IMG/VR virus record: IMGVR_UViG_2974610597_000001 | Direction: 5' to 3' (one strand) | Length of the DNA stretch: 64,000 bases | DNA from: Escherichia virus ESCO5 | Taxonomy: Duplodnaviria > Heunggongvirae > Uroviricota > Caudoviricetes | Shown here: in pieces, positions 1 through 64,000 of the stretch | Position numbering within the stretch: the first letter of the stretch is position 1 | How the letters are laid out: every line of letters starts with the position of its first letter | The notes under the pieces: model-generated | Database searches by the model: none | Told to the model about the DNA's origin: nothing | The model's input: the letters and a program-made list of their open reading frames with translations, nothing else | Made by a program: the position numbers and the translations under genes

Positions 1-1451
1 CTAGGGGTACTTCAACTTCTGCTGCTGGTTCTACATTAGCAATGAGTGCTGACCTTGGAGAAAACTGGAATTACTTAAGATTTCCTAACAACGTTCATCA
101 TACAAACCTACCATTTGCAAAAGTTGGTAACTACCTTTATATCTTTGGTACAGAACGTTCATTTGGAGAATGGGAAGGAGAAGAACTAGATAATAGATAT
201 AAAGGTACGTATCCTCGAACGTTTATGTGCAAGATTAATGTATCTGCATGGCCTGCATCTTTATCCGATGTTCAATGGTTTAATATCACCGATCAGATGT
301 ATCAAGGGCATATTGTTAATTCTGCATGTGGTGTTGGTTCGGTATGTGTTAAAGATGGTTGGTTATATTATATCTTTGGAGGCGAAGATTTCTTATCTCC
401 TTGGTCTATTGGGGATAATAGTAAAAAATTATGGTACAAGCACGATGGTCATCCAGCCGATTTATATAGCTATAGACTAAAGATTACCGAACATGATTTT
501 GTATCACGTGATTTCAAATATGGAGCTACGCCAAACCGTACATTGCCTGTATCTATGGGTACAGATGGGGTAAGGCATGTCTCAGCCCCTGTAACTTTTG
601 ATAATGATGTGCAAGTACACTCTTTAACAGTTACTGGTCTTGAGCATGATGGGACACAACAATCTGCCGTTAGAATAAAATTAGATGGTGATTATGGGGT
701 TGTTGCAAAAAATGTCCCAATAAAAAATCCTTCTGAACAGCGACTAATCTTATGTGGAGGAGAAACTCCTTACGTTACTGATGGATCGCTATTACAACTA
801 TATGGTTCAAACCATACGTATCCAAACAGAGCAGTTTTATATGCCCCAGGAGGAGCATATACCCAAAATAATTTCATGCCATATTTAGATGGACAAGTTG
901 CATTAGGTGGTGCATCTAACAGATGGTCAGAAGTGTACGCATCTACAGGAACCATTAATACTTCAGATGGAACATTAAAAACTAAACCTACAGAGATTGA
1001 AGATATTTTACTGAAAGCGTGGGAAGATATTCATGTAATCTCTTATCAATGGCTGAGTGCTATCGCGGAGAAAGGAGATTCTGCGCGTATTCATTTTGGT
1101 GTTATAGCTCAAGATGTAAGAGATATTCTGATTAATTATGGTTTAATGGATGAAAATAGCACTGATTGTAAGTATGCTTTTCTGTGTTATGATGAATACC
1201 CTGCTATGTACGATAGTGTTGTTACGGGACAAAAAGAAATCCCTTTATTTGATGATGAAGGGAATGTTGTAATTGATGAAGAAGGTAATCCAGTAACAAT
1301 CGTAGAAGATGTTGTAGAAACTATCGAAATAATTCCAGCAGGATCGCGATGGGGTATCCGCGCTGACCAAATGTTTTTTATTGAGATGGCTTATCAACGT
1401 AAAAAGTTAAAAGCTCTTGAAGAAAGACTTGCAACCCTGGAAAGTAAATAA
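1..1451 (+). CDS. Tail fiber/tailspike protein, C-terminal part with intramolecular-chaperone (peptidase S74-like) self-cleaving domain; 5' end outside window
   Basis: Frame of ORF 42..1451 stays open back to base 3, so gene is 5'-truncated. C-terminus (HFGVIAQDVRDILINYG ... coiled-coil KKLKALEERLATLESK) resembles the autoproteolytic C-terminal chaperone of phage L-shaped tail fibers/endosialidases. Confidence 0.55.
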   Translation, partial: RGTSTSAAGSTLAMSADLGENWNYLRFPNNVHHTNLPFAKVGNYLYIFGTERSFGEWEGEELDNRYKGTYPRTFMCKINVSAWPASLSDVQWFNITDQMYQGHIVNSACGVGSVCVKDGWLYYIFGGEDFLSPWSIGDNSKKLWYKHDGHPADLYSYRLKITEHDFVSRDFKYGATPNRTLPVSMGTDGVRHVSAPVTFDNDVQVHSLTVTGLEHDGTQQSAVRIKLDGDYGVVAKNVPIKNPSEQRLILCGGETPYVTDGSLLQLYGSNHTYPNRAVLYAPGGAYTQNNFMPYLDGQVALGGASNRWSEVYASTGTINTSDGTLKTKPTEIEDILLKAWEDIHVISYQWLSAIAEKGDSARIHFGVIAQDVRDILINYGLMDENSTDCKYAFLCYDEYPAMYDSVVTGQKEIPLFDDEGNVVIDEEGNPVTIVEDVVETIEIIPAGSRWGIRADQMFFIEMAYQRKKLKALEERLATLESK

Positions 1452-1499
1452 TACCGCTTAGGCGGTATTTCAATCTTTATATCTCACTTAGAGGTACTC

Positions 1500-1763
1500 A
1501 TGGTTAAAGAGAAAAACGGTTTTAAAAAATTTATTCGCGGAATGTTCTGCACTTACCCCGGCAACGGGGTAAGCTCTACGAAAGTCTGGAACGCTGTAGG
1601 CATGTCGGTTATGACAGGCATGTTTATCTTTTTAGGAATAGAAAAAGAAATTCCTGAATGGATGGGTTGGGCTTTTGTTTTCATGATAACCCCTTCTCGC
1701 CTCATGAAAAATCTTATTGATTTACGTTGGGGCAGATCACAATCTACCAAAGAGGATGACTAA
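1500..1763 (+). CDS. Small hypothetical protein, likely membrane-associated
   Basis: 87-aa ORF with hydrophobic stretch, between structural genes; stop overlaps next start. Confidence 0.3.
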   Translation: MVKEKNGFKKFIRGMFCTYPGNGVSSTKVWNAVGMSVMTGMFIFLGIEKEIPEWMGWAFVFMITPSRLMKNLIDLRWGRSQSTKEDD

Positions 1764-3250
1764 TGGACGAATATGGTTTGACAGATGCGGGATTTGTAAT
1801 CCCGACTTTTGACGATGTTTTAAACAACTACATGACAGCAGTAAAAAACACATTTGGTGCAGATGCAGCCACTTCGGAAGATACTGTGATCGGACAACTG
1901 TTTAGAATAATTGCATACACAGATTACACATTGTGGGAAGGTATGCAAGGGGTTTATAATACTCAAACACTGGATGGTGCAGAAGGTATTTATCTTGACG
2001 AAATCTTTTCTAAACGTGGTTTCTATCGAGCAGGGGCAGCAGCAAGTACAGGTTATGCATATGTTAAAAGTAATAACAAAGCAGCTTGGACTTACGAGTT
2101 AGGCACAGATATTTACTTCAACTCTGATAGCGATATGAACTACTATGTTAGCACACCAACTATGTTGAATGCTAAGATTGCAGCTTATCAAATTTCTCGT
2201 GCTAATGCCACTGCTACAGGTGTTCCAAATATTACTTTTTATGCACAAAGTGCGATAGATGGAGGACTAAACAGTAAAACACTTGCACCTGGTTCTTCTA
2301 CATTTATAGCCGATCTTGAAACTTTTATCAAGGCAAACTTAACAGAGGCTGATCGTAGTCTTGTATTTTCTGATTCTGGTAACTTGTCAATTGGTTTTAC
2401 TTCTTTAACCAGTGATACTCCAGTGGGACTAGTAACTCCTATCAAATTTTATGCTAGTGTTCCAGTTGGAACCAAATGGAGTGAAATTCCGGTAGTTGCA
2501 GCAGAGAAAGGATACAATCCGGTGGGTGTGGAGTCTATTACAGGGATATCTTCTACCTTTACAGGTTATCTTGATAGTGGTAACTTCTATTCGTTTTCTC
2601 CTGGTCGAGATGTTGAGACAGATGCAGAATTCCGCTCTCGTTTCAATGACAACGTTGACGAAGCTAACGCAGGGACACGAGCAGCTATTGTGAAAGCTCT
2701 GTTACTTACAGATGGTGTTACTAAGGTGAAGATTTATGATAACCCTACGTTACATGATCAAGAACATGCTCCAGCTATGACTTTCCAGACTATAGTCTAT
2801 GGAGGGAGTGCTGAAGAAGTTGCTGAAGTTATTTACAAAACTAAACCAATCAACAGTTTGACACATGGAACAACTAACATAACTGTTACAACGGAAGACG
2901 GAGGACAAGAAATTATTCGTTTTTCTCCTGGTGCTTCTGCTACGTATTCCGTAAAACTTGTTTATCAAACTGTCAACGGAACAACTTTAAGTGGAACAGA
3001 AAAACAAAACATTGTAGAAGCTTTACAAAACCTGCAAGCTTACTTTGAATTAGGTTCTTCAGTAACGAACGATCAAATCAAAGGTGTTATTTATGCAGCA
3101 CTTGCTTTTGGACGCTTGACTTCTCTTCGTGTTTATGTTAAACTTAATACTGAGGATGACAGTAAATATACAGAGAATAATATAGTTCCTGCTTATAATG
3201 TTGTCCCTTCTTTTGACCTTGATAACATTTCTTACGAGTATGGAGTGTAA
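1763..3250 (+). CDS. Virion structural protein (tail/baseplate component)
   Basis: 495-aa ORF, Ser/Thr/Asn-rich, in tightly packed plus-strand structural operon; no enzymatic motif. Confidence 0.4.
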   Translation: MDEYGLTDAGFVIPTFDDVLNNYMTAVKNTFGADAATSEDTVIGQLFRIIAYTDYTLWEGMQGVYNTQTLDGAEGIYLDEIFSKRGFYRAGAAASTGYAYVKSNNKAAWTYELGTDIYFNSDSDMNYYVSTPTMLNAKIAAYQISRANATATGVPNITFYAQSAIDGGLNSKTLAPGSSTFIADLETFIKANLTEADRSLVFSDSGNLSIGFTSLTSDTPVGLVTPIKFYASVPVGTKWSEIPVVAAEKGYNPVGVESITGISSTFTGYLDSGNFYSFSPGRDVETDAEFRSRFNDNVDEANAGTRAAIVKALLLTDGVTKVKIYDNPTLHDQEHAPAMTFQTIVYGGSAEEVAEVIYKTKPINSLTHGTTNITVTTEDGGQEIIRFSPGASATYSVKLVYQTVNGTTLSGTEKQNIVEALQNLQAYFELGSSVTNDQIKGVIYAALAFGRLTSLRVYVKLNTEDDSKYTENNIVPAYNVVPSFDLDNISYEYGV

Positions 3251-3252
3251 AA

Positions 3253-3882
3253 ATGGCAGTGAGTGTTGACCATGTAACAACTTGGGCCAGTATCAATGAA
3301 GATGTTAAAAACCTTCTGATTGAAGATTTTAAATCTTCTCCTAACATTGTCAAGCTCCTCTACATCGTATCCAGTGAAAAGCAAAAGATAGATCAGGCAA
3401 TGATCTATCTTGCTAAACACCGCTTGATCTCCACAGCCACAGGCAAATACCTAGATATCTTAGGAGAAGAAATGGGGATCGAACGTAATGGCTCTGATGA
3501 TGAAGAGTATAGAACAATATTAAAAATCAGGGCTTACCGCGTAGCCTCATCGGGGACTCGTGGTGACATAATTGATATCTTCGCCCGTTTCACAGGAACA
3601 GAGCGTGAAACGCTTAATACTTACGTAGGTTTGAATAAAACCTTTGATGTGTTTTTCTACAACCTGTGTCTTCAATCTGATCAAGCTTTAGAGCAGTTGC
3701 TAAGTGTTTTCCCTATTATTAGTAGCTACCGTCTTGGAGCAAAAGCAGGATCAGCTTTTGGTTTTAGTTCTTATTATGCTGCCAAACCGCCTCATGGTAT
3801 TGGTGGTTTAGGTTCCCTGTACATGGAATCTACTGGGGATGAAACAGGACGCATGTGTACGCTTCTCAAGCAAATAGATTAA
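3253..3882 (+). CDS. Hypothetical structural protein
   Basis: 209-aa ORF 2 bp after previous stop, same operon. Confidence 0.35.
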   Translation: MAVSVDHVTTWASINEDVKNLLIEDFKSSPNIVKLLYIVSSEKQKIDQAMIYLAKHRLISTATGKYLDILGEEMGIERNGSDDEEYRTILKIRAYRVASSGTRGDIIDIFARFTGTERETLNTYVGLNKTFDVFFYNLCLQSDQALEQLLSVFPIISSYRLGAKAGSAFGFSSYYAAKPPHGIGGLGSLYMESTGDETGRMCTLLKQID

Positions 3883-3891
3883 GGAGTTTAA

Positions 3892-4953
3892 ATGGCGAAG
3901 CCAATATATTATCCTGACTGGGCTACACAAACTGTAACGCTCCCAGGAACTTTAAACACAAACAAAATTAGACCTAAAGAAACCATCCGCACAATTGGTA
4001 TGGATTATGGTCAAATCATGACTTGCGAAGAAATGAACTGGATTCTTAATAATATCGGTTTATGGATTCGCTATTTGGTGGATGACTTTCTTCCAACTTT
4101 ACCTGATACTTACTTGCCTTTAATTGGAACTAAGATTACAATGGCAGGTGATGCTACTGGTGAGGCTACTTGGAATGGTAATAAAGAAGTTACTTTATCT
4201 ATCCAAGTTCAAGATAATAGTCATAATCACTTGTCGGCAAACATTACAGATGCCACTAGTTCAACAGTAACACCAAACGTGTTGGTAAAACGTGATGCAG
4301 GTGGTGCTATTTACGGTGGTGATATTTATGTTAATGGCACTTCCACAACAGATCCTGCAACACTGTTCTTCAAAAACTTTGCAGGACAAACGAATGGTGA
4401 GATTTCTGCCGAGTATCAAAGCGGAGGTCAGCTTTACATCTATCGTAGAAATCCTAGCACAGGTAGTGTATCGGCAGGTGTTCGTTTATATGATGCAGGT
4501 TATGTTCTAATAGATAATCCAAGATCAAACAGTGGACAAGACACTTCTAACGGAAATGCTTTAGTTCGTTTAGATTATCTGAACTCTCGTTTGACTTCCC
4601 TTCAGAATACATTGCAGACGAATATTAACACTGTTCAAAACAACTTGAATAATGTTAACAACAACCTCTCTTCTCGTATAAACAATGTAGAAAGTAATCA
4701 TCAAAGTCAGATTACAAATAACTACAACTATGCTAACGGAACCTTTGTAAGAGATATTCGTTATACTAGCCAAGGTGTGTATTATCCACCAGGGAACGAG
4801 GTTTCTTGGACTTATATCTGTTCTTCTGGTTATGTTCTTTCTGGTATTATCGTACAGGAAACAGGACGTAGCTCTGCGGATAACATCGGTGGGGTTTACT
4901 TCAAACGCCTCCAGCGCAACGTTAACGGAAACTGGTACGATATTGGAGGCTAA
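3892..4953 (+). CDS. Tail fiber protein (short fiber)
   Basis: 353 aa; Asn/Gln-rich heptad region (LQNTLQTNINTVQNNLNNVNNNLSSRINNVESN) typical of fiber shafts. Confidence 0.45.
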   Translation: MAKPIYYPDWATQTVTLPGTLNTNKIRPKETIRTIGMDYGQIMTCEEMNWILNNIGLWIRYLVDDFLPTLPDTYLPLIGTKITMAGDATGEATWNGNKEVTLSIQVQDNSHNHLSANITDATSSTVTPNVLVKRDAGGAIYGGDIYVNGTSTTDPATLFFKNFAGQTNGEISAEYQSGGQLYIYRRNPSTGSVSAGVRLYDAGYVLIDNPRSNSGQDTSNGNALVRLDYLNSRLTSLQNTLQTNINTVQNNLNNVNNNLSSRINNVESNHQSQITNNYNYANGTFVRDIRYTSQGVYYPPGNEVSWTYICSSGYVLSGIIVQETGRSSADNIGGVYFKRLQRNVNGNWYDIGG

Positions 4954-5499
4954 ATGATATTTACAAACTTTAAAAAATATATTCCTGAAGACCCTGAACT
5001 AAAAGAATTGGTAGAAGCAGAGAACATTCTTTTTCTTCGTTGCGATCAAGGTTACGATTGGTATGATTTACGTAGCACAGAATTCAATAACGATAAAATG
5101 AAAGTCGTTTTTGATGATCAAAATCGTATTGTGTTTTGGAATACTGATCCTACACTACTTTGCCCTGAAGATCTTTCTATAGCACAAGTAGACTTTAACA
5201 TAGATACTTTTGAGGATATTAGGAACAAGGTTCTGGATTTAGAAACCTTAACTCTTAAGAATAAAGAGTATTCCCGTGAAGAGTTGATGACACAAGCTAG
5301 TGCAAAAATTCGCTCTTTACAAGAAACAGCGGTAGCACTTATAACACCTTTACAGTATGCTAAAGATTTAGAAATGGCTACTGAAGACGAATTAGCTTAT
5401 CTTAAAAATCTTCAAGTTTATGTAGTTAAACTAAATCGTGTTCCGCTTCAAAAAGACTATCCTTACGCTATAGATTGGCCTACATTACCGACAGAATAA
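4954..5499 (+). CDS. Tail fiber assembly/chaperone-like protein
   Basis: 181-aa acidic protein immediately downstream of fiber gene (ATGA start/stop overlap); assignment by position only. Confidence 0.3.
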   Translation: MIFTNFKKYIPEDPELKELVEAENILFLRCDQGYDWYDLRSTEFNNDKMKVVFDDQNRIVFWNTDPTLLCPEDLSIAQVDFNIDTFEDIRNKVLDLETLTLKNKEYSREELMTQASAKIRSLQETAVALITPLQYAKDLEMATEDELAYLKNLQVYVVKLNRVPLQKDYPYAIDWPTLPTE

Positions 5500-5508
5500 G
5501 GGATCACT

Positions 5509-5844
5509 ATGGAATTTCAAGAAGCATGGGGACTTGCAAAGGATGCAATAATCCCTTTAATCGGAGTCATCTGGTTCTTTTTCAAACAAAAAATGGATAA
5601 ATTCGGCTCTGATCTTGAGGAAATGGAGGAGAAAAGTCGAGAGCTAGAGAAGAAGTTGGTCTTTGTTGAATCAACTTATGCAACTAAAGCCGAACTTACC
5701 CAGATGCTAAATCAAATTAACTCTACATTAATGGCAAATAATAACACTCTTGAGCAAAAAATTGAAAAGATTATGGACCTCAAGAATGCGACTATCCAAA
5801 TGATGCTAGATGACATAGTTAAACGTACACAGAATAAGGGGTAA
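5509..5844 (+). CDS. Small membrane-anchored coiled-coil protein
   Basis: 111 aa; N-terminal hydrophobic segment (IIPLIGVIWFFF) then coiled-coil. Confidence 0.3.
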   Translation: MEFQEAWGLAKDAIIPLIGVIWFFFKQKMDKFGSDLEEMEEKSRELEKKLVFVESTYATKAELTQMLNQINSTLMANNNTLEQKIEKIMDLKNATIQMMLDDIVKRTQNKG

Positions 5845-5847
5845 TTA

Positions 5848-8800
5848 ATGGCAACATTCCCAACATATCCAGCAACGTCTCTCGAACAGGGCGTAGACCT
5901 GGTTATTTTCTCATCTAACCAACTCCATGATGTTATTAATGGAAGTGCTACAGAGAGTATTGAAACAGAATCAGGGTTGATACCAACCCTGAGAAAATCC
6001 CTTGTTGACAACTTTTTCTTTAAAAGCCCATTGGATTGGGCGCAAGGCACAAACGAAACAGTTTTTAACCAACTACGTTATTTTCAGAATGGGGTATTGA
6101 GCGGTTATTATTATGCTCCTAATGCTACATTGGTAAACCCAATTCCTATGCAAGGGACTCCAGTAGGAGATAACAACTGGGTATTGTGGGGACTGAAGAC
6201 AGAACAACTAGCAACAGAAGTCACCCCTTGGGTATATTCTGGTGCAACTGGTTATGAAACAGTAATCAGTCCTCCCTACATCTTTGATAGTGCTATTGTT
6301 ACAATCAATGGTGTTATTCAGGTTCTGGGAGAAGCTTTCCGCATAGAAGATAGTAAAATCATTTTATCTGAACCTTTGGGACATGATCCTGCAACAGGAC
6401 TGCCAAACAAGCTTTTTGCCTATATTGGTAAAATCGTAGCTTCCGCAGATACAGATCCTAACTTAGAAAACCGTCTTGTCAGTTTAGAAACAAAAACTGA
6501 AGAACTGACAGAAAACATGGATAAAGTACCTTTACAAACTATTGCTCGTAAATACGGTTTGTTGGATGACGAAGTAGCTTACGCAACAGCGGGTCAATCA
6601 TTAACAGGGATTAAAGCTCTGTATGATCCGGTAGCACAATCTTCCTACACATTGCCTCCTAACATCACAGGGACTTTAACATCTTTGTCTGTTTCTGGAG
6701 TAATGACTTATTCTGGCGGATCTGTAGATCTTTCTGCATTAGCTGTTGAACGTGGACAGTTTGTTCATTTGCCTACAAGCTTTGGTAATAATGTAACTCT
6801 GACAGCTAAAAATCAGACGATTGGGCGTGGCGCTGGTCGCTATCGTTGGGCGGGAAGTTTACCAAAAAGTATTTTAGCTTCTGATACATTGGAAACAAGT
6901 GGTGGATTAGGTCCAAATGCATGGGTTCTAACTAATACAGAAGGACTGTTAACCCCTCGTGGTGGAACATACAACGATTTATTCGATGTTGTCCGCTTAT
7001 CAGAATTTGCTAACAATACAACTACCTATACCACACCAGAAGCAGCTTTCCAGGCGGCACTGTTAGCAGCAAAAGCTTCGAAAAGTAAGATTCTCGACGC
7101 TTACGGTTGTGATATGACTTTCACGACAAGCTCTTTTGATATTCAAGATATCACTTTGCGTGGGGGTGTGTTCCGTGGTCAACGCGATTATCGTGTGCAA
7201 AATGCTACAGTAGAAGGCACAACTTTCCGTAACTCTCGTGTTATGTATTGGGGTGGTGCTGTGCGCATGTTCGATTGTTTGTGGGACGGTGCTCCTCGCG
7301 CAGGTCAAGTTGGTAGCTTGGTATTCCAAGGAAACCCAATATCAGGTACTTTTGAAATTGATAATTGTACTTTTAAAAACGGGTTATATGGCATCCTTCA
7401 ACAAGGAACAGGGGAACCAGTAACACGCGGTGTCTTCCGTAACCTTACCTTCATGGACATGCAAGGTGATGCAATAGAACTGAACGTCATCAATAAACAT
7501 TATGATGATGGTTGTGTGATTGAGAATATTTACCTGTCTAATATTGATGGGACTAACGCTCCTATTCCTCTGTCCAACTGGGGTATCGGTATTGGTGTGG
7601 CTGGTAAAGGACCATATGGTTACGGAATTCCTGATGATCAATATTGCAAGAATATTACAATTCGTAACGTTTTTGCAAAACGTTGTCGTCAGATTGTCCA
7701 CGTAGAAGTTGGTCGTAATATTTCTATCGAAAACATTCATGGCGATCCAGATCAAACTGTATCTGTTGGGACAGGTTTGGCAACTGGCGCAGTTGTAATG
7801 TATGGAAGTAAAGATTTTACGATTGATGGTGTTTACGGAGAGCCTAAAACAGACGGTAGCACACTTGCAAGTAATATCCGTATGATTTATTTGGAGTGGG
7901 GAACTAACGCAGTTCTGGATGAAGAGGGCAATCCGGTAGTTCCGGCACAGGGCAGACCTTCAAACCCATGCTTTAACTATTCTGTTCGTAACATTCACAC
8001 CAAAACTGGGCGTGTTTTTGCAGGAGTTTCCGCTGGGCCAGGTTATGAAAACAGAGTCAGCTTTGAGAATATCCATTGTGCTGCGTTGCAGTTGTTCGGT
8101 GTAGCTTCTTGGCTTTCAATGTCTAACATCACCTGTAATATCTTTGATTGTGTTGGTCAACCTGAATCTGGTCCAGGGACATTTTATGATGGATTCTTCC
8201 GTAGAGAAAAATCTGTTCTTGAGATGGTTAACGTAAACTGTTACCCAGATGGCAAGACTATGGTTACTGGTCGCCCACAGTGGAGCCGTTGCCGTTACTC
8301 TGATATTCATCGTGTCAACTGTAATGTTGAAGCTAATATGTATACCAATATCGCAGGTGGTATTGGAGCTATTGTAGGGACAACTGGCAAAGTTTATTAC
8401 TTAGAGCCTAACCCTAGCCGAAACATTGATGGGATGCATTTCCCAACAGGGAAGGAGTTTGACAAAGGGGATATGATAGTCAAAGCGGATAATACGTTCT
8501 TCCTTGTAACAACAAGTGGGGCATACATTCCAGATATCCCAGCTTTCGGTATTCGAGCTACACAAGCAGGAGATACCTTCCTGACACAGAACTTGACTCC
8601 TAATGGGACAGCAACAAACGCTTCTTGGTTGTATCACTATCCTCTGTCAGCAGGAACACGTATCCGTATTCCTGGTGCTGGTGTAGGTGGAGCAGATTTG
8701 GACACAGTTATTACTCGTGCACCTTATCAAGATAATGATACGTGGACTAACCCAGTTAAAATAGACATTGCAGATCCAATTGTAACGCCTACGAGTGCTG

Positions 8801-8901
8801 GAGTTAGAATCAAAACCATACCTAACGATTCTAGTAATGTTTCTGTAGGTAATACTGCGGTTATTCGCCCAACACCAGTGGTAGATGTGCCAACAACCTA
8901 A
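5848..8901 (+). CDS. Tailspike-like protein with predicted parallel beta-helix (possible depolymerase)
   Basis: 1017 aa; recurring short N-I-x-x-x-N/V-x-I rungs (IENIYLSNIDGT, ITIRNVFAKRC, ISIENIHGD, SVRNIHTKTG, SFENIHCAA, MSNITCNIFDC) typical of pectate-lyase-fold tailspikes. Confidence 0.5.
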   Translation: MATFPTYPATSLEQGVDLVIFSSNQLHDVINGSATESIETESGLIPTLRKSLVDNFFFKSPLDWAQGTNETVFNQLRYFQNGVLSGYYYAPNATLVNPIPMQGTPVGDNNWVLWGLKTEQLATEVTPWVYSGATGYETVISPPYIFDSAIVTINGVIQVLGEAFRIEDSKIILSEPLGHDPATGLPNKLFAYIGKIVASADTDPNLENRLVSLETKTEELTENMDKVPLQTIARKYGLLDDEVAYATAGQSLTGIKALYDPVAQSSYTLPPNITGTLTSLSVSGVMTYSGGSVDLSALAVERGQFVHLPTSFGNNVTLTAKNQTIGRGAGRYRWAGSLPKSILASDTLETSGGLGPNAWVLTNTEGLLTPRGGTYNDLFDVVRLSEFANNTTTYTTPEAAFQAALLAAKASKSKILDAYGCDMTFTTSSFDIQDITLRGGVFRGQRDYRVQNATVEGTTFRNSRVMYWGGAVRMFDCLWDGAPRAGQVGSLVFQGNPISGTFEIDNCTFKNGLYGILQQGTGEPVTRGVFRNLTFMDMQGDAIELNVINKHYDDGCVIENIYLSNIDGTNAPIPLSNWGIGIGVAGKGPYGYGIPDDQYCKNITIRNVFAKRCRQIVHVEVGRNISIENIHGDPDQTVSVGTGLATGAVVMYGSKDFTIDGVYGEPKTDGSTLASNIRMIYLEWGTNAVLDEEGNPVVPAQGRPSNPCFNYSVRNIHTKTGRVFAGVSAGPGYENRVSFENIHCAALQLFGVASWLSMSNITCNIFDCVGQPESGPGTFYDGFFRREKSVLEMVNVNCYPDGKTMVTGRPQWSRCRYSDIHRVNCNVEANMYTNIAGGIGAIVGTTGKVYYLEPNPSRNIDGMHFPTGKEFDKGDMIVKADNTFFLVTTSGAYIPDIPAFGIRATQAGDTFLTQNLTPNGTATNASWLYHYPLSAGTRIRIPGAGVGGADLDTVITRAPYQDNDTWTNPVKIDIADPIVTPTSAGVRIKTIPNDSSNVSVGNTAVIRPTPVVDVPTT

Positions 8902-8965
8902 TGGAAATAGAGAGGGGGATTCCCCCTCTTCTTCCAATAGAATGGTCTAATAATAGGAGAGATAA

Positions 8966-10990
8966 ATGAATTTAACAAGACCTAATAGTGCGATAGCCGA
9001 TCTAGTAGAAGCTACTTATCGAAAACGTCGCAGTTTTGAGGCAGGTTTTACATTACGTAATTCCCGTGAAGTTTTGCTGTTAGCGGCAGAAGGGAATTAT
9101 TACCAATGGAAAGGAACTTTTCCTAAAGTAGTTCCAGCAAACTCTACGCCAGCCACCACAGGTGGTATTTCTTCCCTTGCATGGCAAAGTGTTGGGACCG
9201 CTGATGATATAGCAATTATCAATGCCAAGTTTACGGCAATGCAGCAACAGATTGATGATCTGTCGGAAACAATACCTGAAGCTGGTAAATCGGCTTATCA
9301 GATCGCACTTGATAATGGTTTTGTTGGAACAGAAGCACAATGGCTTGCTTCTTTGAAAGGGGATACTGGTGCTCAACTTAATATTAAAGGATCATTAGCA
9401 AGCACTAGTGAACTACCATCTACAGGTAACGTAGCAGGTGATGGTTATATTGTAGGAGATGTAATCTACGCTTGGGATGGGGCTGTTTGGAAACTTATCT
9501 CTTCTCTTGGGCCAGAAGGGAAATCAGCTTACGAGGTATGGTTAGCAGATGGTAATACAGGATCTGTTTATGACTTTCTTGCCTCTATAAAAGGTGATAA
9601 AGGAGACGTTGGTCCTACAGGTCCACAGGGTGCACCTGGTGTCAACGCTAATGGTTTTGATTACCGTGGAGATTTGCCTTCTACAAGTAACTTACCACAA
9701 CCTAACTCTGAAAACGTAAGCCAAGCTTATTCTATTAATGGTAATCTTTATGTCTCTAATGGGACAGCTTGGGTCAACATGGGTAATATTGTTGGTCCTC
9801 AAGGTCCACAAGGTGAGGCAGGTAAAGACGGTCTAGATGGAACAGATGGAGACGAAGGGAAATCTGCATATCAAAGTTGGCTGGATGCTGGTAATGAAGG
9901 GACAGAAGTAGATTTTATTGCCTCACTTAAAGGTCCAAAAGGAGACAAGGGTGATCAAGGAGAGCGAGGTCCACAAGGTGAACTAGGTCCACAAGGACCA
10001 GTGGGTGCAACAGGATCAGGTTTAGAGATTATCGGGGTTCTGAACAGCGAAGCTGAACTTCCTCCTACTGGAGAAGTAGGTGATGCATATAAAATTAATA
10101 ATGATTTGTATGTTTGGGTTCAAGATGCTACAGAATGGATGAATGTAGGCAGTCTTGGAGGAACATCAATTACAGCTAAAGGTCATGTTCCGAACAGTGA
10201 AGCTCTCCCTGTTTATAATAACTACGGTGATGCCTATTTAACTGAAGACACTAGTAATCTTTACATCTATACCTACGATCAAGACACCAATTCCGCATCT
10301 TTTGTTGACATGGGAAGTATTAAAGGCGACAAAGGTGAAAAAGGGGATAAAGGAGATAAGGGTGATCCTGGAACAAACGGAACCAACGGTACTGATGGGA
10401 CCAACGGTAAGGACGGCGCACAGTGGTTTGTAGCAACAACTAATCCAGTCACAGGAGACGGTGTTATCAATGATTACGCCTTCAATACTACCACTGGAGC
10501 AGTATTTAAGAAAACAGATTCTTCTACGTGGACACTTATAGGAACTCTTCCTAGTATACCAGAAGCCCCTCAAGACGGCTTGACGTATGGTCGTTCTGAT
10601 GGAAACTGGATCGAAATATCAGGATCAGATCCTACGGAAGCTATAACACCAACTAGAGTTACAGCAGGTTTCATGGAACTTGAAACAACTACTGCCAACT
10701 CTGGAGCATCTTGGACTCCTTCTGGAACTTCCAATATGTATGTTGTTACAGTAACTGACGCTCTGACAGTTGGAGCATGGCCTGGTGTCACTGGCTCTAC
10801 AAAACCTAAAGCGTTTTCAGCAATGATTTATTTGATTCAAGATACAACGGGACACACGGTTACACTAGATGCGTCTTATGGAGCACTAAATGATACAGAA
10901 ATAGCAACTACTGCTAACGCAGTAACAATTTTGCAATTAACGTATCCTGGTGTGGGTGATATCGTGGACATGGTTGTTGTAACACGATAA
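8966..10990 (+). CDS. Collagen-like repeat tail fiber protein
   Basis: 674 aa; Gly-X-Y runs (GPQGPQGEAGKDGLDGTDGDEG; KGDKGEKGDKGDKGDPGTNGTNGTDGTNGKDG) and three copies of a module GKSAYxxWLxxGxxG(T/S)xxDFxASxKG. Confidence 0.6.
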   Translation: MNLTRPNSAIADLVEATYRKRRSFEAGFTLRNSREVLLLAAEGNYYQWKGTFPKVVPANSTPATTGGISSLAWQSVGTADDIAIINAKFTAMQQQIDDLSETIPEAGKSAYQIALDNGFVGTEAQWLASLKGDTGAQLNIKGSLASTSELPSTGNVAGDGYIVGDVIYAWDGAVWKLISSLGPEGKSAYEVWLADGNTGSVYDFLASIKGDKGDVGPTGPQGAPGVNANGFDYRGDLPSTSNLPQPNSENVSQAYSINGNLYVSNGTAWVNMGNIVGPQGPQGEAGKDGLDGTDGDEGKSAYQSWLDAGNEGTEVDFIASLKGPKGDKGDQGERGPQGELGPQGPVGATGSGLEIIGVLNSEAELPPTGEVGDAYKINNDLYVWVQDATEWMNVGSLGGTSITAKGHVPNSEALPVYNNYGDAYLTEDTSNLYIYTYDQDTNSASFVDMGSIKGDKGEKGDKGDKGDPGTNGTNGTDGTNGKDGAQWFVATTNPVTGDGVINDYAFNTTTGAVFKKTDSSTWTLIGTLPSIPEAPQDGLTYGRSDGNWIEISGSDPTEAITPTRVTAGFMELETTTANSGASWTPSGTSNMYVVTVTDALTVGAWPGVTGSTKPKAFSAMIYLIQDTTGHTVTLDASYGALNDTEIATTANAVTILQLTYPGVGDIVDMVVVTR

Positions 10991-10992
10991 CA

Positions 10993-11019
10993 GAAGCCCC
11001 GAAAGGGGCTTTCTTTTTA
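10993..11019 (+). terminator. Rho-independent terminator
   Basis: GC stem GAAGCCCC-GAAA-GGGGCTTC followed by TTTTTAT, right after stop of collagen-like fiber gene. Confidence 0.6.
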
Positions 11020-11031
11020 TGGAGGGTTTAA

Positions 11032-13704
11032 ATGTTTCCAATTCCAATATTTACTATTATGACCAGCACTGGTGTCGTTCCTCTGCCAGCAGGTATTGTT
11101 AAAAAAGTAATCACTCTAGATTACCCAGATAATGCTGGCAATTCTAATAGCAGTTTAGCAATTTTGCTTAATGATGGTAGATTGTTTACTCAAGGCGCAA
11201 ACCTTTTTGGTGAGATTGCAGATGGAACTCGTAGTGCACGATTCAATAATTTCCACTTAGCTTCTACTGTAGTAGCGGATGTGTTTACCGCAGATCGTTG
11301 TTTTGTTATTAAAACTAACAGTGGGGGATGGCAATATTCAGGATTGACAGCAGGGTTGGTAGGATCTATAGCAGCAGGTGGTACGGATGCATGTGTAACT
11401 ACTTGGACCAGCTTTCCATCTGTAATAACAGGGACTATCTCTTTAGCCAATCTTAAAGAGGTTAAGGGAGGATATAACAACACTCTCTGGTTGATGAATA
11501 GTGGTGTTCTTTATGGATCAGGTCAAAACACAGTAGGCAGTTTAGGTGCAAGTACTACTAACGAAGTTTCTACTCCTCGTCAGATAACAAGTGCAGCAGT
11601 TGCTTTTGATGCAGGTTACAACCAATGCTCTTATGTCAACAATGTGGGAACCTTGCGTGTTTGTGGGGCTAGTAAAGGTTTAGCAGGTAATAATAACACA
11701 ACAACAGCTTTTGTCAATGCCAAGATATCCGCTACTGAAACAGTGTATGTCAAAGATTACATCAATACAGTTTCCCAGACAATAGTTGTAGGAGATACCT
11801 CCGGTGGCACGGGTACAGTAAACTACTTATATGTTAGATCTAATACAGAAACAACCTACACTAAACTGGACACCTTTGCAGCAGGTTTCTCAACATGGAA
11901 ATTTCCACCAAGCCGCCACTCTTTTTTCGTTGGGATCAATAATTCCTTGTGGGCTATTGGTAAGAACTACACTGCAAACTTAGGTTTGGGGTATGATTCT
12001 GCGAGCGGAGATCCACTCCAAGTGGGAAAACCAGTTAAACCTGAAGGAGTGGGTTCCTGGGATATAAACAAGCTCACAAGCGTTCATACACTGAATATGG
12101 ATGTTACTAACCAATTAGGTTATCAAGGAACCTTTTTCGTTTATAATGGAGATATGTATTATTCAGGTATTTGGAAAGATGGGAAAGCCTCGTATCTGTT
12201 CAATAGTGGTCTAAACTATAATAAATTCACACCAATAGCAAGCTCCGTGATTACAGGGGATGTTCTGGCAACTGGCTTAACTACAGATTCTTTAGGAATT
12301 TGTATTGTAGGTGGAACTAAACAGTTGACACATTCTGTTAGCCCAGAAGGAGGTAAACTTTTCAATATTAAATACACTTCTTCTGCCCCTGCAAACATGA
12401 CAATATCATCTACTGGTTTAATGACTTTCCATGCAGAAGGTGGTTTTGATGCAGGTATGACAGCCTTAAACGCTGAAGGAACAATTTTATCAGATACCTC
12501 TGGAGGATATGCTTCAACATTGAGTGTTTACACCCCTAGCTTATCTGCGATGGATGTAGGAACAACACAAACAATGGTAGCAGAAATAACACCAACAGGA
12601 GCAGCAAGCTTACCTGATATGGTTGTTGAGTATACAACTACAGATCCTAATGTTGCTACAGTAGATCCTACAACTGGTGTAATAACTGGTGTTGGTGATG
12701 GTGGTTGTAGGATTGGTTGCACAGCTACGTATCAAGGTGTTGTTACCGCTTCTGATAGTTCTTATTTAACGGTGAATGCTGTTGCGGGAAAGGAGTTAGC
12801 TCCATCTCCGAGTAGTAGTTTAACGGTTCTAAACGGATATTTCAACCACTCGGCAGATGGGGCAATTACGTTCCCAACTTTATCGGGTACTGTTACACCA
12901 GCTAACTTTGTAGTTAAGGTGGATGACGTTGTAGTTCCTTCAAGTAAAGTAATATTTAGAAACAAAGCTTTCTCTACAGTGGATAGTTATCCAGCAGGAG
13001 AATATAGACTGGCTATTGAATTTGCAAGTGCTTCAGTAGTTAATAGTGTGGAAGTGTCTATGGAAGCAAACCCAAGTCTTTTAGAACTTTGGGGCGGTAA
13101 TAGAATCAGTTATTCTACAAGCCCAGCCTCACAATTCTTAAAAGGTTGTGCTAACTTAAGACGAATAACTTCTGATTGTTTTAGTAACACATCTTACACC
13201 GGAACATCTATAAGCGGTATCTTCTCTGGCTGCACAAGTTTGACAGCTATCCCTGAAGGATTATTCAGTGATGCTTTATTTCCTTCAATGACAACAATGT
13301 CAAGCACGTTTGAAGGTTGTACATCTTTAACATCTATTCCTTCAGATTTATTTAAGAATCTGTCAAAAGTTACAAGATATTCTTACACCTTTAAAGATTG
13401 CACCTCTCTTGCAGAAGTTCCAGCAGGAATGTTTGATAATATTCCAACGAAAGTGACCTCTTTAACAGCTACATTCCAAGGTTGTTTAGGACTTACAGAT
13501 TTTAATAAGATCTTTAATGACAACCCAGGGTTAACTGTTTGTGGTAAACGTGGAGCATTATCTTCTTTCTTTAGTGGATGCACAAATCTTACAGGAACAG
13601 GAACAACATTAACAAATACATTAGGCGGAGTAGCTAATAGTTACCTATTCAGGTATTGCACAAAACTTTCTGATTATAACAACATTCCTTCCGGTTATAA
13701 ATAA
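11032..13704 (+). CDS. Tail fiber/receptor-binding protein with Big_2-like Ig domain and C-terminal BspA-type leucine-rich repeats
   Basis: 890 aa; VATVDPTTGVITGVGDGGCRIGCTATYQG (Big_2-like); C-terminus has 5+ repeats of F-x-GC-T-S/N-L-T-x-I/V-P (FSGCTSLTAIPEGLF, FEGCTSLTSIPSDLF, FKDCTSLAEVPAGMF, FQGCLGLTDF, FSGCTNLTGT). Confidence 0.55.
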   Translation: MFPIPIFTIMTSTGVVPLPAGIVKKVITLDYPDNAGNSNSSLAILLNDGRLFTQGANLFGEIADGTRSARFNNFHLASTVVADVFTADRCFVIKTNSGGWQYSGLTAGLVGSIAAGGTDACVTTWTSFPSVITGTISLANLKEVKGGYNNTLWLMNSGVLYGSGQNTVGSLGASTTNEVSTPRQITSAAVAFDAGYNQCSYVNNVGTLRVCGASKGLAGNNNTTTAFVNAKISATETVYVKDYINTVSQTIVVGDTSGGTGTVNYLYVRSNTETTYTKLDTFAAGFSTWKFPPSRHSFFVGINNSLWAIGKNYTANLGLGYDSASGDPLQVGKPVKPEGVGSWDINKLTSVHTLNMDVTNQLGYQGTFFVYNGDMYYSGIWKDGKASYLFNSGLNYNKFTPIASSVITGDVLATGLTTDSLGICIVGGTKQLTHSVSPEGGKLFNIKYTSSAPANMTISSTGLMTFHAEGGFDAGMTALNAEGTILSDTSGGYASTLSVYTPSLSAMDVGTTQTMVAEITPTGAASLPDMVVEYTTTDPNVATVDPTTGVITGVGDGGCRIGCTATYQGVVTASDSSYLTVNAVAGKELAPSPSSSLTVLNGYFNHSADGAITFPTLSGTVTPANFVVKVDDVVVPSSKVIFRNKAFSTVDSYPAGEYRLAIEFASASVVNSVEVSMEANPSLLELWGGNRISYSTSPASQFLKGCANLRRITSDCFSNTSYTGTSISGIFSGCTSLTAIPEGLFSDALFPSMTTMSSTFEGCTSLTSIPSDLFKNLSKVTRYSYTFKDCTSLAEVPAGMFDNIPTKVTSLTATFQGCLGLTDFNKIFNDNPGLTVCGKRGALSSFFSGCTNLTGTGTTLTNTLGGVANSYLFRYCTKLSDYNNIPSGYK

Positions 13705-13706
13705 GA

Positions 13707-13734
13707 AAAGGAGCCATTTGGCTCCTTTCTTTTA
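13707..13734. terminator. Bidirectional Rho-independent terminator between convergent structural (+) and replication (-) blocks
   Basis: Hairpin AAAGGAGCC-ATTT-GGCTCCTTT flanked by A-run upstream and T-run downstream. Confidence 0.55.
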
Positions 13735-13760
13735 TAAAAACTCTTTATAAATCAATAAGA

Positions 13761-14648
13761 TCAGAACGGAATATCATCATCGAAGTCCATCGGAGGTTCT
13801 TCTTGATTACTTGGAGTTGGTTCTGGTTGTGGTTCAGGCTTTTTAACTTCTTTCTTCTCTTCTTTCTTAGGTTGTTCTGCGGAACCACGAATGGCAGCAG
13901 CAACTTTATCAGACAGAGCCAGAACTTTACGAGCAGAATCAATCAGATCTTCTACAGATACAGTCTTAATGGTATGGTCTTTACAAGCATTAAGGATAGC
14001 GTGACCAACAGATGCCCCAAGATCATAATCATTAATATCAACGCCACGAGATTCAGCAATTTCAGATTTCAGCGTGACAGTTGCAGATTGAACAACCCCA
14101 GCGATATCGAAAGCATCGCCTTTAACACCATTACGAATCAGTTCCAGTGCACCATTTACTGCGTGACCAGTTTCCAGACCTACAGTATCACGTTTTTTAT
14201 AGGACTGTTTAGGAGCAGCATCGTTGGAACCTTTATTGCCAGAAGATTTGTTAGACTTCTGAACACCATCGGTAGACAATACTGTAATACGAGATTTTTT
14301 AGTATTGTAGTAAGTTTTACCGCCTTTATTATCAACGCGATCAATATCAATACTTACTTCTACACCTTTTTCAATAGTGATCCAGTTATCACCTTCTTTG
14401 ACTTGCAGGTTTTCATAACCTTCTTTCAGTTCAATGTCACCAAGAGAAATCCAAACACCTTTCTCCTCTGGTTTAGCACCTTTCTCTTTCAGAACAAGAG
14501 AAGCTCGGTGAGTTGAAACAATCGTTTTTCCTTCCCAATGAAAAGTTTTAGGTTCAGCGAATTTATCCAGTTTAACGTAGTCTACGATACCAGTTGCATA
14601 AGTTACGGTTTTGCCTTTACGATCAGTTTCAGTATTAATTACGGACAT
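13761..14648 (-). CDS. ssb: Single-stranded DNA-binding protein
   Basis: 295 aa; Gly/Ser/Lys-rich linker and acidic C-terminal tail ending MDFDDDIPF, the canonical SSB partner-binding tail. Confidence 0.6.
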   Translation of the reverse strand: MSVINTETDRKGKTVTYATGIVDYVKLDKFAEPKTFHWEGKTIVSTHRASLVLKEKGAKPEEKGVWISLGDIELKEGYENLQVKEGDNWITIEKGVEVSIDIDRVDNKGGKTYYNTKKSRITVLSTDGVQKSNKSSGNKGSNDAAPKQSYKKRDTVGLETGHAVNGALELIRNGVKGDAFDIAGVVQSATVTLKSEIAESRGVDINDYDLGASVGHAILNACKDHTIKTVSVEDLIDSARKVLALSDKVAAAIRGSAEQPKKEEKKEVKKPEPQPEPTPSNQEEPPMDFDDDIPF

Positions 14649-14664
14649 TATTATCTCCTCTATA

Positions 14665-15057
14665 TTACATTAATTTTGCACAGAAAGAGCGGAGTCTTTC
14701 CATATCATCTTGCTCTAACAGGTATTTACCTTTACCTATTCCAACTCCAATTTCACCGTTAGGGAAATGAACTATTTGCACTGGAAAACCTCCGAGTTTA
14801 ATTGTGGCAGCTTTGCCTTCTTCGTCTATAACGTTTCGGATTGTATCTTGCAGTGAAATGAATTCTTTGTTTGTAACAGTGGCTTCAATTATTTCAGAGG
14901 TTTCAACACGAGCCGTTAGCTTCTTGTCTCCACCTTGAATAATCAAAATTTGAAAATAAAAAGAGTTGTCAAGACCTACAACATTTTTCTCAACTAGTGT
15001 CAAACTGGTATAATTTCCATAAACAGTTTCAACAGCTATTTTAGAACGTTCAGTCAT
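14665..15057 (-). CDS. Hypothetical protein
   Basis: 130-aa ORF downstream of nucleotidyltransferase-like gene, same strand. Confidence 0.35.
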   Translation of the reverse strand: MTERSKIAVETVYGNYTSLTLVEKNVVGLDNSFYFQILIIQGGDKKLTARVETSEIIEATVTNKEFISLQDTIRNVIDEEGKAATIKLGGFPVQIVHFPNGEIGVGIGKGKYLLEQDDMERLRSFCAKLM

Positions 15058-15102
15058 TGAATGCTATCCTATCATAAAATGTTTAATATTGTCAAGCTTT
15101 AA

Positions 15103-15696
15103 TTACCAAGGAATATCTTCTTCTTCCAATTTGGTATCTACTTGAGGTGGACGTGGAACCTTAACCTCTTTAACAAAACGAAGATATGGAAAACGTGTAG
15201 CGATTTTAATAACATGTTTGGCATCTTCTCTAACATCTTTGTGCAAGAAGCAGATCCCTGTTTCCAAAGTTGTTTCAAAATCTTTAGAGTAATAACAATC
15301 CTTTCCATCAAATGCAGCCTGGCAGATGGACAGATCAAACTCATTCAGAAAGGTTGTCATTACATTTGGGTCCATAATCATAAGGTTGCAAAGCTGACCG
15401 TCACGTTCAAATTCAAAAACGTGTTTAAGACCAGTAACACCCTCGTAGTTATCAGAAGCCTCTTTGTTTCCTAGCTTACGAACATTAGTTCCCATTAAAG
15501 CAGATGCAATTAGTTCTTGTATTTGCTCTTCTGATCGATGTGCAGGAAGTGACGTATAGAAATCCAGATCACGTCCAGCAATATCAAGAATACGCCAATC
15601 ACGAACAGCACCGCCAGCCAAGACAGAATTAGGATCAGCGATCTTTAAGACAGTAAGAATTTCTTTGGCAATGTTGATTTGTTTTGATTTAGTCAT
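15103..15696 (-). CDS. Minimal nucleotidyltransferase-fold protein (Pol-beta superfamily, CCA-enzyme-like head motif)
   Basis: 197 aa; GGAVRDW ... DLDFYT matches the GG(A/S)VRD + DxD head motif of tRNA nucleotidyltransferase/polyA polymerase family; acidic C-terminal tail EEEDIPW resembles the SSB tail. Confidence 0.5.
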   Translation of the reverse strand: MTKSKQINIAKEILTVLKIADPNSVLAGGAVRDWRILDIAGRDLDFYTSLPAHRSEEQIQELIASALMGTNVRKLGNKEASDNYEGVTGLKHVFEFERDGQLCNLMIMDPNVMTTFLNEFDLSICQAAFDGKDCYYSKDFETTLETGICFLHKDVREDAKHVIKIATRFPYLRFVKEVKVPRPPQVDTKLEEEDIPW

Positions 15697-15907
15697 TGAT
15701 ACGCTCCACAGTTACTTTAACAATATCGTCCATATTAATCTCATCTCCCAAGACTTCAATAACACCTTCCTCATAAAGTCGAGCACATTCTTCCCATACT
15801 TCTGCTTCCGTCATTCCACCTTCAATCTTATTTGCAAGACCTTTAATAACATCTTCATTTTGTTCATCAATAAGAATTGAAACATTAAAGCTCACTAGTT
15901 TACGCAT
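15689..15907 (-). CDS. Small acidic hypothetical protein
   Basis: 72-aa ORF, start/stop overlaps with neighbours. Confidence 0.3.
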   Translation of the reverse strand: MRKLVSFNVSILIDEQNEDVIKGLANKIEGGMTEAEVWEECARLYEEGVIEVLGDEINMDDIVKVTVERIND

Positions 15908-16084
15908 TGTTTTCTCCTTATACCTCTAAACGGAAAGTTTCTTTAGATACAAAATCGTATCCACCTTTTTCAAGCCAGTCATTGTAAACCTCATCAGCTT
16001 GAGACTCTATCATAAAATACCGAGTGGTAATTTCGTCTCCGACAATACGCACAATTTTATAGCAAATCATGATACCATTTCCCA

Positions 16085-16276
16085 TTAATCTTCCTCCAGA
16101 TCAATTTCATTATAGCAATGTATGCAGTAGCCATCGTTGTGCATATGTTGTTCATAAGACATATCTTTACCACAAGACCAACAACGAATATCGCCATCGT
16201 CCCATTCACGTTCTTCTTCGCCTTCAAATGCATCTGGTAGGTAAGGCATACCAAGACAATCTAAATCGTAATGCAT
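16085..16276 (-). CDS. Small zinc-ribbon protein
   Basis: Start refined to ATG at 16276 (AGGAGG 6 nt upstream; the longer ORF 16085..16360 would run through the upstream hairpin); CWSCG ... CIHC pattern. Confidence 0.35.
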   Translation of the reverse strand: MHYDLDCLGMPYLPDAFEGEEEREWDDGDIRCWSCGKDMSYEQHMHNDGYCIHCYNEIDLEED

Positions 16277-16283
16277 ATCTCCT

Positions 16284-16308
16284 CCTATAAAGGGGCAGAA
16301 GCCCCTTA
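16284..16308 (-). terminator. Stem-loop/weak terminator downstream of DNA polymerase gene
   Basis: AAGGGGC-TTCT-GCCCCTT hairpin followed by short T tract on minus strand. Confidence 0.35.
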
Positions 16309-16325
16309 TAAAACAATATGTTAGA

Positions 16326-19300
16326 TCAATGACAGGATGCCCAGGAATTACCCACGTCATATCCGGCAGTAAGCTGAACGTTAAGATTGTAAAATTCTCC
16401 AGCCTTAGTAACAGCTAAAGCAGCAAGTTCACCTGCCCGACTATAAGCTGTAAACCATCCACCTTTGGGAGATTCATGAATGTTAGCCCAAATTTGCCCT
16501 GTCTCTTTTTCCTTATTATGCTTCCATTCTTCAACTTTAGCAAGGCATTCTTTATCAATTTTCTTTTGTTCTTCAGGATCGTCTACTTTCTTCCAACCTA
16601 ATGATTCAGGTGAAAACCATTTGAATTCTACAAGGTTACGAGAAACTTCAAGCTGGGCTTCATCGTGGTATGCAATCATTTGTTGCACGAAGTCTTTATT
16701 CTTCCAGTCATCTTTAAAGAAGTCAACACTTAGTCCTTCTTCTTCGATCATATCGTCATAAATAACCATTGCACGTTTAGCACAGATAACCCCACCACTT
16801 TGGAACAGAGAGTTAAGAATCGCGTGAGCAGAACGAGTAGGAACCTTACGACCGTCAATACCCAAAACATACTGTTTACCAGTCTTAACCCAGAAATCGT
16901 TTAAACGTTCTTTAAGACGCGCCAGTGGGAATGCAGCTTCCCAGAAAGCATCGAACACCAGTTGCCCTGTAAACTTATCGCTACCAATTGTTTTAGCAAC
17001 CTTGTCGGCTTGTGCACCATAGGTAATACCATACTTAACAGATTTAGCAGGACTACGTTCAAATTTACGTCCAATAGTTTCAGTGATACGTTTTGCCATC
17101 ATGGTATGAACATCGTTAGGCTTCTCTAACAAGAGAGCGTTACAGTATTCATGAGGCTCCGGTTCGTAGCGCCAACAGTTTCCTGTGATGGTAATGCAGT
17201 CTTTCTGACGCATGACCCACGTACCAAGTTCTGTTTGTGGACACCAAACATCCTCTACACCCCACTCTTCAATAGTCAAACTTTGAACAGGAATGTGAGA
17301 GCGGTTAGCCAATGTTACCACTTTTACTTTCTGCTCTTTTGTATTGAAAGCTACAGAGATATTGCCTCCATGCACCAGGTACGAGGCAGTTAAAGCTGCT
17401 TCAAAAAGTTCACCTGGGTTCTGCGCCCAACGCCAAACAGGTTTTTGTTTATGTTCATGCCAGTAACCATCTGCAATCAAGAAACCTTCCAAGAAAGCTA
17501 CACGCTCGGCATGAGACATATTAACTACACGCTCTACCCACGGAACATCCCATTTACCTTGTTGAACAGAAGTTAAACTATTTACCTGATCTTGTTCCAT
17601 GTTAAATGGAGCATTACAAATAATATTATCTCCTGTGCAAAGCTCGGCAGTTGTTCTGACTTTAGGCACATAAGTATTCCCTTTACTACGGGTATTAACA
17701 TACCAACGGTGATCTGCTGTTGCACGGTAAGTGTGTGATTTCCCTTTAATCTCAAACGTCTTACTATTTTTATAGAAGACCTTACCTTTTACTTTAGTCC
17801 ATTCTTTCAGACCTGTTTCAGCATTGTACCCTAAAATCTCATCCCCTTCCTTCAGGTCGTGATATCCTACCCAACCTTTACGAGTCAAAGCTTGAGCATC
17901 CATCGGCACACAGTAATGCGACTCAATCTTTGCTTCCAAAGAGTCGAAGTCATAACCGATCTGGAAATATTTAGGAACTTCTACACCAAACAAGTTACGC
18001 ATCTCCCATCCAAACAAAGATGTGACACGAGGGATATTGGCTACAGACCTATGCTTCATACGAGAGGTTGCAGCATCACATGTAGCGGCTGGGGTAGGAA
18101 TACGCCCATCTGCCCTTACTGCGGCTAAGAAACCTTTATCGTATTCTTGATCTTCTTCATCTTCTTCCCAATCAGCACCGCCACCTAAAATAGAGTTCCT
18201 ACGATGCTTATACGTTAAGTATTCTACAATCTGAGTAGCATAAGGAAATTTCTCACCCAAAGCTTGCAGGTTAGGACAGATTTCTTTTTCCTGACCTTTG
18301 GTAAAACATGGGTTAGTCAATACTTTAAGACCGCGACCTTTACCTTTTGCTATACGCTCTTGAATCTTCCTTTCCAAGGTTTCCGGTGCGCACTCCAGAT
18401 GATCACAACGGTCCTGACAAAAATTAGAAGATAAAGTTTGCTCAACGTAAGCTCGAATACCTTTCTGAAGTTCTTCCTCACTCTTTTTAATCTTGGTGCC
18501 AGATTTAAGAGTCAAATCTTTATCTTTATATTCCGATGGTACCCAACCTAATCCTACAAGCCAGTTTTTAATATGGGTTGTATCGTTCAATGTCGCAGGG
18601 ATGTTAGGATCACACAGAGGCTCATCTGCTGCAACTGGCAGTTTCCACTCTTTCCCCAACATAACTAACCACCAATCGCCATCCCTCTCTTCCAAATGAC
18701 CATCATGTTTTTTAGCAAAATTGATCATATGGTTAGTTGGTTCGAGGTTCTTTTTAATTTGCAATTTAGGCGGAATAAAAGCTTTAAGATAACCTTTTGT
18801 TGCTGGTTTAGGTGGCAAAATAGGCTCAACGAGTAAACGAAGACGCTCCATTTCTGCATCCAAAAAAGCAAGGTTCTCTTCTGCTTGCTTCATATTAAAA
18901 GCAAACCCACGGTGTTCCTGGCGCGTGATAATGTCTGCTACACGTTGTTCAAGTTCAAATGGACCTTCCCATTTATCATAATCACCCCATTCTTCCATAA
19001 GGTAGTTATATACGCTCGTATTGGCTTTGTTGTCATAGATACAGTAATAAAGCATATCCGCAGCAAAAGTCTTAAATCGATCTTCTTCTGGAATCTCTTT
19101 ACGGAAATCTATTTTTACATCACCACCTGCTTTTCGAGAAAGTGCTGCCAAGCTATGTCCTGATTTGCCCTCAATCTTTCGATCTGGGTTTAACACTTTA
19201 CTCAAAATCAAGGAGTCAATAAGTTTTACCTTATTTTTGCCCCACGTATTATATTTAACACTGTAATCTAATCCATAAAACAGTTTTGTAGCCAACCAGT

Positions 19301-19658
19301 CGTAGTTGATACCGTTGTGAGCCACAGCCATTTCAACCAGATATTCAGGCTTGTCTTTAAAATAACCTTCATGATTAATAAAGTCTGGGAAATCTTTTAG
19401 TTGAAAATGCGTGTAATCTTGCGCCACATACTCTTTAAGAACATATGTATATTTACCATCTGACTCTTCATAAGGACGCCCATCAAAGATGTATTTAGGG
19501 CCATCGTGGAAAGCTACTATTTCTCCTGTTTCATGGTTCTCTAAGACAATACAGTGCATTTGAAATGTGTCTTTGAGACGATAAGGACTAGCTAAATAAT
19601 CAATAGTGTCATTATTCAACAATCCGTTTGCTTCAATATCCCATGTAAACTTACTCAC
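16326..19658 (-). CDS. Family A DNA polymerase with 3'-5' exonuclease domain, interrupted by an intein
   Basis: 1110 aa; exo motif WDIEANGL; pol motif A IGYDFDSLEAKI; motif B RSPAKSVKYGITYG; motif C AYHDE; about 245-aa insertion between motifs A and B. Confidence 0.85.
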   Translation of the reverse strand: MSKFTWDIEANGLLNNDTIDYLASPYRLKDTFQMHCIVLENHETGEIVAFHDGPKYIFDGRPYEESDGKYTYVLKEYVAQDYTHFQLKDFPDFINHEGYFKDKPEYLVEMAVAHNGINYDWLATKLFYGLDYSVKYNTWGKNKVKLIDSLILSKVLNPDRKIEGKSGHSLAALSRKAGGDVKIDFRKEIPEEDRFKTFAADMLYYCIYDNKANTSVYNYLMEEWGDYDKWEGPFELEQRVADIITRQEHRGFAFNMKQAEENLAFLDAEMERLRLLVEPILPPKPATKGYLKAFIPPKLQIKKNLEPTNHMINFAKKHDGHLEERDGDWWLVMLGKEWKLPVAADEPLCDPNIPATLNDTTHIKNWLVGLGWVPSEYKDKDLTLKSGTKIKKSEEELQKGIRAYVEQTLSSNFCQDRCDHLECAPETLERKIQERIAKGKGRGLKVLTNPCFTKGQEKEICPNLQALGEKFPYATQIVEYLTYKHRRNSILGGGADWEEDEEDQEYDKGFLAAVRADGRIPTPAATCDAATSRMKHRSVANIPRVTSLFGWEMRNLFGVEVPKYFQIGYDFDSLEAKIESHYCVPMDAQALTRKGWVGYHDLKEGDEILGYNAETGLKEWTKVKGKVFYKNSKTFEIKGKSHTYRATADHRWYVNTRSKGNTYVPKVRTTAELCTGDNIICNAPFNMEQDQVNSLTSVQQGKWDVPWVERVVNMSHAERVAFLEGFLIADGYWHEHKQKPVWRWAQNPGELFEAALTASYLVHGGNISVAFNTKEQKVKVVTLANRSHIPVQSLTIEEWGVEDVWCPQTELGTWVMRQKDCITITGNCWRYEPEPHEYCNALLLEKPNDVHTMMAKRITETIGRKFERSPAKSVKYGITYGAQADKVAKTIGSDKFTGQLVFDAFWEAAFPLARLKERLNDFWVKTGKQYVLGIDGRKVPTRSAHAILNSLFQSGGVICAKRAMVIYDDMIEEEGLSVDFFKDDWKNKDFVQQMIAYHDEAQLEVSRNLVEFKWFSPESLGWKKVDDPEEQKKIDKECLAKVEEWKHNKEKETGQIWANIHESPKGGWFTAYSRAGELAALAVTKAGEFYNLNVQLTAGYDVGNSWASCH
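17178..17912 (-). mobile_element. Intein (Hint domain with LAGLIDADG homing-endonuclease motif) inside DNA polymerase
   Basis: Residues about 583-827 of the polymerase: starts Cys (CVPMDAQALT, block A), block B TADHRWY, LAGLIDADG-like LEGFLIADGY, ends ITGN followed by Cys; flanks ESHY / CWRYEPEPHEY..NDVH align to the contiguous T7-type motif A to motif B linker. Confidence 0.55.
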
Positions 19659-20452
19659 TATTCCTCCTTTCTAATGTTCTCCAGAACCCACTGAAGTTCT
19701 TTTAAACTTAAACTTCTTACTCCCGCAGTTTTACTAGCTTCAGCTTTAAGTAACGGGTAAGCCTCAATGATACGCGTTTTAAGATCAGAAGTCAAGGCTT
19801 TTAAAAAATAGGTAGATGCTTCAGATAAAGAATCTTCTTCTGATAACACTTTACCTGCACTTGCTCCCGCTCTCCTAACGGCTATATCGTAGTCTTTACT
19901 GTTACCTAATACGAATAGTCGATTCTCTCCTAAAACAACGGGAGAACGCTTCTCGTTGCGTTTAATCCATATCTGGAATACACAAGGAACATCCCAAGGT
20001 TCTCCATGAAGAATAAAAGATCCTTTTGGACATTCTTCTTCGTAAAGAAGATGCATGTGGGGATTTAGTTTGTGTGCAAAAAAGATTTTTTGAAATGTGC
20101 GAGGCAAGATAAAACAAATACCACCTTCGTTATCCAACATTTCAGCACAATGGTTAAAGAACTTAATGGCAAGACTAGCATTTTTTCCAAACGGAGGATT
20201 ACCGACAAAAGCAGTTACACTACCAACAGACTCAACAGATTGAGCTAAAAAATCTGCCTCAATACAATCTTCAAACTTAGGGTCAATATCAAAAGAAGTT
20301 ATGTTTTTAAAACAAGAAGAGAAAGCTCCTTCTCCCGCAGATGGTTCTACGTAGTTAGCTTCCTCTCCAAAAATTTCTTTGATCTTATCACATAAGAACC
20401 CCGCATAAGCGGGGTTAGTGTAATATTGATCAAGTGTGTTCAACTTGCTCAA
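19658..20452 (-). CDS. DNA N6-adenine (or N4-cytosine) methyltransferase
   Basis: 264 aa; SAM motif I VEPSAGEGAF and catalytic motif IV NPPF (D/N-P-P-Y/F). Confidence 0.6.
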   Translation of the reverse strand: MSKLNTLDQYYTNPAYAGFLCDKIKEIFGEEANYVEPSAGEGAFSSCFKNITSFDIDPKFEDCIEADFLAQSVESVGSVTAFVGNPPFGKNASLAIKFFNHCAEMLDNEGGICFILPRTFQKIFFAHKLNPHMHLLYEEECPKGSFILHGEPWDVPCVFQIWIKRNEKRSPVVLGENRLFVLGNSKDYDIAVRRAGASAGKVLSEEDSLSEASTYFLKALTSDLKTRIIEAYPLLKAEASKTAGVRSLSLKELQWVLENIRKEE

Positions 20453-20461
20453 TAGTCCTCC

Positions 20462-20893
20462 TTAGTTGTTAGCGAACTCAATAGTGAGGTCAACTTTACC
20501 ATCGTCAGAAATAACCATGTTTTTGGTATTTTTAAAGATGATATCTACTTTACCTTCACTTACACGACAGAATGCAACACCATCTGCAACTTTATCGATA
20601 TAATATTTGTAAGAAAGAATACCCACTTTACTACGACCAGCACCTTTTGTGAAAGAAGGGCTTACATCGAAACGGAAACCTTTAGAAGAAACAACACGGT
20701 AAGAACGTCCAGTTGGAAGATGTTCAATAACAGAGACATTGTTCTCAACAACTTTTACAGCAAACTCTTCAGGATGATCCTCAACAATCATATGTGGGAT
20801 GGCAAATGCCAACGCTTGTTTGTGTTTAATAACACCAGCACCCAGAGCACCAGCAGCTTTAACTTTTGCATTCAGATCGATTGTCATACGCAT
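20462..20893 (-). CDS. Hypothetical protein
   Basis: 143-aa ORF between primase-helicase and methyltransferase. Confidence 0.4.
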   Translation of the reverse strand: MRMTIDLNAKVKAAGALGAGVIKHKQALAFAIPHMIVEDHPEEFAVKVVENNVSVIEHLPTGRSYRVVSSKGFRFDVSPSFTKGAGRSKVGILSYKYYIDKVADGVAFCRVSEGKVDIIFKNTKNMVISDDGKVDLTIEFANN

Positions 20894-20959
20894 TTTTACT
20901 TCTCCTCTTGTTTGGTTGATGAGACAAGTATAAGTCCCTTCCGTAAAGTTGTCAACAGG

Positions 20960-20988
20960 TATTTTTAATAAAAGGGCCGAAGCCCTTA
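20960..20988 (-). terminator. Rho-independent terminator after primase-helicase gene
   Basis: Minus-strand hairpin AAGGGC-TTCG-GCCCTT followed by TTTTATTAAAAA. Confidence 0.5.
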
Positions 20989-22764
20989 ATAATTGCTATC
21001 CGTAGGCAAATTAGCAGGATTGTTGAAATACTGCTCTTTGTCATGCAGAGTTGCAGTTCTAATGTCATAGTAAAACTGCCCTGCCGGACCAGTTTCCGAG
21101 AACTCACGGTTTTTTAGGATAAAGCAATGAGTCGTATTGCGTTCTACAGGGTCTTCAGCGGCTTTATCTCGTTCCAAAGCCAAGGTAATACCAGCACCTT
21201 TAGCCAAGAAACTACTACCCATTGCATCGTCCTCTGTTAAGTGTTCATTGCCACCATTAGCCGATTTCTTAACGTGTGAGATGACGATAATAGTTATAGC
21301 ATACTCTTTCATGATGCGCTTCAACCATGTTGCTAACTCTTCCTGGGCTTGAACATCCATACCAGAAAGCAAATCAGAATAAGGGTCGATAACAAGAATT
21401 GTTACTCCAAAATAGATGATCATCTCCAAAACTTTTTCTTTGATAGACTCCACATCTGCTCCACGATCATCACACACATAAAAACGTGGTGATCCATCTT
21501 CTCTTTCGTAAAAATCCAGGATTTTTTCTTTATTCTCTTCCAAGATTTGAAATTTCTCTTCCGGTGTTTTCCTGTGTAGAGGAATATGCAGGAACGAGGA
21601 CAACAGGTTACGAGAATATTTCTTATAAGTTGCTTCCAAGGACAGAATACCTAGGGTATGTTCTGGGTGCGCAACAATAATATGTTTGGTGATCTCGTTC
21701 ACCATCAAAGTTTTACCGATACTGGTCTTTGCCAGGATGACTGTAATCTCTTCCTCTACTAAACCACCACCCAGCATATTTGCAGCAACACGCATAAAAG
21801 GAGGCAAGGTAATCATCTTGGATTCCAAGCATTCTAATGCAGCTTCATACAAGACATTAGAAGCATAAACACCTGCTGGGGTGTATAGACGAGCACTCCA
21901 AAAAGCTTTTACGAAATCTTTTGCACGACCTTCTTCCAGATACTGATTGGCATCCTTAAGATCCATCTGCATACGATAGACTTTGTTACGAGGCAGCACC
22001 TTAACAATATTTTCAAATGCCTCATTACCTGCTTTGTCGTTATCCATGCAAACAATAATCTTCTTAAATTTTTCAAAGAAAGGATATTGTGCCTGAACTT
22101 GTTTATACATACTGGTTTCACCAGTTGTGCCACTTACTACGGCTGGAAGCTCATATTTACTGTCCAAGTTTTCAGATAGCATTTGATAAGCTGCCAGAGC
22201 ATCGTGTTCACCACCTGTAATTACAACAGTATGAGAACGGTCTGCAAAACGAATTTGTCCAAAAAGATCTACATCTTTACCTACTTGACCAATAGGTTTA
22301 CTGAAATCTTTAGGATGAATACGACGCTTAAAACCAACCAATTCTTTACCGATGGTAGTCGGATATAAACAACTTTCTACTACCATCTGATCTCCTTCCT
22401 GACGGTATTCATAACGAACACCATAGAAAGATGAAACTTTTTCTTTAATGCCTCGATAACCACGTGGGTTGGTTGATGTTTCTTGAACAATTTTACGATG
22501 AATCTGTTTATTAAATTCCGAACCCACAATCTCCTCCTCTTCTTCTAAAACTTCACCATTTTCTCGTAACCATTCTACGCTAGGAATAGTGTATTCACAC
22601 GCAAAGCACTTAGCACCTTTATGCTCTCCATTAGAATCTAATCCGTAAACCATCAGGTTATTACGAGAGCGATCCTTGCCATTTTTCATGCAGCGCGGAC
22701 AACCTGTATGTCCTTCCTTGCTAAGATCAACATCAAATCCATATTTAGTTATAATGTGCGACAC
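20986..22764 (-). CDS. Bifunctional DNA primase-helicase (T7 gp4-like)
   Basis: 592 aa; N-terminal zinc ribbon CPRC...CFAC, TOPRIM-like middle, C-terminal DnaB-type helicase with Walker A (AKTSIGKT) and Walker B-like (VLVIDPYSD). Confidence 0.8.
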   Translation of the reverse strand: MSHIITKYGFDVDLSKEGHTGCPRCMKNGKDRSRNNLMVYGLDSNGEHKGAKCFACEYTIPSVEWLRENGEVLEEEEEIVGSEFNKQIHRKIVQETSTNPRGYRGIKEKVSSFYGVRYEYRQEGDQMVVESCLYPTTIGKELVGFKRRIHPKDFSKPIGQVGKDVDLFGQIRFADRSHTVVITGGEHDALAAYQMLSENLDSKYELPAVVSGTTGETSMYKQVQAQYPFFEKFKKIIVCMDNDKAGNEAFENIVKVLPRNKVYRMQMDLKDANQYLEEGRAKDFVKAFWSARLYTPAGVYASNVLYEAALECLESKMITLPPFMRVAANMLGGGLVEEEITVILAKTSIGKTLMVNEITKHIIVAHPEHTLGILSLEATYKKYSRNLLSSFLHIPLHRKTPEEKFQILEENKEKILDFYEREDGSPRFYVCDDRGADVESIKEKVLEMIIYFGVTILVIDPYSDLLSGMDVQAQEELATWLKRIMKEYAITIIVISHVKKSANGGNEHLTEDDAMGSSFLAKGAGITLALERDKAAEDPVERNTTHCFILKNREFSETGPAGQFYYDIRTATLHDKEQYFNNPANLPTDSNY

Positions 22765-22776
22765 TTTGTTCTCCTG

Positions 22777-23055
22777 TTAAAATGGTTCGTTAGTCTCCAT
22801 CATATATTCTGCTTCTAGTTCTTCCATGTGCTTTCTAAATTGGAAAGCAATTTCTGCTACAGTTACATTTAAATCTTTTTCAAAAACTTCTGTAGATCCT
22901 TCATAAAAACGAATACCGTCAATTAAAAGCCCTCCGTGGTAATCCCAATCGCTTTCACGAGAAAGTGGATTAGGTTCTTCATAATAGTAATCCACCTCCA
23001 CAACCAAGGCTTTCCCGTTACGAGTGGTGTATTCAAAATCAAAAGTGTTAATCAT
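22777..23055 (-). CDS. Hypothetical protein
   Basis: 92-aa ORF; stop overlaps downstream start. Confidence 0.35.
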   Translation of the reverse strand: MINTFDFEYTTRNGKALVVEVDYYYEEPNPLSRESDWDYHGGLLIDGIRFYEGSTEVFEKDLNVTVAEIAFQFRKHMEELEAEYMMETNEPF

Positions 23056-23999
23056 TATAGCTCCTCAAATAAAAGTCTACGACGCTCATTCAACACATCA
23101 ATGTGATAATGAGTCCTGACATACTTAGCTAATGCTAATCCTTTCTCCATGCAAACATCGGGAGCACTTAATAAGTATTCCGTAATATCTTTCCACTCGG
23201 AAGGTGTTTCAGCAAAGAATAACAAATCTTTAAACTCTTGTGTATGATAATTCTCACGAGGAGAGCAGATTAAAGGTAAACCCTTAGCACCTGCCTCAAG
23301 AATTTTAAGATTGCTTTTTGCATTATTAAACACGTTATCGATCAATGGTGCAAGACTGATTTGATGACCATCGTAAGATTCCATGTAGTAGGCATATGGT
23401 CTTACACCTTCATAAACACAAGTTGGTGCTACATTTTCCCTGATTAAAGACCATTCACGACTACTTAAAACTTCAGAATCCCTACGAAAACCACATATTG
23501 TAAGATCTTTACCAAAATCGGGCAAGATAGCCAAATCTTGTTTATGTGTTTCACTTCCAGCCCAGACTAATGGAGTTTTGGAGTAGCGATCACGGGTCAA
23601 CACAAATTGACCTTCATCGTAAGGAAGTCCATTAGGGATTATGTGCACATTATCATTGTATTGTGAAAGTTCAACTTGCAAGGCAGGTGTCGTAGTTGTA
23701 ACAAGATCACTGTGCTCTAAAAACCATTTTAAATGTTCACGAATACCTGATTCAAAAATACCTTCTAACATGTGTCCTTTTGGAATAACTAAAGAGTCAT
23801 CCAAATCCATAACCATTTTAAAGCCCAGGTTTTTAAGGGCTAAAAAGCCCTCTTTACCTTTTGTTGGCACTCCGTTAAAAACGAAAACGTTGTGTTTAGG
23901 TTGTGAAGAGAACTGCCTTGAGTAAGGCAGCACTACCCTATGGAAATCGCAGACACTATAATTGATTCCGTTACGATTGTCAAGAATTATTTGTCCCAT
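23055..23999 (-). CDS. Glycosyltransferase (GT-B fold, GT1/GT4-like), paralog 1
   Basis: 314 aa; C-terminal nucleotide-sugar motif NAKSNLKILEAGAKGLPLICS; paralogous to next gene. Confidence 0.5.
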   Translation of the reverse strand: MGQIILDNRNGINYSVCDFHRVVLPYSRQFSSQPKHNVFVFNGVPTKGKEGFLALKNLGFKMVMDLDDSLVIPKGHMLEGIFESGIREHLKWFLEHSDLVTTTTPALQVELSQYNDNVHIIPNGLPYDEGQFVLTRDRYSKTPLVWAGSETHKQDLAILPDFGKDLTICGFRRDSEVLSSREWSLIRENVAPTCVYEGVRPYAYYMESYDGHQISLAPLIDNVFNNAKSNLKILEAGAKGLPLICSPRENYHTQEFKDLLFFAETPSEWKDITEYLLSAPDVCMEKGLALAKYVRTHYHIDVLNERRRLLFEEL

Positions 24000-24006
24000 A
24001 CTTCAC

Positions 24007-24954
24007 CTACAAACTTTCAATAACCTGGCGTCGCAATTCGTTTGCATCTGCCAGATTATAATGTGTTCGAACATGTTCCGCTAAGAACAAGCCGCGATCT
24101 TCCCGATAGTTCGGATTGCGAAGAAGCTTAACAATTTCGTAATGCCATTCAGCTTTATTCTCTGCGTAAGCAACAGCGCGAGCATCTACAGGGTTAAAAT
24201 AAGGTAATACCTTAGAACAAACAATCGGAATACCTTTTGCCCCAGCTTCAAGGATTTTGAGATTACTTTTACAATTATTAAAATCATTGTCTACCAAAGG
24301 AGCTATAGCAATAGCATGACTTTCGTAAACACTCATGTAATTATCTAAATCTTTTACAGCAGCTTTATATTTGGCGTTTGGTAAATTTCTACGGATCTTA
24401 ATCCACTCTTGCCCTGTGATACTCTGCGATGCTTCATATCCTGCAATAGTAAGAAGTTCATCATCGAAAGTATTAGAGACTAGTCGTAAATCGGGTTCGT
24501 GACTAGCACCGCCAGCCCATACAACAGGGGTACCGGATGAACGATCATTTGACAAAGTGAATTGTCCGCTATCAAAAGGAAGTGCATTTCGGATCACAAC
24601 AACATTCCTATTTAAGTGACGGATCTTATATGCCAAATATTCCGTAGTCACAATGACCACATCGGCAAGCTTAACCATAGCTACAATAGCATGAGTGTTT
24701 GACTCATATAAACTTGCTAAATAATGTTCTGGATTAAGTTGGTAGAAATCATCTAAATCTACAACAATCTTAACACCTTGACGTTTCAGTGACAGAACAT
24801 ATTCTGCCCCTTTAGAATGAATACGGTTAAACACGACAACATCTTTCTTAGGCTGAAAATTATTGTTGTTAAATGGTATAACAATACGATGATAATCACA
24901 ACCACTGTGAGGTTTTGCATCAATTTTCAGTTTAGTCCATTTTTTATTTGACAT
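24007..24954 (-). CDS. Glycosyltransferase (GT-B fold, GT1/GT4-like), paralog 2
   Basis: Start refined to internal ATG at 24954 (GGAGG about 9 nt upstream); motif KSNLKILEAGAKGIPIVCS; N-terminus SGCDYHRIVIP parallels SVCDFHRVVLP of paralog 1. Confidence 0.5.
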   Translation of the reverse strand: MSNKKWTKLKIDAKPHSGCDYHRIVIPFNNNNFQPKKDVVVFNRIHSKGAEYVLSLKRQGVKIVVDLDDFYQLNPEHYLASLYESNTHAIVAMVKLADVVIVTTEYLAYKIRHLNRNVVVIRNALPFDSGQFTLSNDRSSGTPVVWAGGASHEPDLRLVSNTFDDELLTIAGYEASQSITGQEWIKIRRNLPNAKYKAAVKDLDNYMSVYESHAIAIAPLVDNDFNNCKSNLKILEAGAKGIPIVCSKVLPYFNPVDARAVAYAENKAEWHYEIVKLLRNPNYREDRGLFLAEHVRTHYNLADANELRRQVIESL

Positions 24955-25627
24955 GTGCCAGTGCCTCCTCATAAGAAATTCGGATTTTCCCATTTTTAAT
25001 ATCTTCTAAAGACGCTTTATATTCTTCCCAGTTAATGCCAATAGCAACTTCTTTCTCTTCTTTTGTCAGATTAGCAAAAGGCATAGGATTGTTTCCAAAA
25101 ACATCGTCTGGGTGGATATAAGCCATGATACGAAGTGGACAAGGTATTGCCTGAATGCCCTGATTCAAACCAGCAGCTTTCAAACGGTGTACCCATTCAG
25201 CATCTTCAAAACCATAGCCGTGAGTGTAAGGGCGGAAATAACCCATCTTCTCAACAACGGCACGAGAATACATTGCAAATTGACACATTGCAAGTTCCCA
25301 GAGAATAACTTCTCCTTTACTCCCAACAACTTTATCTTTGAAATACTCCGGCATACCAAAGAAATCCCATCCTCCAGAGACAGCTTGATCTACAAAATAT
25401 GTTTCCCATCCCTCCATGATTGGGTAGCAATCGTCGTCAAAAATAAACCAATAATCATAACCTTCTTCATAAAACTGGTGCATAAGTTCATTCCTGGCGT
25501 AAGCTACACCTTTACGATCTGGATCGTTGAATACTCGAAAATCTGCATGTGGATCTGTTACAAGGTAGTCTTTAAGTGGACGGACACCTACAGTGATAAC
25601 ACCCACTCCGATTTTAATATTTTCCAT
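24944..25627 (-). CDS. Glycosyltransferase-like protein (GT-A-like, acidic DDD motif)
   Basis: 227 aa; YDYWFIFDDDCYP resembles the DxD-containing core of GT-A enzymes. Confidence 0.4.
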   Translation of the reverse strand: MENIKIGVGVITVGVRPLKDYLVTDPHADFRVFNDPDRKGVAYARNELMHQFYEEGYDYWFIFDDDCYPIMEGWETYFVDQAVSGGWDFFGMPEYFKDKVVGSKGEVILWELAMCQFAMYSRAVVEKMGYFRPYTHGYGFEDAEWVHRLKAAGLNQGIQAIPCPLRIMAYIHPDDVFGNNPMPFANLTKEEKEVAIGINWEEYKASLEDIKNGKIRISYEEALAHVK

Positions 25628-25635
25628 TTTCTCTC

Positions 25636-26199
25636 CTAAATAGTTTTACTGTGATCGTGACAGTGTAATAAATGATGTATAGACCGTTGAGGATTTGTTT
25701 GACCTAATCTGTAAATGTGAAACAGATACATTCCCCGCATCAATCCTAACCTCTTTCCTTTTTCATGTAAAGTGCGAGAGAAAATTAAGTCGAATTGGAT
25801 AGATTTTTCTTCGAAAGGAATTTCATTCCACAATGATTTTCTAAAAAGCAAAAAGAAACCTGCCAGAGGTGTTCCGAAAGGAACTTCTTCAACACTCACT
25901 TTATGATATTCTCTTGCAATCTTAGCATATTCTATATGGTTTAGAATATCTGGATCATCGTTAATTTGGTTAGAGAAAAGCTGATAACCACTACCTAACC
26001 TGTTACAAGTTGCACCTATTACATCAAAAGGCGGGTTTGACATAACAAGCTCTTCAAGCATAGATGGTTGATCAGGCAGGAGGAACATTGTATCGGTATC
26101 TCTTAAGCACACCCAACTATCATCTGGAAGAACGGCAATAGCTTCATTGATAGCCTTGCCGATATTTCCTGTCAGATAGGGAGTAATATAATAAATCAT
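25636..26199 (-). CDS. Glycosyltransferase-like protein
   Basis: 187 aa; N-terminal Rossmann-like start MIYYITPYLTGNIGKAINEAI and CLRDTDTMF acidic motif; fourth member of cluster. Confidence 0.35.
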   Translation of the reverse strand: MIYYITPYLTGNIGKAINEAIAVLPDDSWVCLRDTDTMFLLPDQPSMLEELVMSNPPFDVIGATCNRLGSGYQLFSNQINDDPDILNHIEYAKIAREYHKVSVEEVPFGTPLAGFFLLFRKSLWNEIPFEEKSIQFDLIFSRTLHEKGKRLGLMRGMYLFHIYRLGQTNPQRSIHHLLHCHDHSKTI

Positions 26200-26215
26200 T
26201 CTCCCCTCCGTTATA

Positions 26216-26407
26216 TTAACTGTCAGCTACAATCCCACGTTTAATCATTTCTTGTTGGATTTGGATGACACGATCTCGTGCTTCCATATATTCTTTAAAA
26301 GATTCTTGGAGATGGTCACGAGCTACATCCCGTAGTTTAATCAGCTTGTCGTTTGTCACTTCTTGAAGAGAGATCTCGCCAGTTTCATTGGTCCCAAGCG
26401 TTTTCAT
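26216..26407 (-). CDS. Small hypothetical protein
   Basis: 63-aa ORF. Confidence 0.3.
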   Translation of the reverse strand: MKTLGTNETGEISLQEVTNDKLIKLRDVARDHLQESFKEYMEARDRVIQIQQEMIKRGIVADS

Positions 26408-26663
26408 TTACAACCTCCTTAATAGCTACTGCACAGTTCTTACAAATACATTGACCTTTGTTCTTAGAAATTTCAATGTAAGGTTCATTTTCGTTTTCTC
26501 CGCGTCGTGAATCGTATATTACAGTATTGAAGCAGACAACGCAAATGTTTTTAATAACAACATATTTTTGCACTTTTTGTTTAGTGCGAAAATTTACTTC
26601 AATGACTTCTCCCATCAGTGAATCTCCCCTAAAATGTTGTTTTGAGACATTACTGCGGAGCAT
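26385..26663 (-). CDS. Small zinc-ribbon protein
   Basis: CVVC ... CICKNC pattern; exact start uncertain. Confidence 0.3.
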   Translation of the reverse strand: MLRSNVSKQHFRGDSLMGEVIEVNFRTKQKVQKYVVIKNICVVCFNTVIYDSRRGENENEPYIEISKNKGQCICKNCAVAIKEVVNENAWDQ

Positions 26664-26962
26664 TCTACAGCATCATGAGTCCTTGCAAAACGCTCCCACA
26701 GCACAGCATCTACTTTAAGAACCACACAAGGATAAATACTGTCGTTGATCATATCAATGCTATATTTATCTACATCCTTTTCATCTTCCATAAACAAAGT
26801 AGCGTATGCTTCCAAATGTTTACGGGTGTAGTATACGTCCTCTTCGGTAAGACCGACAACCAGGTAACTTGCTACAACAACAGTATTATCTTCTTGCATT
26901 TTAACTCCCCTTTGGTAGATAGAAACCATGCACTTTATCTCGATAAACAAGACGCATATCAC
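26615..26962 (-). CDS. Hypothetical protein
   Basis: 115-aa ORF. Confidence 0.3.
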   Translation of the reverse strand: MICVLFIEIKCMVSIYQRGVKMQEDNTVVVASYLVVGLTEEDVYYTRKHLEAYATLFMEDEKDVDKYSIDMINDSIYPCVVLKVDAVLWERFARTHDAVECSAVMSQNNILGEIH

Positions 26963-27422
26963 GCTCCCAGTGTGTCCTTATATTCCGTTTCTTGAAGTAT
27001 AGAGCACCTTTAGTAACATCTAAAACAGACCGCAATTCAGGAAAATGTTTCTCTAAATAAAGTAAACGCTCCGCTATTGCTTTTGCTTCCTGCCATTTAT
27101 CTTTCTCTGTCACGTTAAAAGTTTTCGCATATGAGAATTGCCCTTTCTGGAACAAGACTCCCTTGACTGTGTTAGGGAAGTAGGCATCATTTCTTCTGTT
27201 GATTACCACATTCCCAACGGCATTCATTCCTTTTTTACCCAGACCGCGACCTTCTGCGTAAATTGCACAAGCTAATAGAATTTTATCATTATATTGCTTT
27301 GTACATTTGTGAACTACTTTAGCGGTTTTTACGTTTGCAGCTTCGGCTTTCGCCACAACAGGTGTAAATGTAAAAGCAGTTAAGGATAGTAACGCAACTG
27401 TTACAAAGTTTTTTATCAGCAA
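26901..27422 (-). CDS. Secreted cell-wall hydrolase, SleB-like (candidate endolysin)
   Basis: 173 aa; N-terminal signal/anchor MLIKNFVTVALLSLTAFTFTPVVAKA; LLACAIYAEGRG ... GNVVINRRNDAYFPNTVKGVLFQKGQFS matches SleB/Hydrolase_2 core. Confidence 0.6.
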   Translation of the reverse strand: MLIKNFVTVALLSLTAFTFTPVVAKAEAANVKTAKVVHKCTKQYNDKILLACAIYAEGRGLGKKGMNAVGNVVINRRNDAYFPNTVKGVLFQKGQFSYAKTFNVTEKDKWQEAKAIAERLLYLEKHFPELRSVLDVTKGALYFKKRNIRTHWERDMRLVYRDKVHGFYLPKGS

Positions 27423-27483
27423 ATTTTGCCTCCTTTTTAAGTTAACGAATTTCTAGTATAACACGATAGAGGCTTTATTGCAA

Positions 27484-27503
27484 GAGGGGGATTTCTCCCC
27501 CTC
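27484..27503. other. GC stem-loop in intergenic region (possible terminator after terD)
   Basis: GAGGGGGA-TTTC-TCCCCCTC perfect inverted repeat; no strong T-run. Confidence 0.3.
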
Positions 27504-27518
27504 AAAATCATTTGTTAA

Positions 27519-28121
27519 TTATGGACATTCATACCATTCTTTTTTACCACCGAAGGCCATTACCACATCGCAAATATCCAGACCAGCTTTACCTACACCA
27601 TATGCTTTCAGCTTCCATTCTCCATCTTCACGAACCAGGGAAGCCACGTGGCAGATTGTGTTGCCAGCTACTTCAGGAGCCAGGAAGTCAAAATCCAGAA
27701 TTTCCACATTACGCTCGGAGTCGAAGATTTTAAGCATACCTTCAGAAGCATGACCAAAACGTTTCAGACCTGTATCATCATCAATAGTCAGAACAAAGGC
27801 AATCTCTTGTGCATCAGGAGAGATTTTAGCCAGAGTAATATCAATCTGCTCCATGCTGCCAGTTCCATCACGAACATCGTCACCAGCAAAGGTAGAACGT
27901 TCAGGATCAAACTTATTAGCATAGCAAACCAGATGACGTGCAGACAGCATTTCAGGATTGCCAGCGGCATTGTGACGACAAACCAGTGCACTTACATCCA
28001 GATCCAGTTTAGAATCAGATTTCCAAGAGAACTCCAGGCGTAGTTCTTTCAGAGCCGGAGCAACTTTCTTCAGGGAAATTTTTTCGCTAGAGCCTTTTTT
28101 CAGGGAAATTTTATCAGTCAT
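27519..28121 (-). CDS. terD: TerD-family stress protein
   Basis: 200 aa; N-terminal ISLKKG...EKISLKK, DLDVSA, GDDVRDG, IAFVLTIDD, REDGEWKLKAYG match conserved TerD-domain blocks. Confidence 0.8.
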   Translation of the reverse strand: MTDKISLKKGSSEKISLKKVAPALKELRLEFSWKSDSKLDLDVSALVCRHNAAGNPEMLSARHLVCYANKFDPERSTFAGDDVRDGTGSMEQIDITLAKISPDAQEIAFVLTIDDDTGLKRFGHASEGMLKIFDSERNVEILDFDFLAPEVAGNTICHVASLVREDGEWKLKAYGVGKAGLDICDVVMAFGGKKEWYECP

Positions 28122-28136
28122 CTTTTGTCTCCTCTA

Positions 28137-28406
28137 TTATTTAAGTGTAATACCAGTTACAGTCAATTCTACTTCCAAAAGCTTAGATGTGTTTTGGATT
28201 GATACTAATTGTGCATGATGGTTTAGTTCTACAGCAGAATAATCATTTTCCCCATCATCTACTTTTAAATAAACAATGATTTCACTAAGGTCTAAACCAT
28301 TTTCGTCAAATGCATTTTCATAGACGAAAGTATCTCCTACATCCAAATCTTTAATGGTAAGGCATCGTTTATTTACTTTTTGCTCATCAATTTCGAAGTT
28401 TAACAC
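28137..28406 (-). CDS. Hypothetical protein (paralog of 29428..29772)
   Basis: 89 aa; shares DLDVGDTF(V/M)Y..A(F/Y)(D/E)(E/D)(N/A)GLD core with the 114-aa paralog. Confidence 0.35.
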   Translation of the reverse strand: MLNFEIDEQKVNKRCLTIKDLDVGDTFVYENAFDENGLDLSEIIVYLKVDDGENDYSAVELNHHAQLVSIQNTSKLLEVELTVTGITLK

Positions 28407-28635
28407 TTCTTCCTCCTAATATTATCTCCGGTTTATATATACGAAGAATTATAGCATTTTCATTTTCTTTGTCAACCCATTCTTCATAATCAGGCCATAC
28501 ATGAATCTCTACTCTACTTACAATATCTTCCATTCGCACAGTCCCAATGAAATACTCTTTGAGACTGCACATAATGAAAGCTTCTCTCTCGCGCCAATAA
28601 TTTTCTATGACTTGAGAGGCAAGCTCGTCGATCAT
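28387..28635 (-). CDS. Hypothetical protein
   Basis: 82-aa ORF with start/stop overlaps. Confidence 0.3.
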   Translation of the reverse strand: MIDELASQVIENYWREREAFIMCSLKEYFIGTVRMEDIVSRVEIHVWPDYEEWVDKENENAIILRIYKPEIILGGRSVKLRN

Positions 28636-29426
28636 TTTTTAGCACCTACTTTAACAACCCACTCTCCGAACTCTTCAGATAAGAGTTTGTCATAAAGCTC
28701 TGAATCTGTCAAGTCTAAATCTTTAATGCCAATAAAACCAACATTATCATAAGCATTTGCCAGTTCTTTCAGGAAGCCAAACTTCTCATTACCAACGCCA
28801 ACCATGAACCAATAAATAGGTTTATTCTTATTCTCTTCAATAAGACGACGAACAGCACTAGGATCACCATTCTCACCATCCGTCTGGAAGAATACAACAC
28901 CAGGGGTAACGTCAGCACCTGGTTCAGACACAGCTACAACCTTTTCACGCTCTACAGATACTGTTTCAGTTTTACCAAGCAGACGATTAAAGAAGCCTTT
29001 CTTTGGAGCCTCTTCTTGTACCACTTGTTTAGTGGTAATATATTTGGTAACAGTGCCAAAATACTCATCGTAGATATCTGCCATTACAGGGGCGTAATTT
29101 GTTCCACCTCCGATACGAACATTACGCATACATTTACCAACATAGTCATCGTAAACGTCTGCTGTTGCTGGAGTAAGCTCTTGGGAACTCGTATTGAAGG
29201 CCCACATATCAATTTGTTGATTATCGTCGAACAGCATACCAAAAGGAAGCAGTTTACCTACAAAATCACTCACTACCCCACTAGAATATAGACCATGCAT
29301 ACTACCAGAAATATCTAGAGCACATGCTACACGAAGAACAATCTTACCTTCATTCAGGTTCTTATTCTTTTTCAGAGAGAAAGCAAGGTTTTCTTGACGT
29401 TTTTTCAGGCTGATTTTATCGGACAT
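28632..29426 (-). CDS. von Willebrand factor A domain protein with TerD-like N-terminus (TerY-like)
   Basis: 264 aa; N-terminus MSDKISLKK near-identical to terD start; MIDAS motif ALDISGSM. Confidence 0.6.
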   Translation of the reverse strand: MSDKISLKKRQENLAFSLKKNKNLNEGKIVLRVACALDISGSMHGLYSSGVVSDFVGKLLPFGMLFDDNQQIDMWAFNTSSQELTPATADVYDDYVGKCMRNVRIGGGTNYAPVMADIYDEYFGTVTKYITTKQVVQEEAPKKGFFNRLLGKTETVSVEREKVVAVSEPGADVTPGVVFFQTDGENGDPSAVRRLIEENKNKPIYWFMVGVGNEKFGFLKELANAYDNVGFIGIKDLDLTDSELYDKLLSEEFGEWVVKVGAKK

Positions 29427-29427
29427 A

Positions 29428-29772
29428 TTATTTCTCCTTCTTAAGTGTAATGTTGGTAACTTCTAAATCTACTTCCACCATATTTGTATCTGGCGGGATG
29501 CAATGAGTATAGCCTCGTTGTGCTAGTGATCCATTAATACAAATCGCACTGTTTGTGGAATTTTTAATGAACACCAAGTTACGGTAGGTATCCAACCCTG
29601 CGTCTTCATAGGCATCATAATACATGAATGTGTCCCCTACGTCAAGATCTTCGAAAGCAATAGGTAAATCCTGACCTTTTTCTTCTTGAATATTGAATCT
29701 AAACACGCATACCTCCTCTACCAATTTTGAAGCCCAAATCGTAAGCTTCCTTAGTAATCTTTTGTAACTCAC
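29428..29772 (-). CDS. Hypothetical protein (paralog of 28137..28406)
   Basis: 114 aa; FEDLDVGDTFMYYDAYEDAGLD core shared with paralog. Confidence 0.35.
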   Translation of the reverse strand: MSYKRLLRKLTIWASKLVEEVCVFRFNIQEEKGQDLPIAFEDLDVGDTFMYYDAYEDAGLDTYRNLVFIKNSTNSAICINGSLAQRGYTHCIPPDTNMVEVDLEVTNITLKKEK

Positions 29773-30262
29773 TTATAGGAAGTGTTACAAGAGGATCATC
29801 TTCTTCAATTTCCATCTTGTCATCTTCTGTTTCAATGAGAGTATTATGCACTTTGTGATAAGGGTTGTCAACACGTTTAAACTTATTCTTTTCTGTGCTG
29901 AAAAAACAATCTGGATCTTCTTCACCATCACCCCAACCTTGATTAGGATCTCCGTCAGATTGTTCTGTAGGGATTTCACCTGTAAAGTACTCTTCCAGCA
30001 CCATAGCAATACCGTCCCTTGGATTTGAGGAATGCATTAAATCACAAACCTTACCCCAATCCATAGCCCATTCGAACCGTTCACGAACGCCATTTTCATC
30101 CTCTTTTCCAGAGAAAACACAACCATAACTATCATAGTTGCCATACATCTCTTCAATAACAACACCGTCTTTCAAAAGAAAGAGGTAGCAAGGTGATCCG
30201 TCGAAAGAAGTAGAAAGGGCAGCTTTGCCCGATTCTTTGCACAAAAAACTAAAACAACCCAT
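29699..30262 (-). CDS. Hypothetical acidic protein
   Basis: 187-aa ORF, Asp/Glu-rich C-terminal half. Confidence 0.35.
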   Translation of the reverse strand: MGCFSFLCKESGKAALSTSFDGSPCYLFLLKDGVVIEEMYGNYDSYGCVFSGKEDENGVRERFEWAMDWGKVCDLMHSSNPRDGIAMVLEEYFTGEIPTEQSDGDPNQGWGDGEEDPDCFFSTEKNKFKRVDNPYHKVHNTLIETEDDKMEIEEDDPLVTLPISELQKITKEAYDLGFKIGRGGMRV

Positions 30263-30465
30263 TACAAACCCTCCTTCAGATTATCAAGAGCTACAGTGGT
30301 TTCACAAAATTCTCCATAAGCTTTATGATGTTCCAGAAAAGCTTCGGGTCCACCCCAGTCATTATCTTGTGTATTCCAACCATCAATAAAAGCATCTTCA
30401 ATGATTGTGATCAGTTCTTGTCGGGTTAACTGGATAATATTAGGATCGTTATCGTAGTTAAACAT
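30262..30465 (-). CDS. Small hypothetical protein
   Basis: 67-aa ORF. Confidence 0.3.
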   Translation of the reverse strand: MFNYDNDPNIIQLTRQELITIIEDAFIDGWNTQDNDWGGPEAFLEHHKAYGEFCETTVALDNLKEGL

Positions 30466-30631
30466 CTTCTTCCTCCTCTAAAATATGAAACCCGTAATTA
30501 CAATAGTCCTGAAAGGTTTCGTGCGCAAGATCTTCTATATCCTCTTGAGACATATCATCTTCAATTTCGATATCCACAACCTCATTGCATCCACACCAAG
30601 CAGTTTCAATATTCACTCGTAATATTTTCAT
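30458..30631 (-). CDS. Small acidic protein (missed by ORF track, 57 aa)
   Basis: ATG at 30631 overlaps upstream stop (TAATG); MKILRVNIETAWCGCNEVVDIEIEDDMSQ...; fills an otherwise empty 170-bp gap. Confidence 0.3.
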   Translation of the reverse strand: MKILRVNIETAWCGCNEVVDIEIEDDMSQEDIEDLAHETFQDYCNYGFHILEEEEDV

Positions 30632-30828
30632 TACTCCTCCTCCTCATTGAAGTCAATATCTGCAAGGAGTTCGAATTTACGGAAGTTACGACAACCTTCA
30701 TAAATATAACAATCACGACAAACTGCTAGAACACTTGGGGGATATATGCCTCCCATCGGTGCGAATCGTTTTTCGTCATCATAACGGACACCAATGTCTT
30801 CATCAATTATATAGATACGGATTCTCAT
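30631..30828 (-). CDS. Small hypothetical protein
   Basis: 65-aa ORF. Confidence 0.3.
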   Translation of the reverse strand: MRIRIYIIDEDIGVRYDDEKRFAPMGGIYPPSVLAVCRDCYIYEGCRNFRKFELLADIDFNEEEE

Positions 30829-31937
30829 TTACCAAGCCCTCGTTTCACAGCAGCTACCATCCCGTCTTCCAGAGATTGAACTTCATTAATATAATCAACA
30901 CGAGCAGCACGGGCTTCCGTATTGATGCGGTTAGTTTCTTCCAACATCTTAACCAAGTTTTCCTGATCGTGACGCAGAGTTTCAATATCCAACACTTGAC
31001 GGTTAGCCAGTGCTGCTGCTTCGATCTGATTCTGTGTGGCAAGATCGCTACCTAGTTTAATTGCCAGGTTAAATTCATCAAGAACGTTATTCTGCGTCTC
31101 TGCTGCTTTCATTTGACGTAAGCTCTCGATATACATTGAGAAGTTAGCAGAGTAAGCAGGAATAACATTATTTACTATGTTACGCGCAGATCGCATTAAG
31201 CTTGCAGAAACTTTTTGCATACCTTGTACACGCGGTCCCATTTGGACACACAGTAGGCGCAACGCCTTTAAATCTGCAATACGAATCTCCAGGAGATCCA
31301 AAGTATCTCGGATCACTTGTCGCTGTTCTACGGCATCTTCTGGAAGAGCAGCCAAAGCTTGTTCTTCTTTTTCATAGGTTGCTGTTAGAAGCTGCATATC
31401 TCGGTTCAAACTTGCAGCATATTGTCCAATAGCTTGGTGTAGCTTTTCAAGATATACCAAGGAATCTTCTTCTTTGCGAATATCCATTTGAAGGTTCTTT
31501 ACCAACTCTTCAATACGGTTATTAACATTATCAAACTCCCCAAACAGGTCTTCTTTCATACCCATAACTTTTTTAATGAGTTTAGTAATACCCTTGCTTT
31601 GTTTAATAGAGTTTGGATCAAGTTGTTTTGCCTGTTTAATCAAGGCTGTGAGTCGTTCACTCATCTGATCGCCTTGATTACTACGTTGATGTTTTAACAC
31701 CTCGGCATTCAAGGAACGCAAGGTTGTTCCTGCCTCTGCCCCAATCTCTTCGATCTCTTGTCGGGTCATAGAAGGTAAAACTGGAACTTCTTGCGGTGCT
31801 GCTGGTGCATAAACAGGACTGGCATCTAACACACTTGGAGCAAATACAGATTTACTTGCATCTGTTGTTGCAGCGAATACACTCATTTCAGACTTCTTCT
31901 GACCACCAGTAGCTGCTTTTAAAAATGGACTTGTCAT
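30825..31937 (-). CDS. TelA-like (toxic anion resistance family) coiled-coil protein, tentative
   Basis: 370 aa, long alpha-helical/coiled-coil architecture with Ala/Pro-rich N-terminus; size, composition and Ter-gene context suggest TelA/KlaA family; no diagnostic motif verified. Confidence 0.3.
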   Translation of the reverse strand: MTSPFLKAATGGQKKSEMSVFAATTDASKSVFAPSVLDASPVYAPAAPQEVPVLPSMTRQEIEEIGAEAGTTLRSLNAEVLKHQRSNQGDQMSERLTALIKQAKQLDPNSIKQSKGITKLIKKVMGMKEDLFGEFDNVNNRIEELVKNLQMDIRKEEDSLVYLEKLHQAIGQYAASLNRDMQLLTATYEKEEQALAALPEDAVEQRQVIRDTLDLLEIRIADLKALRLLCVQMGPRVQGMQKVSASLMRSARNIVNNVIPAYSANFSMYIESLRQMKAAETQNNVLDEFNLAIKLGSDLATQNQIEAAALANRQVLDIETLRHDQENLVKMLEETNRINTEARAARVDYINEVQSLEDGMVAAVKRGLGK

Positions 31938-32524
31938 TCTTCATTCTCCTCTTCTGCATCTCTTATATATGGTGAAACACCGTACTCTTTAGCTACTTTA
32001 ACCCAATCATCCCATTTATACAACCATAATTTTCCTTCAGTTCCTTCTTTATCTGATTTCAACCACATGTTAGGTTGCTTGCCTGGGTACATGCGATTAG
32101 GTTTACGATTATAACCTCTAACACATCTTGTCGCAAACCTATCTACCAGAACAAGAACATATTTATATTCGTGGTTCAACGGCTCTTTGGAAGTGGCTTT
32201 AGGATTAGCTCCTAATTCTGCTGCCAGTTTTTGCCAATGAGCACCGTGTCTACTAAACTTACCCATACAACCATCAATAGCATGAGCAATTTCGTGCTTC
32301 ATTGTATCCACGATCATATCTCTTGTAGAGTTCTTATGCAAGTGCCAATTTACAACAACAATTTTATCTCGGTAGTTGCACCAACCGAAAGAGTTATTAA
32401 CTTTGTTTCTAACACAAGCTTTATATCCTGCTTCACGTAACATGTTGTAGTAAACAGGAAAATCTTCTTTTATTTCCTGCATCACTTCCCACCACAAGAG
32501 TTGCAAGTCTCTCTCGGTATGCAT
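31934..32524 (-). CDS. SprT-like zinc metallopeptidase domain protein
   Basis: 196 aa; HExxH motif in MKHEIAHAIDGCMGKFSRHGAHW, preceded by conserved Trp-rich N-terminus. Confidence 0.5.
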   Translation of the reverse strand: MHTERDLQLLWWEVMQEIKEDFPVYYNMLREAGYKACVRNKVNNSFGWCNYRDKIVVVNWHLHKNSTRDMIVDTMKHEIAHAIDGCMGKFSRHGAHWQKLAAELGANPKATSKEPLNHEYKYVLVLVDRFATRCVRGYNRKPNRMYPGKQPNMWLKSDKEGTEGKLWLYKWDDWVKVAKEYGVSPYIRDAEEENEE

Positions 32525-32527
32525 AAC

Positions 32528-33121
32528 TTACACCTTAAAAGCGAAATGCGTGGTCGTGGCTTCAAAATCAGGGCCAGATAAACTTGCACTGAAATCTGAA
32601 ATATTTGTAATTAAAAAGCTTTTATGCATACCTAACACAGCCACGCTTTCAATATCTTCTACTAACATTTCAATCATGTTAGAAACATGGCTGAACGTAG
32701 AGTTTTGTTTTTTGATGGTGTAGAAAGAAAGATTCCCACCTGCTATATAAGACACCTCTTCAAAATCTTTAATCGTATATTGTGTGCCATCAGTAAAGAA
32801 AATGGTAGCTTTATTAGTAGCACGTTTCTTGTTTTTTGGTCCTTTTTTACGTTTACTGCGAGTAGGCAAACCGTTTGGAAATACCGTAGCTACAAATTCT
32901 TCAGGAGAAACCTCCTTACCGAAATCATAACCGTAAGAAACAGCGTCTATAAACTCGTCGTCTTCATTTTTAAAATAATGAAAATAGGGCCAATTTGAGA
33001 GATTATCGAGCATCTTATGCTCATCCACAGCAGAGAACGTATCCCTCAAAGCACGTGTGATTTGCAAAGCATTAGGCAAACTTTTAACACCTGTAATGGA
33101 AGTACGAATAGAAATTGTCAT
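32528..33121 (-). CDS. Hypothetical protein
   Basis: 197-aa ORF with KR-rich central patch. Confidence 0.35.
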   Translation of the reverse strand: MTISIRTSITGVKSLPNALQITRALRDTFSAVDEHKMLDNLSNWPYFHYFKNEDDEFIDAVSYGYDFGKEVSPEEFVATVFPNGLPTRSKRKKGPKNKKRATNKATIFFTDGTQYTIKDFEEVSYIAGGNLSFYTIKKQNSTFSHVSNMIEMLVEDIESVAVLGMHKSFLITNISDFSASLSGPDFEATTTHFAFKV

Positions 33122-33135
33122 TGTTTTTCTCCTTA

Positions 33136-33573
33136 TTAACGTCGCTTGCTACGAGATGAACTCTTTTTACTTAAAGGACTATTGTAAGATTTACGAGTTG
33201 TATAGCTACTATTTGTTTTAAAAGTTTGTCTCGGCTTTTCATAAGTTTTTATCTCTTGTTTAGGCTTACTATAAAAATTAGTTTTCGGTTTAGGTGTATT
33301 ATAATGCTTATTAATAATCGTTCTGTTATCGTTATAATCCCCACTGCTACGATTACTACCGCCACTCATCATATGCCCTAACAACATACCTGTAGCAAAC
33401 TCACCAACACCGCTACTACTAGAACCGCCACCATTGTTGATAATAGTTGTATCTCCGTCAGATCCTTGTTGAGCGTATTGTTGAGGAGGTTGTTGGTATT
33501 GTGCAGGATTTGTTTCATCCTCGCAAGCTGTTAAAAAGATACAACCAATTAAAATCAGGGCTAGTTTTTTCAT
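33136..33573 (-). CDS. Lipoprotein, Gln/Gly/Ser-rich
   Basis: Start refined to ATG at 33573 giving MKKLALILIGCIFLTAC (signal peptide plus lipobox LTAC). Confidence 0.45.
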   Translation of the reverse strand: MKKLALILIGCIFLTACEDETNPAQYQQPPQQYAQQGSDGDTTIINNGGGSSSSGVGEFATGMLLGHMMSGGSNRSSGDYNDNRTIINKHYNTPKPKTNFYSKPKQEIKTYEKPRQTFKTNSSYTTRKSYNSPLSKKSSSRSKRR

Positions 33574-33760
33574 ATTTGCTTTCCTCGTTTTGGCTATTAA
33601 TACATCTGTGTTTGAAATCTCCAGAGAAGCAATAAAGTTGCTCTCCATCTCGGTATAAACTCACTTTACTGCCGTTGATTACGCTTGTCAATACAAAAAT
33701 TACAACAAACAACCCTATTGCAAAACAAATATTTTCAAACACAACCAACAAGTATTTCAT
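33515..33760 (-). CDS. Small membrane protein
   Basis: 81 aa with one hydrophobic helix (VVFENICFAIGLFVVIFVL). Confidence 0.3.
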   Translation of the reverse strand: MKYLLVVFENICFAIGLFVVIFVLTSVINGSKVSLYRDGEQLYCFSGDFKHRCINSQNEESKYEKTSPDFNWLYLFNSLRG

Positions 33761-34107
33761 TTTAAAAATACCTCATCATCAGTTTCATTATCCCAGAAGA
33801 ACAAGTCCCAACCATTCGGATCATTCCATTTAGCTGCTGGAGAAGTCCATATTTGCTCGATATCAATATTCAAAACTTCACCGTTTCGTTTTGAAACAGC
33901 TTTAGTTAATTCCCAACGGGATACAGGCTCCACTTCCCCTGAACCACTCCCACAACAAGCTACCACATTAGGAGGCAAATTAATTGGATCTTTGGTCACA
34001 ATCATAACGCTTACCCCAGGGTAAACTTTTGAAAGATAATCTAAAACGTAATCCACATCACCAGATAAATCCCAAACAAGTTCTTGAATTTCATCAAAAT
34101 TATTCAT
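33757..34107 (-). CDS. Hypothetical protein
   Basis: 116-aa ORF. Confidence 0.35.
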   Translation of the reverse strand: MNNFDEIQELVWDLSGDVDYVLDYLSKVYPGVSVMIVTKDPINLPPNVVACCGSGSGEVEPVSRWELTKAVSKRNGEVLNIDIEQIWTSPAAKWNDPNGWDLFFWDNETDDEVFLK

Positions 34108-34149
34108 AAGTCTCTCCTATAAAATAGCCTCCCGAAGGAGGCTCATCTA

Positions 34150-35223
34150 TTAAACAGCAGCTTCTTCTTTTTCAGGGAAGATAAAGCTTGCAATAACACC
34201 AAGAGATAATGTGCCTAGAACAATCATCAGACTTACGTTAGGGGAAATATCATGCGGGAGGAATGACCACTTGGCATGAAGTGTTTCACCGAACGGGTGA
34301 TACATAAGTTTAGCACCAACAAACACCAGAACCACAGCAACAGCTTTCTCTAAGTGAACCAGATATTTCACAGCTACACTTAACACAAAGAAAAGTGCAC
34401 GTAAACCAAGAACAGCCATCAGCATTGCAGAATAAACTAGCAGAGGTTCTTGTGTCACACCGATTACAGCCGGAACTGAATCAAAAGAGAAGACAATATC
34501 TGTAAGCTCAATAACAAACACACAAAGAAGAGCAGGAGTTGCATATTTAATACCATTCTTAATGGTAATGAACTTTTCACCATCTAGTGCATTGTGCACA
34601 GGCAGAACTTTACCTACTAAACGAACAGCCCAATGCTTAGAGTAATCAATATCCTCTTCTTCGTCACCACCTTTGATGATAGCCACGGCAGACCAAGCTA
34701 CAATCAAACCGAACAACACTTGGACCGACCAATGAAGGTTAAACAAAGCGGTCCCTGCTGCAACAAAAATACCTCGGAAGACAATGGCTCCTGCAATCCC
34801 CCAAAGTAAAATCTTATGTTGAAGATGTGTGCTCTTAATTCCAAAGCTTGCAAAAATTGCCATGAATACCATCAGGTTATCTACAGAAAGACTCTTTTCC
34901 AACACATAGCCACTTAGGAAAAGCGCGGCAAACTCTTTACCATGTTCTACCCAAATGAATGCGTAATATCCTAAAGCTAAAGCAATCCAAAAAACAGACC
35001 AAAGCAAAGCAGATTTAATTCCAATTTCTTTATTTTTACCATGTTCTACCCAAATGAATGCGTAATATCCTAAAGCTAAAGCAATCCAAAAAACAGACCA
35101 AAGCAAAGCAGATTTAATTCCAATTTCTTTATTCTCTTTATGACCAAAGAAATCGATACCAATAGACAATGCCAAAATACCAACTAAAACAACTACATCA
35201 ATAATTGGGAAACCGAGTTGCAT
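34150..35223 (-). CDS. terC: TerC-family integral membrane protein, containing an in-frame 33-aa tandem duplication
   Basis: 357 aa, multiple TM helices; signature LEKSLSVDNLMVF; segment KNKEIGIKSALLWSVFWIALALGYYAFIWVEHG occurs twice consecutively. Confidence 0.75.
   Translation of the reverse strand: MQLGFPIIDVVVLVGILALSIGIDFFGHKENKEIGIKSALLWSVFWIALALGYYAFIWVEHGKNKEIGIKSALLWSVFWIALALGYYAFIWVEHGKEFAALFLSGYVLEKSLSVDNLMVFMAIFASFGIKSTHLQHKILLWGIAGAIVFRGIFVAAGTALFNLHWSVQVLFGLIVAWSAVAIIKGGDEEEDIDYSKHWAVRLVGKVLPVHNALDGEKFITIKNGIKYATPALLCVFVIELTDIVFSFDSVPAVIGVTQEPLLVYSAMLMAVLGLRALFFVLSVAVKYLVHLEKAVAVVLVFVGAKLMYHPFGETLHAKWSFLPHDISPNVSLMIVLGTLSLGVIASFIFPEKEEAAV
34939..35136. repeat. Near-perfect 99-bp tandem direct duplication inside terC coding sequence
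   Basis: 34939..35037 and 35038..35136 identical over about 95 bp (accatgttctacccaaatgaatgcgtaatatcctaaagctaaagcaatcc...), diverging only in last few bases. Confidence 0.9.
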
Positions 35224-35240
35224 TCTTTTCTCCTCTCTTT

Positions 35241-35301
35241 GCGGGGAACTATTCCCCGCTTCATTTGATATATATCTTACTCTTTTTAAGAACTATGTCA
35301 A
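35241..35301 (-). promoter_or_regulatory. Promoter plus 5'-UTR hairpin cassette driving terC
   Basis: Minus-strand reading: TTGACA - 16 nt - TAAGAT, then hairpin GCGGGGAA-TAG-TTCCCCGC, then SD AGAGGAG and ATG; same architecture and near-identical hairpin as cassette at 57455..57510. Confidence 0.5.
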
Positions 35302-35304
35302 CAC

Positions 35305-35526
35305 TTATTTTGTTGAATGAGAGGAAAAGATTCCTCGTAATACCGCCAGAATAAACGAAACACAAACCACGGTCCAGAAGGTTACTGGGACAGTGATATC
35401 TGCATGACCCATAACTTCAGCAACATAGTTGTAAGCCAGCAACAGTAACCAAGCTGGAATCAAACTAAGCATAAAAGCAATAACAAAAAAGCTTACCACC
35501 GCAATAATACCTGCAAAAACACCCAT
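35305..35526 (-). CDS. Small membrane protein
   Basis: 73 aa, two hydrophobic helices. Confidence 0.3.
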   Translation of the reverse strand: MGVFAGIIAVVSFFVIAFMLSLIPAWLLLLAYNYVAEVMGHADITVPVTFWTVVCVSFILAVLRGIFSSHSTK

Positions 35527-35538
35527 ACTAATCTCCTC

Positions 35539-36012
35539 TTAAAGTTTATAAATAGTCACATCGTGACCTGTTTTTACTAAAGTTTCTTCAATCATCACTT
35601 GGATGATAGCCCAATTACCTCCAGCATATCCAGCGCCAATCATAGGTAAGCCGATCTTACATTTTTGGTCACGGAGAAGCACATCATTAGCCATAGCTAT
35701 TAGTGCATCGTAAAGTGCATCATAGTCCAACTGACGACCTTTAGCATTGTATCCGTAACGGTATTGCCCGTATAGATTATATACCAAAGGGTCTGATTGT
35801 TCGTCTGGCACCCCTAAACTAAAAGAACCTAACTTACTTTGATCACCAGCCATTGTGTCTAAATCTGCCGCATATGCATAAGGGAATGCTCGTTTAATTT
35901 GCGGAGCAATTCCTGCCCCCATATTACACATACAATTGCAACAATGAGCAATAACAGTTACTTCACCTGCTTTAGCGGCATCAATAAGATTACCTGTTTT
36001 CATTTTAAGCAT
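35539..36012 (-). CDS. Macro-domain protein (ADP-ribose binding/hydrolase family)
   Basis: Start refined to ATG at 36012 (TAAGGAG 6 nt upstream); VIAHCCNCMCNMGAGIAPQI and KIGLPMIGAGYAGGNW correspond to the two Gly-rich ADP-ribose-binding loops of macro domains. Confidence 0.55.
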   Translation of the reverse strand: MLKMKTGNLIDAAKAGEVTVIAHCCNCMCNMGAGIAPQIKRAFPYAYAADLDTMAGDQSKLGSFSLGVPDEQSDPLVYNLYGQYRYGYNAKGRQLDYDALYDALIAMANDVLLRDQKCKIGLPMIGAGYAGGNWAIIQVMIEETLVKTGHDVTIYKL

Positions 36013-36025
36013 TTTTAGCTCCTTA

Positions 36026-36853
36026 TTACAGAATGTGTTGTTTTGTGTAACGATCCAAGAATTCAAAGTTTTCAGCATACTTTGAAATTCGGTTGTAACC
36101 TTCTCCCAAACATCCGAAGAAAAGTTGCTCTACATAGTAGTGTGGCAATTGGCTAAGAATGATTTTGAAGTCTTCGTGATTTTGGCCCATAAGATACTTA
36201 ATAGGACGAACAAGACACTGTGCATCACGTTCTTCATTAATCATTTTAACAAACGCTTCTGGTGTATTGATATAGTTAAAATTCAGTTTAGCTTCAGTAT
36301 CTGCTTGATTACCTTCATATTTTGCAAAATACAAGAAGTAAACATCATTTTTAACTTGATTTTCATCAAGAATCTCAATCAGTTTGTCTTCATGAGTTCC
36401 GGTGATATTTACATCATCAATGAACACAAGCTTCTTATCACCCCAGAATTCTTTGTTGCAGTAGAATGTATCCCCATCAATAAGTTTCTTACGACTAGCT
36501 TTATCCAAGAAACCATAATCGTTGATATAGCTAACTTTACGATGAATAATATCCAGTTCTGCTGAACGACCTTGATCATATTGTGCTTGCAACATATTAA
36601 AGTAATTAATAAAATGATCTGTCATCATTGTTGCAGCATTGTGCACATGGTTATAAGGAGAAGGGATGATAACAAATTGTTCCCCAATATGTTTCATTGC
36701 CACTTGAGCAAAAAACTGAAGTACCAATTCTTTACCCATACGACGCGCAGCTTGGTTACTACCAAATTTCAATTTTGAATAGTCTTTGATATCAAAAGTA
36801 GCAGTTTCCAGGTCATCAAATTTATTTGCAAAAATTTGAGTTTGATTACGCAT
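36026..36853 (-). CDS. Phosphoribosyltransferase-like protein (type I PRT fold)
   Basis: 275 aa; PRPP-binding-type motif KKLVFIDDVNITGTHED (hydrophobic run, two acidic residues, then T-G-T). Confidence 0.45.
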   Translation of the reverse strand: MRNQTQIFANKFDDLETATFDIKDYSKLKFGSNQAARRMGKELVLQFFAQVAMKHIGEQFVIIPSPYNHVHNAATMMTDHFINYFNMLQAQYDQGRSAELDIIHRKVSYINDYGFLDKASRKKLIDGDTFYCNKEFWGDKKLVFIDDVNITGTHEDKLIEILDENQVKNDVYFLYFAKYEGNQADTEAKLNFNYINTPEAFVKMINEERDAQCLVRPIKYLMGQNHEDFKIILSQLPHYYVEQLFFGCLGEGYNRISKYAENFEFLDRYTKQHIL

Positions 36854-37502
36854 TTACAATTTCTCCTCTTTTAAGTTTCTCTAGTAAGTCGTTAGGGTTC
36901 TTAATATGACAGAAGTTAATCCCTATGTCAACACATTTACCATCAAATTCTTCGCTGTCCCCAACATGTAAAATCTCTTCAGCCTTCAAAGGAATGCTTG
37001 AATATGTGGCGGTCCTAACAAAGAATCTAGGATCTGGTTTACATAACAGATGTTCGTCTGAAAAATGCATAAATTCAAAACAATTCCAACTGTCGAACAT
37101 ACAAGCACGACGCAAAATATCCCCAGATATAAAATTAGTATTGCTTTTAATACTAAGATCATATTTACCAGACAAGTATAGCAAACAAACTGGCAAATCT
37201 AAAGCGATATGTGGAGGAAATTTAAGAAACCATTGCTCACAATCAAAACGCATTTGTGCAGATTCTACAGGGGTTAAACCTATCTTTCTTCCCAACATAT
37301 TCCATGCATATGCTACACCTTCTGCACACCCATTTAGTGCAGCATTATCCATAATTTCTTTGGCATCTTTATATGCTTCTTTTGCCGCACGTTCAGACAT
37401 TCTACCATATGTAGCAATAGTGTGCGTACGTGCATCTGCATAGTTTTGATTGGCAGAAATAAGAGTATTCCATACATCAAAAGAAATATGTTTTATTGTC
37501 AT
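36846..37502 (-). CDS. HAD-superfamily hydrolase-like protein
   Basis: N-terminal ISFDVWNTL (degenerate motif I), CKPDP (motif III Lys), HVGDSEEFD (motif IV); start codon uncertain (ATG at 37502 or 37520). Confidence 0.4.
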   Translation of the reverse strand: MTIKHISFDVWNTLISANQNYADARTHTIATYGRMSERAAKEAYKDAKEIMDNAALNGCAEGVAYAWNMLGRKIGLTPVESAQMRFDCEQWFLKFPPHIALDLPVCLLYLSGKYDLSIKSNTNFISGDILRRACMFDSWNCFEFMHFSDEHLLCKPDPRFFVRTATYSSIPLKAEEILHVGDSEEFDGKCVDIGINFCHIKNPNDLLEKLKRGEIVNA

Positions 37503-37503
37503 A

Positions 37504-38109
37504 CTAGGCCCACCACGCATCAAGATTTAAGTTACTGTCTACCACAACTTGTTCTATGTGGTAGCCTTTTATCTGTATCCCACTGTTCAAGAGCATATCA
37601 TATGCTTCATTGAAACGCAACTTATCTTCTGCGGAATATAAGCGAGCATTGTAAAATCGGTAATCAAGTTCTTCAGCATTAGAAGAAATACGGAAGAAGT
37701 TTGTTTCTACTTCAGGATCACTTGCTGAAGTTTTAATGTGAACTTCTCCGTAATTTTCTTTGCTTAGATCCATGAAAAGAACACAGGCAACATGTTTAAA
37801 CATTCGTTCCAGTTTGTAACGAACAACATTGAAACCTGCGTTCTCAAGTTTTTCTACACATTGCAACATTAACGTAGTGTCGAGATCGCTTTGATACTTT
37901 GTTAACATACGATCACGTTGAGACTTTGTATCCCGATGTAAATCAATTGTTGTGCATTTGGCACCAATGATCTTAGCTGCTTTCATCAACTCTTCAGAAC
38001 TAACGTTAGATAAAGTAAGATGAAAATGGGCTTTCCACACTTTTTTAGCAGGGACACCAAAAGATTTATCCCCACTATTCGGCATGTTGACTACTACACT
38101 ATGTTGCAT
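37504..38109 (-). CDS. Hypothetical protein (weak 2H-phosphoesterase-like features)
   Basis: 201 aa; one clear H-x-T-x motif (HFHLTLS), second motif degenerate (VHIKTS). Confidence 0.25.
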   Translation of the reverse strand: MQHSVVVNMPNSGDKSFGVPAKKVWKAHFHLTLSNVSSEELMKAAKIIGAKCTTIDLHRDTKSQRDRMLTKYQSDLDTTLMLQCVEKLENAGFNVVRYKLERMFKHVACVLFMDLSKENYGEVHIKTSASDPEVETNFFRISSNAEELDYRFYNARLYSAEDKLRFNEAYDMLLNSGIQIKGYHIEQVVVDSNLNLDAWWA

Positions 38110-38124
38110 TACTTATCTCCTCAC

Positions 38125-38349
38125 TTAAAATGGAAGTCTTTGAAGTTCATCTCCTCCGATATCAAGTAATTTAGCAACATCTCGATCAGAAAGCAACTCT
38201 TTTCTTTGTAAAATATCCACAAGGGTTGCAAGAATGTCCTTAACGTCCCGATCACTGTTCTTCAAAAGTTCTCCTGCCGTCCCTACCCTATCTCCTACAG
38301 CAAAATATGTAACCATAAAACCTCCTACGCTAATCTGATTGCCAACCAC
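38125..38349 (-). CDS. Small hypothetical protein
   Basis: 74-aa ORF downstream of nrdG. Confidence 0.3.
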   Translation of the reverse strand: MVGNQISVGGFMVTYFAVGDRVGTAGELLKNSDRDVKDILATLVDILQRKELLSDRDVAKLLDIGGDELQRLPF

Positions 38350-38800
38350 TCGCCGTTTTGGTCCATAATCTTTGATTATCTGACCCTCTGAAAGGTTTTG
38401 TGGTTGGATTGTTTATTTCATACTTTCCGTCTACAATAATGTCAACAAGATTTTTAATATACAAAGGCACTTCCTCAAAAGTATATCCTGTATACACCAT
38501 TATATCTTTGCTTGACCCATAAACGTCTCTAACCTTTTCTATAAGGTTTTTAACATTGTAAATATTCTGCGGATCTAATGGTTCTCCTCCTAAAATTGTT
38601 AAACCTTTTACAAACGGTCTTGACAAATCTTTTAAAACTTGCTCTACATTTTCGTTAGTGAACGGTTTCCCATAAGAATAAGACCAGGCTTTCTGGTTAA
38701 AACAGCCACGACAACCGTGGCTACAACCACTAACCCAGAGGGAGCACCTAACTCCCTCACCATTAATAAGATCTACAGGTTCATATCCTGCAAAATTCAA
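38330..38800 (-). CDS. nrdG: Anaerobic ribonucleotide reductase activating protein (radical SAM)
   Basis: 156 aa; radical-SAM cluster motif CSHGCRGC (Cx3Cx2C) near N-terminus; overlaps nrdD stop (ATGA). Confidence 0.75.
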   Translation of the reverse strand: MNFAGYEPVDLINGEGVRCSLWVSGCSHGCRGCFNQKAWSYSYGKPFTNENVEQVLKDLSRPFVKGLTILGGEPLDPQNIYNVKNLIEKVRDVYGSSKDIMVYTGYTFEEVPLYIKNLVDIIVDGKYEINNPTTKPFRGSDNQRLWTKTASGWQSD

Positions 38801-40611
38801 AGATGTTTCTCCCTTTGCAAAACTTCCTGCATTTTACCTTTGTTATAAGGCCGTGAATTAGGGGCAGAAAGATACCCTGATACACGTCTAACTACAGAAA
38901 TAGTTTCTTCTTCATGGTTGCCACAATTAGGACACTCAAACCCTTTAGCCGTTGCCTTAAATTCTCCATGAAAACCACACTTAAAGCATTGATCCACGGG
39001 CTGATTAATACCAAAATAGTGAATATGTTCATAAGCGTAGTCTACTAAAGTCTCCAAAGCTTCTAAGTTATTCTTTAAGTTTGGTGTTTCGACATAACTT
39101 ATGTTACCACCATTGCTAATCTGTGCAAAACCTGCTTCATAATCCCATTTTTCAAAAGGATTTGTTACCAACCATACAGGTTGATGAAAAGAATTAGTAA
39201 GATAGTCTCTTTCTACCAGACCTGGATATTTTTCATTTAAAGCTGTTGCAAATTTATAGCACAAGGATTCTGCTGGAGTTCCATAAAGACTAAATGCCAA
39301 CTTAGATCGTTCTTTAAACACAGCACACACATCTTTCATATGTTGCAGAATGTTTTTACCTAGTTCCTTTTTATCTTTTTCCTCTGGATAAAGGATTTCC
39401 AAAGCTTCGGCAAGACCTACATAACCAATACTAATAGAAGCATAACCACCTTCAAACAAAGCACCAATTTCATCGTTGGCATTTAAACGCGCTAAAGCCC
39501 CTTCCATGAAAAGAATAGGGTTTTCAGATGCTTTGGTATGTCTGATACGGTTTACACGTAGCATGTGAGCATCGTAGGCTATCTCCATATGTTTATTAAG
39601 AAGATCGGTGAAAGATTCTCCTTTACTTCTCGCTTCCGCAGCAATCAGAGGCAAGTTGATAGAAACTACTCCAAGGTTGAATCGTCCATCATATTTTTCT
39701 CCTTGTTCGGTGGCATAGTACGACAAAAAGGAACGACAACCCATACTCGTAACGGTACCATCTGCTGATCCCGTAACTTCTTTGTTCAAAGGAACAGAAA
39801 TAAAATCTGGATAAATACGATCAGCACAACATGCCAAAGCTTGTTGCTTAAGGTCGTAGTTAGGATCACTAGGTTTCATGTTAACACCTTCTTGTAAAAA
39901 GAAAATAACTTTAGGGAATACAGGCGTTACATGATCTTTACCTAGACCGTTACTATGCACTTTAAGATAGTTAGCTGTGATCATTCTGCCAAAAACAGAG
40001 GTATCCAGACCCATACTGATTGTAATAAAAGGAGATTGTCCATTAACACTCATTAAAGTGTTAACCTGATACAAAAGAGTTTGCATAGCGTCATATACAT
40101 CTTGTTCGGTCATTTCTAGGGCTTCTTTCCTTGCATAACAACCGTAGCGACGTTTGGTTATCTCCATGTTTTTAAGGAAACTGGCTTCAACATAAGGACT
40201 AAGACCTTTATCAATGTGCGCACACGTCTGACCTCCATACTGACTGGAGGCAACAGCTTGGATGATTTGAGTTAGCACTGTAGTAGCTACTCCAATAGAT
40301 TTTGGTTTTTCTATCTGTGCAGCACCGATCTTAAAACCATTCTCTAACATATCTTGATAATTAACAAGACAACAGTTTGTAAGAGGAGAGAGCAGATAAT
40401 CCAAGTCGTGAATATGTCCAAAACCTTCTGTATGCCATTCTGACAAGTTTTTTGGCAGTATCTGTGTCATTGCCATATGTTTGCTTAAAATCCCCGCCAA
40501 GAGATCCCTGTGCGTGTTAACAAGGTGGGAAGGTTTGTTTGCATTCTCTCTAGTGTATGTTTCTGAAGTGCGATCTAAAAAAGAAAAAACATCTTGGTAC
40601 AAATCTTTCAT
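38797..40611 (-). CDS. nrdD: Anaerobic ribonucleoside-triphosphate reductase (class III RNR)
   Basis: 604 aa; C-terminal zinc ribbon CFKCGFHG...CPNCGNHE and glycyl-radical motif RRVSGYL. Confidence 0.85.
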   Translation of the reverse strand: MKDLYQDVFSFLDRTSETYTRENANKPSHLVNTHRDLLAGILSKHMAMTQILPKNLSEWHTEGFGHIHDLDYLLSPLTNCCLVNYQDMLENGFKIGAAQIEKPKSIGVATTVLTQIIQAVASSQYGGQTCAHIDKGLSPYVEASFLKNMEITKRRYGCYARKEALEMTEQDVYDAMQTLLYQVNTLMSVNGQSPFITISMGLDTSVFGRMITANYLKVHSNGLGKDHVTPVFPKVIFFLQEGVNMKPSDPNYDLKQQALACCADRIYPDFISVPLNKEVTGSADGTVTSMGCRSFLSYYATEQGEKYDGRFNLGVVSINLPLIAAEARSKGESFTDLLNKHMEIAYDAHMLRVNRIRHTKASENPILFMEGALARLNANDEIGALFEGGYASISIGYVGLAEALEILYPEEKDKKELGKNILQHMKDVCAVFKERSKLAFSLYGTPAESLCYKFATALNEKYPGLVERDYLTNSFHQPVWLVTNPFEKWDYEAGFAQISNGGNISYVETPNLKNNLEALETLVDYAYEHIHYFGINQPVDQCFKCGFHGEFKATAKGFECPNCGNHEEETISVVRRVSGYLSAPNSRPYNKGKMQEVLQREKHL

Positions 40612-40689
40612 TATTAATCCTTATTTTGTGAGTAGAACTATTATTCTACCTCTTTCAACCGAAAAAAGCTTTGAGGGAAATCAAAAAAG

Positions 40690-40714
40690 GCGCAAAGTGC
40701 GCCTTTAAGTTTTA
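40690..40714 (-). terminator. Rho-independent terminator
   Basis: Minus-strand hairpin AAGGCGCACTTTGCGCCTT followed by TTTTTTGATTT, immediately after stop of 40715..42130. Confidence 0.5.
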
Positions 40715-42130
40715 TCATTTGGAGAGGAATTGTCTTCCCATGATCTTACCGTTCTTCACAGCGGTCCCATCGTGTCCATTGTAATCCCAGGTTCCATCGA
40801 TATTACGCAAGAAGCTATCACGAACAGTATAGGCTTTACCGTTCTCTACTTTACTTTCTTCCACAATGATTGCCATAACAAGCTTATTTTCAATTTCGGT
40901 AGTAACCGATTCTTTGATACCCTCTGTAACTTCACGATCATATTGGATATAAACTCGCTCCTCGGTTACTTGCACGTCTACCACATTTTTAAATGTGTAG
41001 GTCTGTTGCGTAGTGTAGAGGACACGAACGACACTCTTCTTACCTACCGGAGGCTTCTTACGAGGCTTACGGTAACGTGGTTTAGGGTTGTTAGTTGGAA
41101 GCCAACCAACAATATCCCGATCATATCCAACATGACCCCAAGTGAAATGCGTAGCCGATCCACTATCCGTAGTTCCGTCACGAAAGAGAACTTCTACGTG
41201 ACCACCACAAGGGCGGTGTCCACCATTATTATAGTTGTATTTTGCCGTGCGCGGGAGAATGAAGTATTCTTTAATCGCCCACTCTTCCAGATTGTCGATA
41301 TTCCAAGTGAATACTGTTCCCTTAGCAACATCTGTTTGACCATTGTTGAAGCGAACCTGCACGAAATCTTCCGAAGGCATAACACCTGTGTTCGGCAGAT
41401 ATTCAAATGCAGTATCTTCCGCTACAAACTGTTCTTCCTCTTGCTCCTCAATACTTGGCACAGGCGCAGCTTCATCGTATTTCGCAGCAAACATATTTTT
41501 AAATTCTTGAGCCGTGACTTCTACAAGGCCGCGATCACCAGTAGCAGCAGAGTGTGGGCGTGGTAAATCCCCAACTTCAATATGCATTGCATCTAAGCCT
41601 GCTTGACGATCAAAGAAGATAACCTTGCGGAATTGTTTATCTTTATATTGTGGCAGTTCATACATACTTGGATCGATTGTCTTCAAACGTTCAGCATCTT
41701 CTGGCTTCCAGAAGCTTTTACCTGTTGCAAATCTAAAGTCTACCAGTAGTTTAACAACATCTCCTAATGATAAACTATCTGCATCTACGAAAACGTCTTC
41801 GATTCCCAATAACCCTGATTTCTTAAGAATCAAATCTAACATGTAACCTCCTGTGGTTTGTTCTGCGTCTGGATAACGATCAACACTGGTGCTGGTTACA
41901 CCGTTTATTTCACCAGTGGAGGCATTGTAGGAAATATATGGGAAGGTCATATCGTTCATTGCAAAATCACCTGAACAGGTTGGATCATCTTCTCCCTCCC
42001 AGCCATACACCTTCACAATACCTTCACACAATTTGTCATACACACCAGCGCGACGTGCTGCTTCAGCAACTTCCTGTTTACGGGCAAATTTATTAATCAT
42101 GATTCCTCCTGTTAATTGCCATAGATGCAC
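40715..42130 (-). CDS. Hypothetical protein (471 aa)
   Basis: Long ORF, no recognisable catalytic motif; basic C-terminal patch PKPRYRKPRKKPPVGKK. Confidence 0.4.
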   Translation of the reverse strand: MHLWQLTGGIMINKFARKQEVAEAARRAGVYDKLCEGIVKVYGWEGEDDPTCSGDFAMNDMTFPYISYNASTGEINGVTSTSVDRYPDAEQTTGGYMLDLILKKSGLLGIEDVFVDADSLSLGDVVKLLVDFRFATGKSFWKPEDAERLKTIDPSMYELPQYKDKQFRKVIFFDRQAGLDAMHIEVGDLPRPHSAATGDRGLVEVTAQEFKNMFAAKYDEAAPVPSIEEQEEEQFVAEDTAFEYLPNTGVMPSEDFVQVRFNNGQTDVAKGTVFTWNIDNLEEWAIKEYFILPRTAKYNYNNGGHRPCGGHVEVLFRDGTTDSGSATHFTWGHVGYDRDIVGWLPTNNPKPRYRKPRKKPPVGKKSVVRVLYTTQQTYTFKNVVDVQVTEERVYIQYDREVTEGIKESVTTEIENKLVMAIIVEESKVENGKAYTVRDSFLRNIDGTWDYNGHDGTAVKNGKIMGRQFLSK

Positions 42131-42650
42131 GAGGTTCGGCTATGGCTGTTGCATAAATATATGGATGACCTTGTGGGGACAATCTTGTTCCGAATGACCC
42201 TAATTCTAAACCATTCATGTCTTCCACGTCAAGCCCTATTTCTGTTTCTACAATTCTTGTTTGGACTTTGTAGTAGGTCCAGAAGAAGTATCGCATTTCT
42301 TCGGCATACTCTTTCACTTCACCAAAGCTGGGATAGAACTCAATCAACTCCAGCTTCAAGAAGATGTTGAAGTGAGAATCATCCAACACTTCCTCTGTGC
42401 GGTAACATGGTGTCAGGGCCATGTAGGGATGACCAGCGATAAACTCGTAGCCATCCTTTTCCATTTGCAAGAATGATTGCTCGGCACTGGCAACATAAAA
42501 CTTCCCATTAGGATGCCCCAAAGGAGCATCTTCTTTGCCAGGTGGCAGTGTGAATGCCAAAATATCTGCATCCACTAAATAAGGAACATCTAACATTTCA
42601 GCAAAGCGTCCATAACTCTGGATGGCTTCGGCAATCACACCTGTGTTCAT
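42093..42650 (-). CDS. Hypothetical protein
   Basis: 185-aa ORF. Confidence 0.35.
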   Translation of the reverse strand: MNTGVIAEAIQSYGRFAEMLDVPYLVDADILAFTLPPGKEDAPLGHPNGKFYVASAEQSFLQMEKDGYEFIAGHPYMALTPCYRTEEVLDDSHFNIFLKLELIEFYPSFGEVKEYAEEMRYFFWTYYKVQTRIVETEIGLDVEDMNGLELGSFGTRLSPQGHPYIYATAIAEPRASMAINRRNHD

Positions 42651-42898
42651 GACCTTCCTCCTGTGCGGAAAGCGCGTTTAGTAATGTTGGACATAATGAT
42701 TAAATCTTGTAAAGTCATATCTGGGAACTGTTGTTCTAAAACTCCCTCGACAGCCCCTATAATATCTGACAATTCAACAAGTTGCATTATTTTGCAATCC
42801 TGCTCAACAGCATCAAAAAGTTCTTCTACTTCCTCTTTAATCTTTTCTATGCTGCCATAAGGTTGTTTCTTAATGTCTGTTATGTGATACCCTGCCAT
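42647..42898 (-). CDS. Small all-alpha NTP pyrophosphohydrolase-like (MazG-like) protein, tentative
   Basis: 83 aa; acidic helix pattern EEVEELFDAVEQ ... ELSDIIGAVE reminiscent of the EExxE/D metal-binding helices of MazG-like enzymes. Confidence 0.3.
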   Translation of the reverse strand: MAGYHITDIKKQPYGSIEKIKEEVEELFDAVEQDCKIMQLVELSDIIGAVEGVLEQQFPDMTLQDLIIMSNITKRAFRTGGRS

Positions 42899-44491
42899 TT
42901 AACGATCCTCTCTGATTTGATTAATCTTACGAGCAAGGGCAGCTATAAGCTTATCTTCTTCAGATACAGGAGCCGTGCTCTTACCTAAACGATGCATGTC
43001 TAAAATCTCTTGAACAGTTCGGTTCCATTGCAGACATTTAATACAACGTGTATGTGCAACATACAGAAGATTTCGTTCTGATTCTTCAAGACCTACCCAC
43101 TCACCCTTCTTATCGTAATTAGAAGGGAAGTCATTTGCAACAATAACCTGATCCCATTCCAAACCTTTTGATTTGTGGGCTGTAGTTAAAGTAACTTTAG
43201 CCGTTGGAGAGTTACGGTGCATACGTAAAGTGTATGCAATATTATTAGCTTTACCAGAAACAACAATGTTTAAAAGTCGTTTTGCATCAGGATCTGATTC
43301 TGCACACTCTACAAATTCTTCCCAAGAAGTGTAAGGTAGAACTGTCTCATGCTTAACTTTGTCCAAATCACCTCTACGTAAAGCATTAACACTATCAACC
43401 ATAGAAATGAAATCTTTGGTATCTACGTTAATAATAATCTCTTCTCCGTTAGCGATTCGGTCCATAGCTTCGAGCAACAGGGTCAAATTCTTACGGAAAA
43501 TAATGGTGTAAGGTTTACTATAATCTACCACATCAGAATGAAAACTTCCAGTGACAGTATCATAACCTTTCCCTACCAGCGGATGCTTCAGAGGTGAGCG
43601 ATCAGAAAGGATCGCATTAGCAATGTCCGCAACTTTAGGACCAAAGCGAAAACAAGCTGTCAGAGGCAACTCAACCCCATATGTAGCCGTTTGCTTCATC
43701 ATGTTCTGGCTTCCACGGAACTGATAAATACTCTGAAACTCATCACCCACAACAACAATACGTTTAGCCGATTTAGCATTGCGAAGGATAGACAGGAATG
43801 CAGGGTTAACATCCTGGAATTCATCTCCAAAAATAATATCGTATCCTAAATCTTCTTTACTCAATTCAAAGAGTTTCACATAGGTGTCATGAGTCATAAT
43901 GGTTTCTGATTTAGGATCAATACGCTCACGCCAAAGTTGCTTCGCATATTTAACAACTTCGTTAATAAGTTTTTGTTCGTTGATGTTCTTACGTTTAAGA
44001 TCTGACATATGCACTTTAGGAAAATGTTTATGTCCAATATATTCATCGTCAGAAAACTCGTATTTAGCTAAAGTTTGTTTTACCATTAACCCGATCATTG
44101 CACGAGTCAGTAGCACTTTACCATTCTTATCAATCAAGTTCTGAATCTTGAATTTTTTGGCAATCTCACTACCAGTTCCAGCTACGTTAACATATTGACC
44201 TTCTGGACGAGACAATTTGTGTCGAAGGTTTTGTGGAAGACGCTGGTAACAGATTGAATGTAGCGTTCGGCACATAACATTAGGCGGCATTTTACGTCGA
44301 GCTTCCTCTGCCATACTTTTGTTAAACGCCAAGTATAGAATACTATCATTTGTGCCATTAGCCAACATATACAGCGTTGACGTTTTACCTGATCCAGATT
44401 TAGCTTGAATTGTAACGAAACGATTTTCTTGATACCCACTTTCAATAGCGTATTGTTCGTCGGTAGGTGTAAAACTCAATTGTGTAGACAC
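42899..44491 (-). CDS. Superfamily 1 DNA helicase (UvrD/Dda-like)
   Basis: 530 aa; Walker A AKSGSGKTST, Walker B-like FGDEFQD, C-terminal motif VI LYVAHTRC. Confidence 0.75.
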   Translation of the reverse strand: MSTQLSFTPTDEQYAIESGYQENRFVTIQAKSGSGKTSTLYMLANGTNDSILYLAFNKSMAEEARRKMPPNVMCRTLHSICYQRLPQNLRHKLSRPEGQYVNVAGTGSEIAKKFKIQNLIDKNGKVLLTRAMIGLMVKQTLAKYEFSDDEYIGHKHFPKVHMSDLKRKNINEQKLINEVVKYAKQLWRERIDPKSETIMTHDTYVKLFELSKEDLGYDIIFGDEFQDVNPAFLSILRNAKSAKRIVVVGDEFQSIYQFRGSQNMMKQTATYGVELPLTACFRFGPKVADIANAILSDRSPLKHPLVGKGYDTVTGSFHSDVVDYSKPYTIIFRKNLTLLLEAMDRIANGEEIIINVDTKDFISMVDSVNALRRGDLDKVKHETVLPYTSWEEFVECAESDPDAKRLLNIVVSGKANNIAYTLRMHRNSPTAKVTLTTAHKSKGLEWDQVIVANDFPSNYDKKGEWVGLEESERNLLYVAHTRCIKCLQWNRTVQEILDMHRLGKSTAPVSEEDKLIAALARKINQIREDR

Positions 44492-44505
44492 GTATTTCTC
44501 CTCTC

Positions 44506-45015
44506 TTAATAAAAACTCTTGACAATCCTCATCATTTCCTTAGCTCTGCTGGCATAAGGTTCTTTTAGATTAGGTGGCAAATGTGCATTAATGTATCCCA
44601 TTTGTTTTTCCCATGTCCACTTATCTTTAAATCTTGGCATGGTATCTCCTGCTAAACTGTTTTCTTTTCGTGTTTGAATAATCCAATTACATGGAAAATG
44701 CACACCACCTTTACGGAAGGGAATATAATGTCCCAATGTGAATGCCTTATTGTTCTTTAAACGTCCAGCTAAATTAAGATTAACAATAAGACTACGAAAC
44801 ACATAGTATTGATAAAGATTGTCAACAGTATATACAGAGTAGTATGCTCTAAGTGCATTATCTCTACTAAGATTACCAACATCCAAACTGCACCAGTTTA
44901 AATTACTTGGATCATAGTTGTGATTATCAATCCATTCTTCTCTTTCCTCAAATTCTGCATTAACAGCAGATTGCCCTGCTGTAGATACAAAAAGAGAATT
45001 TGCATCAAAGAACAT
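44506..45015 (-). CDS. Hypothetical protein with HNH-like spacing, tentative
   Basis: 169 aa; LGHYIPFRKGGVHFPCNWIIQTRKEN resembles H...GG...N...N spacing of HNH nucleases. Confidence 0.25.
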   Translation of the reverse strand: MFFDANSLFVSTAGQSAVNAEFEEREEWIDNHNYDPSNLNWCSLDVGNLSRDNALRAYYSVYTVDNLYQYYVFRSLIVNLNLAGRLKNNKAFTLGHYIPFRKGGVHFPCNWIIQTRKENSLAGDTMPRFKDKWTWEKQMGYINAHLPPNLKEPYASRAKEMMRIVKSFY

Positions 45016-45025
45016 ACTCCCTCCT

Positions 45026-45436
45026 TTAGTTTACATCGTTTAGAGCATTACCAATCTTTAAGATAATAACATCGTTAAGGGCTTCTTCTCCATTAAGGCC
45101 AGAGAAAGCAGGAGTAACGAAAGTTACCATATAATAATGGTCTTCTTGTAGGATTGCGATAACGCCGTCTAGTTTAACATCTCCTGTGAAACGAAAAACT
45201 TTCAACTTTTGTTCTAAAGGAAGATCTCCTTCAACATTTAAAACCATATCTCCAACACCAAACTTTTCTGCCCCGATGTAGATGTAAGCTTGGTCCTCTT
45301 TTTTATGATAATACAGTGTTGCTTGTTTGTCTTGTAGTGTTGTGATACCAAACACATCTACATCAATAATATTTTTCAAAAATTCTCCTCCCAAATCCAA
45401 TAATTGTCTACATAAGTAGGATGCCTTTTGTCCCAC
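45026..45436 (-). CDS. Hypothetical protein
   Basis: 136-aa ORF. Confidence 0.3.
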   Translation of the reverse strand: MGQKASYLCRQLLDLGGEFLKNIIDVDVFGITTLQDKQATLYYHKKEDQAYIYIGAEKFGVGDMVLNVEGDLPLEQKLKVFRFTGDVKLDGVIAILQEDHYYMVTFVTPAFSGLNGEEALNDVIILKIGNALNDVN

Positions 45437-45744
45437 TCTTTTCTAGCCCAAGCCACGGCTGCTATCAATACATCTCCATGACAAGGTTGAGGGGAGCAGA
45501 AGCAAACTAAATCTTTCCCTTCTAGCTCTAATAAATCTTCAAGAGTGATCTTACCACAACGAATTTGCTCCCACAACCACTCTTTATACCTTTGTATAGT
45601 TGATCCTCGTGGTTCATCATCTTTTAACTTAAAAGGGTTTGCAAACTTGGAGGCTTTTAGTCCCATGTGTGGCATTGCTCTACCAATATAAACAGCACCT
45701 TCTGGGATTGTTTTGCCTAAATGGTAAAAGTTTAATACCTTCAT
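45376..45744 (-). CDS. Hypothetical protein with conserved Cys-x-Cys...Cys-His motif
   Basis: 122 aa; DLVCFCSPQPCHGDVL motif recalls a small domain common in phage genomes; function unknown. Confidence 0.3.
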   Translation of the reverse strand: MKVLNFYHLGKTIPEGAVYIGRAMPHMGLKASKFANPFKLKDDEPRGSTIQRYKEWLWEQIRCGKITLEDLLELEGKDLVCFCSPQPCHGDVLIAAVAWARKEWDKRHPTYVDNYWIWEENF

Positions 45745-45745
45745 A

Positions 45746-46108
45746 TTAACCTAAACACATACGTGCGATCAGACCTTGAATTAGTTTATCTGCTTCTTCT
45801 CGATCATAGTCGGTATCTTCTATACCACCATCTTCGTCACGATAAACTTTACCTTCCAGGTACCCAGCATCGATCAAACCAATAATCAAATCGAACTGCC
45901 AACAAGAATTACCGAAAGGACGTTTTCCACTGAAACTGTCTTCTTCTTCCCAAAGTGTAGAGAGCAGTCGTCTGAAATATTCACGCACAGTAACAGTGCC
46001 AAGATCATCGTCTTCAAAAACAACATCTAAAGCATCTGGTTCAGCTTTATCTACAACAGGCACATAACGTTGACCATTAATAACAACATCTACAATCGTT
46101 TCTCTCAT
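45746..46108 (-). CDS. Hypothetical acidic protein
   Basis: 120-aa ORF. Confidence 0.3.
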   Translation of the reverse strand: MRETIVDVVINGQRYVPVVDKAEPDALDVVFEDDDLGTVTVREYFRRLLSTLWEEEDSFSGKRPFGNSCWQFDLIIGLIDAGYLEGKVYRDEDGGIEDTDYDREEADKLIQGLIARMCLG

Positions 46109-46467
46109 TTTTCCTCCTTCTTGTATTCTAAGAACATGTCAACTTCATAAGCTGCCCGTTCATTAAATTTACTAGGATCTACTAAAATAAAAAGTTGTTT
46201 ATTTATATCTTGAAACTCTTTTACTACAATGTAAAGGTGTTTCTTACAAGAGAAGCCTGTTGCTTGATAAGCATCGCCCCAATCATCCACACCTTTTAAT
46301 GTTTCTACATACTTACATTTTATTTTATCTTTACCGTCTTGGTAAAGTGCTTCACCTCCGAACCATGTGAAGAATTTAGTGCGATCTGCCCCAACCTTAA
46401 AGCCGTCACGAGCAAAAACACCAGTAGAGGCTAATAACAGCAAGGCAAACAGCACTTTTCTCATCAC
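46105..46467 (-). CDS. Secreted hypothetical protein
   Basis: 120 aa; signal peptide MMRKVLFALLLLASTGVFA. Confidence 0.35.
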   Translation of the reverse strand: MMRKVLFALLLLASTGVFARDGFKVGADRTKFFTWFGGEALYQDGKDKIKCKYVETLKGVDDWGDAYQATGFSCKKHLYIVVKEFQDINKQLFILVDPSKFNERAAYEVDMFLEYKKEEK

Positions 46468-46775
46468 ATCTCCTCGTCGGACTTCAAGGCTTTAGAGAAT
46501 ACTACATTAAACATTTCACCGCAACCATTATTAACATAATACATGATGTAATTATCATCTTCGTCTACAGGCGCACGATACTCCAATTCATAACTATACA
46601 GATTAGAATTACTTGTGCAACCTTGTGGATACCAAAAGTAAAGTTCACCACAAGATTCTACCCATTTAAGACCAGTCCGATCTTCAAACACCAATGTAGA
46701 AGGGTTTTCTGAATCTTTCACAGCTTCTTCATACTGTTGATGTACCATAACTGCTAATGATAATGTACTCATCAC
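46464..46775 (-). CDS. Hypothetical protein
   Basis: 103-aa ORF. Confidence 0.3.
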   Translation of the reverse strand: MMSTLSLAVMVHQQYEEAVKDSENPSTLVFEDRTGLKWVESCGELYFWYPQGCTSNSNLYSYELEYRAPVDEDDNYIMYYVNNGCGEMFNVVFSKALKSDEEM

Positions 46776-46988
46776 GCCTCCAAATAGTGTTTACAAATGA
46801 CAAAACGCCATGTTTGTTTATAATAGTTTCTTTTTTCAAGAGCCTCTTTGTAAGAGGGTATACGTTGCGACAGAAGCATCCATTCACAATCTGCACCCAT
46901 TCTTCCATAAAGCGCGTAACGGATGTTACTTTGTTTATCTCCCATAAATGCCTCCTTAATCTTGTTTACAAGTATACCCTCTAATTAG

Positions 46989-47186
46989 TTACACTTTTTC
47001 CCAAGTACCAAAAGCACAGGAAGGGTAGATTCCAACTTGAGGGTTTCCGTTATCATCTTTGAAAGTAAAACTGTTGTTGTCTTTATCAAGAACTGTAGAA
47101 TAAATCTTACCAACAGTAACGCAGTTGGAAGCTTGACCCAGTTCAGTAAGAGTAAGACATTTCATTTTCTGTTTCTTTGTAGCCAT
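46989..47186 (-). CDS. Small hypothetical protein
   Basis: 65-aa ORF. Confidence 0.25.
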   Translation of the reverse strand: MATKKQKMKCLTLTELGQASNCVTVGKIYSTVLDKDNNSFTFKDDNGNPQVGIYPSCAFGTWEKV

Positions 47187-47268
47187 TTATAAAGTCTCCT
47201 TAGTAAGTGAATCTTTATTCTACACAAAGAGCTTTGCACATGTCAAGTAACTCTTTGTGAGATTAATC

Positions 47269-47538
47269 TTAATGATTGATGATGTTGATGACGATCTTAG
47301 TTTCAACCTTAGCCCAACAGGAATCTGCTTCATTAAAACGACTATTTGCAATGTATTCTCCTGCACGAGAACCTGTTAAGCAAACTGCACCTGTATCTGT
47401 AGCTAAGTAGTAGTCCCGTTCTTGTTCATTTACTTCTGAGTTGTAGTAATAGAAAACAGACATAGGTTCAATTTCAGATAAACGGTATAACTTTGGAACA
47501 GGGGATTTCTCGATAAACTCAACAGAAGTTTTACTCAT
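47269..47538 (-). CDS. Small hypothetical protein
   Basis: 89-aa ORF. Confidence 0.3.
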   Translation of the reverse strand: MSKTSVEFIEKSPVPKLYRLSEIEPMSVFYYYNSEVNEQERDYYLATDTGAVCLTGSRAGEYIANSRFNEADSCWAKVETKIVINIINH

Positions 47539-47771
47539 TTGTTTTCTCCTAGATCTAAACTAATTAAGAAGTCACGAAGGATGATCATTTGTTCTGTAGA
47601 CAATGATAATACACCTTCTCCATAAATATCACCAGACCATTCAGCAGTTAGATCTAGTGTACCAGTACCAGGAAACCAATCAATAGTGATCTGATTACCA
47701 TTAGAGTCAGGTAGTATTTCACTGACTAACATAACACACTCTCCTATTATTGTTCTTGATCTTACGATCAT
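47535..47771 (-). CDS. Small hypothetical protein
   Basis: 78-aa ORF. Confidence 0.3.
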   Translation of the reverse strand: MIVRSRTIIGECVMLVSEILPDSNGNQITIDWFPGTGTLDLTAEWSGDIYGEGVLSLSTEQMIILRDFLISLDLGENK

Positions 47772-47901
47772 CTACCGATAAGAACAAGTACTTAAATCTC
47801 TGTTCTTCGAACATCTAACGATAGAGATTAATCTATTACATAATCTATACTCGCTATCGCTCGACCCTTCGGGGTTAGGGTAGCATATTTTTTGAAAAAA
47901 G

Positions 47902-48258
47902 TCAACACTTATTTTTGGTAAGTAGATAAATCAATTGTTCACCTGCTTCTGGTGCATATAGTGCTTTAGTATCGAAGTCAAAGAAGTGAGTGACTCCTGT
48001 TACTTTGGATGCCTGAATAGATAATCGTGCAAGCTTAAGCAGATTATCCATTTCTGCAATCTTTGCACGAAACACTGCACGTGTAGCGTCAAAAGCTGCA
48101 TGTGGCATGTATTTACGATTTAGACTACTACGTTTAAATTTACGATAATCTGCAATGATCTTGTTACGTTCTTTGTTCAAGTGCTTTACCAGTGCAGTGT
48201 ATACATGTGGTTCTTTGTTAGCCATTGTTAATCTCCTCTTCATATGTTGGTAGTGCAT
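47902..48258 (-). CDS. Hypothetical basic protein
   Basis: 118 aa, Lys/Arg-rich. Confidence 0.3.
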   Translation of the reverse strand: MHYQHMKRRLTMANKEPHVYTALVKHLNKERNKIIADYRKFKRSSLNRKYMPHAAFDATRAVFRAKIAEMDNLLKLARLSIQASKVTGVTHFFDFDTKALYAPEAGEQLIYLLTKNKC

Positions 48259-48430
48259 GGTATGCGATCACAGGTGCCAAGTCAAAATAAAAATGACCAT
48301 TGATAACAGCTATCGTGCCATTGCGTGTTTTGTTAACTTCACAGAATCCCTTCTTGCCGTTTGCCATGATTACAAGCCACTCTCCGATAGGAACATCCTC
48401 GGTACCAGATACTTTAATCCATCCACTCAC
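48218..48430 (-). CDS. Small hypothetical protein
   Basis: 70-aa ORF. Confidence 0.3.
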   Translation of the reverse strand: MSGWIKVSGTEDVPIGEWLVIMANGKKGFCEVNKTRNGTIAVINGHFYFDLAPVIAYHALPTYEEEINNG

Positions 48431-48684
48431 TTTACTTCCCCTTTGTAATCGGACACTATACCAGGTCTTACTTTTGCCTTAAGATGTTTCAACTCTACCA
48501 TAGGAGTTGCCACTTGTATAGGGCTAACTTCAACCTTGTAGATAGTATATTCATAAGTCGCATATTTACCGATGGAATGCAAATACTTAATTGCGTGTTC
48601 AGGGGAATCTGCTTCAACATACCCTAAATCTTTCGTAGTGCGGCCTTCACAGTCGCCTTCTGTAGTTACGTGATAAAGTGTCAT
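48427..48684 (-). CDS. Small hypothetical protein
   Basis: 85-aa ORF. Confidence 0.3.
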   Translation of the reverse strand: MTLYHVTTEGDCEGRTTKDLGYVEADSPEHAIKYLHSIGKYATYEYTIYKVEVSPIQVATPMVELKHLKAKVRPGIVSDYKGEVK

Positions 48685-49004
48685 AAAACCTCCTTCTTGT
48701 TGGCTGCTTCAATCATAGCGTTAAGAGTCTCCATACCGCTTTCAACTGCTTGAGCAATCTCTTGGAACACAGACTTCTTAAAGATGTATAAAGACCCTGC
48801 CTGTAAGCGTTGCACACAGCATAAGATCGCTTGGTGATCCATCAGGAAGTCGCCGTAGGCTGAATCAATCTTACCTGTAATTGGGTTGTCTCGTGAGCGA
48901 GGATCGTATTCTAATGTGATATGCGTTACACCAGGTAAAGTAACAAACTGACAACGGATGTTGACACGTGGTGCAATTGACACGCTAAACAGACTGTTTG
49001 ACAT
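48681..49004 (-). CDS. Hypothetical protein
   Basis: 107-aa ORF. Confidence 0.3.
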   Translation of the reverse strand: MSNSLFSVSIAPRVNIRCQFVTLPGVTHITLEYDPRSRDNPITGKIDSAYGDFLMDHQAILCCVQRLQAGSLYIFKKSVFQEIAQAVESGMETLNAMIEAANKKEVL

Positions 49005-49151
49005 TTAAACCTCCTCATAGTAAGGCAAAGCTTTAATCAACTGTTCTGAAATGCCATTCTCTGTCCATGTAACCCCGTTGTCAAGAGAAACATACCCTTT
49101 CTTATCGATAAATTTACGGAGACAACCAGTGAACTTGTTTTTGTAGATCAT
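49005..49151 (-). CDS. Small protein (missed by ORF track, 48 aa)
   Basis: ATG overlaps upstream stop, own stop abuts next ATG (TAAATG); MIYKNKFTGCLRKFIDKKGYVSLDNGVTWTENG... Confidence 0.3.
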   Translation of the reverse strand: MIYKNKFTGCLRKFIDKKGYVSLDNGVTWTENGISEQLIKALPYYEEV

Positions 49152-49591
49152 TTCTTCTTTCCTTTCTTTAATTTGTTGTGACCTTTACCCTTGTAAAGCT
49201 TGTGATTACGAGCAGACGGGTTATTTTGGTTCTCCAGTCGGCTAACAGGTGTCTTCCAAAGATTCCCTGCTACAAAAGAGGCTGCCACAAGTTCTTCCAG
49301 GCATACAAAATCCAAAGCAGGCATCTTTGTTTCCCTCATCTCGCGTTCTACATTAGACAACACTCCTTCTTCCTTACTGTCTTCTTTTTCAATTACAGAC
49401 CAACCCTGTTCCTGCCAAGCTTCCCCTCTGAACCAAGTTTCCATGTTATAACCGTGTTCGTCGAGAATAACACCATCTCGCATCTCAAACCATTCGCCAC
49501 CACAAAAATGGCGGTGCTCAACACGTCTACCTTCCTTCATTGCTTCTTTAGCTTCGGGCCAAGTCAGTTTGATGTTTTGGATGTTTTGCAT
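49148..49591 (-). CDS. Hypothetical protein with basic C-terminal tail
   Basis: 147 aa; first gene of the minus-strand block, C-terminus KLYKGKGHNKLKKGKKK. Confidence 0.35.
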   Translation of the reverse strand: MQNIQNIKLTWPEAKEAMKEGRRVEHRHFCGGEWFEMRDGVILDEHGYNMETWFRGEAWQEQGWSVIEKEDSKEEGVLSNVEREMRETKMPALDFVCLEELVAASFVAGNLWKTPVSRLENQNNPSARNHKLYKGKGHNKLKKGKKK

Positions 49592-49705
49592 TTGTTTTCT
49601 CCTTTTGTTTGGTAGGAGTTGATCTTAACAAGATTAAAAAGTATGTCAATACTTGATCTGAAATTATTTTCAGGTATCATGTATGAACATTAACAAGAGA
49701 GGTAG
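49592..49705. promoter_or_regulatory. Divergent promoter region at strand switch
   Basis: Minus-strand reading gives TTGACA - 16 nt - TAAGAT upstream of 49591 start; plus strand has TTGATC - 16 nt - TATCAT and SD AGAGAGG before 49706. Confidence 0.4.
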
Positions 49706-49999
49706 ATGATGAACATTACTTTAGCAACTAAGAATATTTCTGAAACAATTAACGGTTTTGGTGTGATTGTAGCCTTGCACGGTAACAATGAGAAATGGTT
49801 GGCTTCTTTTGAAGAGGATCGTCAACACAACATTATTTTAGATGCCCCTATAAAAGTTATGCATATCGTTGGTGAAAGCAAAGTGCTCACTTCCTCCCGT
49901 TCAAAAGAACAAATTACAAATGAATTAGTAAAACTGCTTGACAATGTTCTTAACATGTTTGATAATGCACCCATCGATACAAAACGTGTCTTAATGTGA
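49706..49999 (+). CDS. Hypothetical protein
   Basis: 97-aa ORF, first gene of plus-strand operon. Confidence 0.35.
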   Translation: MMNITLATKNISETINGFGVIVALHGNNEKWLASFEEDRQHNIILDAPIKVMHIVGESKVLTSSRSKEQITNELVKLLDNVLNMFDNAPIDTKRVLM

Positions 50000-50011
50000 G
50001 AGGAGAACAAA

Positions 50012-50299
50012 ATGTACTATTCACAAGACGAAGTAGCAAACATTAAACTGGCAGTGGGAGATCTTATTGTGTCACCTAACTACTATTGGGATAACACAGA
50101 TTTGGTTGAAGTAGTAACCCATGTTGGAGTTGAAGGTATTGTGCTCTACACACTAGGTGGAGGTGTTGTTGGGGAAATGGAACGTTATACGACAACGAAG
50201 AAACTGGTAAGCTCTTATCACATGTTTTTACACCAAGGTTCGGAAGAGTATACAGCTTTCTTGTTGAAATTAGATGCAGATCGGGAGAAGGCACGATGA
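50012..50299 (+). CDS. Hypothetical protein
   Basis: 95-aa ORF. Confidence 0.35.
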   Translation: MYYSQDEVANIKLAVGDLIVSPNYYWDNTDLVEVVTHVGVEGIVLYTLGGGVVGEMERYTTTKKLVSSYHMFLHQGSEEYTAFLLKLDADREKAR

Positions 50300-50652
50300 A
50301 AATTGTACACGATGAAATTCAAATAGAAGAAAGTGACCTGATGGATTTGGATGCAGCTTTGGGGAAGGTAATCTATGCAGGAATTAAAGCCTTCCGTGAG
50401 AAGGCAAACAATAGCACGTTTGTCATGATCCCCACTAAACTGATGCGTGTTTTGTATCCAAATAGAAGTGCGCCGTATACAGATGAAGAAGAGGAGACAG
50501 GTAGAAGAGAGTGGTTAAATATTTTAGAAAAGATGGAGAATGCTTTTATTGATAGTGGTAATCCAGAAATCGTGTATGCTGAAGATCAAAGGAAGGCACG
50601 GTTAGAGGGCCGTCTTTTATTCGCTAGTTATTTTGATAATCTTTGGAGCTAA
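50296..50652 (+). CDS. Hypothetical protein
   Basis: 118-aa ORF, ATGA overlap. Confidence 0.35.
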   Translation: MKIVHDEIQIEESDLMDLDAALGKVIYAGIKAFREKANNSTFVMIPTKLMRVLYPNRSAPYTDEEEETGRREWLNILEKMENAFIDSGNPEIVYAEDQRKARLEGRLLFASYFDNLWS

Positions 50653-50831
50653 ATATGTCTGAATTCTTCACAATGGCTTTCTTAGGGATCTATCTGATTA
50701 TTAGTGCTGTTGGCTTAATCATGTCTCTAATAGAGGAAATGGGAATTAAGTGGAATTGTGCATTCGGTATAGCTCTTATGCTCACTCCAGTTTGGATCTA
50801 CATTTGCAAATCGGTTGAACTAATTGGTTAA
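50643..50831 (+). CDS. Small membrane protein
   Basis: 62 aa, two hydrophobic helices. Confidence 0.3.
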   Translation: MELNMSEFFTMAFLGIYLIISAVGLIMSLIEEMGIKWNCAFGIALMLTPVWIYICKSVELIG

Positions 50832-51180
50832 TGGAGGTAATATGTTTAGTAAAGAAATGAGAGAGGTGATCGCTACTCTGGTAGTTGATCATGGTGTTGA
50901 AGTTGAGCGTCACGTTTGGAAAGACGAGCCTCCTTTCTTTGATTTGGCATCACGGGCTAAAAGTCACATGTATCTCCTTGAAGATGATAAGGATTTTATT
51001 CTGCGTATGCGTTATGATCGAGAGTTTAGAATTCCTCTTGACACAGATCCTGATGATGTAGTATTGTGGTTGGCAGAGCATTTCGCATTTAACGCTCTAC
51101 ATGGAAGAAGTTTTGGTAATGAACGTTGGGATACCATTTGTCGTAAACATAATATTGAACCAGAATACGGGAGTATGTAA
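50824..51180 (+). CDS. Hypothetical protein
   Basis: 118-aa ORF. Confidence 0.35.
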   Translation: MVNGGNMFSKEMREVIATLVVDHGVEVERHVWKDEPPFFDLASRAKSHMYLLEDDKDFILRMRYDREFRIPLDTDPDDVVLWLAEHFAFNALHGRSFGNERWDTICRKHNIEPEYGSM

Positions 51181-51431
51181 TGTTAAGTATCAAACCTAAA
51201 ATGATTACTGAAGATCAAAAAGATTACATTTATAAATGTGGTCGGGTGTGGAAAGAATACACTAAAGGTAATGAAGTTATTGTAGTTACGGAACATGCTA
51301 TTTCTTTATCAGATCTTTTTGGTGATTATTTGCAAGTCATTAAAATTGGTATTGACAGAGGTTTGGTGCAGGTGTTAACATTATCCCAAGTTGAAGCAGA
51401 ACACTTAGACAAAATCATTGTCGAGTTCTAA
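51180..51431 (+). CDS. Hypothetical protein
   Basis: 83-aa ORF. Confidence 0.35.
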   Translation: MLSIKPKMITEDQKDYIYKCGRVWKEYTKGNEVIVVTEHAISLSDLFGDYLQVIKIGIDRGLVQVLTLSQVEAEHLDKIIVEF

Positions 51432-51609
51432 GAGGAGAAAGAATATGATCTCTTTAGAATCAATAGCTTTTAAGAAAGGGTATACCGCAGGGTTCAAGTT
51501 TGGTATGTTTAATAAAGTAAATCCATATTGTCCAATGACACACAAAAAGGAATTCGAAGAATGGGAAGATGGATTTTCTAAAGGCTATCAGGCAAAGGGT
51601 TGGTTGTAA
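51418..51609 (+). CDS. Small hypothetical protein
   Basis: 63-aa ORF; start may be ATG at 51435 after GAGGAGAAAG. Confidence 0.3.
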   Translation: MSSSKRRKNMISLESIAFKKGYTAGFKFGMFNKVNPYCPMTHKKEFEEWEDGFSKGYQAKGWL

Positions 51610-51618
51610 GGAGAGAAT

Positions 51619-51783
51619 ATGATTTTAAACTTCATCATCAACTTGTGTTTGACATTGGGACTACTTTGTGCAATAGTATCCCCTTTGGTTGGTGAATATT
51701 GTTCTGAATTGGCGATGTTTATAGTTCTTGGTGCGGCTATTGCTAATATGTTTGTCGCTGCGATTTGTATGTTGTGGGAATAG
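51619..51783 (+). CDS. Small membrane protein (missed by ORF track, 54 aa)
   Basis: SD AGGAGAG then ATG at 51619; MILNFIINLCLTLGLLCAIVSPLVGEYCSELAMFIVLGAAIANMFVAAICMLWE. Confidence 0.35.
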   Translation: MILNFIINLCLTLGLLCAIVSPLVGEYCSELAMFIVLGAAIANMFVAAICMLWE

Positions 51784-51794
51784 GAGGGAAGTTT

Positions 51795-52151
51795 ATGAAA
51801 AAATTAATCTTAGCCACATTGCTGGCTACCGTAAGCTTCACCACTTACGCTCAAAAATTTGTAGCAGTTAAAACGGATATTGGTAAAGATGTTGTGATCA
51901 CAGGCAACAAGTTTTACTATACACCTGGAAATGGTGTTCTAGAAGAGTGTAAAGATGTTGAGGCATATACAGGAAAAGAAGATAACACGGAACGTCCTTT
52001 TTATTCGATTATAGCTACTTGCAAAAATGAAATAGTAGCTATTAAACAATACAAAGATGCCCCTGGAGGAGAGTACTTATTAATCAAGAATATTAAGAGT
52101 GAAAAAACTGCAAAGTTTACAGTAATTATTTTAAAAGGAGAAACGTTCTAA
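51795..52151 (+). CDS. Secreted protein
   Basis: Start refined to ATG at 51795 after AGGAGGGAAG; signal peptide MKKLILATLLATVSFTTYAQ. Confidence 0.4.
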   Translation: MKKLILATLLATVSFTTYAQKFVAVKTDIGKDVVITGNKFYYTPGNGVLEECKDVEAYTGKEDNTERPFYSIIATCKNEIVAIKQYKDAPGGEYLLIKNIKSEKTAKFTVIILKGETF

Positions 52152-53290
52152 TGAAATACACTATTTTTGGAGATGTGGCTGTTGTAAATAAGGAATATGG
52201 CGTTGAAGCTAATAAACTTCCTGCTGGAGTTTGGGTTGTCAACTGCGATCCGCACGGTAACTACTCTTTAGTGCGTGGTGAAAGTTTCTCTCTTCCGAAC
52301 ACTCTTTATGGGGAAACTAAAGACCGCGCCGCACATGTTATTAAAACATTTGCTCGTCGTAGTAAAGAAGGTAAAAATACTGGGGTGTTACTGACAGGGA
52401 CAAAGGGCAGTGGTAAGACGATGTTAGCTAAACTGATTAGCATGTCCCTAATGTCCACAGAAGGTTTAGGTATTCCAACCATTTTGGTGACACAGCCTTA
52501 CACAGATGCTGGATTCTTAGAATTTATGAGCAAAATTACAGATCGTGCTGTTGTTTTATTTGACGAGTTTGATAAAGTGTACGCTAAGAAAGAAGATCAG
52601 GAAGCACTGTTGACCTTGTTGGATGGAACAGGAAGTGGAAATAAACTTTACATCCTCACTAAAAATAGTGGCTATATCTCGGAATATTTTGTAAACCGTC
52701 CTAGTCGTATCTATTACAGTTTCAATTACGATAAACTGTCTAGTGAAACTATGTTAGATTACTTGGATAAGAACTTGGTAAATAAAAAACACGTAGATAA
52801 CTTCCAACGTTTATGGGATGTTAGCACAGAGTTGTCTTTCGATGTTATTCAAGGCATTGTAGAAGAATTGAATTTCTATCCAAAAATGACTTTTAAAGAA
52901 TGTCTTGAAATGATGGGTATTTCTTTAGGGAACGATGCTAAATGGAATGTGGCTTCTATCGTAGCTAATGGCAAAACCTTGAAGGTGAATTGGATCAATA
53001 ACTGGCACGACTTCACCCCTACTAAGTTTTTGTCGGGTGCTTGTTCCCTGAACATCTATCTACAAAGTTTGAAAGATGATGAAGTGGAAGCAATGGAAAC
53101 CAACAGTTATGTTATCCTGGATGAAGATGGTGATCCACATATTGATCTATGTGCAACGGCTGATGGTCTAACTTGTGATCTGATTGAAGGTGGTAAGATT
53201 CTGGTTATGAGCACTACACCAGGAAACACTCTGCGAGTGGTGCTGGAGCCTGTAACACAACGTTCCACCACACTGGGTAGCGTGTTCTAA
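52151..53290 (+). CDS. AAA+ ATPase
   Basis: 379 aa; Walker A LTGTKGSGKTMLAKLI, Walker B VVLFDEFDK. Confidence 0.6.
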   Translation: MKYTIFGDVAVVNKEYGVEANKLPAGVWVVNCDPHGNYSLVRGESFSLPNTLYGETKDRAAHVIKTFARRSKEGKNTGVLLTGTKGSGKTMLAKLISMSLMSTEGLGIPTILVTQPYTDAGFLEFMSKITDRAVVLFDEFDKVYAKKEDQEALLTLLDGTGSGNKLYILTKNSGYISEYFVNRPSRIYYSFNYDKLSSETMLDYLDKNLVNKKHVDNFQRLWDVSTELSFDVIQGIVEELNFYPKMTFKECLEMMGISLGNDAKWNVASIVANGKTLKVNWINNWHDFTPTKFLSGACSLNIYLQSLKDDEVEAMETNSYVILDEDGDPHIDLCATADGLTCDLIEGGKILVMSTTPGNTLRVVLEPVTQRSTTLGSVF

Positions 53291-53294
53291 TAAA

Positions 53295-53320
53295 GATGCC
53301 CCGCAAGGGGCATTTCTTAT
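53295..53320 (+). terminator. Rho-independent terminator
   Basis: GATGCCCC-GCAA-GGGGCATT then TCTTAT directly after ATPase stop. Confidence 0.5.
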
Positions 53321-53331
53321 AGGATGAAATC

Positions 53332-54540
53332 ATGAGTAAAGCTAAAAGTTGGGAAGAATATAAAGCAGAATGCGAGATCATAGCTCTCTCTAAAGGATAT
53401 AAAATTTTAGGCCATAAAGAATGGAAAGGGTGTGAGACTAAACTCCTGATAGAATGTCCTGTGCACGGTGTATGGGATACTTGTAAAATATCTAACTTTA
53501 AAAGTGGGAAGTCTTGCCCTTCTTGTGGTGAATTAACAAAAAGGGAGAAGAGAACGAAGAGCAGAGAGGACCAAGAGAAAGAGTGTGAAGAAGAAGCGTT
53601 AAAAAGAGGTTGGCGCTTCTTGGGTATCTACGGAGAATGGCTGAAAGCTAAAAAGACACGAGTAATCTTACGTTGTGATAGGGGTCACGAGTTTAACACA
53701 TCTACCATAGACAACTTTAAGAATAATAAACAAGGTTGTCCAGTTTGTCGTTTAGAGGATATAGGTAAACACAATAAGCTTTCAGACGATCAGCACATAC
53801 AAGATTTCATGAGTACGGGTGTGTTTCCCGAAGGCACTACCTTCACTAATACAGGGGAAAAAGCTGGGAGGAGCGAAATACTTTGGAGTGTATTTTGCCC
53901 TATCTGTGCTATAGATGAGTTTTCCAAAGCTGGGGTAGGAACGGGATATTTTATCGGTAGAGGTAGTTCATTAAAACAGGGTATGCGCCCTTGTCGTTGT
54001 TCTGCCAGTTACAAATATTCTGAAGAAGAGATGACATTTAGAGCAAAAAGTGACGTAGAACGTAGAGGGTACGTGTGGTTGGGGTGGATTGGGAAAGCTT
54101 CTATACTTGGGGATTTTGAATATGGTTGCAAGGATCATGGGAAACATGTGTGTAGTGCTAACAATTGGTTAAATAAGGGGTGTGGTTGCCCTGGTTGTGC
54201 AGGTATGAATCAACAACAAGCCTACATTAATTATATTTACGATGAGCAAGATATTATCTGTGCACTGAAGTTTGGTATTGCTAATAATAGTAATCGCCGT
54301 ATGAAAGAACAAAATAGTCGTAATGTGTTTACTATGAAACAGAGCCAAGTGTGGCACTTCCCTACTGTGAAGCAATGCAAAGATGCAGAAAAGCGTTGTA
54401 AGCGTGTCCTTCACACGGAAGCAGTGAGCAAATATTCTATGCCAGATGGCTACACAGAGACAGTGGAGTTATCTTGCATGGCATCAATACAAAATATTTA
54501 TAAACTTTATGGTGGAACATTACAGGAGGAAACATGTTAG
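53332..54540 (+). CDS. Cys/His-rich repeat protein (three zinc-binding modules) with possible T5orf172/GIY-YIG-like C-terminal domain
   Basis: 402 aa; three repeats of K(G/R)(Y/W)..LG...W.G......C..HG ... GCP.C; C-terminal YINYIYDEQDIICALKFGIANNSNRRMKEQ. Confidence 0.35.
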   Translation: MSKAKSWEEYKAECEIIALSKGYKILGHKEWKGCETKLLIECPVHGVWDTCKISNFKSGKSCPSCGELTKREKRTKSREDQEKECEEEALKRGWRFLGIYGEWLKAKKTRVILRCDRGHEFNTSTIDNFKNNKQGCPVCRLEDIGKHNKLSDDQHIQDFMSTGVFPEGTTFTNTGEKAGRSEILWSVFCPICAIDEFSKAGVGTGYFIGRGSSLKQGMRPCRCSASYKYSEEEMTFRAKSDVERRGYVWLGWIGKASILGDFEYGCKDHGKHVCSANNWLNKGCGCPGCAGMNQQQAYINYIYDEQDIICALKFGIANNSNRRMKEQNSRNVFTMKQSQVWHFPTVKQCKDAEKRCKRVLHTEAVSKYSMPDGYTETVELSCMASIQNIYKLYGGTLQEETC

Positions 54541-54899
54541 TTGACGTTCAAATTATGCGCAACGAAAGAATGGACTTCTTTGAAGCAGTAGAGAAACATC
54601 TGATCCGATGGGACTATGAATTTGTTCCTGCTGGATGTGGACCAGTAGAGCATTTAGCGGAAGACGACGATGTATACATGATCATTCGTCAAGTGTACCA
54701 GACAGACCAGTGTGAAGAAACTCCCGAACTGATTTTGTTTGAGTGTAAAGATCTTGCAAAATATTTTGACTATGGTGGAAAAGAGGGTCATAATCTCTCC
54801 AGATACAATAAACGTCTACTTATCTTAGACTACATGCGGAACAACAAACACAAACTCATCGACGCAGACGCAGTTTATGGCTACTGGTGGATGGACTAA
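54534..54899 (+). CDS. Hypothetical protein
   Basis: 121-aa ORF. Confidence 0.35.
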   Translation: MLVDVQIMRNERMDFFEAVEKHLIRWDYEFVPAGCGPVEHLAEDDDVYMIIRQVYQTDQCEETPELILFECKDLAKYFDYGGKEGHNLSRYNKRLLILDYMRNNKHKLIDADAVYGYWWMD

Positions 54900-54912
54900 C
54901 AAAGGAGAAACT

Positions 54913-55092
54913 ATGGCACGTTTAGCAGACCATGAAATCTTTAAACCTATTCTGAACCACTATGATGAACTTAAGGCAGTGTTGGATTGTTATAGAGAGG
55001 ATGAAGAACGTTTGGAAGTGAATCTTAAGATAGTTCTGATGAAAGCTTTTCAAGACGGGCAAGCTGAAGTCTTAGGAGGCATGAAAAAATGA
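54913..55092 (+). CDS. Small hypothetical protein
   Basis: Start refined to ATG at 54913 after AAAGGAGAAA. Confidence 0.3.
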   Translation: MARLADHEIFKPILNHYDELKAVLDCYREDEERLEVNLKIVLMKAFQDGQAEVLGGMKK

Positions 55093-55631
55093 GAATAACT
55101 GATGAATATGTATTCTTCTTTTCACATAAAGATGTGTTTAGTAATTGGTATATTGCACCCTTTACAGAAACCGAACCAGGTTACAATCAGACATTTAATT
55201 GTGTCGAACAATACATGATGTGGCGTAAAGCTTTGCTTTTTAATGACCACAACACGGCACAGGCTATTCTGACTCATAGTTTGATACGGAAAGATGAGAA
55301 GATCCAAGCTTATTACAAACGTATGGGTAGGGCAGTGTCAGATTTTGATAACAACGTATGGGAAGAGAACCGTGAGCGTATTGTTATGCGAGGTTTATGC
55401 TTGAAATATGTACAGAATCCAGATTTGTATGCAGACTTACACCTTTACCAATACAAAACGTTTGTTGAAGCAAGTCCTTACGATAAGGTTTACGGTATTG
55501 GAATGGGAATGTATGAACCAGGGGTGCTAAATCCGGTCAACTGGAAAGGGCAAAATCTTTTAGGTAAATATCATAACAAACTGATCGAAATACTTTTCCC
55601 AGACAAAATACCGCAAAGACGATATTTGTGA
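55089..55631 (+). CDS. NADAR-domain (YbiA-like) protein
   Basis: 180 aa; FFFSHKDVFSNWYIAPF ... GYNQTFNCVEQYMMWRKALLFND and C-terminal NWKGQNLLGKYHNKLIEIL match conserved NADAR/DUF1768 blocks. Confidence 0.55.
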   Translation: MRITDEYVFFFSHKDVFSNWYIAPFTETEPGYNQTFNCVEQYMMWRKALLFNDHNTAQAILTHSLIRKDEKIQAYYKRMGRAVSDFDNNVWEENRERIVMRGLCLKYVQNPDLYADLHLYQYKTFVEASPYDKVYGIGMGMYEPGVLNPVNWKGQNLLGKYHNKLIEILFPDKIPQRRYL

Positions 55632-55686
55632 TATTTTAACTTTTTTCATTTTTAGAACAAAGGCGTCACTTTGTAGCACAGAAATA

Positions 55687-55722
55687 AGGCTCCTACAGCA
55701 CCGTAGAGAGCCTATTATTTTG
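55687..55722 (+). terminator. Rho-independent terminator ending the plus-strand operon
   Basis: Hairpin AGGCTCCTACAGCACCGTAGAGAGCCT followed by ATTATTTTG. Confidence 0.45.
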
Positions 55723-55875
55723 TCCTATACAAACCCTTGTCTTTTTCAGTTTGCATCACTAGGATTCGATCTGAGTGGGTTCCTGAAGGTCTGCCAATAA
55801 GATTAAAGGTTATCTCAAATTCCCACTACCTATTATCTCAAAAATCCCTCAAATTATTTAAACTTTTTAAGAATT

Positions 55876-56060
55876 TACAAAAGTGAAAGTTGAAAACCAA
55901 AATTTAAAGTTTAGGAAAATTATCTTAAAATGTCAGATACAAAACAAAACTCAAAAGTCAAGGAAAATTTTAAAAATTTTGCGCGCCCACAGTATTTAAA
56001 GTTTTTTTGCTTTTACAAAAATGAAAGTACAAAAGCAAAATTTAAAGTTTACAAAAATTT
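55876..56060. repeat. AT-rich direct repeats (about 45 bp, 2 full plus 1 partial copy)
   Basis: acaaaagtgaaagttgaaaaccaaaatttaaagtttaggaaaat (55876-) and acaaaaatgaaagtacaaaagcaaaatttaaagtttacaaaaat (56013-), with related partial copy around 55940. Confidence 0.7.
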
Positions 56061-56069
56061 ATGCAGATG

Positions 56070-56185
56070 GGAATGAGAAGAGTTCTCATATGGAAATGCA
56101 AATGATAATGATTCGCATTTAGGTTTATAAATGAGATTGATTCTTATTTGATAAGGTAAATGATAATCATTCTCATTTAGAGAAT
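56070..56185. repeat. Array of four about 29-bp tandem repeats, each carrying an imperfect palindrome AAATGAnA...TTCnCATTT (iteron/operator-like)
   Basis: Units begin near 56072, 56101, 56129, 56158: aatgagaagagttctcat / aatgataatgattcgcattt / aatgagattgattcttattt / aatgataatcattctcattt. Confidence 0.7.
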
Positions 56186-56436
56186 GACGCGCAGGGGCGG
56201 TGTTTGTCTCGCGCTCCCGTGTCCCCTCGCCATGTAATAAGAATAACAGATCCAGCCAGGAAAGCAAGCGATTATTTTATCTTTACATTTCTTTACAAAT
56301 ATATAGCGCCCAGCCTACCGGCGATCAACCTTCCAACCAGCGCCCTGGTATGTTAGCCCCGCCTTTACGCCGTGGGGGTGGCGCTTCCTCTTCTGTATGT
56401 AAAACAGTATAAGCCCGATCCCTGGGCTTGTCAAGA

Positions 56437-56703
56437 TTATTTTTTGTTTTCTTGCCAGGATAGGACACCTAACCAAAAATGCATATCGCCCCGCGCCCCT
56501 GGTGGGATCTTGCTTTCCCCGCCGCCACTGCAAGCCCATAAATAACCATCAGCGAACGGATCAAAGTTTTCTATTTCTTCCACCTTATGATCGCCCAGGT
56601 TGAGAACTGTTTCAACCTTTAAGCCCGTTGCGCTTGCTACCTGGTGCACCGTGCCGCCTTGCCAGCCTAATGAGTGCATAAGGTGTAATGTAGTATTCGT
56701 CAT
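56437..56703 (-). CDS. Hypothetical protein encoded in GC-rich island, opposite strand to flanking genes
   Basis: 88-aa ORF MTNTTLHLMHSLGWQGGTVHQVASATG...; ATG at 56703 preceded by AAAGAAAGGG; local GC clearly above phage average. Confidence 0.3.
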   Translation of the reverse strand: MTNTTLHLMHSLGWQGGTVHQVASATGLKVETVLNLGDHKVEEIENFDPFADGYLWACSGGGESKIPPGARGDMHFWLGVLSWQENKK

Positions 56704-56811
56704 GGTGTCGCCCTTTCTTTGTTGTGCGCCCTGGTTGGCGCGGTAGAAAGATGATAGCCCTTTCTTTTATATATAGCAAGCAAAAAGAAAATAAAAAGAT
56801 TGAAAAAGTGA

Positions 56812-56870
56812 TTGACGTTCGCCAGGTGGCGGCATAATATTTACCACGTAGGGCGGCAATGGTGCCGCTC
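56812..56870 (+). promoter_or_regulatory. Promoter-hairpin cassette 1
   Basis: TTGACG - 17 nt - TAATAT, then TTACCACGTA and hairpin GGGCGGCA-ATGG-TGCCGCTC. Confidence 0.55.
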
Positions 56871-56889
56871 ATTATTTGGAGTTAAAATC

Positions 56890-57087
56890 ATGGCAACATT
56901 GCACATTGTGGCGAAAGCTGGACAAATAAACGTGGTAGTAAACGGTTTTACTGAGTTCAGTCATCCCCAGGATGATCATGAAACGGTTTTATCTTTCATT
57001 GATTCTCTGTTAGAAATGGGAGTCATTACAGAAGACCAGCACGCTACAAAATGCAAGCGCGTTAATCAAATTGCAGGGATAGAATAA
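56890..57087 (+). CDS. Small early-type protein
   Basis: Start refined to ATG 56890 (SD GGAG upstream); ORF-track start 56812 would lie within the promoter. Confidence 0.4.
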   Translation: MATLHIVAKAGQINVVVNGFTEFSHPQDDHETVLSFIDSLLEMGVITEDQHATKCKRVNQIAGIE

Positions 57088-57093
57088 AAAGTA

Positions 57094-57155
57094 TTGACAA
57101 CAAACAACAACCTGATAAGATGTATCACATAGGGCGGCGGAATGGTCCACCGCTC
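57094..57155 (+). promoter_or_regulatory. Promoter-hairpin cassette 2
   Basis: TTGACA - 16 nt - TAAGAT, then GTATCACATA and hairpin GGGCGGCGG...CCACCGCTC. Confidence 0.5.
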
Positions 57156-57178
57156 ACAACAGAAGAGAGATTATAATC

Positions 57179-57451
57179 ATGGCATCATATAGCGCAACAA
57201 TGATCGTAGCTGGCACCACTGGTAAACCTATGAGCGGTGGCGGATCTTTCGCAAATATCAACATTGACGGGCGTTTATCCCTGGACGCAGCGATCACCGT
57301 GGCGCGGGAAACATTTAAGAAAGAATGTAAATTCAATAAACAAGATTATCTCGGTTTTGCTATTGAAAAAACCGCGCGCTTTGTTGATTATAAAAGCCCG
57401 AAGATGGTTGATACTACACTAAAAGCGCAAGATGTAGCGTTTTTGCTTTAA
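57179..57451 (+). CDS. Small early-type protein
   Basis: 90-aa ORF after SD AGAGAGA. Confidence 0.4.
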   Translation: MASYSATMIVAGTTGKPMSGGGSFANINIDGRLSLDAAITVARETFKKECKFNKQDYLGFAIEKTARFVDYKSPKMVDTTLKAQDVAFLL

Positions 57452-57454
57452 GGC

Positions 57455-57510
57455 TTGACATTAACGAATAATTTGTTAATATGTTACATAAAGCGGGAAT
57501 AGTTCCCGCT
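57455..57510 (+). promoter_or_regulatory. Promoter-hairpin cassette 3
   Basis: TTGACA - 17 nt - TAATAT, hairpin AGCGGGAA-TAG-TTCCCGCT. Confidence 0.5.
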
Positions 57511-57527
57511 ATTTGTAAGGTGGTAGA

Positions 57528-57785
57528 ATGTTTTACATCAAATTAAAAGGTCACGTGATCGCGTTCAAAGATAACGCTTTTTACAGATTAGCAAAATATG
57601 CGTTAATACATCCCCACTATGTTTATATAAGGGGGCGTGATGAAATAAATATCTTTGATCAAACAACATGCGAGAACATCGAGATCCGCAAGGTTGGCGT
57701 ACGTGATTATCGTACATCTTTCTACCCTTGCAAGGATTCAGCAAGTCTTTTTAAAGTATGCCAATTGTTGAAAAAAGGTGGTTAA
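57528..57785 (+). CDS. Small early-type protein
   Basis: 85-aa ORF after SD AAGGTGG. Confidence 0.4.
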   Translation: MFYIKLKGHVIAFKDNAFYRLAKYALIHPHYVYIRGRDEINIFDQTTCENIEIRKVGVRDYRTSFYPCKDSASLFKVCQLLKKGG

Positions 57786-57786
57786 T

Positions 57787-58344
57787 ATGGGCCGCGAATA
57801 TGTGATCCAGTCTTGGGTAAAACATGAAGCAGATGATCCGCGCATCATTCCCGATCATCTTATCGATGAATCCACGGGATATAGCGGTGAGCAAATAGGT
57901 AACAGATTAGCACGTAGTAACGGCAACGTAAAAGCGCGTTATGTGCGCCCTGGCTGGCTGGCAAATGGTAACGCTGATTTATCCAGTGCGGAAGATGCGA
58001 GCGACGGCGCGAAAGATAATCCTTTGTACAAAGTTGATCCGGCTTTTCGTGTCCTGGATGAATACCCCAGCAAGATAGCGGCGCTCGATCAGGCCCTGGA
58101 AAGTCAGCGCATCACCTGGACCGCTTACAACATGGCAAAAAACGTACTTGATGGTAAATTGATTCAAGCTGAAAGAAAATTAGCCAAAATTGCAGCCATA
58201 GCCCAGGAGGAAGACGAGGAGACAACGGAAGAGGAAGAGTACGAAGAGATCCCGCCGTTGTTGTGTGTTGATGCTTTTCCTGATTATCAGCCGACAGAGG
58301 AAGAAAAAAGGATCGCACTAGAAAACTTTGAAAATAGTCTTTGA
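57787..58344 (+). CDS. Hypothetical protein with acidic C-terminal region
   Basis: Start refined to ATG 57787 (SD AAGGTGG); Glu-rich stretch QEEDEETTEEEEYEE. Confidence 0.4.
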   Translation: MGREYVIQSWVKHEADDPRIIPDHLIDESTGYSGEQIGNRLARSNGNVKARYVRPGWLANGNADLSSAEDASDGAKDNPLYKVDPAFRVLDEYPSKIAALDQALESQRITWTAYNMAKNVLDGKLIQAERKLAKIAAIAQEEDEETTEEEEYEEIPPLLCVDAFPDYQPTEEEKRIALENFENSL

Positions 58345-58399
58345 CATATCGCCGCCACTGGCATAATATTTACCACGTAGGGCGGCAATGGTGCCGCTC
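58341..58399 (+). promoter_or_regulatory. Promoter-hairpin cassette 4
   Basis: TTGACA - 17 nt - TAATAT + TTACCACGTA + GGGCGGCAATGGTGCCGCTC; near-identical to cassette 1. Confidence 0.55.
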
Positions 58400-58426
58400 A
58401 TAGTGAAATTATGCAAGAGGCTTACA

Positions 58427-58522
58427 ATGATTAATAAAGGAAATAGCTTGACGGTTGGAACGATTAACGCTATCATTCTCGCCGTTCCATTTTGGGTTGT
58501 AGTAGCGGCTATTATTTTCTAA
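58427..58522 (+). CDS. Small hydrophobic peptide (31 aa, missed by ORF track)
   Basis: Own cassette upstream, SD AGAGG; MINKGNSLTVGTINAIILAVPFWVVVAAIIF. Confidence 0.35.
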   Translation: MINKGNSLTVGTINAIILAVPFWVVVAAIIF

Positions 58523-58531
58523 AAAATATTC

Positions 58532-58591
58532 TTGACAACGTTTTTTAATCTGATAAGATGTATCACATAGGGCGGCGGAATACTTCCCCGC
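58532..58591 (+). promoter_or_regulatory. Promoter-hairpin cassette 5
   Basis: TTGACA - 16 nt - TAAGAT + GTATCACATA + GGGCGGCGGAATACTTCCCCGCC; spacer near-identical to cassette 2. Confidence 0.5.
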
Positions 58592-58613
58592 CAAAACAAA
58601 AAAGGGTAACACA

Positions 58614-58976
58614 ATGAGCAAGCAAATCAATACTATCATGTTAAACCTGGTATCCTTCCGCGATGATATGAAAAATTTACCACGTGAAACGGTTGATATT
58701 CATGTTTCAGCTTATCGCGCCCTTATTGACATGTTACCGCTAAAACGTGATCAACATGCCGCTAATATGATGCTTAATGCTATGCTTAAAAAAATGATTC
58801 AAACGGATCTCACTCTGGCGTATGAGTATCAAGGGCGCTTATATGCAACTTACAACAAGGCGGTACCTGGTCTGGGAAGTACCGAAGAGTTGCACGGCTT
58901 AAACCTGGATCAAAACACTTGGGATAGTATGCGCCGCGTTATGGTATGGGCCGAAAGCGGTAAAATTTACGAATAA
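58614..58976 (+). CDS. Small early-type protein
   Basis: 120-aa ORF after SD AAAGGG. Confidence 0.4.
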   Translation: MSKQINTIMLNLVSFRDDMKNLPRETVDIHVSAYRALIDMLPLKRDQHAANMMLNAMLKKMIQTDLTLAYEYQGRLYATYNKAVPGLGSTEELHGLNLDQNTWDSMRRVMVWAESGKIYE

Positions 58977-58982
58977 AAACGG

Positions 58983-59042
58983 TTGACACTGTTTAAAATT
59001 CTAGTATAGTTTACCACATAGGGCGGGAAGTGGTTTCCCGCC
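58983..59042 (+). promoter_or_regulatory. Promoter-hairpin cassette 6
   Basis: TTGACA - 17 nt - TATAGT + TTACCACATA + GGGCGGGAA-GTGGT-TTCCCGCC. Confidence 0.55.
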
Positions 59043-59064
59043 AACAATGAAAAAGGTTATCATC

Positions 59065-59430
59065 ATGGCTATTAATATTAATGTTTCCTCTTATGCTACC
59101 CTGGCTAACACGGCTAAAATTGAATTATCCAGCATTGAGGCGGTGCATATTAGCGCCCGTCGCTGGTTTCAACAGTCCTACGGTAACACATATTTTTCTT
59201 TAATGGTTGACGTTGAGATCGGCGGCAAACTGATTGAAGTGGTAAACGTGCCGTTCCAATATGGATACGGGGATCACTTTGACACTGTAGCAATGGAAGA
59301 ATTTAGCAAGGTTATTAATATGGAAGGTAAAGAGTTTTCACGCGGCGAGTATCTTTCCCGTTTTTGCCGTGACAATGGGATCACTGTATACAGTCATGCA
59401 AGCGATGTTAAACGTAAAAAAGATCTATAA
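59065..59430 (+). CDS. Small early-type protein
   Basis: Start set to ATG 59065 by analogy with 59851 gene (same AAAGGTTATCAT-ATGGCT context); ATG 59047 also possible. Confidence 0.4.
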   Translation: MAININVSSYATLANTAKIELSSIEAVHISARRWFQQSYGNTYFSLMVDVEIGGKLIEVVNVPFQYGYGDHFDTVAMEEFSKVINMEGKEFSRGEYLSRFCRDNGITVYSHASDVKRKKDL

Positions 59431-59436
59431 AAAGCA

Positions 59437-59496
59437 TTGACAGCACGAATAAAAAGAGTAAACTGTATTACATAGAGAGCGGGAACACTTCCCGCC
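59437..59496 (+). promoter_or_regulatory. Promoter-hairpin cassette 7
   Basis: TTGACA ... TAAACT/TATTAC, hairpin GAGCGGGAA-CAC-TTCCCGCC. Confidence 0.45.
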
Positions 59497-59519
59497 TCAC
59501 TGAAAAAGAGAGAAAAATC

Positions 59520-59759
59520 ATGGCTAAATCTAAAATTTACAACGGTCACAAAAACAAAACTCATTGGAATGTAAGCCTTTGGATCAACAACGATGAAGGT
59601 TTTTATAATCTTGCGCGTGAATTTATTGCAGCTAACACCAATAAGAATGACGCAGCGCGTGATATGATGTTATTTCTTGAAAGTATGGATCAAGATAAAA
59701 CGCCAGACGGTTACAAGTTCAGTAAAACTGCAATCCGTGCCGCTATGGTAGGAATGTAA
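59520..59759 (+). CDS. Small early-type protein
   Basis: 79-aa ORF after SD AAAGAGAGA. Confidence 0.4.
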   Translation: MAKSKIYNGHKNKTHWNVSLWINNDEGFYNLAREFIAANTNKNDAARDMMLFLESMDQDKTPDGYKFSKTAIRAAMVGM

Positions 59760-59768
59760 TAAAATAGC

Positions 59769-59829
59769 TTGACACTGATTTTTATTCTGGTATAGTTTAT
59801 CACATAGGGCGGGAAGTGGTTTCCCGCCA
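59769..59829 (+). promoter_or_regulatory. Promoter-hairpin cassette 8
   Basis: About 85 percent identical to cassette 6 over about 88 bp incl. GGGCGGGAAGTGGTTTCCCGCC. Confidence 0.55.
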
Positions 59830-59850
59830 AATCAAAGAAAGGTTATCATT

Positions 59851-60078
59851 ATGGCTATCGTTATTGTTCGCGTATCCGGCACGGTTGGAATCTCCCAGGT
59901 AGTAGCAGTTATCACCGAGAAGAAAGGGGATGATCTTCACTCTTCCTTGAATAGCTGGGCGGTCGCTAACTTCGGGCAATGGTCGAGCGTCGAGTACATC
60001 GAATCCTACCAGGTGCCGACGATTAGCCTAACCGATCTCAACGTTGATCGCTTGTTGTGCCTGGATGAATTAATCTGA
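59851..60078 (+). CDS. Small early-type protein
   Basis: 75-aa ORF. Confidence 0.4.
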   Translation: MAIVIVRVSGTVGISQVVAVITEKKGDDLHSSLNSWAVANFGQWSSVEYIESYQVPTISLTDLNVDRLLCLDELI

Positions 60079-60088
60079 AAAAAGATTA

Positions 60089-60146
60089 TTGACACCGGAA
60101 AGAAAAAGAGTAGAATATATTACATAGGGCGGCAATGGTGCCGCTC
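60089..60146 (+). promoter_or_regulatory. Promoter-hairpin cassette 9
   Basis: TTGACA - 17 nt - TAGAAT + hairpin GGGCGGCAATGGTGCCGCTC. Confidence 0.5.
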
Positions 60147-60167
60147 ACAACTAAAAGAGAAATCATC

Positions 60168-60362
60168 ATGGCGCTTAAAAAACTAACAAGCAATACTCGT
60201 TGGGATGAAATTGACGGGGAAGTATACATTTTCGCCCGTAAACCAGGTGATCAAAAATGGTCAAAGGCTTTTACTTGCCACCCTGCAACAATAGACCTGA
60301 TAAAAAGGGAAGGTTTACGTGAAGCGGTAGCAAGAAGTTTACTGATCCCTTATAAAAAATAG
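60168..60362 (+). CDS. Small early-type protein
   Basis: Start refined to ATG 60168 (SD AAAAGAGA). Confidence 0.4.
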   Translation: MALKKLTSNTRWDEIDGEVYIFARKPGDQKWSKAFTCHPATIDLIKREGLREAVARSLLIPYKK

Positions 60363-60363
60363 T

Positions 60364-60426
60364 TTGACAATATGCTGTTATCTGGTAAAGTGTACGACAT
60401 AGGGCGGGGCAATAAGGCAACGCCCA
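60364..60426 (+). promoter_or_regulatory. Promoter-hairpin cassette 10
   Basis: TTGACA - 17 nt - TAAAGT, hairpin GGGCGGGGCAATAAGGCAACGCCC. Confidence 0.45.
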
Positions 60427-60443
60427 TTAATGAGGGTAGAATC

Positions 60444-60548
60444 ATGTTAGAGAAAATTTTCACGGTTGTAATAGTTGGCCTGGCGTTATCGGTTGGATTG
60501 GTTGCAACTATGGCTAACATGATCCTATCTTCCCACGGTATTGGATAA
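60444..60548 (+). CDS. Small hydrophobic peptide (34 aa, missed by ORF track)
   Basis: SD GAGGGTAG then ATG 60444; MLEKIFTVVIVGLALSVGLVATMANMILSSHGIG. Confidence 0.35.
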   Translation: MLEKIFTVVIVGLALSVGLVATMANMILSSHGIG

Positions 60549-60558
60549 GGTGAATCAA

Positions 60559-60774
60559 ATGATCACGAATAAGACAGGTAAAACAGAATTTTTACGCGGC
60601 TTGCAAATAGGTAAACCTGAGATCTGGCATTGCACTAAATCCGCGCATAATGAAATGAAAGATTTTACCGCTACTTTACAACGTGTTAAAATATCTATCA
60701 CACAGAAAAAAGCCTTGTTAGTAGTAGAAAACGAGATCCCGCAAACTATTATTATTGTCGAGCGTACAGCATGA
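60559..60774 (+). CDS. Small early-type protein
   Basis: Start refined to ATG 60559 (SD TAAGGTGA); track start 60541 is a TTG codon. Confidence 0.35.
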   Translation: MITNKTGKTEFLRGLQIGKPEIWHCTKSAHNEMKDFTATLQRVKISITQKKALLVVENEIPQTIIIVERTA

Positions 60775-61157
60775 AAACAGAAATCATTATTGAAATCATC
60801 AACGGCTATAAAGAAGCCTTTATTTTTGCTGAATCAGCAAGGGATCATGAAGGTAATTTTATTGATAACTTAGACGATTATGATTTTTCTCCTAGCGCGG
60901 ACGAACGGATCGCCCAAGATGTAACAGCCTTTATTAATGCTAATCTTGCCGCTATCTCTGAGGCAATGAGCGACGGCGCAACAGCCAACCAGATCGGGAA
61001 TGATTTACATTTTACCCGTAACGGTCACGGCGTAGGCTTTTGGGATCGCCCTGAAATATACACCACTAACACGGCGAACCGCCTAACCAATGCAGCTAAG
61101 TTTATGCCGAACGTGTCGGCTTACATTGGTGAAGATAATTTGATTTATATTGAATAA
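60771..61157 (+). CDS. Hypothetical protein
   Basis: 128-aa ORF, ATGA overlap with previous gene. Confidence 0.4.
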   Translation: MKTEIIIEIINGYKEAFIFAESARDHEGNFIDNLDDYDFSPSADERIAQDVTAFINANLAAISEAMSDGATANQIGNDLHFTRNGHGVGFWDRPEIYTTNTANRLTNAAKFMPNVSAYIGEDNLIYIE

Positions 61158-61163
61158 AAAGTA

Positions 61164-61220
61164 TTGACACAGATCGCCAGTGTGCTAATATTTACCACGT
61201 AGGGCGGCAATGGTGCCGCC
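61164..61220 (+). promoter_or_regulatory. Promoter-hairpin cassette 11
   Basis: TTGACA - 17 nt - TAATAT + TTACCACGTA + GGGCGGCAATGGTGCCGCC. Confidence 0.55.
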
Positions 61221-61238
61221 GATAATGAGGAAAGTAAA

Positions 61239-61538
61239 ATGGAAACTATCGCTATTGTTACCGTAGAAAAACTGGTTGTTGGTGATGTATTCGCGTTAAT
61301 GGTGCCTAACAGCAGCAAGCTGGGCGCTTATGAAGTAATGGATCATAAAAATGAATCATTTGGCGACGGTTGCACAATGGCGGTAAAATCTTTAAAGGAT
61401 GGAATCATCCGCCAGGCTAACTGGCACAAAGGGAATCAAGTCGGTTTAATATCAGCTAATTTCTTGCCAGAAGAGCAAACGTTAGACCAACTATCAGGCG
61501 GTAAGACGTTAGCCGAACTACTGGAAACAGCGATCTAA
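61239..61538 (+). CDS. Small early-type protein
   Basis: 99-aa ORF after SD GAGGAAAG. Confidence 0.4.
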   Translation: METIAIVTVEKLVVGDVFALMVPNSSKLGAYEVMDHKNESFGDGCTMAVKSLKDGIIRQANWHKGNQVGLISANFLPEEQTLDQLSGGKTLAELLETAI

Positions 61539-61546
61539 TCAACAAA

Positions 61547-61562
61547 GGGGCGGCAACGCCCC
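61547..61562 (+). other. Promoter-less conserved GC hairpin (RNA structure or U-tract-less terminator)
   Basis: GGGGCGGCAACGCCCC perfect stem-loop right after stop codon. Confidence 0.4.
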
Positions 61563-61582
61563 ACATCAGAAAGGAAAAGATT

Positions 61583-61819
61583 ATGAGTATTGCAACAGTA
61601 TTAAACGCCGTTAAAACCGCTGAATCATCCGGCTTGCATGTTGAGCTTATAGATCAACCAGGTGGCGATCTCCTTGTCCAGGTTTACCCGCCGAAAGTAG
61701 GGGATGATTATTATTGGGCTTATTCTGATACGTTCGAACAAGTAGACACGAAAGCGATCACGGCTTTTATTTTAAAAACTATTGAAGAAAATAACTTTCA
61801 TCATAACATCAATCAATAA
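61583..61819 (+). CDS. Small early-type protein
   Basis: 78-aa ORF after SD AAAGGAAAAG. Confidence 0.4.
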   Translation: MSIATVLNAVKTAESSGLHVELIDQPGGDLLVQVYPPKVGDDYYWAYSDTFEQVDTKAITAFILKTIEENNFHHNINQ

Positions 61820-61828
61820 ACCATAAGC

Positions 61829-61844
61829 GGGGCGGTAACGCCCC
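61829..61844 (+). other. Promoter-less conserved GC hairpin, second copy
   Basis: GGGGCGGTAACGCCCC, one base different from 61547 copy. Confidence 0.4.
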
Positions 61845-61873
61845 ATTAAACGCAATAGGAAGAGGATAGACGC

Positions 61874-62164
61874 ATGAAAAAGATGATCGCAGTAGTTGCC
61901 CTGGTTGTTGGTATTAACGCGCCTGTACTGGCTAATGAGTTGCCAGAATCCATCACGCTAACCGATATCAACGCAATAAACCGGATCGGCGTTAATTATC
62001 GCCTATGCCTTGCCGCTAAAACTTTCCAGGACGGCACGACAGAATACCACGGATTCGAGGGTATCCGCTGCGGTGAGCTTGCACGCGACCTTAAGGAAGA
62101 TCCAGACCTTGAGGCCATACCGATGACCGTAAACGGTAAAGCTTACGTAAACCGCCAACAATGA
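61874..62164 (+). CDS. Secreted/periplasmic small protein
   Basis: 96 aa; signal peptide MKKMIAVVALVVGINAPVLA. Confidence 0.4.
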   Translation: MKKMIAVVALVVGINAPVLANELPESITLTDINAINRIGVNYRLCLAAKTFQDGTTEYHGFEGIRCGELARDLKEDPDLEAIPMTVNGKAYVNRQQ

Positions 62165-62295
62165 GAAAGGTAATCATCACAATGGGGATCGTAGTAGCAA
62201 CGCTGGCGCTTATCCCCTTCATGGTTGAACATGTGCTGATCAGTGTTGTCCTTGTAGTCAGTGACCTATTGGAAACGGTTGGCACCTGGTTTTAA
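62161..62295 (+). CDS. Small membrane peptide (44 aa, missed by ORF track)
   Basis: ATGA overlap with upstream stop; MRKVIITMGIVVATLALIPFMVEHVLISVVLVVSDLLETVGTWF. Confidence 0.35.
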   Translation: MRKVIITMGIVVATLALIPFMVEHVLISVVLVVSDLLETVGTWF

Positions 62296-62303
62296 GATAA
62301 TAA

Positions 62304-62331
62304 ATAGGGCTTGCAATAGTCCTATTTTTTG
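62304..62331 (+). terminator. Rho-independent terminator
   Basis: Hairpin TAGGGC-TTGCAATA-GTCCTA (one G-U pair) followed by TTTTTT. Confidence 0.5.
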
Positions 62332-62469
62332 TTATACTTATTGAACGGGCGGCACCTGGGAGCAGGGGAAGATAATCACCGGAAGACCCCGCTATATATT
62401 GATAACTAACGCCTATCAAACAACAAAACATCAAAGGAACAAACTATCAAATCTTTACAATTCTACCTA

Positions 62470-62528
62470 TTGACACCGGATCACGCTTACATTATTATTT
62501 ATCACGTAGGGCGGGAATGTTTCCCGCC
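62470..62528 (+). promoter_or_regulatory. Promoter-hairpin cassette 12
   Basis: TTGACA - 17 nt - TACATT/TATTAT + TTATCACGTA + GGGCGGGAATGTTTCCCGCC. Confidence 0.5.
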
Positions 62529-62546
62529 TGATTTAGGAGTCATATC

Positions 62547-62780
62547 ATGATCGAACAAATTAAAAGCACTAAACCAAATGTTAACGGTAATGTTTCTCAC
62601 TTTATCGGGGATAATGAAAGAGGTACACCGTACGCCGCCGTAACCGTTCAACCGAACGGGGATTATTGGTTTACCGTGTACGGATCTTACTCTTTTGGAC
62701 GTTCGGCACATGATAAGATCTTGCAAGTGGTTAAGCCTACTGGGAAGAATATCACAGCAGAAAAATTTTATAAAAAATAG
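62547..62780 (+). CDS. Small early-type protein
   Basis: 77-aa ORF after SD TAGGAG. Confidence 0.4.
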   Translation: MIEQIKSTKPNVNGNVSHFIGDNERGTPYAAVTVQPNGDYWFTVYGSYSFGRSAHDKILQVVKPTGKNITAEKFYKK

Positions 62781-62781
62781 C

Positions 62782-62842
62782 TTGCTTTATAGCTCCTGTT
62801 AACTTATAGTTATTGCGTAGGGCGAGCAATACAGCAAGCCCA
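62782..62842 (+). promoter_or_regulatory. Degenerate promoter-hairpin cassette 13
   Basis: TTGCTT ... TATAGT + TTATTGCGTA + GGGCGAGCAATACAGCAAGCCC. Confidence 0.35.
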
Positions 62843-62858
62843 CAAAGAGGAAAATAAA

Positions 62859-63227
62859 ATGAGCAAATCAGCAATTAAAGCACTTGAAAAAGCACAAGAA
62901 GTGATCGCAACGTCAACCACTGGCGCAAAGGTTAATCTCGTTTGTTATCTGACAGATGAAACTATCCGTAAAAATTGGCGTAATGCTGATTTACTGGCTT
63001 GCTTATTGATTAATAGTGTCGCTAATGCTTTCCAGTGTGAAACAGCCGAGAGCCTGGAGGAAAACTTGTTTGATAATATGGATCAAGCCATTGAAACCTA
63101 TATACAATCAAACCTGGATAGCTGGAACAGTAAAACATGGCCCGACAATTTACGCGATACAACTGATCAACTGATCCGCCTTGCCCTGATGGTTGAACGC
63201 GATAACGTTCACAACCGCACAAAGTAA
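62859..63227 (+). CDS. Hypothetical protein
   Basis: 122-aa ORF after SD AAAGAGGAAA. Confidence 0.4.
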   Translation: MSKSAIKALEKAQEVIATSTTGAKVNLVCYLTDETIRKNWRNADLLACLLINSVANAFQCETAESLEENLFDNMDQAIETYIQSNLDSWNSKTWPDNLRDTTDQLIRLALMVERDNVHNRTK

Positions 63228-63235
63228 GATTATAC

Positions 63236-63260
63236 AAGGGCGCACTAAGCGCCCTTTAAC
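63236..63260 (+). other. GC hairpin/weak terminator
   Basis: AAGGGCGCACTAAGCGCCCTT followed by TAACG; paralog of terminator at 63800. Confidence 0.35.
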
Positions 63261-63292
63261 GTAAAGAAATGTAAATAATGCGCTATCCCCTA

Positions 63293-63321
63293 TTGACAGG
63301 GGATCGGCGTTATATTATATT
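63293..63321 (+). promoter_or_regulatory. Sigma70-type promoter without downstream hairpin
   Basis: TTGACA - 17 nt - TATATT; -35 embedded in short palindrome CCCCTATTGACAGGGG. Confidence 0.4.
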
Positions 63322-63366
63322 TAACTCACTGGCAGCAAACAACGAAATGAAACAAAGGATAACAAC

Positions 63367-63786
63367 ATGAACATTAAATCAAATAATCCGGCTTACTCTT
63401 TCGATAATGCTTTTTGTCACGGGAGCGCCGCTAAAGGCTTCGAAATTGAGGGTAAGCTGGTTATTGTGAACGTTGACGGGGAAGAGGTTGCAGTATATCC
63501 GGCAAACGATGTTAAAAGCCGTCTACAATGCCGCATGGATGTTACCGCATATCAGCTTGATCCGATCCGTGTAGTTGCCCTGGTCCTGGAGGAAGAGATC
63601 AAAGCAATGCATCATAGCAATAAGTTTATTGGTGACGCGCAGGACAATATGAAAGTATGCCGCAGTAAAGTTAACGAAGCATTGAAAGAATACGGTTTTA
63701 AGGATCTGATGATTAAACGTGATGAAAAATTCCGCTTTCGTAATGACCTGGCGAACCGGATCTACTCAATCTATGAAGCGTTATAA
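63367..63786 (+). CDS. Hypothetical protein
   Basis: 139-aa ORF after SD AAAGGATAA. Confidence 0.4.
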   Translation: MNIKSNNPAYSFDNAFCHGSAAKGFEIEGKLVIVNVDGEEVAVYPANDVKSRLQCRMDVTAYQLDPIRVVALVLEEEIKAMHHSNKFIGDAQDNMKVCRSKVNEALKEYGFKDLMIKRDEKFRFRNDLANRIYSIYEAL

Positions 63787-63799
63787 TTGACAACAAAAC

Positions 63800-63828
63800 A
63801 AGGGCGCACCAAGCGCCCTTTCTTTTTG
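63800..63828 (+). terminator. Rho-independent terminator
   Basis: AGGGCGCACCAAGCGCCCT followed by TTCTTTTTG. Confidence 0.55.
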
Positions 63829-64000
63829 CCCGAACAATGTTGATAGATTCCGCCTATGAAAAACCGACACAGAACAAAATTGCATAATTTGCGCTATCGA
63901 GCTAATCAACCAGCAAACGAATAACCATACACCCCAGGGTTACAGGCTGTTAGAGAGCTATTTAGAGCGGTTAAAATCGATCAACAACCAACAACAAACA

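Follow-up and report, generated by a model that had tools for sequence, protein, structure and literature searches.

Layout of the promoter-hairpin array

The window, a 64,000-nucleotide stretch of DNA, derives from phage ESCO5, a Phapecoctavirus (phAPEC8-like E. coli phage). We identified 14 near-consensus sigma-70 promoters between 56812 and 63321, all on the + strand, and 13 of them have a hairpin on their 3′ side, 9-11 nt past the -10 box. The array spans 6.5 kb and comprises 13 copies of one compact unit, in which a promoter is followed by a GC-rich hairpin and a short leader. Each unit is predicted to drive one to four small genes with no assigned function. The array is best explained as the promoter-dense start of a rightward small-gene block in a phAPEC8-like myovirus.

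The 13 promoter-plus-hairpin units, found with looser rules, are given here from the first base of the -35 box. Cassette 1 (56812-56870; TTGACG-17-TAATAT) has a predicted +1 at G56848, a hairpin at 56851-56870 and a gene at 56890-57087, and cassette 2 (57094-57155; TTGACA-16-TAAGAT) has a predicted +1 at A57129, a hairpin at 57132-57155 and a gene at 57179-57451. The third (57455-57510; TTGACA-16-TAATAT) lacks the TAGGGCGG box and carries the hairpin AGCGGGAATAGTTCCCGCT (57492-57510) ahead of genes 57528-57785 and 57787-58344. Cassette 4 (58341-58399; TTGACA-17-TAATAT; hairpin 58380-58399) precedes a 31-aa ORF (58427-58522) that is annotated in related phages and unannotated in ESCO5. Next are cassette 5 (58532-58592; TTGACA-16-TAAGAT; hairpin 58571-58592; gene 58614-58976), cassette 6 (58983-59042; TTGACA-16-TATAGT; hairpin 59022-59042; gene 59065-59430), cassette 7 (59437-59498; TTGACA-16-TAAACT; hairpin GAGAGCGGGAACACTTCCCGCCTC at 59475-59498; gene 59520-59759) and cassette 8 (59769-59828; TTGACA-16-TATAGT; hairpin 59808-59828; gene 59851-60078). 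For cassette 9 (60089-60146; TTGACA-16-TAGAAT; hairpin 60127-60146; gene 60168-60362), the GenBank start of the gene, equivalent to window position 60135, lies within the hairpin and was probably placed too far upstream. A two-tier hairpin (60402-60425) marks cassette 10 (60364-60425; TTGACA-16-TAAAGT), which is followed by a 34-aa ORF with a hydrophobic N-terminal sequence (60444-60548) and by genes to 61157. Cassette 11 (61164-61220; TTGACA-16-TAATAT; hairpin 61203-61220) precedes four genes, from 61239 to 62295, between which are two promoter-less hairpins (61547-61562 and 61828-61845). Cassette 12 (62470-62529; TTGACA-17-TATTAT) has a hairpin at 62509-62529 and a gene at 62547-62780. The weakest unit, cassette 13 (62782-62843; TTGCTT-17-TATAGT), has the hairpin GGGCGAGCAATACAGCAAGCCC, which ends at 62843, and a gene at 62859-63227. 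The 14th consensus promoter (63293-63321; TTGACA-17-TATATT) has an unstructured leader without a hairpin ahead of gene 63367-63786, and a bidirectional terminator-like hairpin (63800-63820), whose tail is T-rich on either strand, closes the array.

The -35 box is exactly TTGACA in 11 of the 13 hairpin-bearing units (TTGACG and TTGCTT in the other two), with spacers of 16-17 nt and a TAnnnT -10 box. The composite pattern TTGACA-N15-19-TANNNT-N5-9-TAGRGCGR matches nine times (0.00 expected), always on the + strand and within 57094-62514. Ten exact copies of ACRTAGGGCGG are confined to 56846-62514. The array units are 55-87% alike overall. The closest cassettes are 58983 and 59769 (87%), followed by 56812 and 58341 (83%), 61164 with each of these two (79-80%), and 57094 and 58532 (77%), whereas shuffled pairs reached a mean of 49% and a maximum of 58%. 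The earlier note described repeated promoter-plus-hairpin cassettes ahead of small early-type ORFans, and we found them where it had placed them; its figure of about 85% identity between whole cassettes also holds, at 77-87%. Its count of about 14 is right for the promoters and is 13 for the hairpins, because promoter 63293 has none.

Gene content and related phages

Of the 10 array proteins scanned, none reached the Pfam curated cut-off, and their PHROGs matches are all to families without a known function. Related phages have 10-11 kb where ESCO5 holds 6.7 kb. When cassettes and gene content were compared across relatives, as the earlier note had proposed, the differences began and ended at cassettes: collinearity with five related phages breaks mostly 0-30 nt from a cassette, given that cassettes fill nearly every intergenic gap, so that breakpoints at cassettes are inseparable from breakpoints at gene boundaries. 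In Mt1B1_P17, a 4.2-kb multi-gene insertion lies between cassettes 60089 and 60364.

The same promoter-hairpin layout occurs in Justusliebigvirus, Vequintavirus and jumbo Asteriusvirus phages, for which we found no description of it in the searchable literature. Loops in Vequintavirus JEP1 include AAUGUUU, AAAACUU and CAAG. Those of Asteriusvirus are ACAUC, AUGA, UGG, ACGG and UAG, with arms that differ from those of the array at the same position. The pre-early region of a T5-like phage includes a core identical at 27 of 28 nt.

Position and stability of the hairpins

The first 35 nt of the predicted transcript form the hairpin in all 13 units (-11.5 to -15.3 kcal/mol; z -2.8 to -5.3), and only 0-2 of 200 dinucleotide shuffles per unit fold equally well. 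The predicted transcript start of promoter 63293 gave no fold in the same test. By an automatic rule, a hairpin accompanies 11 of the 14 strict promoter matches in the array (12 of 14 by eye) versus 2 of 44 elsewhere in the genome (Fisher p = 1e-7), the genome here being an approximate ESCO5 reassembly of 149,365 nt with an overlap of ~150 nt left in. Hairpin lengths are 18-28 nt, and the distance between the conserved outer arms is variable. In 12 of 13 cassettes the hairpin folds as a unit separate from the ribosome-binding region; the exception is cassette 9 (60124), where a competing fold is the minimum-energy structure of the longer transcript.

Across phages, 114 of 136 stable hairpin instances (16 loci) start 9-11 nt past the -10 box, with a mode of 10. 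Given this fixed distance, the hairpin should lie inside the unit's own transcript, and promoter geometry predicts that it starts at +3 to +5 in 12 of the 13 window units.

Only 1 of the 13 array hairpins passes a loose scan for a hairpin plus T tract, and hairpin 63800-63820 also passes it. With A-rich tails, and with 12 of 13 failing the scan, the array hairpins do not have the sequence features of intrinsic (Rho-independent) terminators and probably do not act as such. In phage Paula, several of these hairpins are annotated as "terminator," mostly on the minus strand, where the 3′ flank reads as the CACRTAG box and -10 region in complement and is not T-rich. A search of Rfam 15 over 56000-64000, on both strands and with E up to 1, gave no match.

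These results bear on whether the units are true PeSL elements, in which the stem-loop would attenuate or terminate upstream read-through and the units would serve mainly as recombination substrates. The order of parts is the same (stop codon in an AT-rich stretch, consensus promoter, stem-loop, Shine-Dalgarno, start codon), ORFans are flanked, breakpoints in related phages coincide with units and the Paula labels agree. In PeSL elements of T4-type phages, stem-loops were effective terminators of upstream transcription in lacZ tests and lie upstream of the transcription start, whether before the -35 box, between -35 and -10, over the -10 box or just before +1 (PMC2839356, PMC4122927). A hairpin placed after the start site, however, would as a terminator also strike its own transcript, and its strict position, the missing U tract and the strand of most Paula labels make this explanation quite improbable for the array.

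Selection on base pairing

The 57 distinct stable hairpin sequences in related phages are built from 38 versions of the 5′ arm and 45 of the 3′ arm. The mean energy of native hairpins is -13.0 kcal/mol, versus -8.7 for chimeras given the 3′ arm of another hairpin (p = 3e-21), so a swap costs ~4 kcal/mol. In a hand-cropped alignment, 91.7% of stem cells are paired; shuffling the 3′ letters lowers this to 76.0% and sliding the partners to 65.1% or less. Changes on both sides occur in 20 cells against 8.4 expected, a count reached in 0 of 500 shuffles. Where two hairpins differ by one or two substitutions, pairing survives 14 of 15 stem changes, mostly as G-C to G-U or G-U to A-U. The compensatory pairing that the earlier note had seen in the varying hairpins is therefore borne out by arm swaps, pair counts and pair-keeping substitutions, and the stems are conserved and stable beyond shuffled controls. 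We conclude that the hairpin is under selection for structure and not for sequence.

The earlier note had left the selected structure as RNA or DNA. Selection stands, and the evidence points to sense RNA: the sense strand has 22 G-U pairs versus 6 A-C oppositions, and covariance-model hits in sense score ~11 bits above antisense hits at the same sites, a sense bias that is inflated because the hairpins were picked by sense-strand folding. A double-stranded DNA operator at +4 to +25, bound by a dimeric phage repressor for joint shut-off of the early promoters, would have the position typical of a roadblock operator, largely conserved outer half-sites (GGCGG and CCGCC) and control of all units at once. 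We nevertheless give it very little credence, as the spacing of the outer arms varies along with hairpin length, the inner arms change in a compensatory way, the substitutions favor G-U, which is meaningless in duplex DNA, and Asteriusvirus has different arms at the same place.

Ahead of the same gene, the hairpin type differs between phages in 15 of 20 gene families, which argues for a role independent of the gene. Certain sequence features do recur. The apical motif AAU(G/A)GU is present in 36 of the 57 distinct hairpins versus 0.4% of shuffles, and the RUAG 5′ end is conserved. The hairpin and this 5′ end may together be a tag by which an RNA-binding factor of the phage or the host recognizes all early messages and acts on them at once, for example by shutting them off at a set time, translating them selectively or, as at nut and put, modifying RNA polymerase. 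Such a tag would fit the apical motif, the invariance of ACRTAGGGCGG in 10 of 13 units, the confinement of the hairpin to one temporal block and the core shared with the T5-like phage. We regard it as rather unlikely, though, since loops vary across genera (Vequintavirus JEP1, Asteriusvirus), the same gene tolerates different hairpin types, duplication and gene conversion are expected to spread a motif within a genus, the Rfam search was negative and terminator-like hairpins are few within the array.

A candidate role in mRNA stability

We hold, with slightly better than even confidence, that the array hairpin is a 5′-terminal mRNA-stabilizing stem-loop within a standard early-gene expression cassette; its role is most likely to protect early mRNAs from decay and not to halt transcription. 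Each unit begins with an A-rich upstream stretch, often over the previous stop codon, and a near-consensus sigma-70 promoter. A 7-nt discriminator with C as its last base leads to the predicted purine start (CAC-R-TAG), followed by a GC-rich stem-loop of 7-10 bp that would begin at about +3 to +5 of the transcript, and an A-rich, mostly unstructured leader of ~15-27 nt with a Shine-Dalgarno sequence before the start codon. On infection, host RNA polymerase would fire from every unit, the hairpin would fold right at the 5′ terminus of every message and too few unpaired 5′ nucleotides would be left for RppH and the 5′-end-dependent RNase E pathway, so that the earliest phage messages may live longer, like the ompA and papA mRNAs with 5′ stem-loops. 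Because they are alike and sit at nearly every gene boundary, the units may also supply homology where related phages gain, lose and swap genes. The mechanism is inferred, and the transcript starts are predicted from promoter geometry.

Should transcription initiate at the purine 8 nt past the -10 box, with C at -1, two to four 5′ nucleotides are predicted to be unpaired. The limit on unpaired 5′ nucleotides is reportedly 2-4 nt (Emory et al. 1992). An A two bases earlier could be an alternative start; it would leave five unpaired nucleotides and weaken the protection argument. E. coli mRNAs are stabilized by 5′-terminal stem-loops, and RppH needs unpaired 5′ nucleotides (PMC3997798). In T4, Srd stimulates RNase E to act on the mRNA of the host while that of the phage is stabilized (PMC4980113), and rV5 has an Srd homologue beside divergent promoters (PMC3606486). 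A domain scan of the neighboring minus-strand gene found no Srd-like domain.

Some observations count against stabilization. RNase E can also enter internally, in which case a 5′ hairpin need not stabilize, and other consensus promoters in the genome, including 63293, lack a hairpin. The hairpins at 61547 and 61828, which lack a promoter, do not sit at a primary 5′ end. A purely structural stabilizer would not need the apical motif or RUAG, which could reflect common descent or a binding factor.

Comparison with known systems

PeSL units are cassettes of the T4-type phages RB49/phi1, PST and nt-1 (PMC2839356, PMC4122927). They share with the array repeated, conserved intergenic units of ~60-100 bp with a near-consensus sigma-70 early promoter, GC-rich stem-loop, Shine-Dalgarno and start codon. 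In both, the units flank small genes without a known function where gene content varies, and they bound the insertions, deletions and replacements that separate close relatives. PeSL stem-loop placement is variable, whereas the array hairpin is fixed relative to the -10 box, is predicted to follow the transcription start and lacks a U tract. Excised mini-circles from recombination between units are a feature of the PeSL class. The array phage belongs to Stephanstirmvirinae and not to the T4 group, in agreement with the earlier note's "not T4-like." The likeness to PeSL proposed in that note thus extends to organization, ORFan flanking and breakpoints, perhaps to recombination, and not to the working of the hairpin, which differs in position and terminator features.

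Promoter-proximal RNA stem-loops on phage early transcripts also include lambda nut (boxA-boxB) and HK022 put. Their stems, loops and sizes differ from those of the array, and they have one hairpin per operon versus one per gene. By inspection, we saw no boxA-like element common to all array units.

For rV5, Table S4 (PMC3606486) lists the same TTGACA-N16-18-TAnnnT promoter class ahead of small genes, and the -10 box and discriminator of P185 (TATACT TAAACACA) are the same as in a hairpin-bearing JEP1 unit. The published rV5 promoter sequences end ~7 nt past the -10 box and every tabulated terminator is more than 100 nt away from all listed promoters, so a promoter-proximal hairpin is not described there (PMC3606486).

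The ompA and papA leaders (Emory, Bouvet and Belasco 1992), as cited in PMC3997798, have a stable hairpin a few nucleotides from the 5′ end, as predicted here, with structure kept rather than sequence, and a single-stranded leader and ribosome site downstream. They are single elements of long-lived host mRNAs with measured half-lives. The array, in contrast, repeats the hairpin 13 times, on predicted early mRNAs of the phage; the RUAG start is conserved and an apical motif recurs.

A repeated promoter-plus-hairpin unit at the start of a small-gene block

Between 56812 and 63321, small genes on the + strand are preceded by repeated units, or cassettes, each comprising a sigma-70 promoter, a GC-rich hairpin and a leader. 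Over 56700-61219 the sequence matches Escherichia phage ESCO5 (Phapecoctavirus, Stephanstirmvirinae) at 100% identity, and 56700-63400 shares 88-95% identity with other phAPEC8-like phages across most of its length. The array is the beginning of a long + strand small-gene block that extends beyond the window end, where ~1.9 kb of non-coding sequence is followed by ~17 kb of densely packed small genes.

Sequence reading and pattern searches bore out the repeated unit described in an earlier note, and the cassette-to-cassette identities quoted there were correct when recomputed. Its count of about 14 holds for promoters, of which there are 14, and not for hairpins, of which there are 13. Numbered from left to right, cassettes 1-13 have -35 boxes starting at 56812, 57094, 57455, 58341, 58532, 58983, 59437, 59769, 60089, 60364, 61164, 62470 and 62782 (+ strand). 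The 14th consensus promoter, at 63293, lacks a hairpin, and its leader does not fold. A composite promoter-hairpin pattern gave 9 matches versus 0 expected, and all 10 exact copies of the box ACRTAGGGCGG lie in the array. When the ESCO5 genome was approximately reassembled, 14 strict promoter matches fell within the array, 11-12 of them followed by a hairpin, versus 2 of 44 elsewhere (p = 1e-7). The only other clear unit in the window (35240-35301, minus strand) consists of TTGACA-16-TAAGAT followed by GCGGGGAATAGTTCCCCGC, with a hairpin that begins 14 nt past the -10 box versus the typical 10.

Each unit opens with an A-rich stretch, often containing the stop codon of the preceding gene, and continues with TTGACA, a spacer of 16-17 nt and TAnnnT. 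Next is a run of seven nucleotides, the last of them C, then a purine and TAG. The hairpin has a stem of 7-10 pairs opening with GGCGG and an apex rich in A and U; the leader after it, A-rich and 15-27 nt long, carries the Shine-Dalgarno sequence and ends at the ATG. E. coli RNA polymerase usually starts 6-9 nt past the -10 box, at a purine preceded by a pyrimidine. By this rule the first transcribed base would be the R of CAC-R-TAG, which would put the hairpin at +3 to +5; predicted 5′ UTRs are 38-50 nt long. Among 136 stable hairpin instances at 16 loci from several phages, 114 begin 9-11 nt past the -10 box. When the predicted transcript starts of the 13 units were folded, each gave the hairpin, with energies of -11.5 to -15.3 kcal/mol (z-scores -2.8 to -5.3). 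The hairpin folds independently in 12 of 13 units, with the ribosome site largely open; for cassette 9 (60089) a competing fold appears in a longer transcript.

The hairpin structure is under selection

Folding and covariation analyses upheld the proposal that pairing is kept by compensatory change: arm swaps, pair counts and pair-keeping substitutions agree that the structure is conserved beyond chance. Related loci contain 57 distinct stable hairpins, with 38 kinds of 5′ arm and 45 kinds of 3′ arm. Native hairpins averaged -13.0 kcal/mol; joining the 5′ arm and loop of one to the 3′ arm of another brought the mean to -8.7 kcal/mol (p = 3e-21). A whole-cassette MAFFT alignment, in which unequal stem lengths misaligned the 3′ arms, was set aside; the analysis relied on alignment-free tests, a covariance model and a hairpin alignment cropped by hand. 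In the same-register alignment of 16 hairpins, which was cropped by hand around the hairpins and is thus biased towards structure, 91.7% of pairing cells were paired, versus 76.0% with the 3′ letters shuffled and at most 65.1% with partners slid, and 6 of 10 pairs had changed on both sides. The covariance-model alignment across loci mixed sense and antisense matches and under-scored the commonest hairpin type, and was not used for pair counts. Hairpins one or two changes apart differ by 12 loop substitutions, 14 stem substitutions that keep the pair (chiefly G-C to G-U or G-U to A-U) and a single one that breaks it.

We conclude that the structure is selected, most likely acting as sense RNA. 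On the sense strand there are 22 G-U pairs versus 6 A-C oppositions, and antisense matches to the covariance model score ~11 bits below sense matches, both figures being inflated by the choice of hairpins through sense folding. An operator recognized as duplex DNA is unlikely because the spacing between the arms varies and the changes preserve G-U pairs. In 15 of 20 gene families, the same gene is preceded by hairpins of differing type in different phages, and the role of the hairpin is therefore independent of the gene.

A reading of the hairpins as transcription terminators was rejected on tails and position. They are followed by CACAAC, AAAACA, AACAAT and similar tails, and a loose scan for a hairpin plus T tract accepted 1 of the 13. 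The same scan accepted a hairpin at 63800-63820, whose tails are T-rich on both strands. The record of phage Paula carries "terminator" features at these hairpins, most on the minus strand, which look like automatic calls. No Rfam family matched the hairpins, and no tRNA or tmRNA was found in the window. A 43-nt transcript start had no match in 5,426 E. coli genomes, a weak test of copying from a host element given so short a query.

Distribution among phages

The same layout occurs in Justusliebigvirus Paula (15 detector hits), Vequintavirus JEP1 and, with the different arms GGGGAGAA and TTCTCCCC, the jumbo Asteriusvirus PBECO4. It also occurs in several IMG/VR contigs among the matches listed, where most matches to the pattern were single chance hits and multi-hit loci alone are informative. 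In the left terminal repeat of saus132, a T5-like phage of an unrelated family, TAATATTTATCACGTAGGGCGGCAATG (6001-6028 of the sequence compared) is identical to the ESCO5 cassette core at 27 of 28 nt. This single copy lies in the pre-early region before a small gene and has a different downstream hairpin. The promoter sequences tabulated for rV5 stop 7 nt past the -10 box, and these hairpins are absent from the table (PMC3606486). The searchable full-text literature yielded neither a description of the hairpin nor start-site mapping in this phage group, and an earlier description may exist in subscription papers beyond it.

A possible role at the 5′ end of early messages

The units are most likely standard early expression units with the hairpin as a 5′-terminal stabilizer. 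Placed at the mRNA 5′ end, it would shield early phage messages, as 5′ stem-loops do for ompA and papA; the limit on unpaired 5′ nucleotides is 2-4 nt. Protection of the ompA and papA mRNAs by 5′ stem-loops has been described, as has a 5′-end-dependent decay pathway that requires unpaired 5′ nucleotides (PMC3997798). Phages also retune RNase E: T4 Srd stimulates cleavage of host mRNA while phage mRNA is stabilized (PMC4980113), and an Srd homolog has been reported in rV5 next to divergent promoters (PMC3606486). No Srd-like gene was identified beside the array, where the minus-strand neighbor has no Pfam match and hits only PHROGs families of unknown function, so the Srd idea comes entirely from the rV5 paper. 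Two promoter-less intergenic hairpins, at 61547-61562 (core GGGGCGGCAACGCCCC) and 61828-61845 (core GGGGCGGTAACGCCCC), lie within the longest operon of the array without a + strand T tract; we speculate that they might have the same role for processed fragments.

Three features fit stabilization poorly: the apical motif AAU(G/A)GU (36 of 57 hairpins), the invariant RUAG start and the confinement of the hairpin to the array block. All three would suit a factor that recognizes the 5′ end of early messages, a less likely reading that is weakened by the variation of loops between genera. A bolder version, which we consider improbable, is that RUAG, the GC stem and the AAURGU apex form an identity tag of the earliest mRNAs in rV5-like, phi92-like, phAPEC8-like and Asteriusvirus phages. 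The tag would be read by a factor, of phage or host origin, that spares or favors these messages during host mRNA destruction, and the tagged promoter unit would move between unrelated coliphages. If the hairpins do stabilize the earliest messages, a large group of therapeutic-candidate coliphages would have a simple cis-acting means of winning the first minutes of infection, and promoter, 5′ hairpin and leader would make a ready, compact part for expression design.

Annotation and neighboring non-coding regions

The finding corrects the current annotation on two points: at least one record labels these hairpins as terminators, and a hairpin contains the assigned start of at least one gene. 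The GenBank start of ESCO5_00003 (60135) falls within the cassette 9 hairpin; a likelier start is the ATG at 60168, which a Shine-Dalgarno sequence precedes. ORFs of 31 aa (after cassette 4, 58341) and 34 aa (after cassette 10, 60364) are unannotated in ESCO5. At cassette 11 (61164), the GenBank and RefSeq ESCO5 sequences carry a 55-bp tandem duplication at the ESCO5_00001/ESCO5_00274 junction (8467-8576 of GenBank piece L002, corresponding to 61166-61220) that is absent from the window and is probably an assembler overlap artifact, not biology.

Just left of the array, 55632-56436 is AT-rich, ORF-poor and non-coding. It contains a 72-nt direct repeat (55850 and 55988) and four palindromic boxes of ~20 bp (AATGAnA...TCTCATTT) with 29-bp spacing, starting at 56072, 56101, 56130 and 56159; one of the boxes agrees with the Fur-box consensus in 16 of 19 positions (56156-56174). 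Such an arrangement resembles an operator or iteron array. Inside the array, in a 250-nt non-coding gap (62296-62546), a hairpin resembling a terminator (62302-62327) overlaps a promoter-like TTGCAA-16-TATACT (62311-62338); a GC-rich segment and then cassette 12 (62470) follow. The ~1.9 kb between the array and the next small-gene block (63830-64000, continuing in L002 11160-12322 and then in positions 1-360 of a further piece, L003) is A/C-rich with CAACAA runs and more AATGATAAnCATT-type boxes. A comparable block is marked "non-coding" on the rV5 genome map (PMC3606486).

Comparison with promoter-early stem-loops

The earlier note likened the array to the promoter-early stem-loops (PeSLs) of T4-type phages (RB49/phi1, PST, nt-1; PMC2839356, PMC4122927). 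The likeness extends to organization and evolutionary behavior, but not to the defining geometry or, judging by sequence, to the terminator role of the stem-loop, and we therefore do not file the array units as PeSLs. A hairpin in the classical RB49-type PeSL position does occur nearby: the minus-strand consensus promoter TTGACA-17-TATACT at 56406-56434 has one (56411-56429) between its -35 and -10 boxes. This promoter faces a GC-rich stretch of ~200 nt (56190-56400) that carries no annotated gene and might encode a small RNA; no Rfam family matched at 56190-56434.

Like PeSLs, the array units flank ORFans. Related phages have 10-11 kb with 14-19 detector hits, versus 6.7 kb with 13 units in ESCO5. 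Most breaks in collinearity with them lie within 0-30 nt of a unit, a pattern indistinguishable from general gene-boundary breakage since units stand at nearly every gene boundary. In one comparison, ESCO5 and Mt1B1_P17 have the same promoter, hairpin and leader before different genes and diverge at the start codon. The array carries the idea that repeated regulatory cassettes provide homology at gene boundaries beyond T4-type phages, to other large myoviruses in which the hairpin geometry differs.

What the first reader, a model, noticed from the sequence alone, without database searches (positions are those of the whole stretch)
58427..58522. Unannotated 31-aa hydrophobic peptide gene with its own promoter-hairpin cassette
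A full cassette (58341..58399) and SD precede a short ORF encoding MINKGNSLTVGTINAIILAVPFWVVVAAIIF, below the ORF-track size cut-off. A dedicated promoter for so small a peptide suggests it is a real early product, e.g. a membrane-targeting inhibitor of a host protein.
Basis: seen in the sequence. Interest (0 to 1): 0.4.

Follow-up and report, generated by a model that had tools for sequence, protein, structure and literature searches.

The report
Tiny conserved phage membrane-peptide gene
A 31-codon gene left unannotated in this E. coli phage genome is real: it sits behind one of eleven repeated promoter-hairpin cassettes, is kept intact in over a hundred related phages, and encodes one membrane-spanning helix whose function has not been tested.

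Summary
The window is Escherichia phage ESCO5 (Phapecoctavirus). ORF 58427..58522 encodes MINKGNSLTVGTINAIILAVPFWVVVAAIIF. An AAGAGG Shine-Dalgarno lies 6 nt upstream, behind a sigma70-type promoter plus GC hairpin. This is one of 11 such cassettes (0 expected by chance), all on the + strand between 56.8 and 62.5 kb.

The ORF is missing from the ESCO5 record but is annotated as "hypothetical protein" in many relatives. tblastn finds it in 114 phage records. In 22 sampled relatives the frame is always open. The sense frame has the lowest pN/pS of the six frames (0.28). Leu18 uses five different codons. Klebsiella-phage homologues (about 45-55% identity) keep the cassette, and some also the upstream neighbour gene. 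One relative, AV123, has lost the native start through a deletion, so the gene is probably dispensable.

The product is predicted to be a single helix and is very hydrophobic. It matches no Pfam, NCBIfam, PHROG, PADLOC or PDB family. The conserved residues G11, N14, A15, L18 and P21 lie on one helical face.

Best reading: an early accessory inner-membrane micropeptide carried on a PeSL-like gene cassette, probably acting by helix-helix contact. The target is unknown. This is an annotation gap plus an uncharacterised small-protein family of modest interest.

The parts
58342..58344 (+). TGA stop codon of the upstream 185-aa gene (57787..58344, phrog_16605), embedded in the -35 hexamer
58341..58346 (+). 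-35 hexamer TTGACA of the cassette
58364..58369 (+). -10 hexamer TAATAT after a 17-nt spacer; predicted +1 at about 58376-58377, within the conserved CAC(A/G)TAGGGCGG
   Evidence: the +1 is inferred from spacing and has not been mapped
58380..58399 (+). GC-rich hairpin (8 bp, loop AUGG) beginning 3-4 nt after the predicted +1
   Evidence: -14.4 kcal/mol, z -3.0; all 11 cassettes fold at -14.0 to -15.7 kcal/mol
58415..58420 (+). Shine-Dalgarno AAGAGG, 6 nt before the ATG
58427..58522 (+). 31-aa ORF (stop included) encoding MINKGNSLTVGTINAIILAVPFWVVVAAIIF, a single predicted TM helix
58448..58476 (+). Promoter-like TTGACG-N17-TATCAT inside the ORF (10/12 match). Significance unknown. The TTGACG is one end of the AV123 deletion
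58532..58593 (+). The next cassette (promoter plus hairpin), which drives the 120-aa gene 58614..58976. The peptide's TAA lies in its upstream A-rich tract

Best explanation
Window 58427..58522 is a real protein-coding gene for a 31-residue single-pass inner-membrane micropeptide. It has a short polar, Lys-containing N-terminus, most likely cytoplasmic, and its TM helix runs to the C-terminus.

It is one unit in an array of PeSL-like gene cassettes. Each cassette has the upstream gene's stop codon in an A-rich tract, a sigma70-type promoter, a GC hairpin at the 5' end of the transcript, an SD and an ATG. Host RNA polymerase would therefore transcribe it immediately after infection.

Because the TM segment is still inside the ribosome when translation ends, the peptide must insert post-translationally. 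It most likely acts within the membrane by helix-helix packing through the conserved face G11/N14/A15/L18/P21, on a host or phage membrane protein. Possible roles include superinfection exclusion, blocking a membrane-bound defence effector, or modulating a transporter or protease. It is an accessory, dispensable gene that moves between positions in the array by recombination at or near the cassettes.

Shown: the cassette, the ORF, purifying selection on the sense frame, predicted helicity and hydrophobicity, and the mosaic contexts. Inferred: early timing, the transcription start, membrane topology, the role of the 5' hairpin (mRNA stabiliser and/or attenuator), and partner binding.
For: Cassette: 11 copies against 0 expected, uniform hairpins and a constant -35-to-ATG distance of 75-86 nt. 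These place this ATG exactly where the other, longer ORFs in the array begin.

Spread: tblastn finds the peptide in 114 phage records, 105 of them with at least 80% coverage. Gene callers and submitters already call it.

Coding signal: in 22 sampled relatives the sense frame is open in all. Four of the other five frames carry stops in 17-22 of the 22; only the codon-complement antisense frame stays open, in 20 of 22. Sense-frame pN/pS is 0.28 (0.20 for codons 1-23), the lowest of the six frames. Variable columns by codon position are 10/6/18. Leu18 uses 5 codons and Pro21 uses 3.

Deep conservation: Klebsiella-phage homologues at 45-55% identity (BLASTP E = 4e-12) keep the same cassette, and KP2025 and phi1_175008 also keep the upstream 185-aa neighbour.

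Independent contexts: a start codon with an SD is kept in four different 5' contexts.

Product: KD19 hydropathy maximum 2.63. AlphaFold2 predicts a helix over residues 4-30, pLDDT 86.6. Invariant residues are I2, K4, N6, G11, N14 and P21; A15, L18, V20 and W23 are nearly invariant. By my own helical-wheel arithmetic, G11, N14, A15, L18 and P21 fall within a 120-degree arc.

RNA alternative: no Rfam family matches.
Against: There is no transcript, ribosome-footprint or peptide evidence, and I found no literature on this family.

The sequences are related and recombinant, so the pairwise pN/pS values are not independent.

The core 58444-58476 is almost invariant at the DNA level among the E. coli phages and looks like a promoter, so some of the constraint could be on the DNA.

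AV123 has lost the promoter spacer, UTR, SD and first 7 codons through a TTGACG-to-TTGACG deletion, so the gene is not essential.

Hydrophobic small ORFs occur by chance at about 3% of small ORFs in the window.

Topology is ambiguous in variants that end in K or KKYS.

Nothing identifies a partner.
Confidence: 0.6

Rival explanations
1. Self-assembling membrane-damaging peptide, working like type I toxins (TisB, Hok, Ibs, Ldr) or a mini-holin. Early expression would depolarise or permeabilise the inner membrane to shut down host metabolism or to exclude competitors.
For: The size, the single TM helix and the short polar N-terminus resemble these toxins. A small-residue stripe G11-x3-A15-x3-A19 plus Asn14 could support oligomerisation. 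Promoter-like sites on the antisense strand exist downstream of the ORF in ESCO5 (58538..58511) and in phi92.
Against: None of the sampled peptides matches any toxin family in Pfam or NCBIfam at E <= 10; the single Pfam line is a sub-threshold DsbD_2 match for 05F01. The transcript fold is not unusually stable (z = -1.03), and that fold pairs only part of the SD, unlike type I toxin mRNAs. The antisense promoter-like sites lie in non-homologous contexts and are of chance quality. The helix is not amphipathic with charged residues. The gene lies in the cassette array, with neighbours of unknown function rather than next to lysis genes. Early depolarisation would harm a phage that needs an energised host.
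Confidence: 0.2
2. Translated leader or upstream ORF: the act of translating it matters, through coupling or mRNA protection for the downstream cistron, rather than the peptide itself.
For: In phi92, nepoznato, WPEC6, PD114 and ECO340P2 the ORF ends 10 nt before a 93-aa gene. In 05F01 it overlaps the upstream gene. In ESCO5 no terminator-like site follows it.
Against: The amino-acid sequence is under purifying selection (pN/pS 0.20 over codons 1-23). It is kept with three unrelated downstream neighbours, and in ESCO5 a full promoter cassette separates it from the next gene. The TM character is conserved down to about 45% identity.
Confidence: 0.07
3. Not a functional product. On this view the open frame is a by-product of a conserved DNA/RNA element (internal promoter, recombination site) or of a decaying gene remnant.
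For: The core 58444-58476 is nearly invariant at the DNA level among the E. coli phages and contains TTGACG-N17-TATCAT. AV123 shows recombination at that TTGACG. ESCO5's annotators did not call the ORF.
Against: The Klebsiella-phage homologues diverge strongly at synonymous sites (pS 0.66-0.70) yet keep the peptide motif. KP2025 lacks the TTGACG and 05F01 has no good -10 hexamer after its TTGACA. The sense frame has the lowest pN/pS of six frames, and there are no frameshifts in 22 sequences. The SD is preserved in four contexts.
Confidence: 0.08

Closest known systems
PeSL (promoter-early stem-loop) cassettes with ORFans in T4-like phages RB49/phi1 (Arbiol et al. 2010, PMC2839356; Comeau et al. 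2014, PMC4122927)
   Same: The upstream gene's stop codon lies in an A/T-rich tract, followed by a sigma70-consensus promoter, a G/C-rich stem-loop, and the SD and ATG of a small gene of unknown function. The units are clustered in a plastic region and are associated with insertion, deletion and replacement between close relatives (one search compared).
   Different: The phage lineage is different (Stephanstirmvirinae). The hairpin always sits just after the -10 hexamer and the predicted +1, which is only one of five PeSL subclasses, so it is part of the 5' end of the cassette's own transcript. Its 5' arm has a fixed sequence, (A/G)TAGGGCGG. Promoter and terminator activity and mini-circles have not been tested here.
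Type I toxin peptides of E. coli (TisB, Hok/Gef, Ibs, Ldr, ShoB)
   Same: Peptides of about 20-50 aa with one hydrophobic helix.
   Different: No sequence match. No convincing antisense RNA partner and no structured, translation-blocking mRNA. The context is a lytic-phage cassette array.
Small regulatory inner-membrane proteins (AcrZ, MgtS, MgrB, KdpF, SgrT), named from my own knowledge
   Same: Single-helix proteins of 50 aa or less, whose conserved intramembrane residues contact a larger membrane protein. This is the mode of action proposed here.
   Different: No homology, phage-encoded, and no partner known.
Phage superinfection-exclusion membrane proteins (T4 Imm and Sp, HK97 gp15) and 'moron'-type units, named from my own knowledge
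   Same: Small accessory phage membrane proteins expressed from their own promoter that act at the inner membrane.
   Different: Those proteins are two to three times longer and unrelated in sequence. No PHROG family matches the peptide. No exclusion phenotype has been tested.

Membership tests
PeSL-type promoter/stem-loop gene cassette | sigma70-consensus -35/-10 promoter repeated between small genes | tested here: met
   11 copies on the + strand against 0 in shuffles; each matches 9-11 of 12 hexamer positions
PeSL-type promoter/stem-loop gene cassette | A/T-rich tract upstream of -35 that carries the upstream gene's stop codon | tested here: met
   The alignment consensus is AATAAAAA before TTGACA. 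At c58341 the TGA overlaps the -35, and the peptide's own TAA lies in the A-tract of c58532
PeSL-type promoter/stem-loop gene cassette | stable G/C-rich stem-loop next to or overlapping the promoter | tested here: met
   All 11 fold at -14.0 to -15.7 kcal/mol, z from -3.0 to -5.1. The position is always downstream of -10
PeSL-type promoter/stem-loop gene cassette | SD and start codon of the downstream gene at the 3' end | tested here: met
   -35-to-ATG distance is 75-86 nt in every copy
PeSL-type promoter/stem-loop gene cassette | mediates indels and replacements of flanked ORFans between related phages | tested here: inconclusive
   The peptide gene has three 5' and three 3' contexts and two positions in the array. 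It is absent after the 185-aa gene in L024. The ESCO5 record has a 55-nt cassette duplication that the window lacks. Breakpoints were not mapped systematically
PeSL-type promoter/stem-loop gene cassette | demonstrated promoter and terminator activity; mini-circle formation; T4-like phage lineage | not testable with these tools
   These need reporter assays and inverse PCR. The lineage is Stephanstirmvirinae, not T4-like, so this is an analogue and not a family member by descent
Type I toxin peptides (Hok, Ldr, Ibs, TisB, ShoB) | small hydrophobic single-TM peptide | tested here: met
   31 aa, KD19 maximum 2.63, helix over residues 4-30
Type I toxin peptides (Hok, Ldr, Ibs, TisB, ShoB) | sequence match to a described toxin family | tested here: not met
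   No toxin family in Pfam or NCBIfam matches any of the sampled peptides at E <= 10; the only Pfam line is a sub-threshold DsbD_2 match for 05F01. The short length limits sensitivity
Type I toxin peptides (Hok, Ldr, Ibs, TisB, ShoB) | antisense or overlapping sRNA antitoxin and a structured mRNA that blocks translation | tested here: inconclusive
   Antisense promoter-like sites exist (58538..58511; phi92 861..832) but lie in non-homologous contexts. The transcript fold has z = -1.03. No Rfam hit
Type I toxin peptides (Hok, Ldr, Ibs, TisB, ShoB) | toxicity and membrane depolarisation on expression | not testable with these tools
   requires an experiment
Holin / antiholin | located in a lysis cassette; 60 aa or more with a charged C-terminal tail | tested here: not met
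   The four neighbours scanned match only unknown-function PHROGs in the cassette array. The peptide is 31 aa and ends within the TM helix
Small regulatory inner-membrane proteins (AcrZ/MgtS/MgrB type) | 50 aa or less, a single TM helix, with a conserved intramembrane face | tested here: met
   G11, N14, A15, L18 and P21 lie on one face (my own helical-wheel arithmetic)
Small regulatory inner-membrane proteins (AcrZ/MgtS/MgrB type) | physical binding to, and modulation of, a larger membrane protein | not testable with these tools
   needs pull-down, two-hybrid or suppressor genetics

The most novel reading that the evidence does not exclude
The peptide is a phage early effector that binds one specific host inner-membrane machine through its invariant G11/N14/P21 helix face. 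The target could be a DNA-entry route used by competing phages or a membrane-anchored defence effector. It would be one of a set of at least three cassette-borne hydrophobic micropeptides in this array (58427, 60444, 62161), which together form a previously unrecognised membrane-targeting arm of host takeover in phi92/phAPEC8-like phages.
Probability: 0.25. Interest if true: 0.55.

Novelty: new member of a known kind. Interest (0 to 1): 0.3.

Why it matters
Small membrane proteins are systematically missed by phage annotation. In this one ESCO5 array at least three hydrophobic ORFs of 31-44 aa, and a 75-aa ORF, are absent from the record, although at least the first two peptides are widely conserved in related phages. 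Phapecoctavirus and Justusliebigvirus phages are used as therapeutic candidates, so an early membrane-active peptide bears on host takeover, superinfection exclusion and safety annotation. The very regular promoter/5'-hairpin/SD cassette is also a compact natural expression module. It extends the PeSL idea of recombination-prone regulatory cassettes that shuffle ORFans beyond T4-like phages. Without a phenotype, however, this remains an annotation correction plus an uncharacterised family.

Tried and rejected
Searches that found nothing:
- PHROGs, Pfam, NCBIfam and PADLOC scans of the peptide and its variants gave no match. The only line was a sub-threshold DsbD_2 hit for the 05F01 variant.
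- PDB sequence searches with the peptide and with a 12-member profile gave nothing significant.
- Rfam on 57.5-59.5 kb found nothing. There are no tRNAs in the window.
- phmmer against 1.84 billion representatives found only one other cluster, the 35-aa form of the same family.

Degenerate-motif DNA scans:
- The viral-contig scan returned four family loci, one of them new and Klebsiella-type, plus four unrelated hits.
None contained the family motif, so the family was not found in bacterial genomes, but the scan was incomplete.

Literature:
- Searches for Phapecoctavirus/phi92/rV5 promoters, early genes, small membrane proteins and the motif TAGGGCGG found nothing on this peptide or on the cassette hairpin. 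The rV5 paper lists only sigma70-type promoters.

Readings considered and rejected:
- The 44-aa version starting at ATG 58388. That ATG lies in the hairpin loop, has no SD, and recurs in every cassette with the CAATGGTG loop.
- The antisense 76-aa ORF 58409..58639. It spans the next cassette, and its frame has a worse pN/pS of 0.44, as expected for a codon-complement frame.
- A lipoprotein or signal peptide. There is no Cys or lipobox, and no mature domain.

Full report
**Identity of the window.** The 1.8 kb around the finding is 99.9% identical to Escherichia phage ESCO5 (KX664695.3; Phapecoctavirus, Stephanstirmvirinae). Window 57000-60700 is an exact substring of that record. The region lies near the right end of the record, in a run of small + strand genes of unknown function. 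The four neighbouring proteins I scanned hit only unknown-function PHROGs.

**The observation.**
- TTGACA at 58341-58346, which overlaps the TGA stop of the upstream 185-aa gene.
- A 17-nt spacer, then TAATAT at 58364-58369.
- A GC hairpin at 58380-58399.
- AAGAGG at 58415-58420, ATG at 58427 and TAA at 58520-58522.
- The translation is MINKGNSLTVGTINAIILAVPFWVVVAAIIF.

**The cassette is a true repeat.**
- The pattern TTGAC-N28-32-ACRTAGRGNG occurs 11 times, all on the + strand between 56812 and 62513, against none in 100 shuffles.
- The aligned copies share an A-rich tract, TTGAC, a -10 hexamer and an almost invariant CAC(A/G)TAGGGCGG.
- Each copy folds into a hairpin of -14.0 to -15.7 kcal/mol that begins 3-4 nt after the purine I take as +1.
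- The distance from -35 to the downstream ATG is 75-86 nt in every copy, and 86 nt for the peptide (for c60364 the true ATG is 60444).
- So the peptide's start codon sits exactly where the starts of the other ten, longer ORFs in the array sit.
- The annotators of phage ASO2A marked the same elements as a 'promoter' followed by a 'terminator'.

**Annotation status.** The ESCO5 record has no feature between ESCO5_00007 and ESCO5_00006. The same ORF is annotated as 'hypothetical protein' in:
- ASO2A (ASO2A_267);
- ESCO13 (HOR21_gp162);
- ukendt, Schickermooser, JohannJBalmer (bas62_0109) and nepoznato.

The exact peptide and its variants are in NCBI, UniRef and ENA protein sets, and a gene caller called it on an ENA contig. 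So 'unannotated' describes a gap in one record, not an unknown ORF.

**Is it a gene?** tblastn finds the peptide in 114 phage records, 105 of them with at least 80% coverage. These include phi92 (70% identity) and Klebsiella Stephanstirmvirinae (about 50%). I fetched 21 relatives plus an IMG/VR contig.
- The sense frame is open in all 22 sequences. Four of the other five frames carry stops in 17-22 of them. Only the codon-complement antisense frame stays open, in 20 of 22.
- Over 16 unique E. coli-phage sequences, sense-frame pN/pS is 0.28 (0.20 in codons 1-23, 0.48 in codons 24-30). This is the lowest of the six frames; the antisense complement frame gives 0.44.
- Variable columns by codon position are 10/6/18. 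Leu18 uses CTA, CTC, CTT, TTA and TTG, and Pro21 uses three codons.
- These pairs are not independent, so the numbers are descriptive. The deeper comparisons point the same way: against the Klebsiella phages pS is 0.66-0.70 and pN is 0.32-0.39.
- The peptides still align with I2, K4, N6, G11, N14 and P21 invariant, and A15, L18, V20 and W23 nearly so. BLASTP between an E. coli type and a Klebsiella type gives 55% identity, E = 4e-12.
- The Klebsiella homologues KP2025 and phi1_175008 keep both the upstream 185-aa neighbour and a cassette of the same type. The IMG/VR contig L034 keeps the cassette.
- A start codon with an SD is kept in four unrelated 5' contexts.

I conclude the ORF is protein-coding and under purifying selection.

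**Mosaic contexts.**
- In Phapecoctavirus the gene follows the 185-aa gene and its own cassette.
- In Justusliebigvirus (phi92, VEcB, alia, ALITA, JohannJBalmer, PD114) it is the first gene after the divergent junction. It lies behind a different promoter (TTGACG-N17-TATTAT) and a 5' leader of about 125 nt.
- In phiWec186, PsgM04F and L023 another 27-aa hydrophobic ORF lies between the cassette and the peptide.
- In 05F01 the ORF overlaps the preceding gene.
- Downstream it is followed by a cassette plus the 120-aa gene (ESCO5, VEcB), by a cassette plus a 90-aa gene (alia, ALITA), or, 10 nt away, by a 93-aa or 63-aa gene (phi92, nepoznato, phAPEC8).
- The C-terminal residues differ with the downstream neighbour, and the N-terminal MINKGNS versus MIKKENS differs with the upstream one. 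This implies recombination inside or beside the ORF.
- One contig lacks the gene after the 185-aa gene but has it at the phi92-type position.
- AV123 has a 177-nt deletion between the -35 TTGACG of the phi92-type promoter and the TTGACG formed by codons Leu8-Thr9. It removes the UTR, the SD and seven codons. The gene is therefore probably dispensable.

**The product.**
- The hydropathy maximum over 19 residues is 2.63, far above any other cassette-led ORF.
- AlphaFold2 on the single sequence gives one helix over residues 4-30, mean pLDDT 86.6.
- There is no Cys or lipobox and no extramembrane domain.
- Because the helix reaches the C-terminus, insertion must be post-translational. This is an inference from established knowledge of small and tail-anchored membrane proteins.
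- The Lys-rich N-terminus favours an N-in orientation, but variants that end in K or KKYS make this uncertain.
- G11, N14, A15, L18 and P21 fall within a 120-degree arc of the helix (my arithmetic). This is the signature of a packing interface rather than of general hydrophobicity.
- No described family matches: PHROGs, Pfam, NCBIfam, PADLOC and PDB all gave nothing.
- A full HMMER pass over 1.84 billion representatives returned only the 35-aa form of the same family.
- Degenerate-motif DNA scans found it only in Stephanstirmvirinae-like viral contigs, and in none of 120 bacterial loci from an incomplete scan.

**Mechanism.** The best-supported account has four steps.
1. Host sigma70 RNA polymerase starts at about 58376-58377.
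2. The transcript carries a 5'-terminal hairpin. From established E. coli mRNA-decay biology, such a hairpin should slow 5'-end-dependent RNase E attack. As in PeSLs, it may also attenuate read-through from upstream.
3. The AAGAGG SD drives translation of a 31-aa helix that inserts into the inner membrane.
4. The helix acts there through its conserved face on a membrane protein.

No terminator-like site follows the ORF. The promoter therefore probably also feeds the downstream gene, and 'dedicated' is only partly right.

The rival that the peptide is a depolarising, type I toxin-like agent is not excluded. It lacks support, however: there is no family match, no structured translation-blocking mRNA (z = -1.03), and only chance-quality antisense promoter-like sites. 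A pure leader-ORF role conflicts with the selection on the amino-acid sequence. A non-coding explanation conflicts with the synonymous divergence seen in the Klebsiella homologues.

**Comparison with known systems.** The cassette corresponds feature by feature to the PeSL elements of T4-like phages RB49 and phi1. Both have a stop codon in an AT-rich tract, a sigma70 promoter, a G/C stem-loop, an SD plus ATG, an association with ORFans, and plasticity between close relatives (PMC2839356). Here the elements are in a different phage subfamily, and the hairpin has a fixed position and a fixed 5' arm. This makes them an analogue rather than a member by descent. The peptide belongs to the general kind 'small single-pass membrane protein', with no detectable relation to any named family.

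**Verdict.** The finding is a correct catch of a real, conserved but uncharacterised micro-gene that one record omits. It is ordinary in kind and unknown in function. Its main value is as a pointer to several overlooked membrane micropeptides in this early array.

Noticed in passing
window 60444..60548 (+): A second small hydrophobic ORF, 34 aa (MLEKIFTVVIVGLALSVGLVATMANMILSSHGIG), lies behind cassette c60364 and 10 nt before the next gene. It is unannotated in the ESCO5 record. tblastn finds it in 229 phage records, including rV5-like phages at about 59% identity.
   Followed up: partly
window 62161..62295 (+): A third hydrophobic small ORF, 44 aa (MRKVIITMGIVVATLALIPFMVEHVLISVVLVVSDLLETVGTWF). 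Its ATG overlaps the stop of the preceding 96-aa gene (ATGA). It is followed by a strong terminator-like hairpin at 62302..62327. It falls in an unannotated gap of the ESCO5 record.
   Followed up: no
window 59851..60078 (+): A 75-aa ORF behind cassette c59769, with an SD, lies in a gap of the ESCO5 annotation. It is called as a gene on a near-identical ENA contig.
   Followed up: no
window 60135 vs 60168: The annotated start of ESCO5_00003 (window 60135) is the ATG inside the cassette's hairpin loop (CAATGGTG). The SD-preceded ATG at 60168 fits the constant cassette-to-ATG spacing better. The same loop ATG produces the spurious 44-aa version of the peptide (58388) that is annotated in phage EP57.
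   Followed up: partly
window ~61164..61225 vs KX664695.3 ~145.45 kb: The GenBank ESCO5 record carries a 55-nt tandem duplication of cassette c61164 (spacer, -10 and hairpin) that the window lacks. This is either cassette-level plasticity or an assembly difference.
   Followed up: partly
window 55850..56190: A dense set of direct repeats lies in an apparently non-coding stretch just upstream of the divergent junction of the array. There are three 51-nt units at 29-nt spacing (AATGAGA..CATTT), a 72-nt pair 138 nt apart, and 29-nt AAAAC-rich units. They look iteron-like and could mark an origin or a regulatory region.
   Followed up: no
L011 (phage AV123) 659..784 vs L003 (phi92) 545..727: A natural 177-nt deletion between two TTGACG hexamers: the promoter -35 and codons 8-9 of the peptide. 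It leaves a chimeric ORF (MKKRLKKG-LTVG...) without an SD. AV123's annotators called the opposite strand instead.
   Followed up: yes
L005, L006, L023 (PsgM04F, phiWec186, IMG/VR 3300014004); e.g. L023 2133..2216: An extra 27-aa hydrophobic ORF (MSTTSLFFAINFIPGFRAALEIILWTL) is inserted between the cassette and the peptide gene in this sub-lineage. It matches no Pfam family.
   Followed up: partly
window 58448..58476 (+) and 58538..58511 (-): Two promoter-like sites lie in or next to the peptide ORF. One is internal, TTGACG-N17-TATCAT (10/12). The other is on the antisense strand, TTGTCA-N16-AATAAT (10/12), and is formed by the reverse complement of the next cassette. Neither was tested for conservation beyond inspection.
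   Followed up: no
window 58614..58976 (+): ESCO5_00006 is annotated as 'membrane protein', but it has no hydrophobic segment (KD19 maximum 0.62). It matches only unknown-function PHROGs, so the label looks inherited rather than supported.
   Followed up: partly

Follow-up and report, generated by a model that had tools for sequence, protein, structure and literature searches.

Organisation of the locus

The window analysed here, a 64,000-nucleotide stretch of the genome of ESCO5 (KX664695.3; Phapecoctavirus, Stephanstirmvirinae), contains a four-gene early operon in which two near-identical hairpins, hereafter referred to as HP1 and HP2, are placed between the first three genes. The order of the elements is promoter, 5'-UTR hairpin, gene A, HP1, gene B, HP2, gene C, gene D and terminator. 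The region matches the ESCO5 record at 100% identity and is 95-99% identical to that of about 50 phAPEC8-like phages, and the rV5-like phages (Vequintavirus) show about 80% identity to part of it. The gene content of the early region differs among the relatives. All the genes from 58.6 kb to the end of the window, as well as those in the next 14 kb of ESCO5, lie on the + strand.

The operon promoter (61164..61191, + strand; TTGACA-16-TAATAT) corresponds to a host-dependent promoter in the phAPEC8 annotation and is followed by a 5'-UTR hairpin (61203..61220, + strand; GGCGGCA-ATGG-TGCCGCC), which belongs to a promoter-hairpin cassette family and bears the label 'PHIRE promoter' in the phAPEC8 annotation. 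Gene A (61239..61538, + strand) encodes an ORFan of 99 aa and is followed by the HP1 linker (61544..61582, + strand), which comprises the hairpin, the 5'-UTR and the Shine-Dalgarno sequence of gene B. Gene B (61583..61819, + strand), an ORFan of 78 aa assigned to phrog_20600, constitutes a facultative cassette between HP1 and HP2. The HP2 linker (61829..61873, + strand) provides the hairpin, the 5'-UTR and the Shine-Dalgarno sequence of gene C (61874..62164, + strand), an ORFan of 96 aa whose N-terminus resembles a signal peptide, and gene D (62161..62295, + strand) encodes a hydrophobic protein of 44 aa. The operon terminator (62302..62327, + strand), with a 10-bp stem and a T-tract, overlaps the next promoter and is listed as an ARNold terminator in phAPEC8. 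The products of genes A-D matched only PHROGs of unknown function, and a Pfam family match was found for none of the four. In the promoter scan genes B-D were devoid of promoters of their own, and their expression depends on read-through.

The surrounding 7 kb carries at least eight cassettes consisting of a -35 and a -10 hexamer, a stretch of about 11 nt with CAC(G/A)TAG at its end, a GC hairpin, 10-15 nt, a Shine-Dalgarno sequence and an ATG; in the general scheme of the full cassette the stretch past the hairpin measures 10-30 nt. The sigma-70-like promoters of the sibling cassettes were located at 56812, 57455, 58532, 58983, 59769, 60089, 60364, 61164 and 62470, and the hairpin families differ in loop and stem (ATGG, TAG, GTGGT and GNRA). 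Of a full cassette, HP1 and HP2 comprise just the segment that starts with the hairpin and ends with the ATG. The hairpin parts of the cassettes carry the label 'PHIRE promoters' in phAPEC8 but otherwise lack an annotation. A second near-identical hairpin pair, with a spacing of 564 bp, lies further downstream; its first copy (63236..63256, + strand; AAGGGCGC-ACTAA-GCGCCCTT) is found 8 nt past a stop codon and is devoid of a T-tract, while the other (63800..63820, + strand; AAGGGCGC-ACCAA-GCGCCCTT) is followed by a T-tract and represents a terminator.

Sequence and predicted structure of HP1 and HP2

HP1 (61547..61562, + strand; GGGGCG-GCAA-CGCCCC) consists of a 6-bp stem capped by a GNRA tetraloop and lies 8 nt past the TAA stop codon of gene A (61536-61538), with the ATG of gene B 20 nt further downstream. 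HP2 (61829..61844, + strand; GGGGCG-GTAA-CGCCCC) lies 9 nt past the TAA stop codon of gene B (61817-61819) and 29 nt ahead of the ATG of gene C. Both stems are 6 bp of G/C pairs only and both loops are 4 nt long; the two hairpins are identical at 15 of 16 positions, the sole difference being the N position of the GNRA loop as read on the + strand. The untranslated gaps in which they reside measure 44 nt (HP1) and 54 nt (HP2), each with a Shine-Dalgarno sequence.

The initial annotation of this DNA had described two near-identical hairpins following stop codons, with neither -35/-10 elements nor a U-tract, and the description proved accurate in its coordinates as well as in each of these points. 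A + strand sigma-70-like match of at least 9/12 was not found directly upstream of either hairpin in the promoter scan, the nearest one being located within gene A (61360-61389). HP1 is followed by ACATCAGAA and HP2 by ATTAAACGC, and the hairpins are regarded as devoid of a U-tract because the 9 nt past their stems include only 1 and 2 T, respectively; the terminator scan made no + strand call at HP1 or HP2. Read in the opposite direction, HP1 runs into TTTGTTGATT, and both hairpins were marked by the scan as resembling minus-strand terminators. This minus-strand tail of HP1, the GNRA loops on the + strand and the arrangement of the two hairpins as direct repeats exactly bracketing one gene are features that the initial annotation did not contain.

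HP1 and HP2 are real and non-random. They account for all the matches to GGGGCGNNNNCGCCCC in the 64 kb, and a match was obtained in 0/100 dinucleotide-preserving shuffles. The folding energy in the local context is -14.1 kcal/mol for HP1 and the same for HP2, with z-scores against shuffles of -3.67 for the HP1 context and -1.58 for the HP2 context. Both hairpins are kept in the MFE and the centroid folds of a 421-nt context, the adjacent Shine-Dalgarno sequences being left unpaired, and no longer helix around the stems was observed in folds of 51, 62 and 421 nt. Searches with the Rfam covariance models gave no match at E<=1 across 60500-63000. Taken by themselves, HP1 and HP2 are commonplace intergenic elements for a phage.

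Absence and replacement of gene B in related phages

The comparison of the corresponding loci in related phages, which the initial annotation had suggested as a check, revealed chimeric junctions in phages lacking gene B, an allele swap and a number of HP2 variants. HP1 and HP2 are direct repeats that bracket gene B, with a hairpin-to-hairpin unit of 282 bp; the junction predicted for a deletion between HP1 and HP2 is TCAACAAAGGGGCGG[C/T]AACGCCCCATTAAACGC. At least nine related phages are devoid of exactly the gene B unit and carry a single chimeric hairpin; in anhysbys, for example, a single hairpin connects genes A and C. A 201-bp junction query was matched in one piece in nine phages (anhysbys, 536P1, ETEC-TG, B15, ukendt, TSP7_1, ZCKP1, vB_Ec-G1 and KKP_3264), and in other phages it was matched in two pieces spanning 483 bp, that is, 201+282. 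Junction sequences were read for eight of the nine, B15 being counted among the phages without gene B on the BLAST match alone, and in these eight (anhysbys, ZCKP1, ukendt, 536P1, TSP7_1, ETEC-TG, vB_Ec-G1 and KKP_3264) the hairpin combines the upstream flank of HP1, a GCAA loop and the downstream flank of HP2. The junctions occur in at least three variants; among them, vB_Ec-G1 has an exact chimera of the ESCO5 type and ETEC-TG a stem of 7 bp. The absence of gene B does not track the haplotypes of gene C, which in ZCKP1 is that of the window and in anhysbys differs from it at 15 positions; therefore, either the region is mosaic or the event is recurrent.

Replacement of gene B is exemplified by phiWec190, which carries another upstream gene and a 48%-identical allele of gene B between the same two hairpins. 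Its agreement with ESCO5 is 92% over HP1 and its UTR (61544-61594) and 93% over HP2 and its UTR (61829-61900), as against 29% upstream of HP1 and 54.5% in the gene body. In phita32, phi92 and EmilieFrey the homology begins at 61552, in the HP1 loop, and gene B has a promoter of its own, while its hairpin is longer and shares the 3' arm of HP1. The gene B homologues of phi92, phita32 and the relative L012 are preceded by a full promoter and hairpin, the 3' arm and the UTR of which are homologous to HP1. At the other end of the cassette, the HP2 of phi92 breaks off past its initial GGGG and continues into another gene, and the HP2 linker stands in front of a different gene in phita32. Protein-anchored locus searches of IMG/VR and metagenomes yielded 3, 3 and 5 loci, the GenBank phage collection being far richer.

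Comparable rearrangements were observed at other hairpins of the early region. The hairpin joint at 61203..61220 (GGCGGCAATGGTGCCGC) is present as one merged cassette in ESCO5, and in five phages (UP17, SKA64, Schickermooser, KKP_3264 and anhysbys) two copies of it enclose an additional gene of 63 aa. For the 63236-63256 / 63800-63820 pair, the sequence of the chimeric junction was predicted a priori and then searched for among the relatives; it was found to be contiguous in four phages (vB_Ec-G1, ASO2A, nepoznato and anhysbys), most relatives spanning about 806 bp instead, and the chimera was confirmed by alignment in anhysbys. Deletion is not confined to hairpins. A 1679-bp deletion in nieznany, which fuses gene C to another gene, lies between 14-bp repeats (61892 and 63571) that are not hairpins, and recombination in this region is therefore considered to be driven by short homology. 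The idea that the hairpins are special recombination sites is tempered by this deletion: they are the commonest repeats at the gene boundaries but not demonstrably special substrates, and for recombination they may count simply as repeats, their structure contributing nothing further.

Conservation and orientation of the hairpins

HP1 was invariant in all the A-B junctions examined, which is uninformative because its flanks are equally conserved. The HP1 loop of WPEC2 is GTAA, and both the loop variants, GCAA and GTAA, remain GNRA. The conservation of the HP2 stem likewise is not above that of its flanks. HP2 is weakened in phAPEC8, UP17 and WPEC2, the first two having a stem of 5 bp, its 5' arm is lost in SKA64, Schickermooser and the relative L009, and it is degraded in phita32 and L012; the variants include AGGGCG, GGGGCC, a terminal G.U pair, a deleted 5' arm, degraded forms and truncation at a junction. 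Compensatory substitutions were not found among the junctions of the relatives, the changes in HP2 being disruptive only. Any RNA role is dispensable, given that several phages have a weakened HP2 or none. A different hairpin, GGCGG-TTA-CCGCC, occupies the corresponding position in rV5, which fits either selection for some hairpin at this place or replacement of the cassette.

The orientation of the hairpins with respect to transcription was examined both in the window and in the viral sequences of IMG/VR. When the ATGG cassette family is left out, six intergenic GC hairpins of the window have loops of 4 nt, and each of them presents a GNRA or UUCG loop on the local sense strand. The exact 16-mer is present in more than 120 IMG/VR contigs. 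When 120 loci among the IMG/VR matches listed were grouped into 77 flank families, 54 families had the GNRA loop on the sense strand, as against 7 with this loop on the antisense one (binomial p = 4e-10). Among the matches listed, 43 of the 54 sense-oriented families are devoid of a strong T-tract, and the median distances of the class are 11 nt between stop codon and hairpin and 21 nt between hairpin and start codon, in comparison with which HP1 (8 and 20 nt) and HP2 (9 and 29 nt) are typical. A near-identical TAATCAACA-hairpin-AC cassette occurs in three unrelated low-GC viral contigs (L068, L078 and L099), which hints at its spread across phage families; a megablast search with L068 returned no match among the GenBank phages.

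Probable roles of HP1 and HP2

The explanation favoured here, with moderate confidence, is that the promoter-less linker copies serve as recombination joints around gene B and, in addition, are likely to form a barrier to RNA decay. HP1 and HP2 represent promoter-less copies of a GC-rich stem-loop linker that separates early ORFans in the phAPEC8-like and rV5-like phages. At the DNA level, as the comparison of genomes shows, short-homology recombination or replication slippage between the direct repeats HP1 and HP2, and exchange between the equivalent linkers of co-infecting relatives, results in the deletion, insertion or replacement of gene B, one functional hairpin-Shine-Dalgarno linker being kept in front of the next gene. 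Such recombination is driven by homology and is not specific for hairpins. In the polycistronic early mRNA each copy would form a GNRA-capped 6-bp hairpin past a stop codon and ahead of the following ribosome-binding site, where it would most likely act as a decay barrier, neither terminating transcription nor being a target of RNase III, in a role that would be modulatory and dispensable. The function as joints for the gain, loss and swap of gene B, which is absent from the initial annotation, is the best-supported property of the two hairpins as judged from the sequences of the relatives.

[quoted passage not shown] The protective or stabilising 3' hairpins considered in the initial annotation are thus retained as plausible in view of the GNRA loops on the sense strand and the strand bias and geometry of the class, but the decay and loss of HP2 in relatives speak against a strong RNA role. 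A 6-bp hairpin of -14 kcal/mol is only a moderate exonuclease barrier. In the literature, data on transcript ends, half-lives or transcript maps were not found for rV5-like/phAPEC8-like phages, and hairpins of the HP1/HP2 type are not mentioned in the rV5 genome paper.

Several other explanations were weighed against this combined role as joints and decay barrier. The hairpins may have no RNA function whatsoever and be hitch-hiking remnants of promoter-hairpin cassettes copied by linker recombination, relevant only as short DNA repeats; we consider this unlikely, with an appreciable residual chance. Remnants would be in keeping with the weakening, truncation or loss of HP2 in many relatives that keep gene C, with the lack of covariation, with the homology of the 3' half of HP1 and its UTR to the promoter-bearing cassette of phi92, phita32 and L012, and with the occurrence of deletions at non-hairpin repeats too. 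They are difficult to reconcile, however, with loops that are GNRA on the sense strand and stay so in the variants, with the strong sense-strand bias of the 16-mer across unrelated phages, which holds equally for the tetraloop hairpins of this genome, and with chimeric junctions that keep or even lengthen the stem, as the 7-bp stem of ETEC-TG illustrates. The related suggestion of the initial annotation, that of degraded promoter-hairpin cassettes, stands as regards the existence of the promoter-bearing homologues and fails as regards degradation, the ESCO5 copies being intact. Rather improbable, in our estimate, are weak and leaky + strand attenuators that step down the transcription of the operon, as proposed for the PeSL stem-loops of T4-type phages (see below). 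Efficient intrinsic termination by E. coli RNA polymerase requires a U-tract, and a + strand intrinsic terminator was rejected here as unlikely because of its absence. Attenuation is further opposed by the 1-2 T in the 9 nt past the stems, by the scan, which found no + strand terminator, and by the reliance of the promoter-less genes B-D on read-through, yet it draws on the finding that one RB49 PeSL stem-loop cut lacZ expression as strongly as rrnB T1 (PMC2839356), on the use of the same 16-mer as a terminator stem in other phages when a T-tract follows, and on a T content past the stem that forms a continuum across the class. Nothing was found in support of factor-dependent terminators, which had also been put forward initially; the gaps are only 44 and 54 nt long and include a Shine-Dalgarno sequence.

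The remaining explanations appear less probable still. A dedicated system that recognises the GC stem-loops of the rV5-like and phAPEC8-like phages, which would then be more than short repeats and passive decay barriers, is a speculative proposal to which we assign a low probability; it would take the form either of attC-like, integron-like structure-specific recombination that mobilises hairpin-plus-ORFan cassettes between phages, or of an RNA 'punctuation' by which the phage would direct the processing of its early polycistronic mRNA at every hairpin. Processing sites at which RNase III or a phage structure-specific endoribonuclease would convert the early transcript into monocistronic units are very unlikely. 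Their regular placement between cistrons and the presence of a hairpin family before nearly every early gene would suit such sites, but a match to Rfam was not found, and a single specific protein is hard to square with loops and stems that are not alike in sequence from one hairpin family to the next. For RNase III the dsRNA helix has a minimum of about 11 bp and an ideal length of about 22 bp (PMC3867540), and the RNase III sites envisaged in the initial annotation are excluded by stems of 6 bp that are not extended into a longer helix in the folds. Termination of antisense, minus-strand transcription is suggested by the TTTGTTGATT tract that follows HP1 on the minus strand and by the scan, which flags both hairpins as terminator-like. 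Minus-strand terminators are nevertheless highly improbable because there are no minus-strand genes nearby, only + strand genes being present from 58.6 kb through the next 14 kb past the window; moreover, neither of the minus-strand loops, UUGC and UUAC, is a stable tetraloop, the minus-strand tail of HP2 is poor, and among the matches listed no family of the class has the A-rich upstream flank and the orientation is overwhelmingly GNRA-on-sense. Antitermination sites resembling the boxB of lambda nut, finally, have a negligible probability: GNRA-type loops and short GC stems downstream of early promoters are common to both, but a boxA-like motif is absent within 61500-61900, the loops are tetraloops as against the 5-nt boxB loop, and the loops of the sibling hairpins are unrelated.

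Comparison with known systems

HP1 and HP2 resemble the stem-loops of SRPS in being stable sense-strand structures between cistrons, just past a stop codon, with no terminator tail and with the next ribosome-binding site left free, and their stability lies between those of the -9.3 and -25.4 kcal/mol reporters (PMC10667835). They differ in stems that are shorter than those of typical REP elements and in the evolutionary lability of HP2. The natural variants, with or without gene B and with HP2 intact, weakened or deleted, constitute a ready allelic series for studies on mRNA stability. Rho-independent terminators of other phages are built on the GGGGCGG(C/T)AACGCCCC stem and share with HP1 and HP2 the identical 16-nt GNRA hairpin, on the sense strand and past a stop codon; in these terminators, however, the stem is followed by a T-tract, whereas HP1 and HP2 continue into ACATCAGAA and ATTAAACGC. 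There is also a likeness to the 'linkers' of Botstein and Campbell, short conserved sequences at gene boundaries that are common to divergent modules (PMC2839356), of which the phiWec190 swap is an example. The linker is a concept and not a defined family, while the units described here are hairpin-plus-UTR segments of about 40-50 bp.

PeSLs are promoter-early stem-loop cassettes of the T4-type phages RB49/phi1, PST and nt-1 (Arbiol et al. 2010, PMC2839356; Comeau et al. 2014, PMC4122927), and recombination between their copies explains the insertion, deletion and replacement of single ORFans. The crossovers occur in or beside the stem-loop, one RB49 crossover having been mapped within the loop, and deletions of T4 at GGGC/GCCC inverted repeats were noted in the same work (PMC2839356, PMC4122927). 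The elements of ESCO5 are similar in being a repeated intergenic module, with a G-run/C-run stem-loop and a Shine-Dalgarno sequence, that flanks ORFans in a hyperplastic early region, and, on a comparative basis, in the recombination signature formed by the chimeric junctions, the phiWec190 swap and the second hairpin pair. HP1 and HP2 differ, however, in having no promoter, in their GNRA loops, in the absence of a U-tract and in a shared repeat of only 16 bp, and they belong to Stephanstirmvirinae/Vequintavirinae and not to T4-like phages. In addition, PeSL stem-loops lie mostly within the promoter or overlap it, whereas the hairpins of the sibling cassettes are 11 nt downstream of the -10 hexamer and therefore in the transcribed 5' UTR; as a point of annotation, the label 'PHIRE promoters' in phAPEC8 covers these hairpins. 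Because the promoter is missing, the hairpins lie in a transcribed UTR and the subfamilies are other ones, HP1 and HP2 are described here as working in the manner of PeSL linkers, a variant devoid of a promoter that falls outside the PeSL cassettes in the strict sense.

The literature searched mentions PeSLs for T4-like phages only, and their authors reported no evidence for such shuffling in other viruses (PMC2839356, PMC4122927). On the comparative evidence, stem-loop/UTR linkers as joints for the gain, loss and replacement of single ORFans now extend to two other subfamilies of large coliphages, both of which are widely used for phage therapy, and a bare 16-bp hairpin devoid of a promoter can serve as such a joint. 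The joints described here represent a modest extension of the system known in T4-like phages.

Early promoter cassettes and the region upstream of gene A

The early promoter cassettes in the window region 56812-62535 (located at approximately 56812, 57455, 58341, 58532, 58983, 59769, 60089, 60364, 61164 and 62470) constitute a family in which the spacing between the -10 hexamer and a GC hairpin is fixed at ~11 nt and a conserved CAC(G/A)TAG precedes the hairpin. As judged from the sequence, these hairpins would begin only ~4-6 nt into the transcript, a position fitting a 5'-terminal mRNA stabiliser. They are annotated as 'PHIRE promoters' in phAPEC8.

Two copies of the GGCGGCAATGGTGCCGC hairpin bracket an additional 63-aa gene in UP17, SKA64, Schickermooser, KKP_3264 and anhysbys; it lies downstream of the 'up' gene and upstream of gene A, the first gene of the operon (loci L013, L014, L015, L016 and L006; window equivalent 61157-61239). 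ESCO5 carries at this site a single merged cassette, in which the first promoter is joined to the second UTR. Upstream of gene A, the ESCO5 GenBank record (KX664695.3, v3) also differs from the window: it contains a tandem duplication of 55 bp of the promoter/hairpin segment (L002 ~1985-2095, i.e. KX664695.3 ~145431-145541; window equivalent 61164-61228), which is absent from the window. The duplication is probably an overlap of assembly ends that was left in the record, with no biological meaning, since the locus-tag numbering of the record jumps there from 00001 to 00274.

Other rearrangements and the downstream genes

A further near-identical hairpin pair, AAGGGCGC-loop-GCGCCCTT, was identified at 63236-63256 and 63800-63820, bracketing a promoter and a gene for a 139-aa protein; the former hairpin is without a T-tract and the latter is a terminator of bidirectional appearance. 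The promoter and the 139-aa gene are missing from anhysbys, nepoznato, ASO2A and vB_Ec-G1, where one chimeric hairpin is found instead. An exact 14-bp repeat of non-hairpin type, GTAGTTGCCCTGGT, is present in two coding regions (61892-61905 and 63571-63584), and in nieznany 1679 bp between its copies are deleted (L005 2222-2455), resulting in an ORF that fuses codons 1-11 of gene C to the C-terminal half of the gene at 63367-63786.

Gene C has a signal-peptide-like N-terminus, MKKMIAVVALVVGINAPVLA (61874-61940), and its stop codon overlaps (ATGA) the start of gene D (62161-62295), which encodes a hydrophobic peptide of 44 aa. The two genes, a pair conserved from the phAPEC8-like to the rV5-like phages, may encode small secreted or membrane proteins. 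Many near-identical GenBank genomes of the phAPEC8-like and rV5-like phages are labelled as Campylobacter, Pseudomonas, Acinetobacter, Serratia or Klebsiella phages; examples are Campylobacter phage B15, Pseudomonas phage PsgM04F and Acinetobacter phage ABPW7. Such host labels look doubtful, as the sequences are 95-99% identical to those of coliphages.

Comparison with hairpins of other loci and phages

The arrangement TAAATCAACAGT-GGGGCGGCAACGCCCC-ACCATTTCAAC-SD-ATG occurs twice, flanking an ORF of ~56 aa, in the unrelated low-GC viral contigs L068 (hairpin copies at 947-962 and 1167-1182), L078 (5059-5074 and 5276-5291, minus strand) and L099; a megablast search with L068 as the query yielded no match among the GenBank phages. 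The flanks of these cassettes (TAATCAACA ... AC) are closely similar to those of HP1, the promoter-less hairpin preceding gene B (61547-61562), which could reflect either a shared cassette ancestry across phage families or convergence.

Read on the minus strand, which is the sense strand there, late-region intergenic hairpins associated with minus-strand genes (34126-34143 and 27484-27503) show C(UUCG)G and GAAA, and the hyperstable loop is on the coding strand in all such tetraloop hairpins (34126, 27484, 10994, 53296, HP1 and HP2, the latter following gene B at 61829-61844). In rV5, a hairpin GGGGCC-GAAAA-GGCCCC is located immediately 3' of a stop codon, after gp171 (L003 ~513-535), with a GAAAA loop of the same sequence as the lambda nutL boxB loop.
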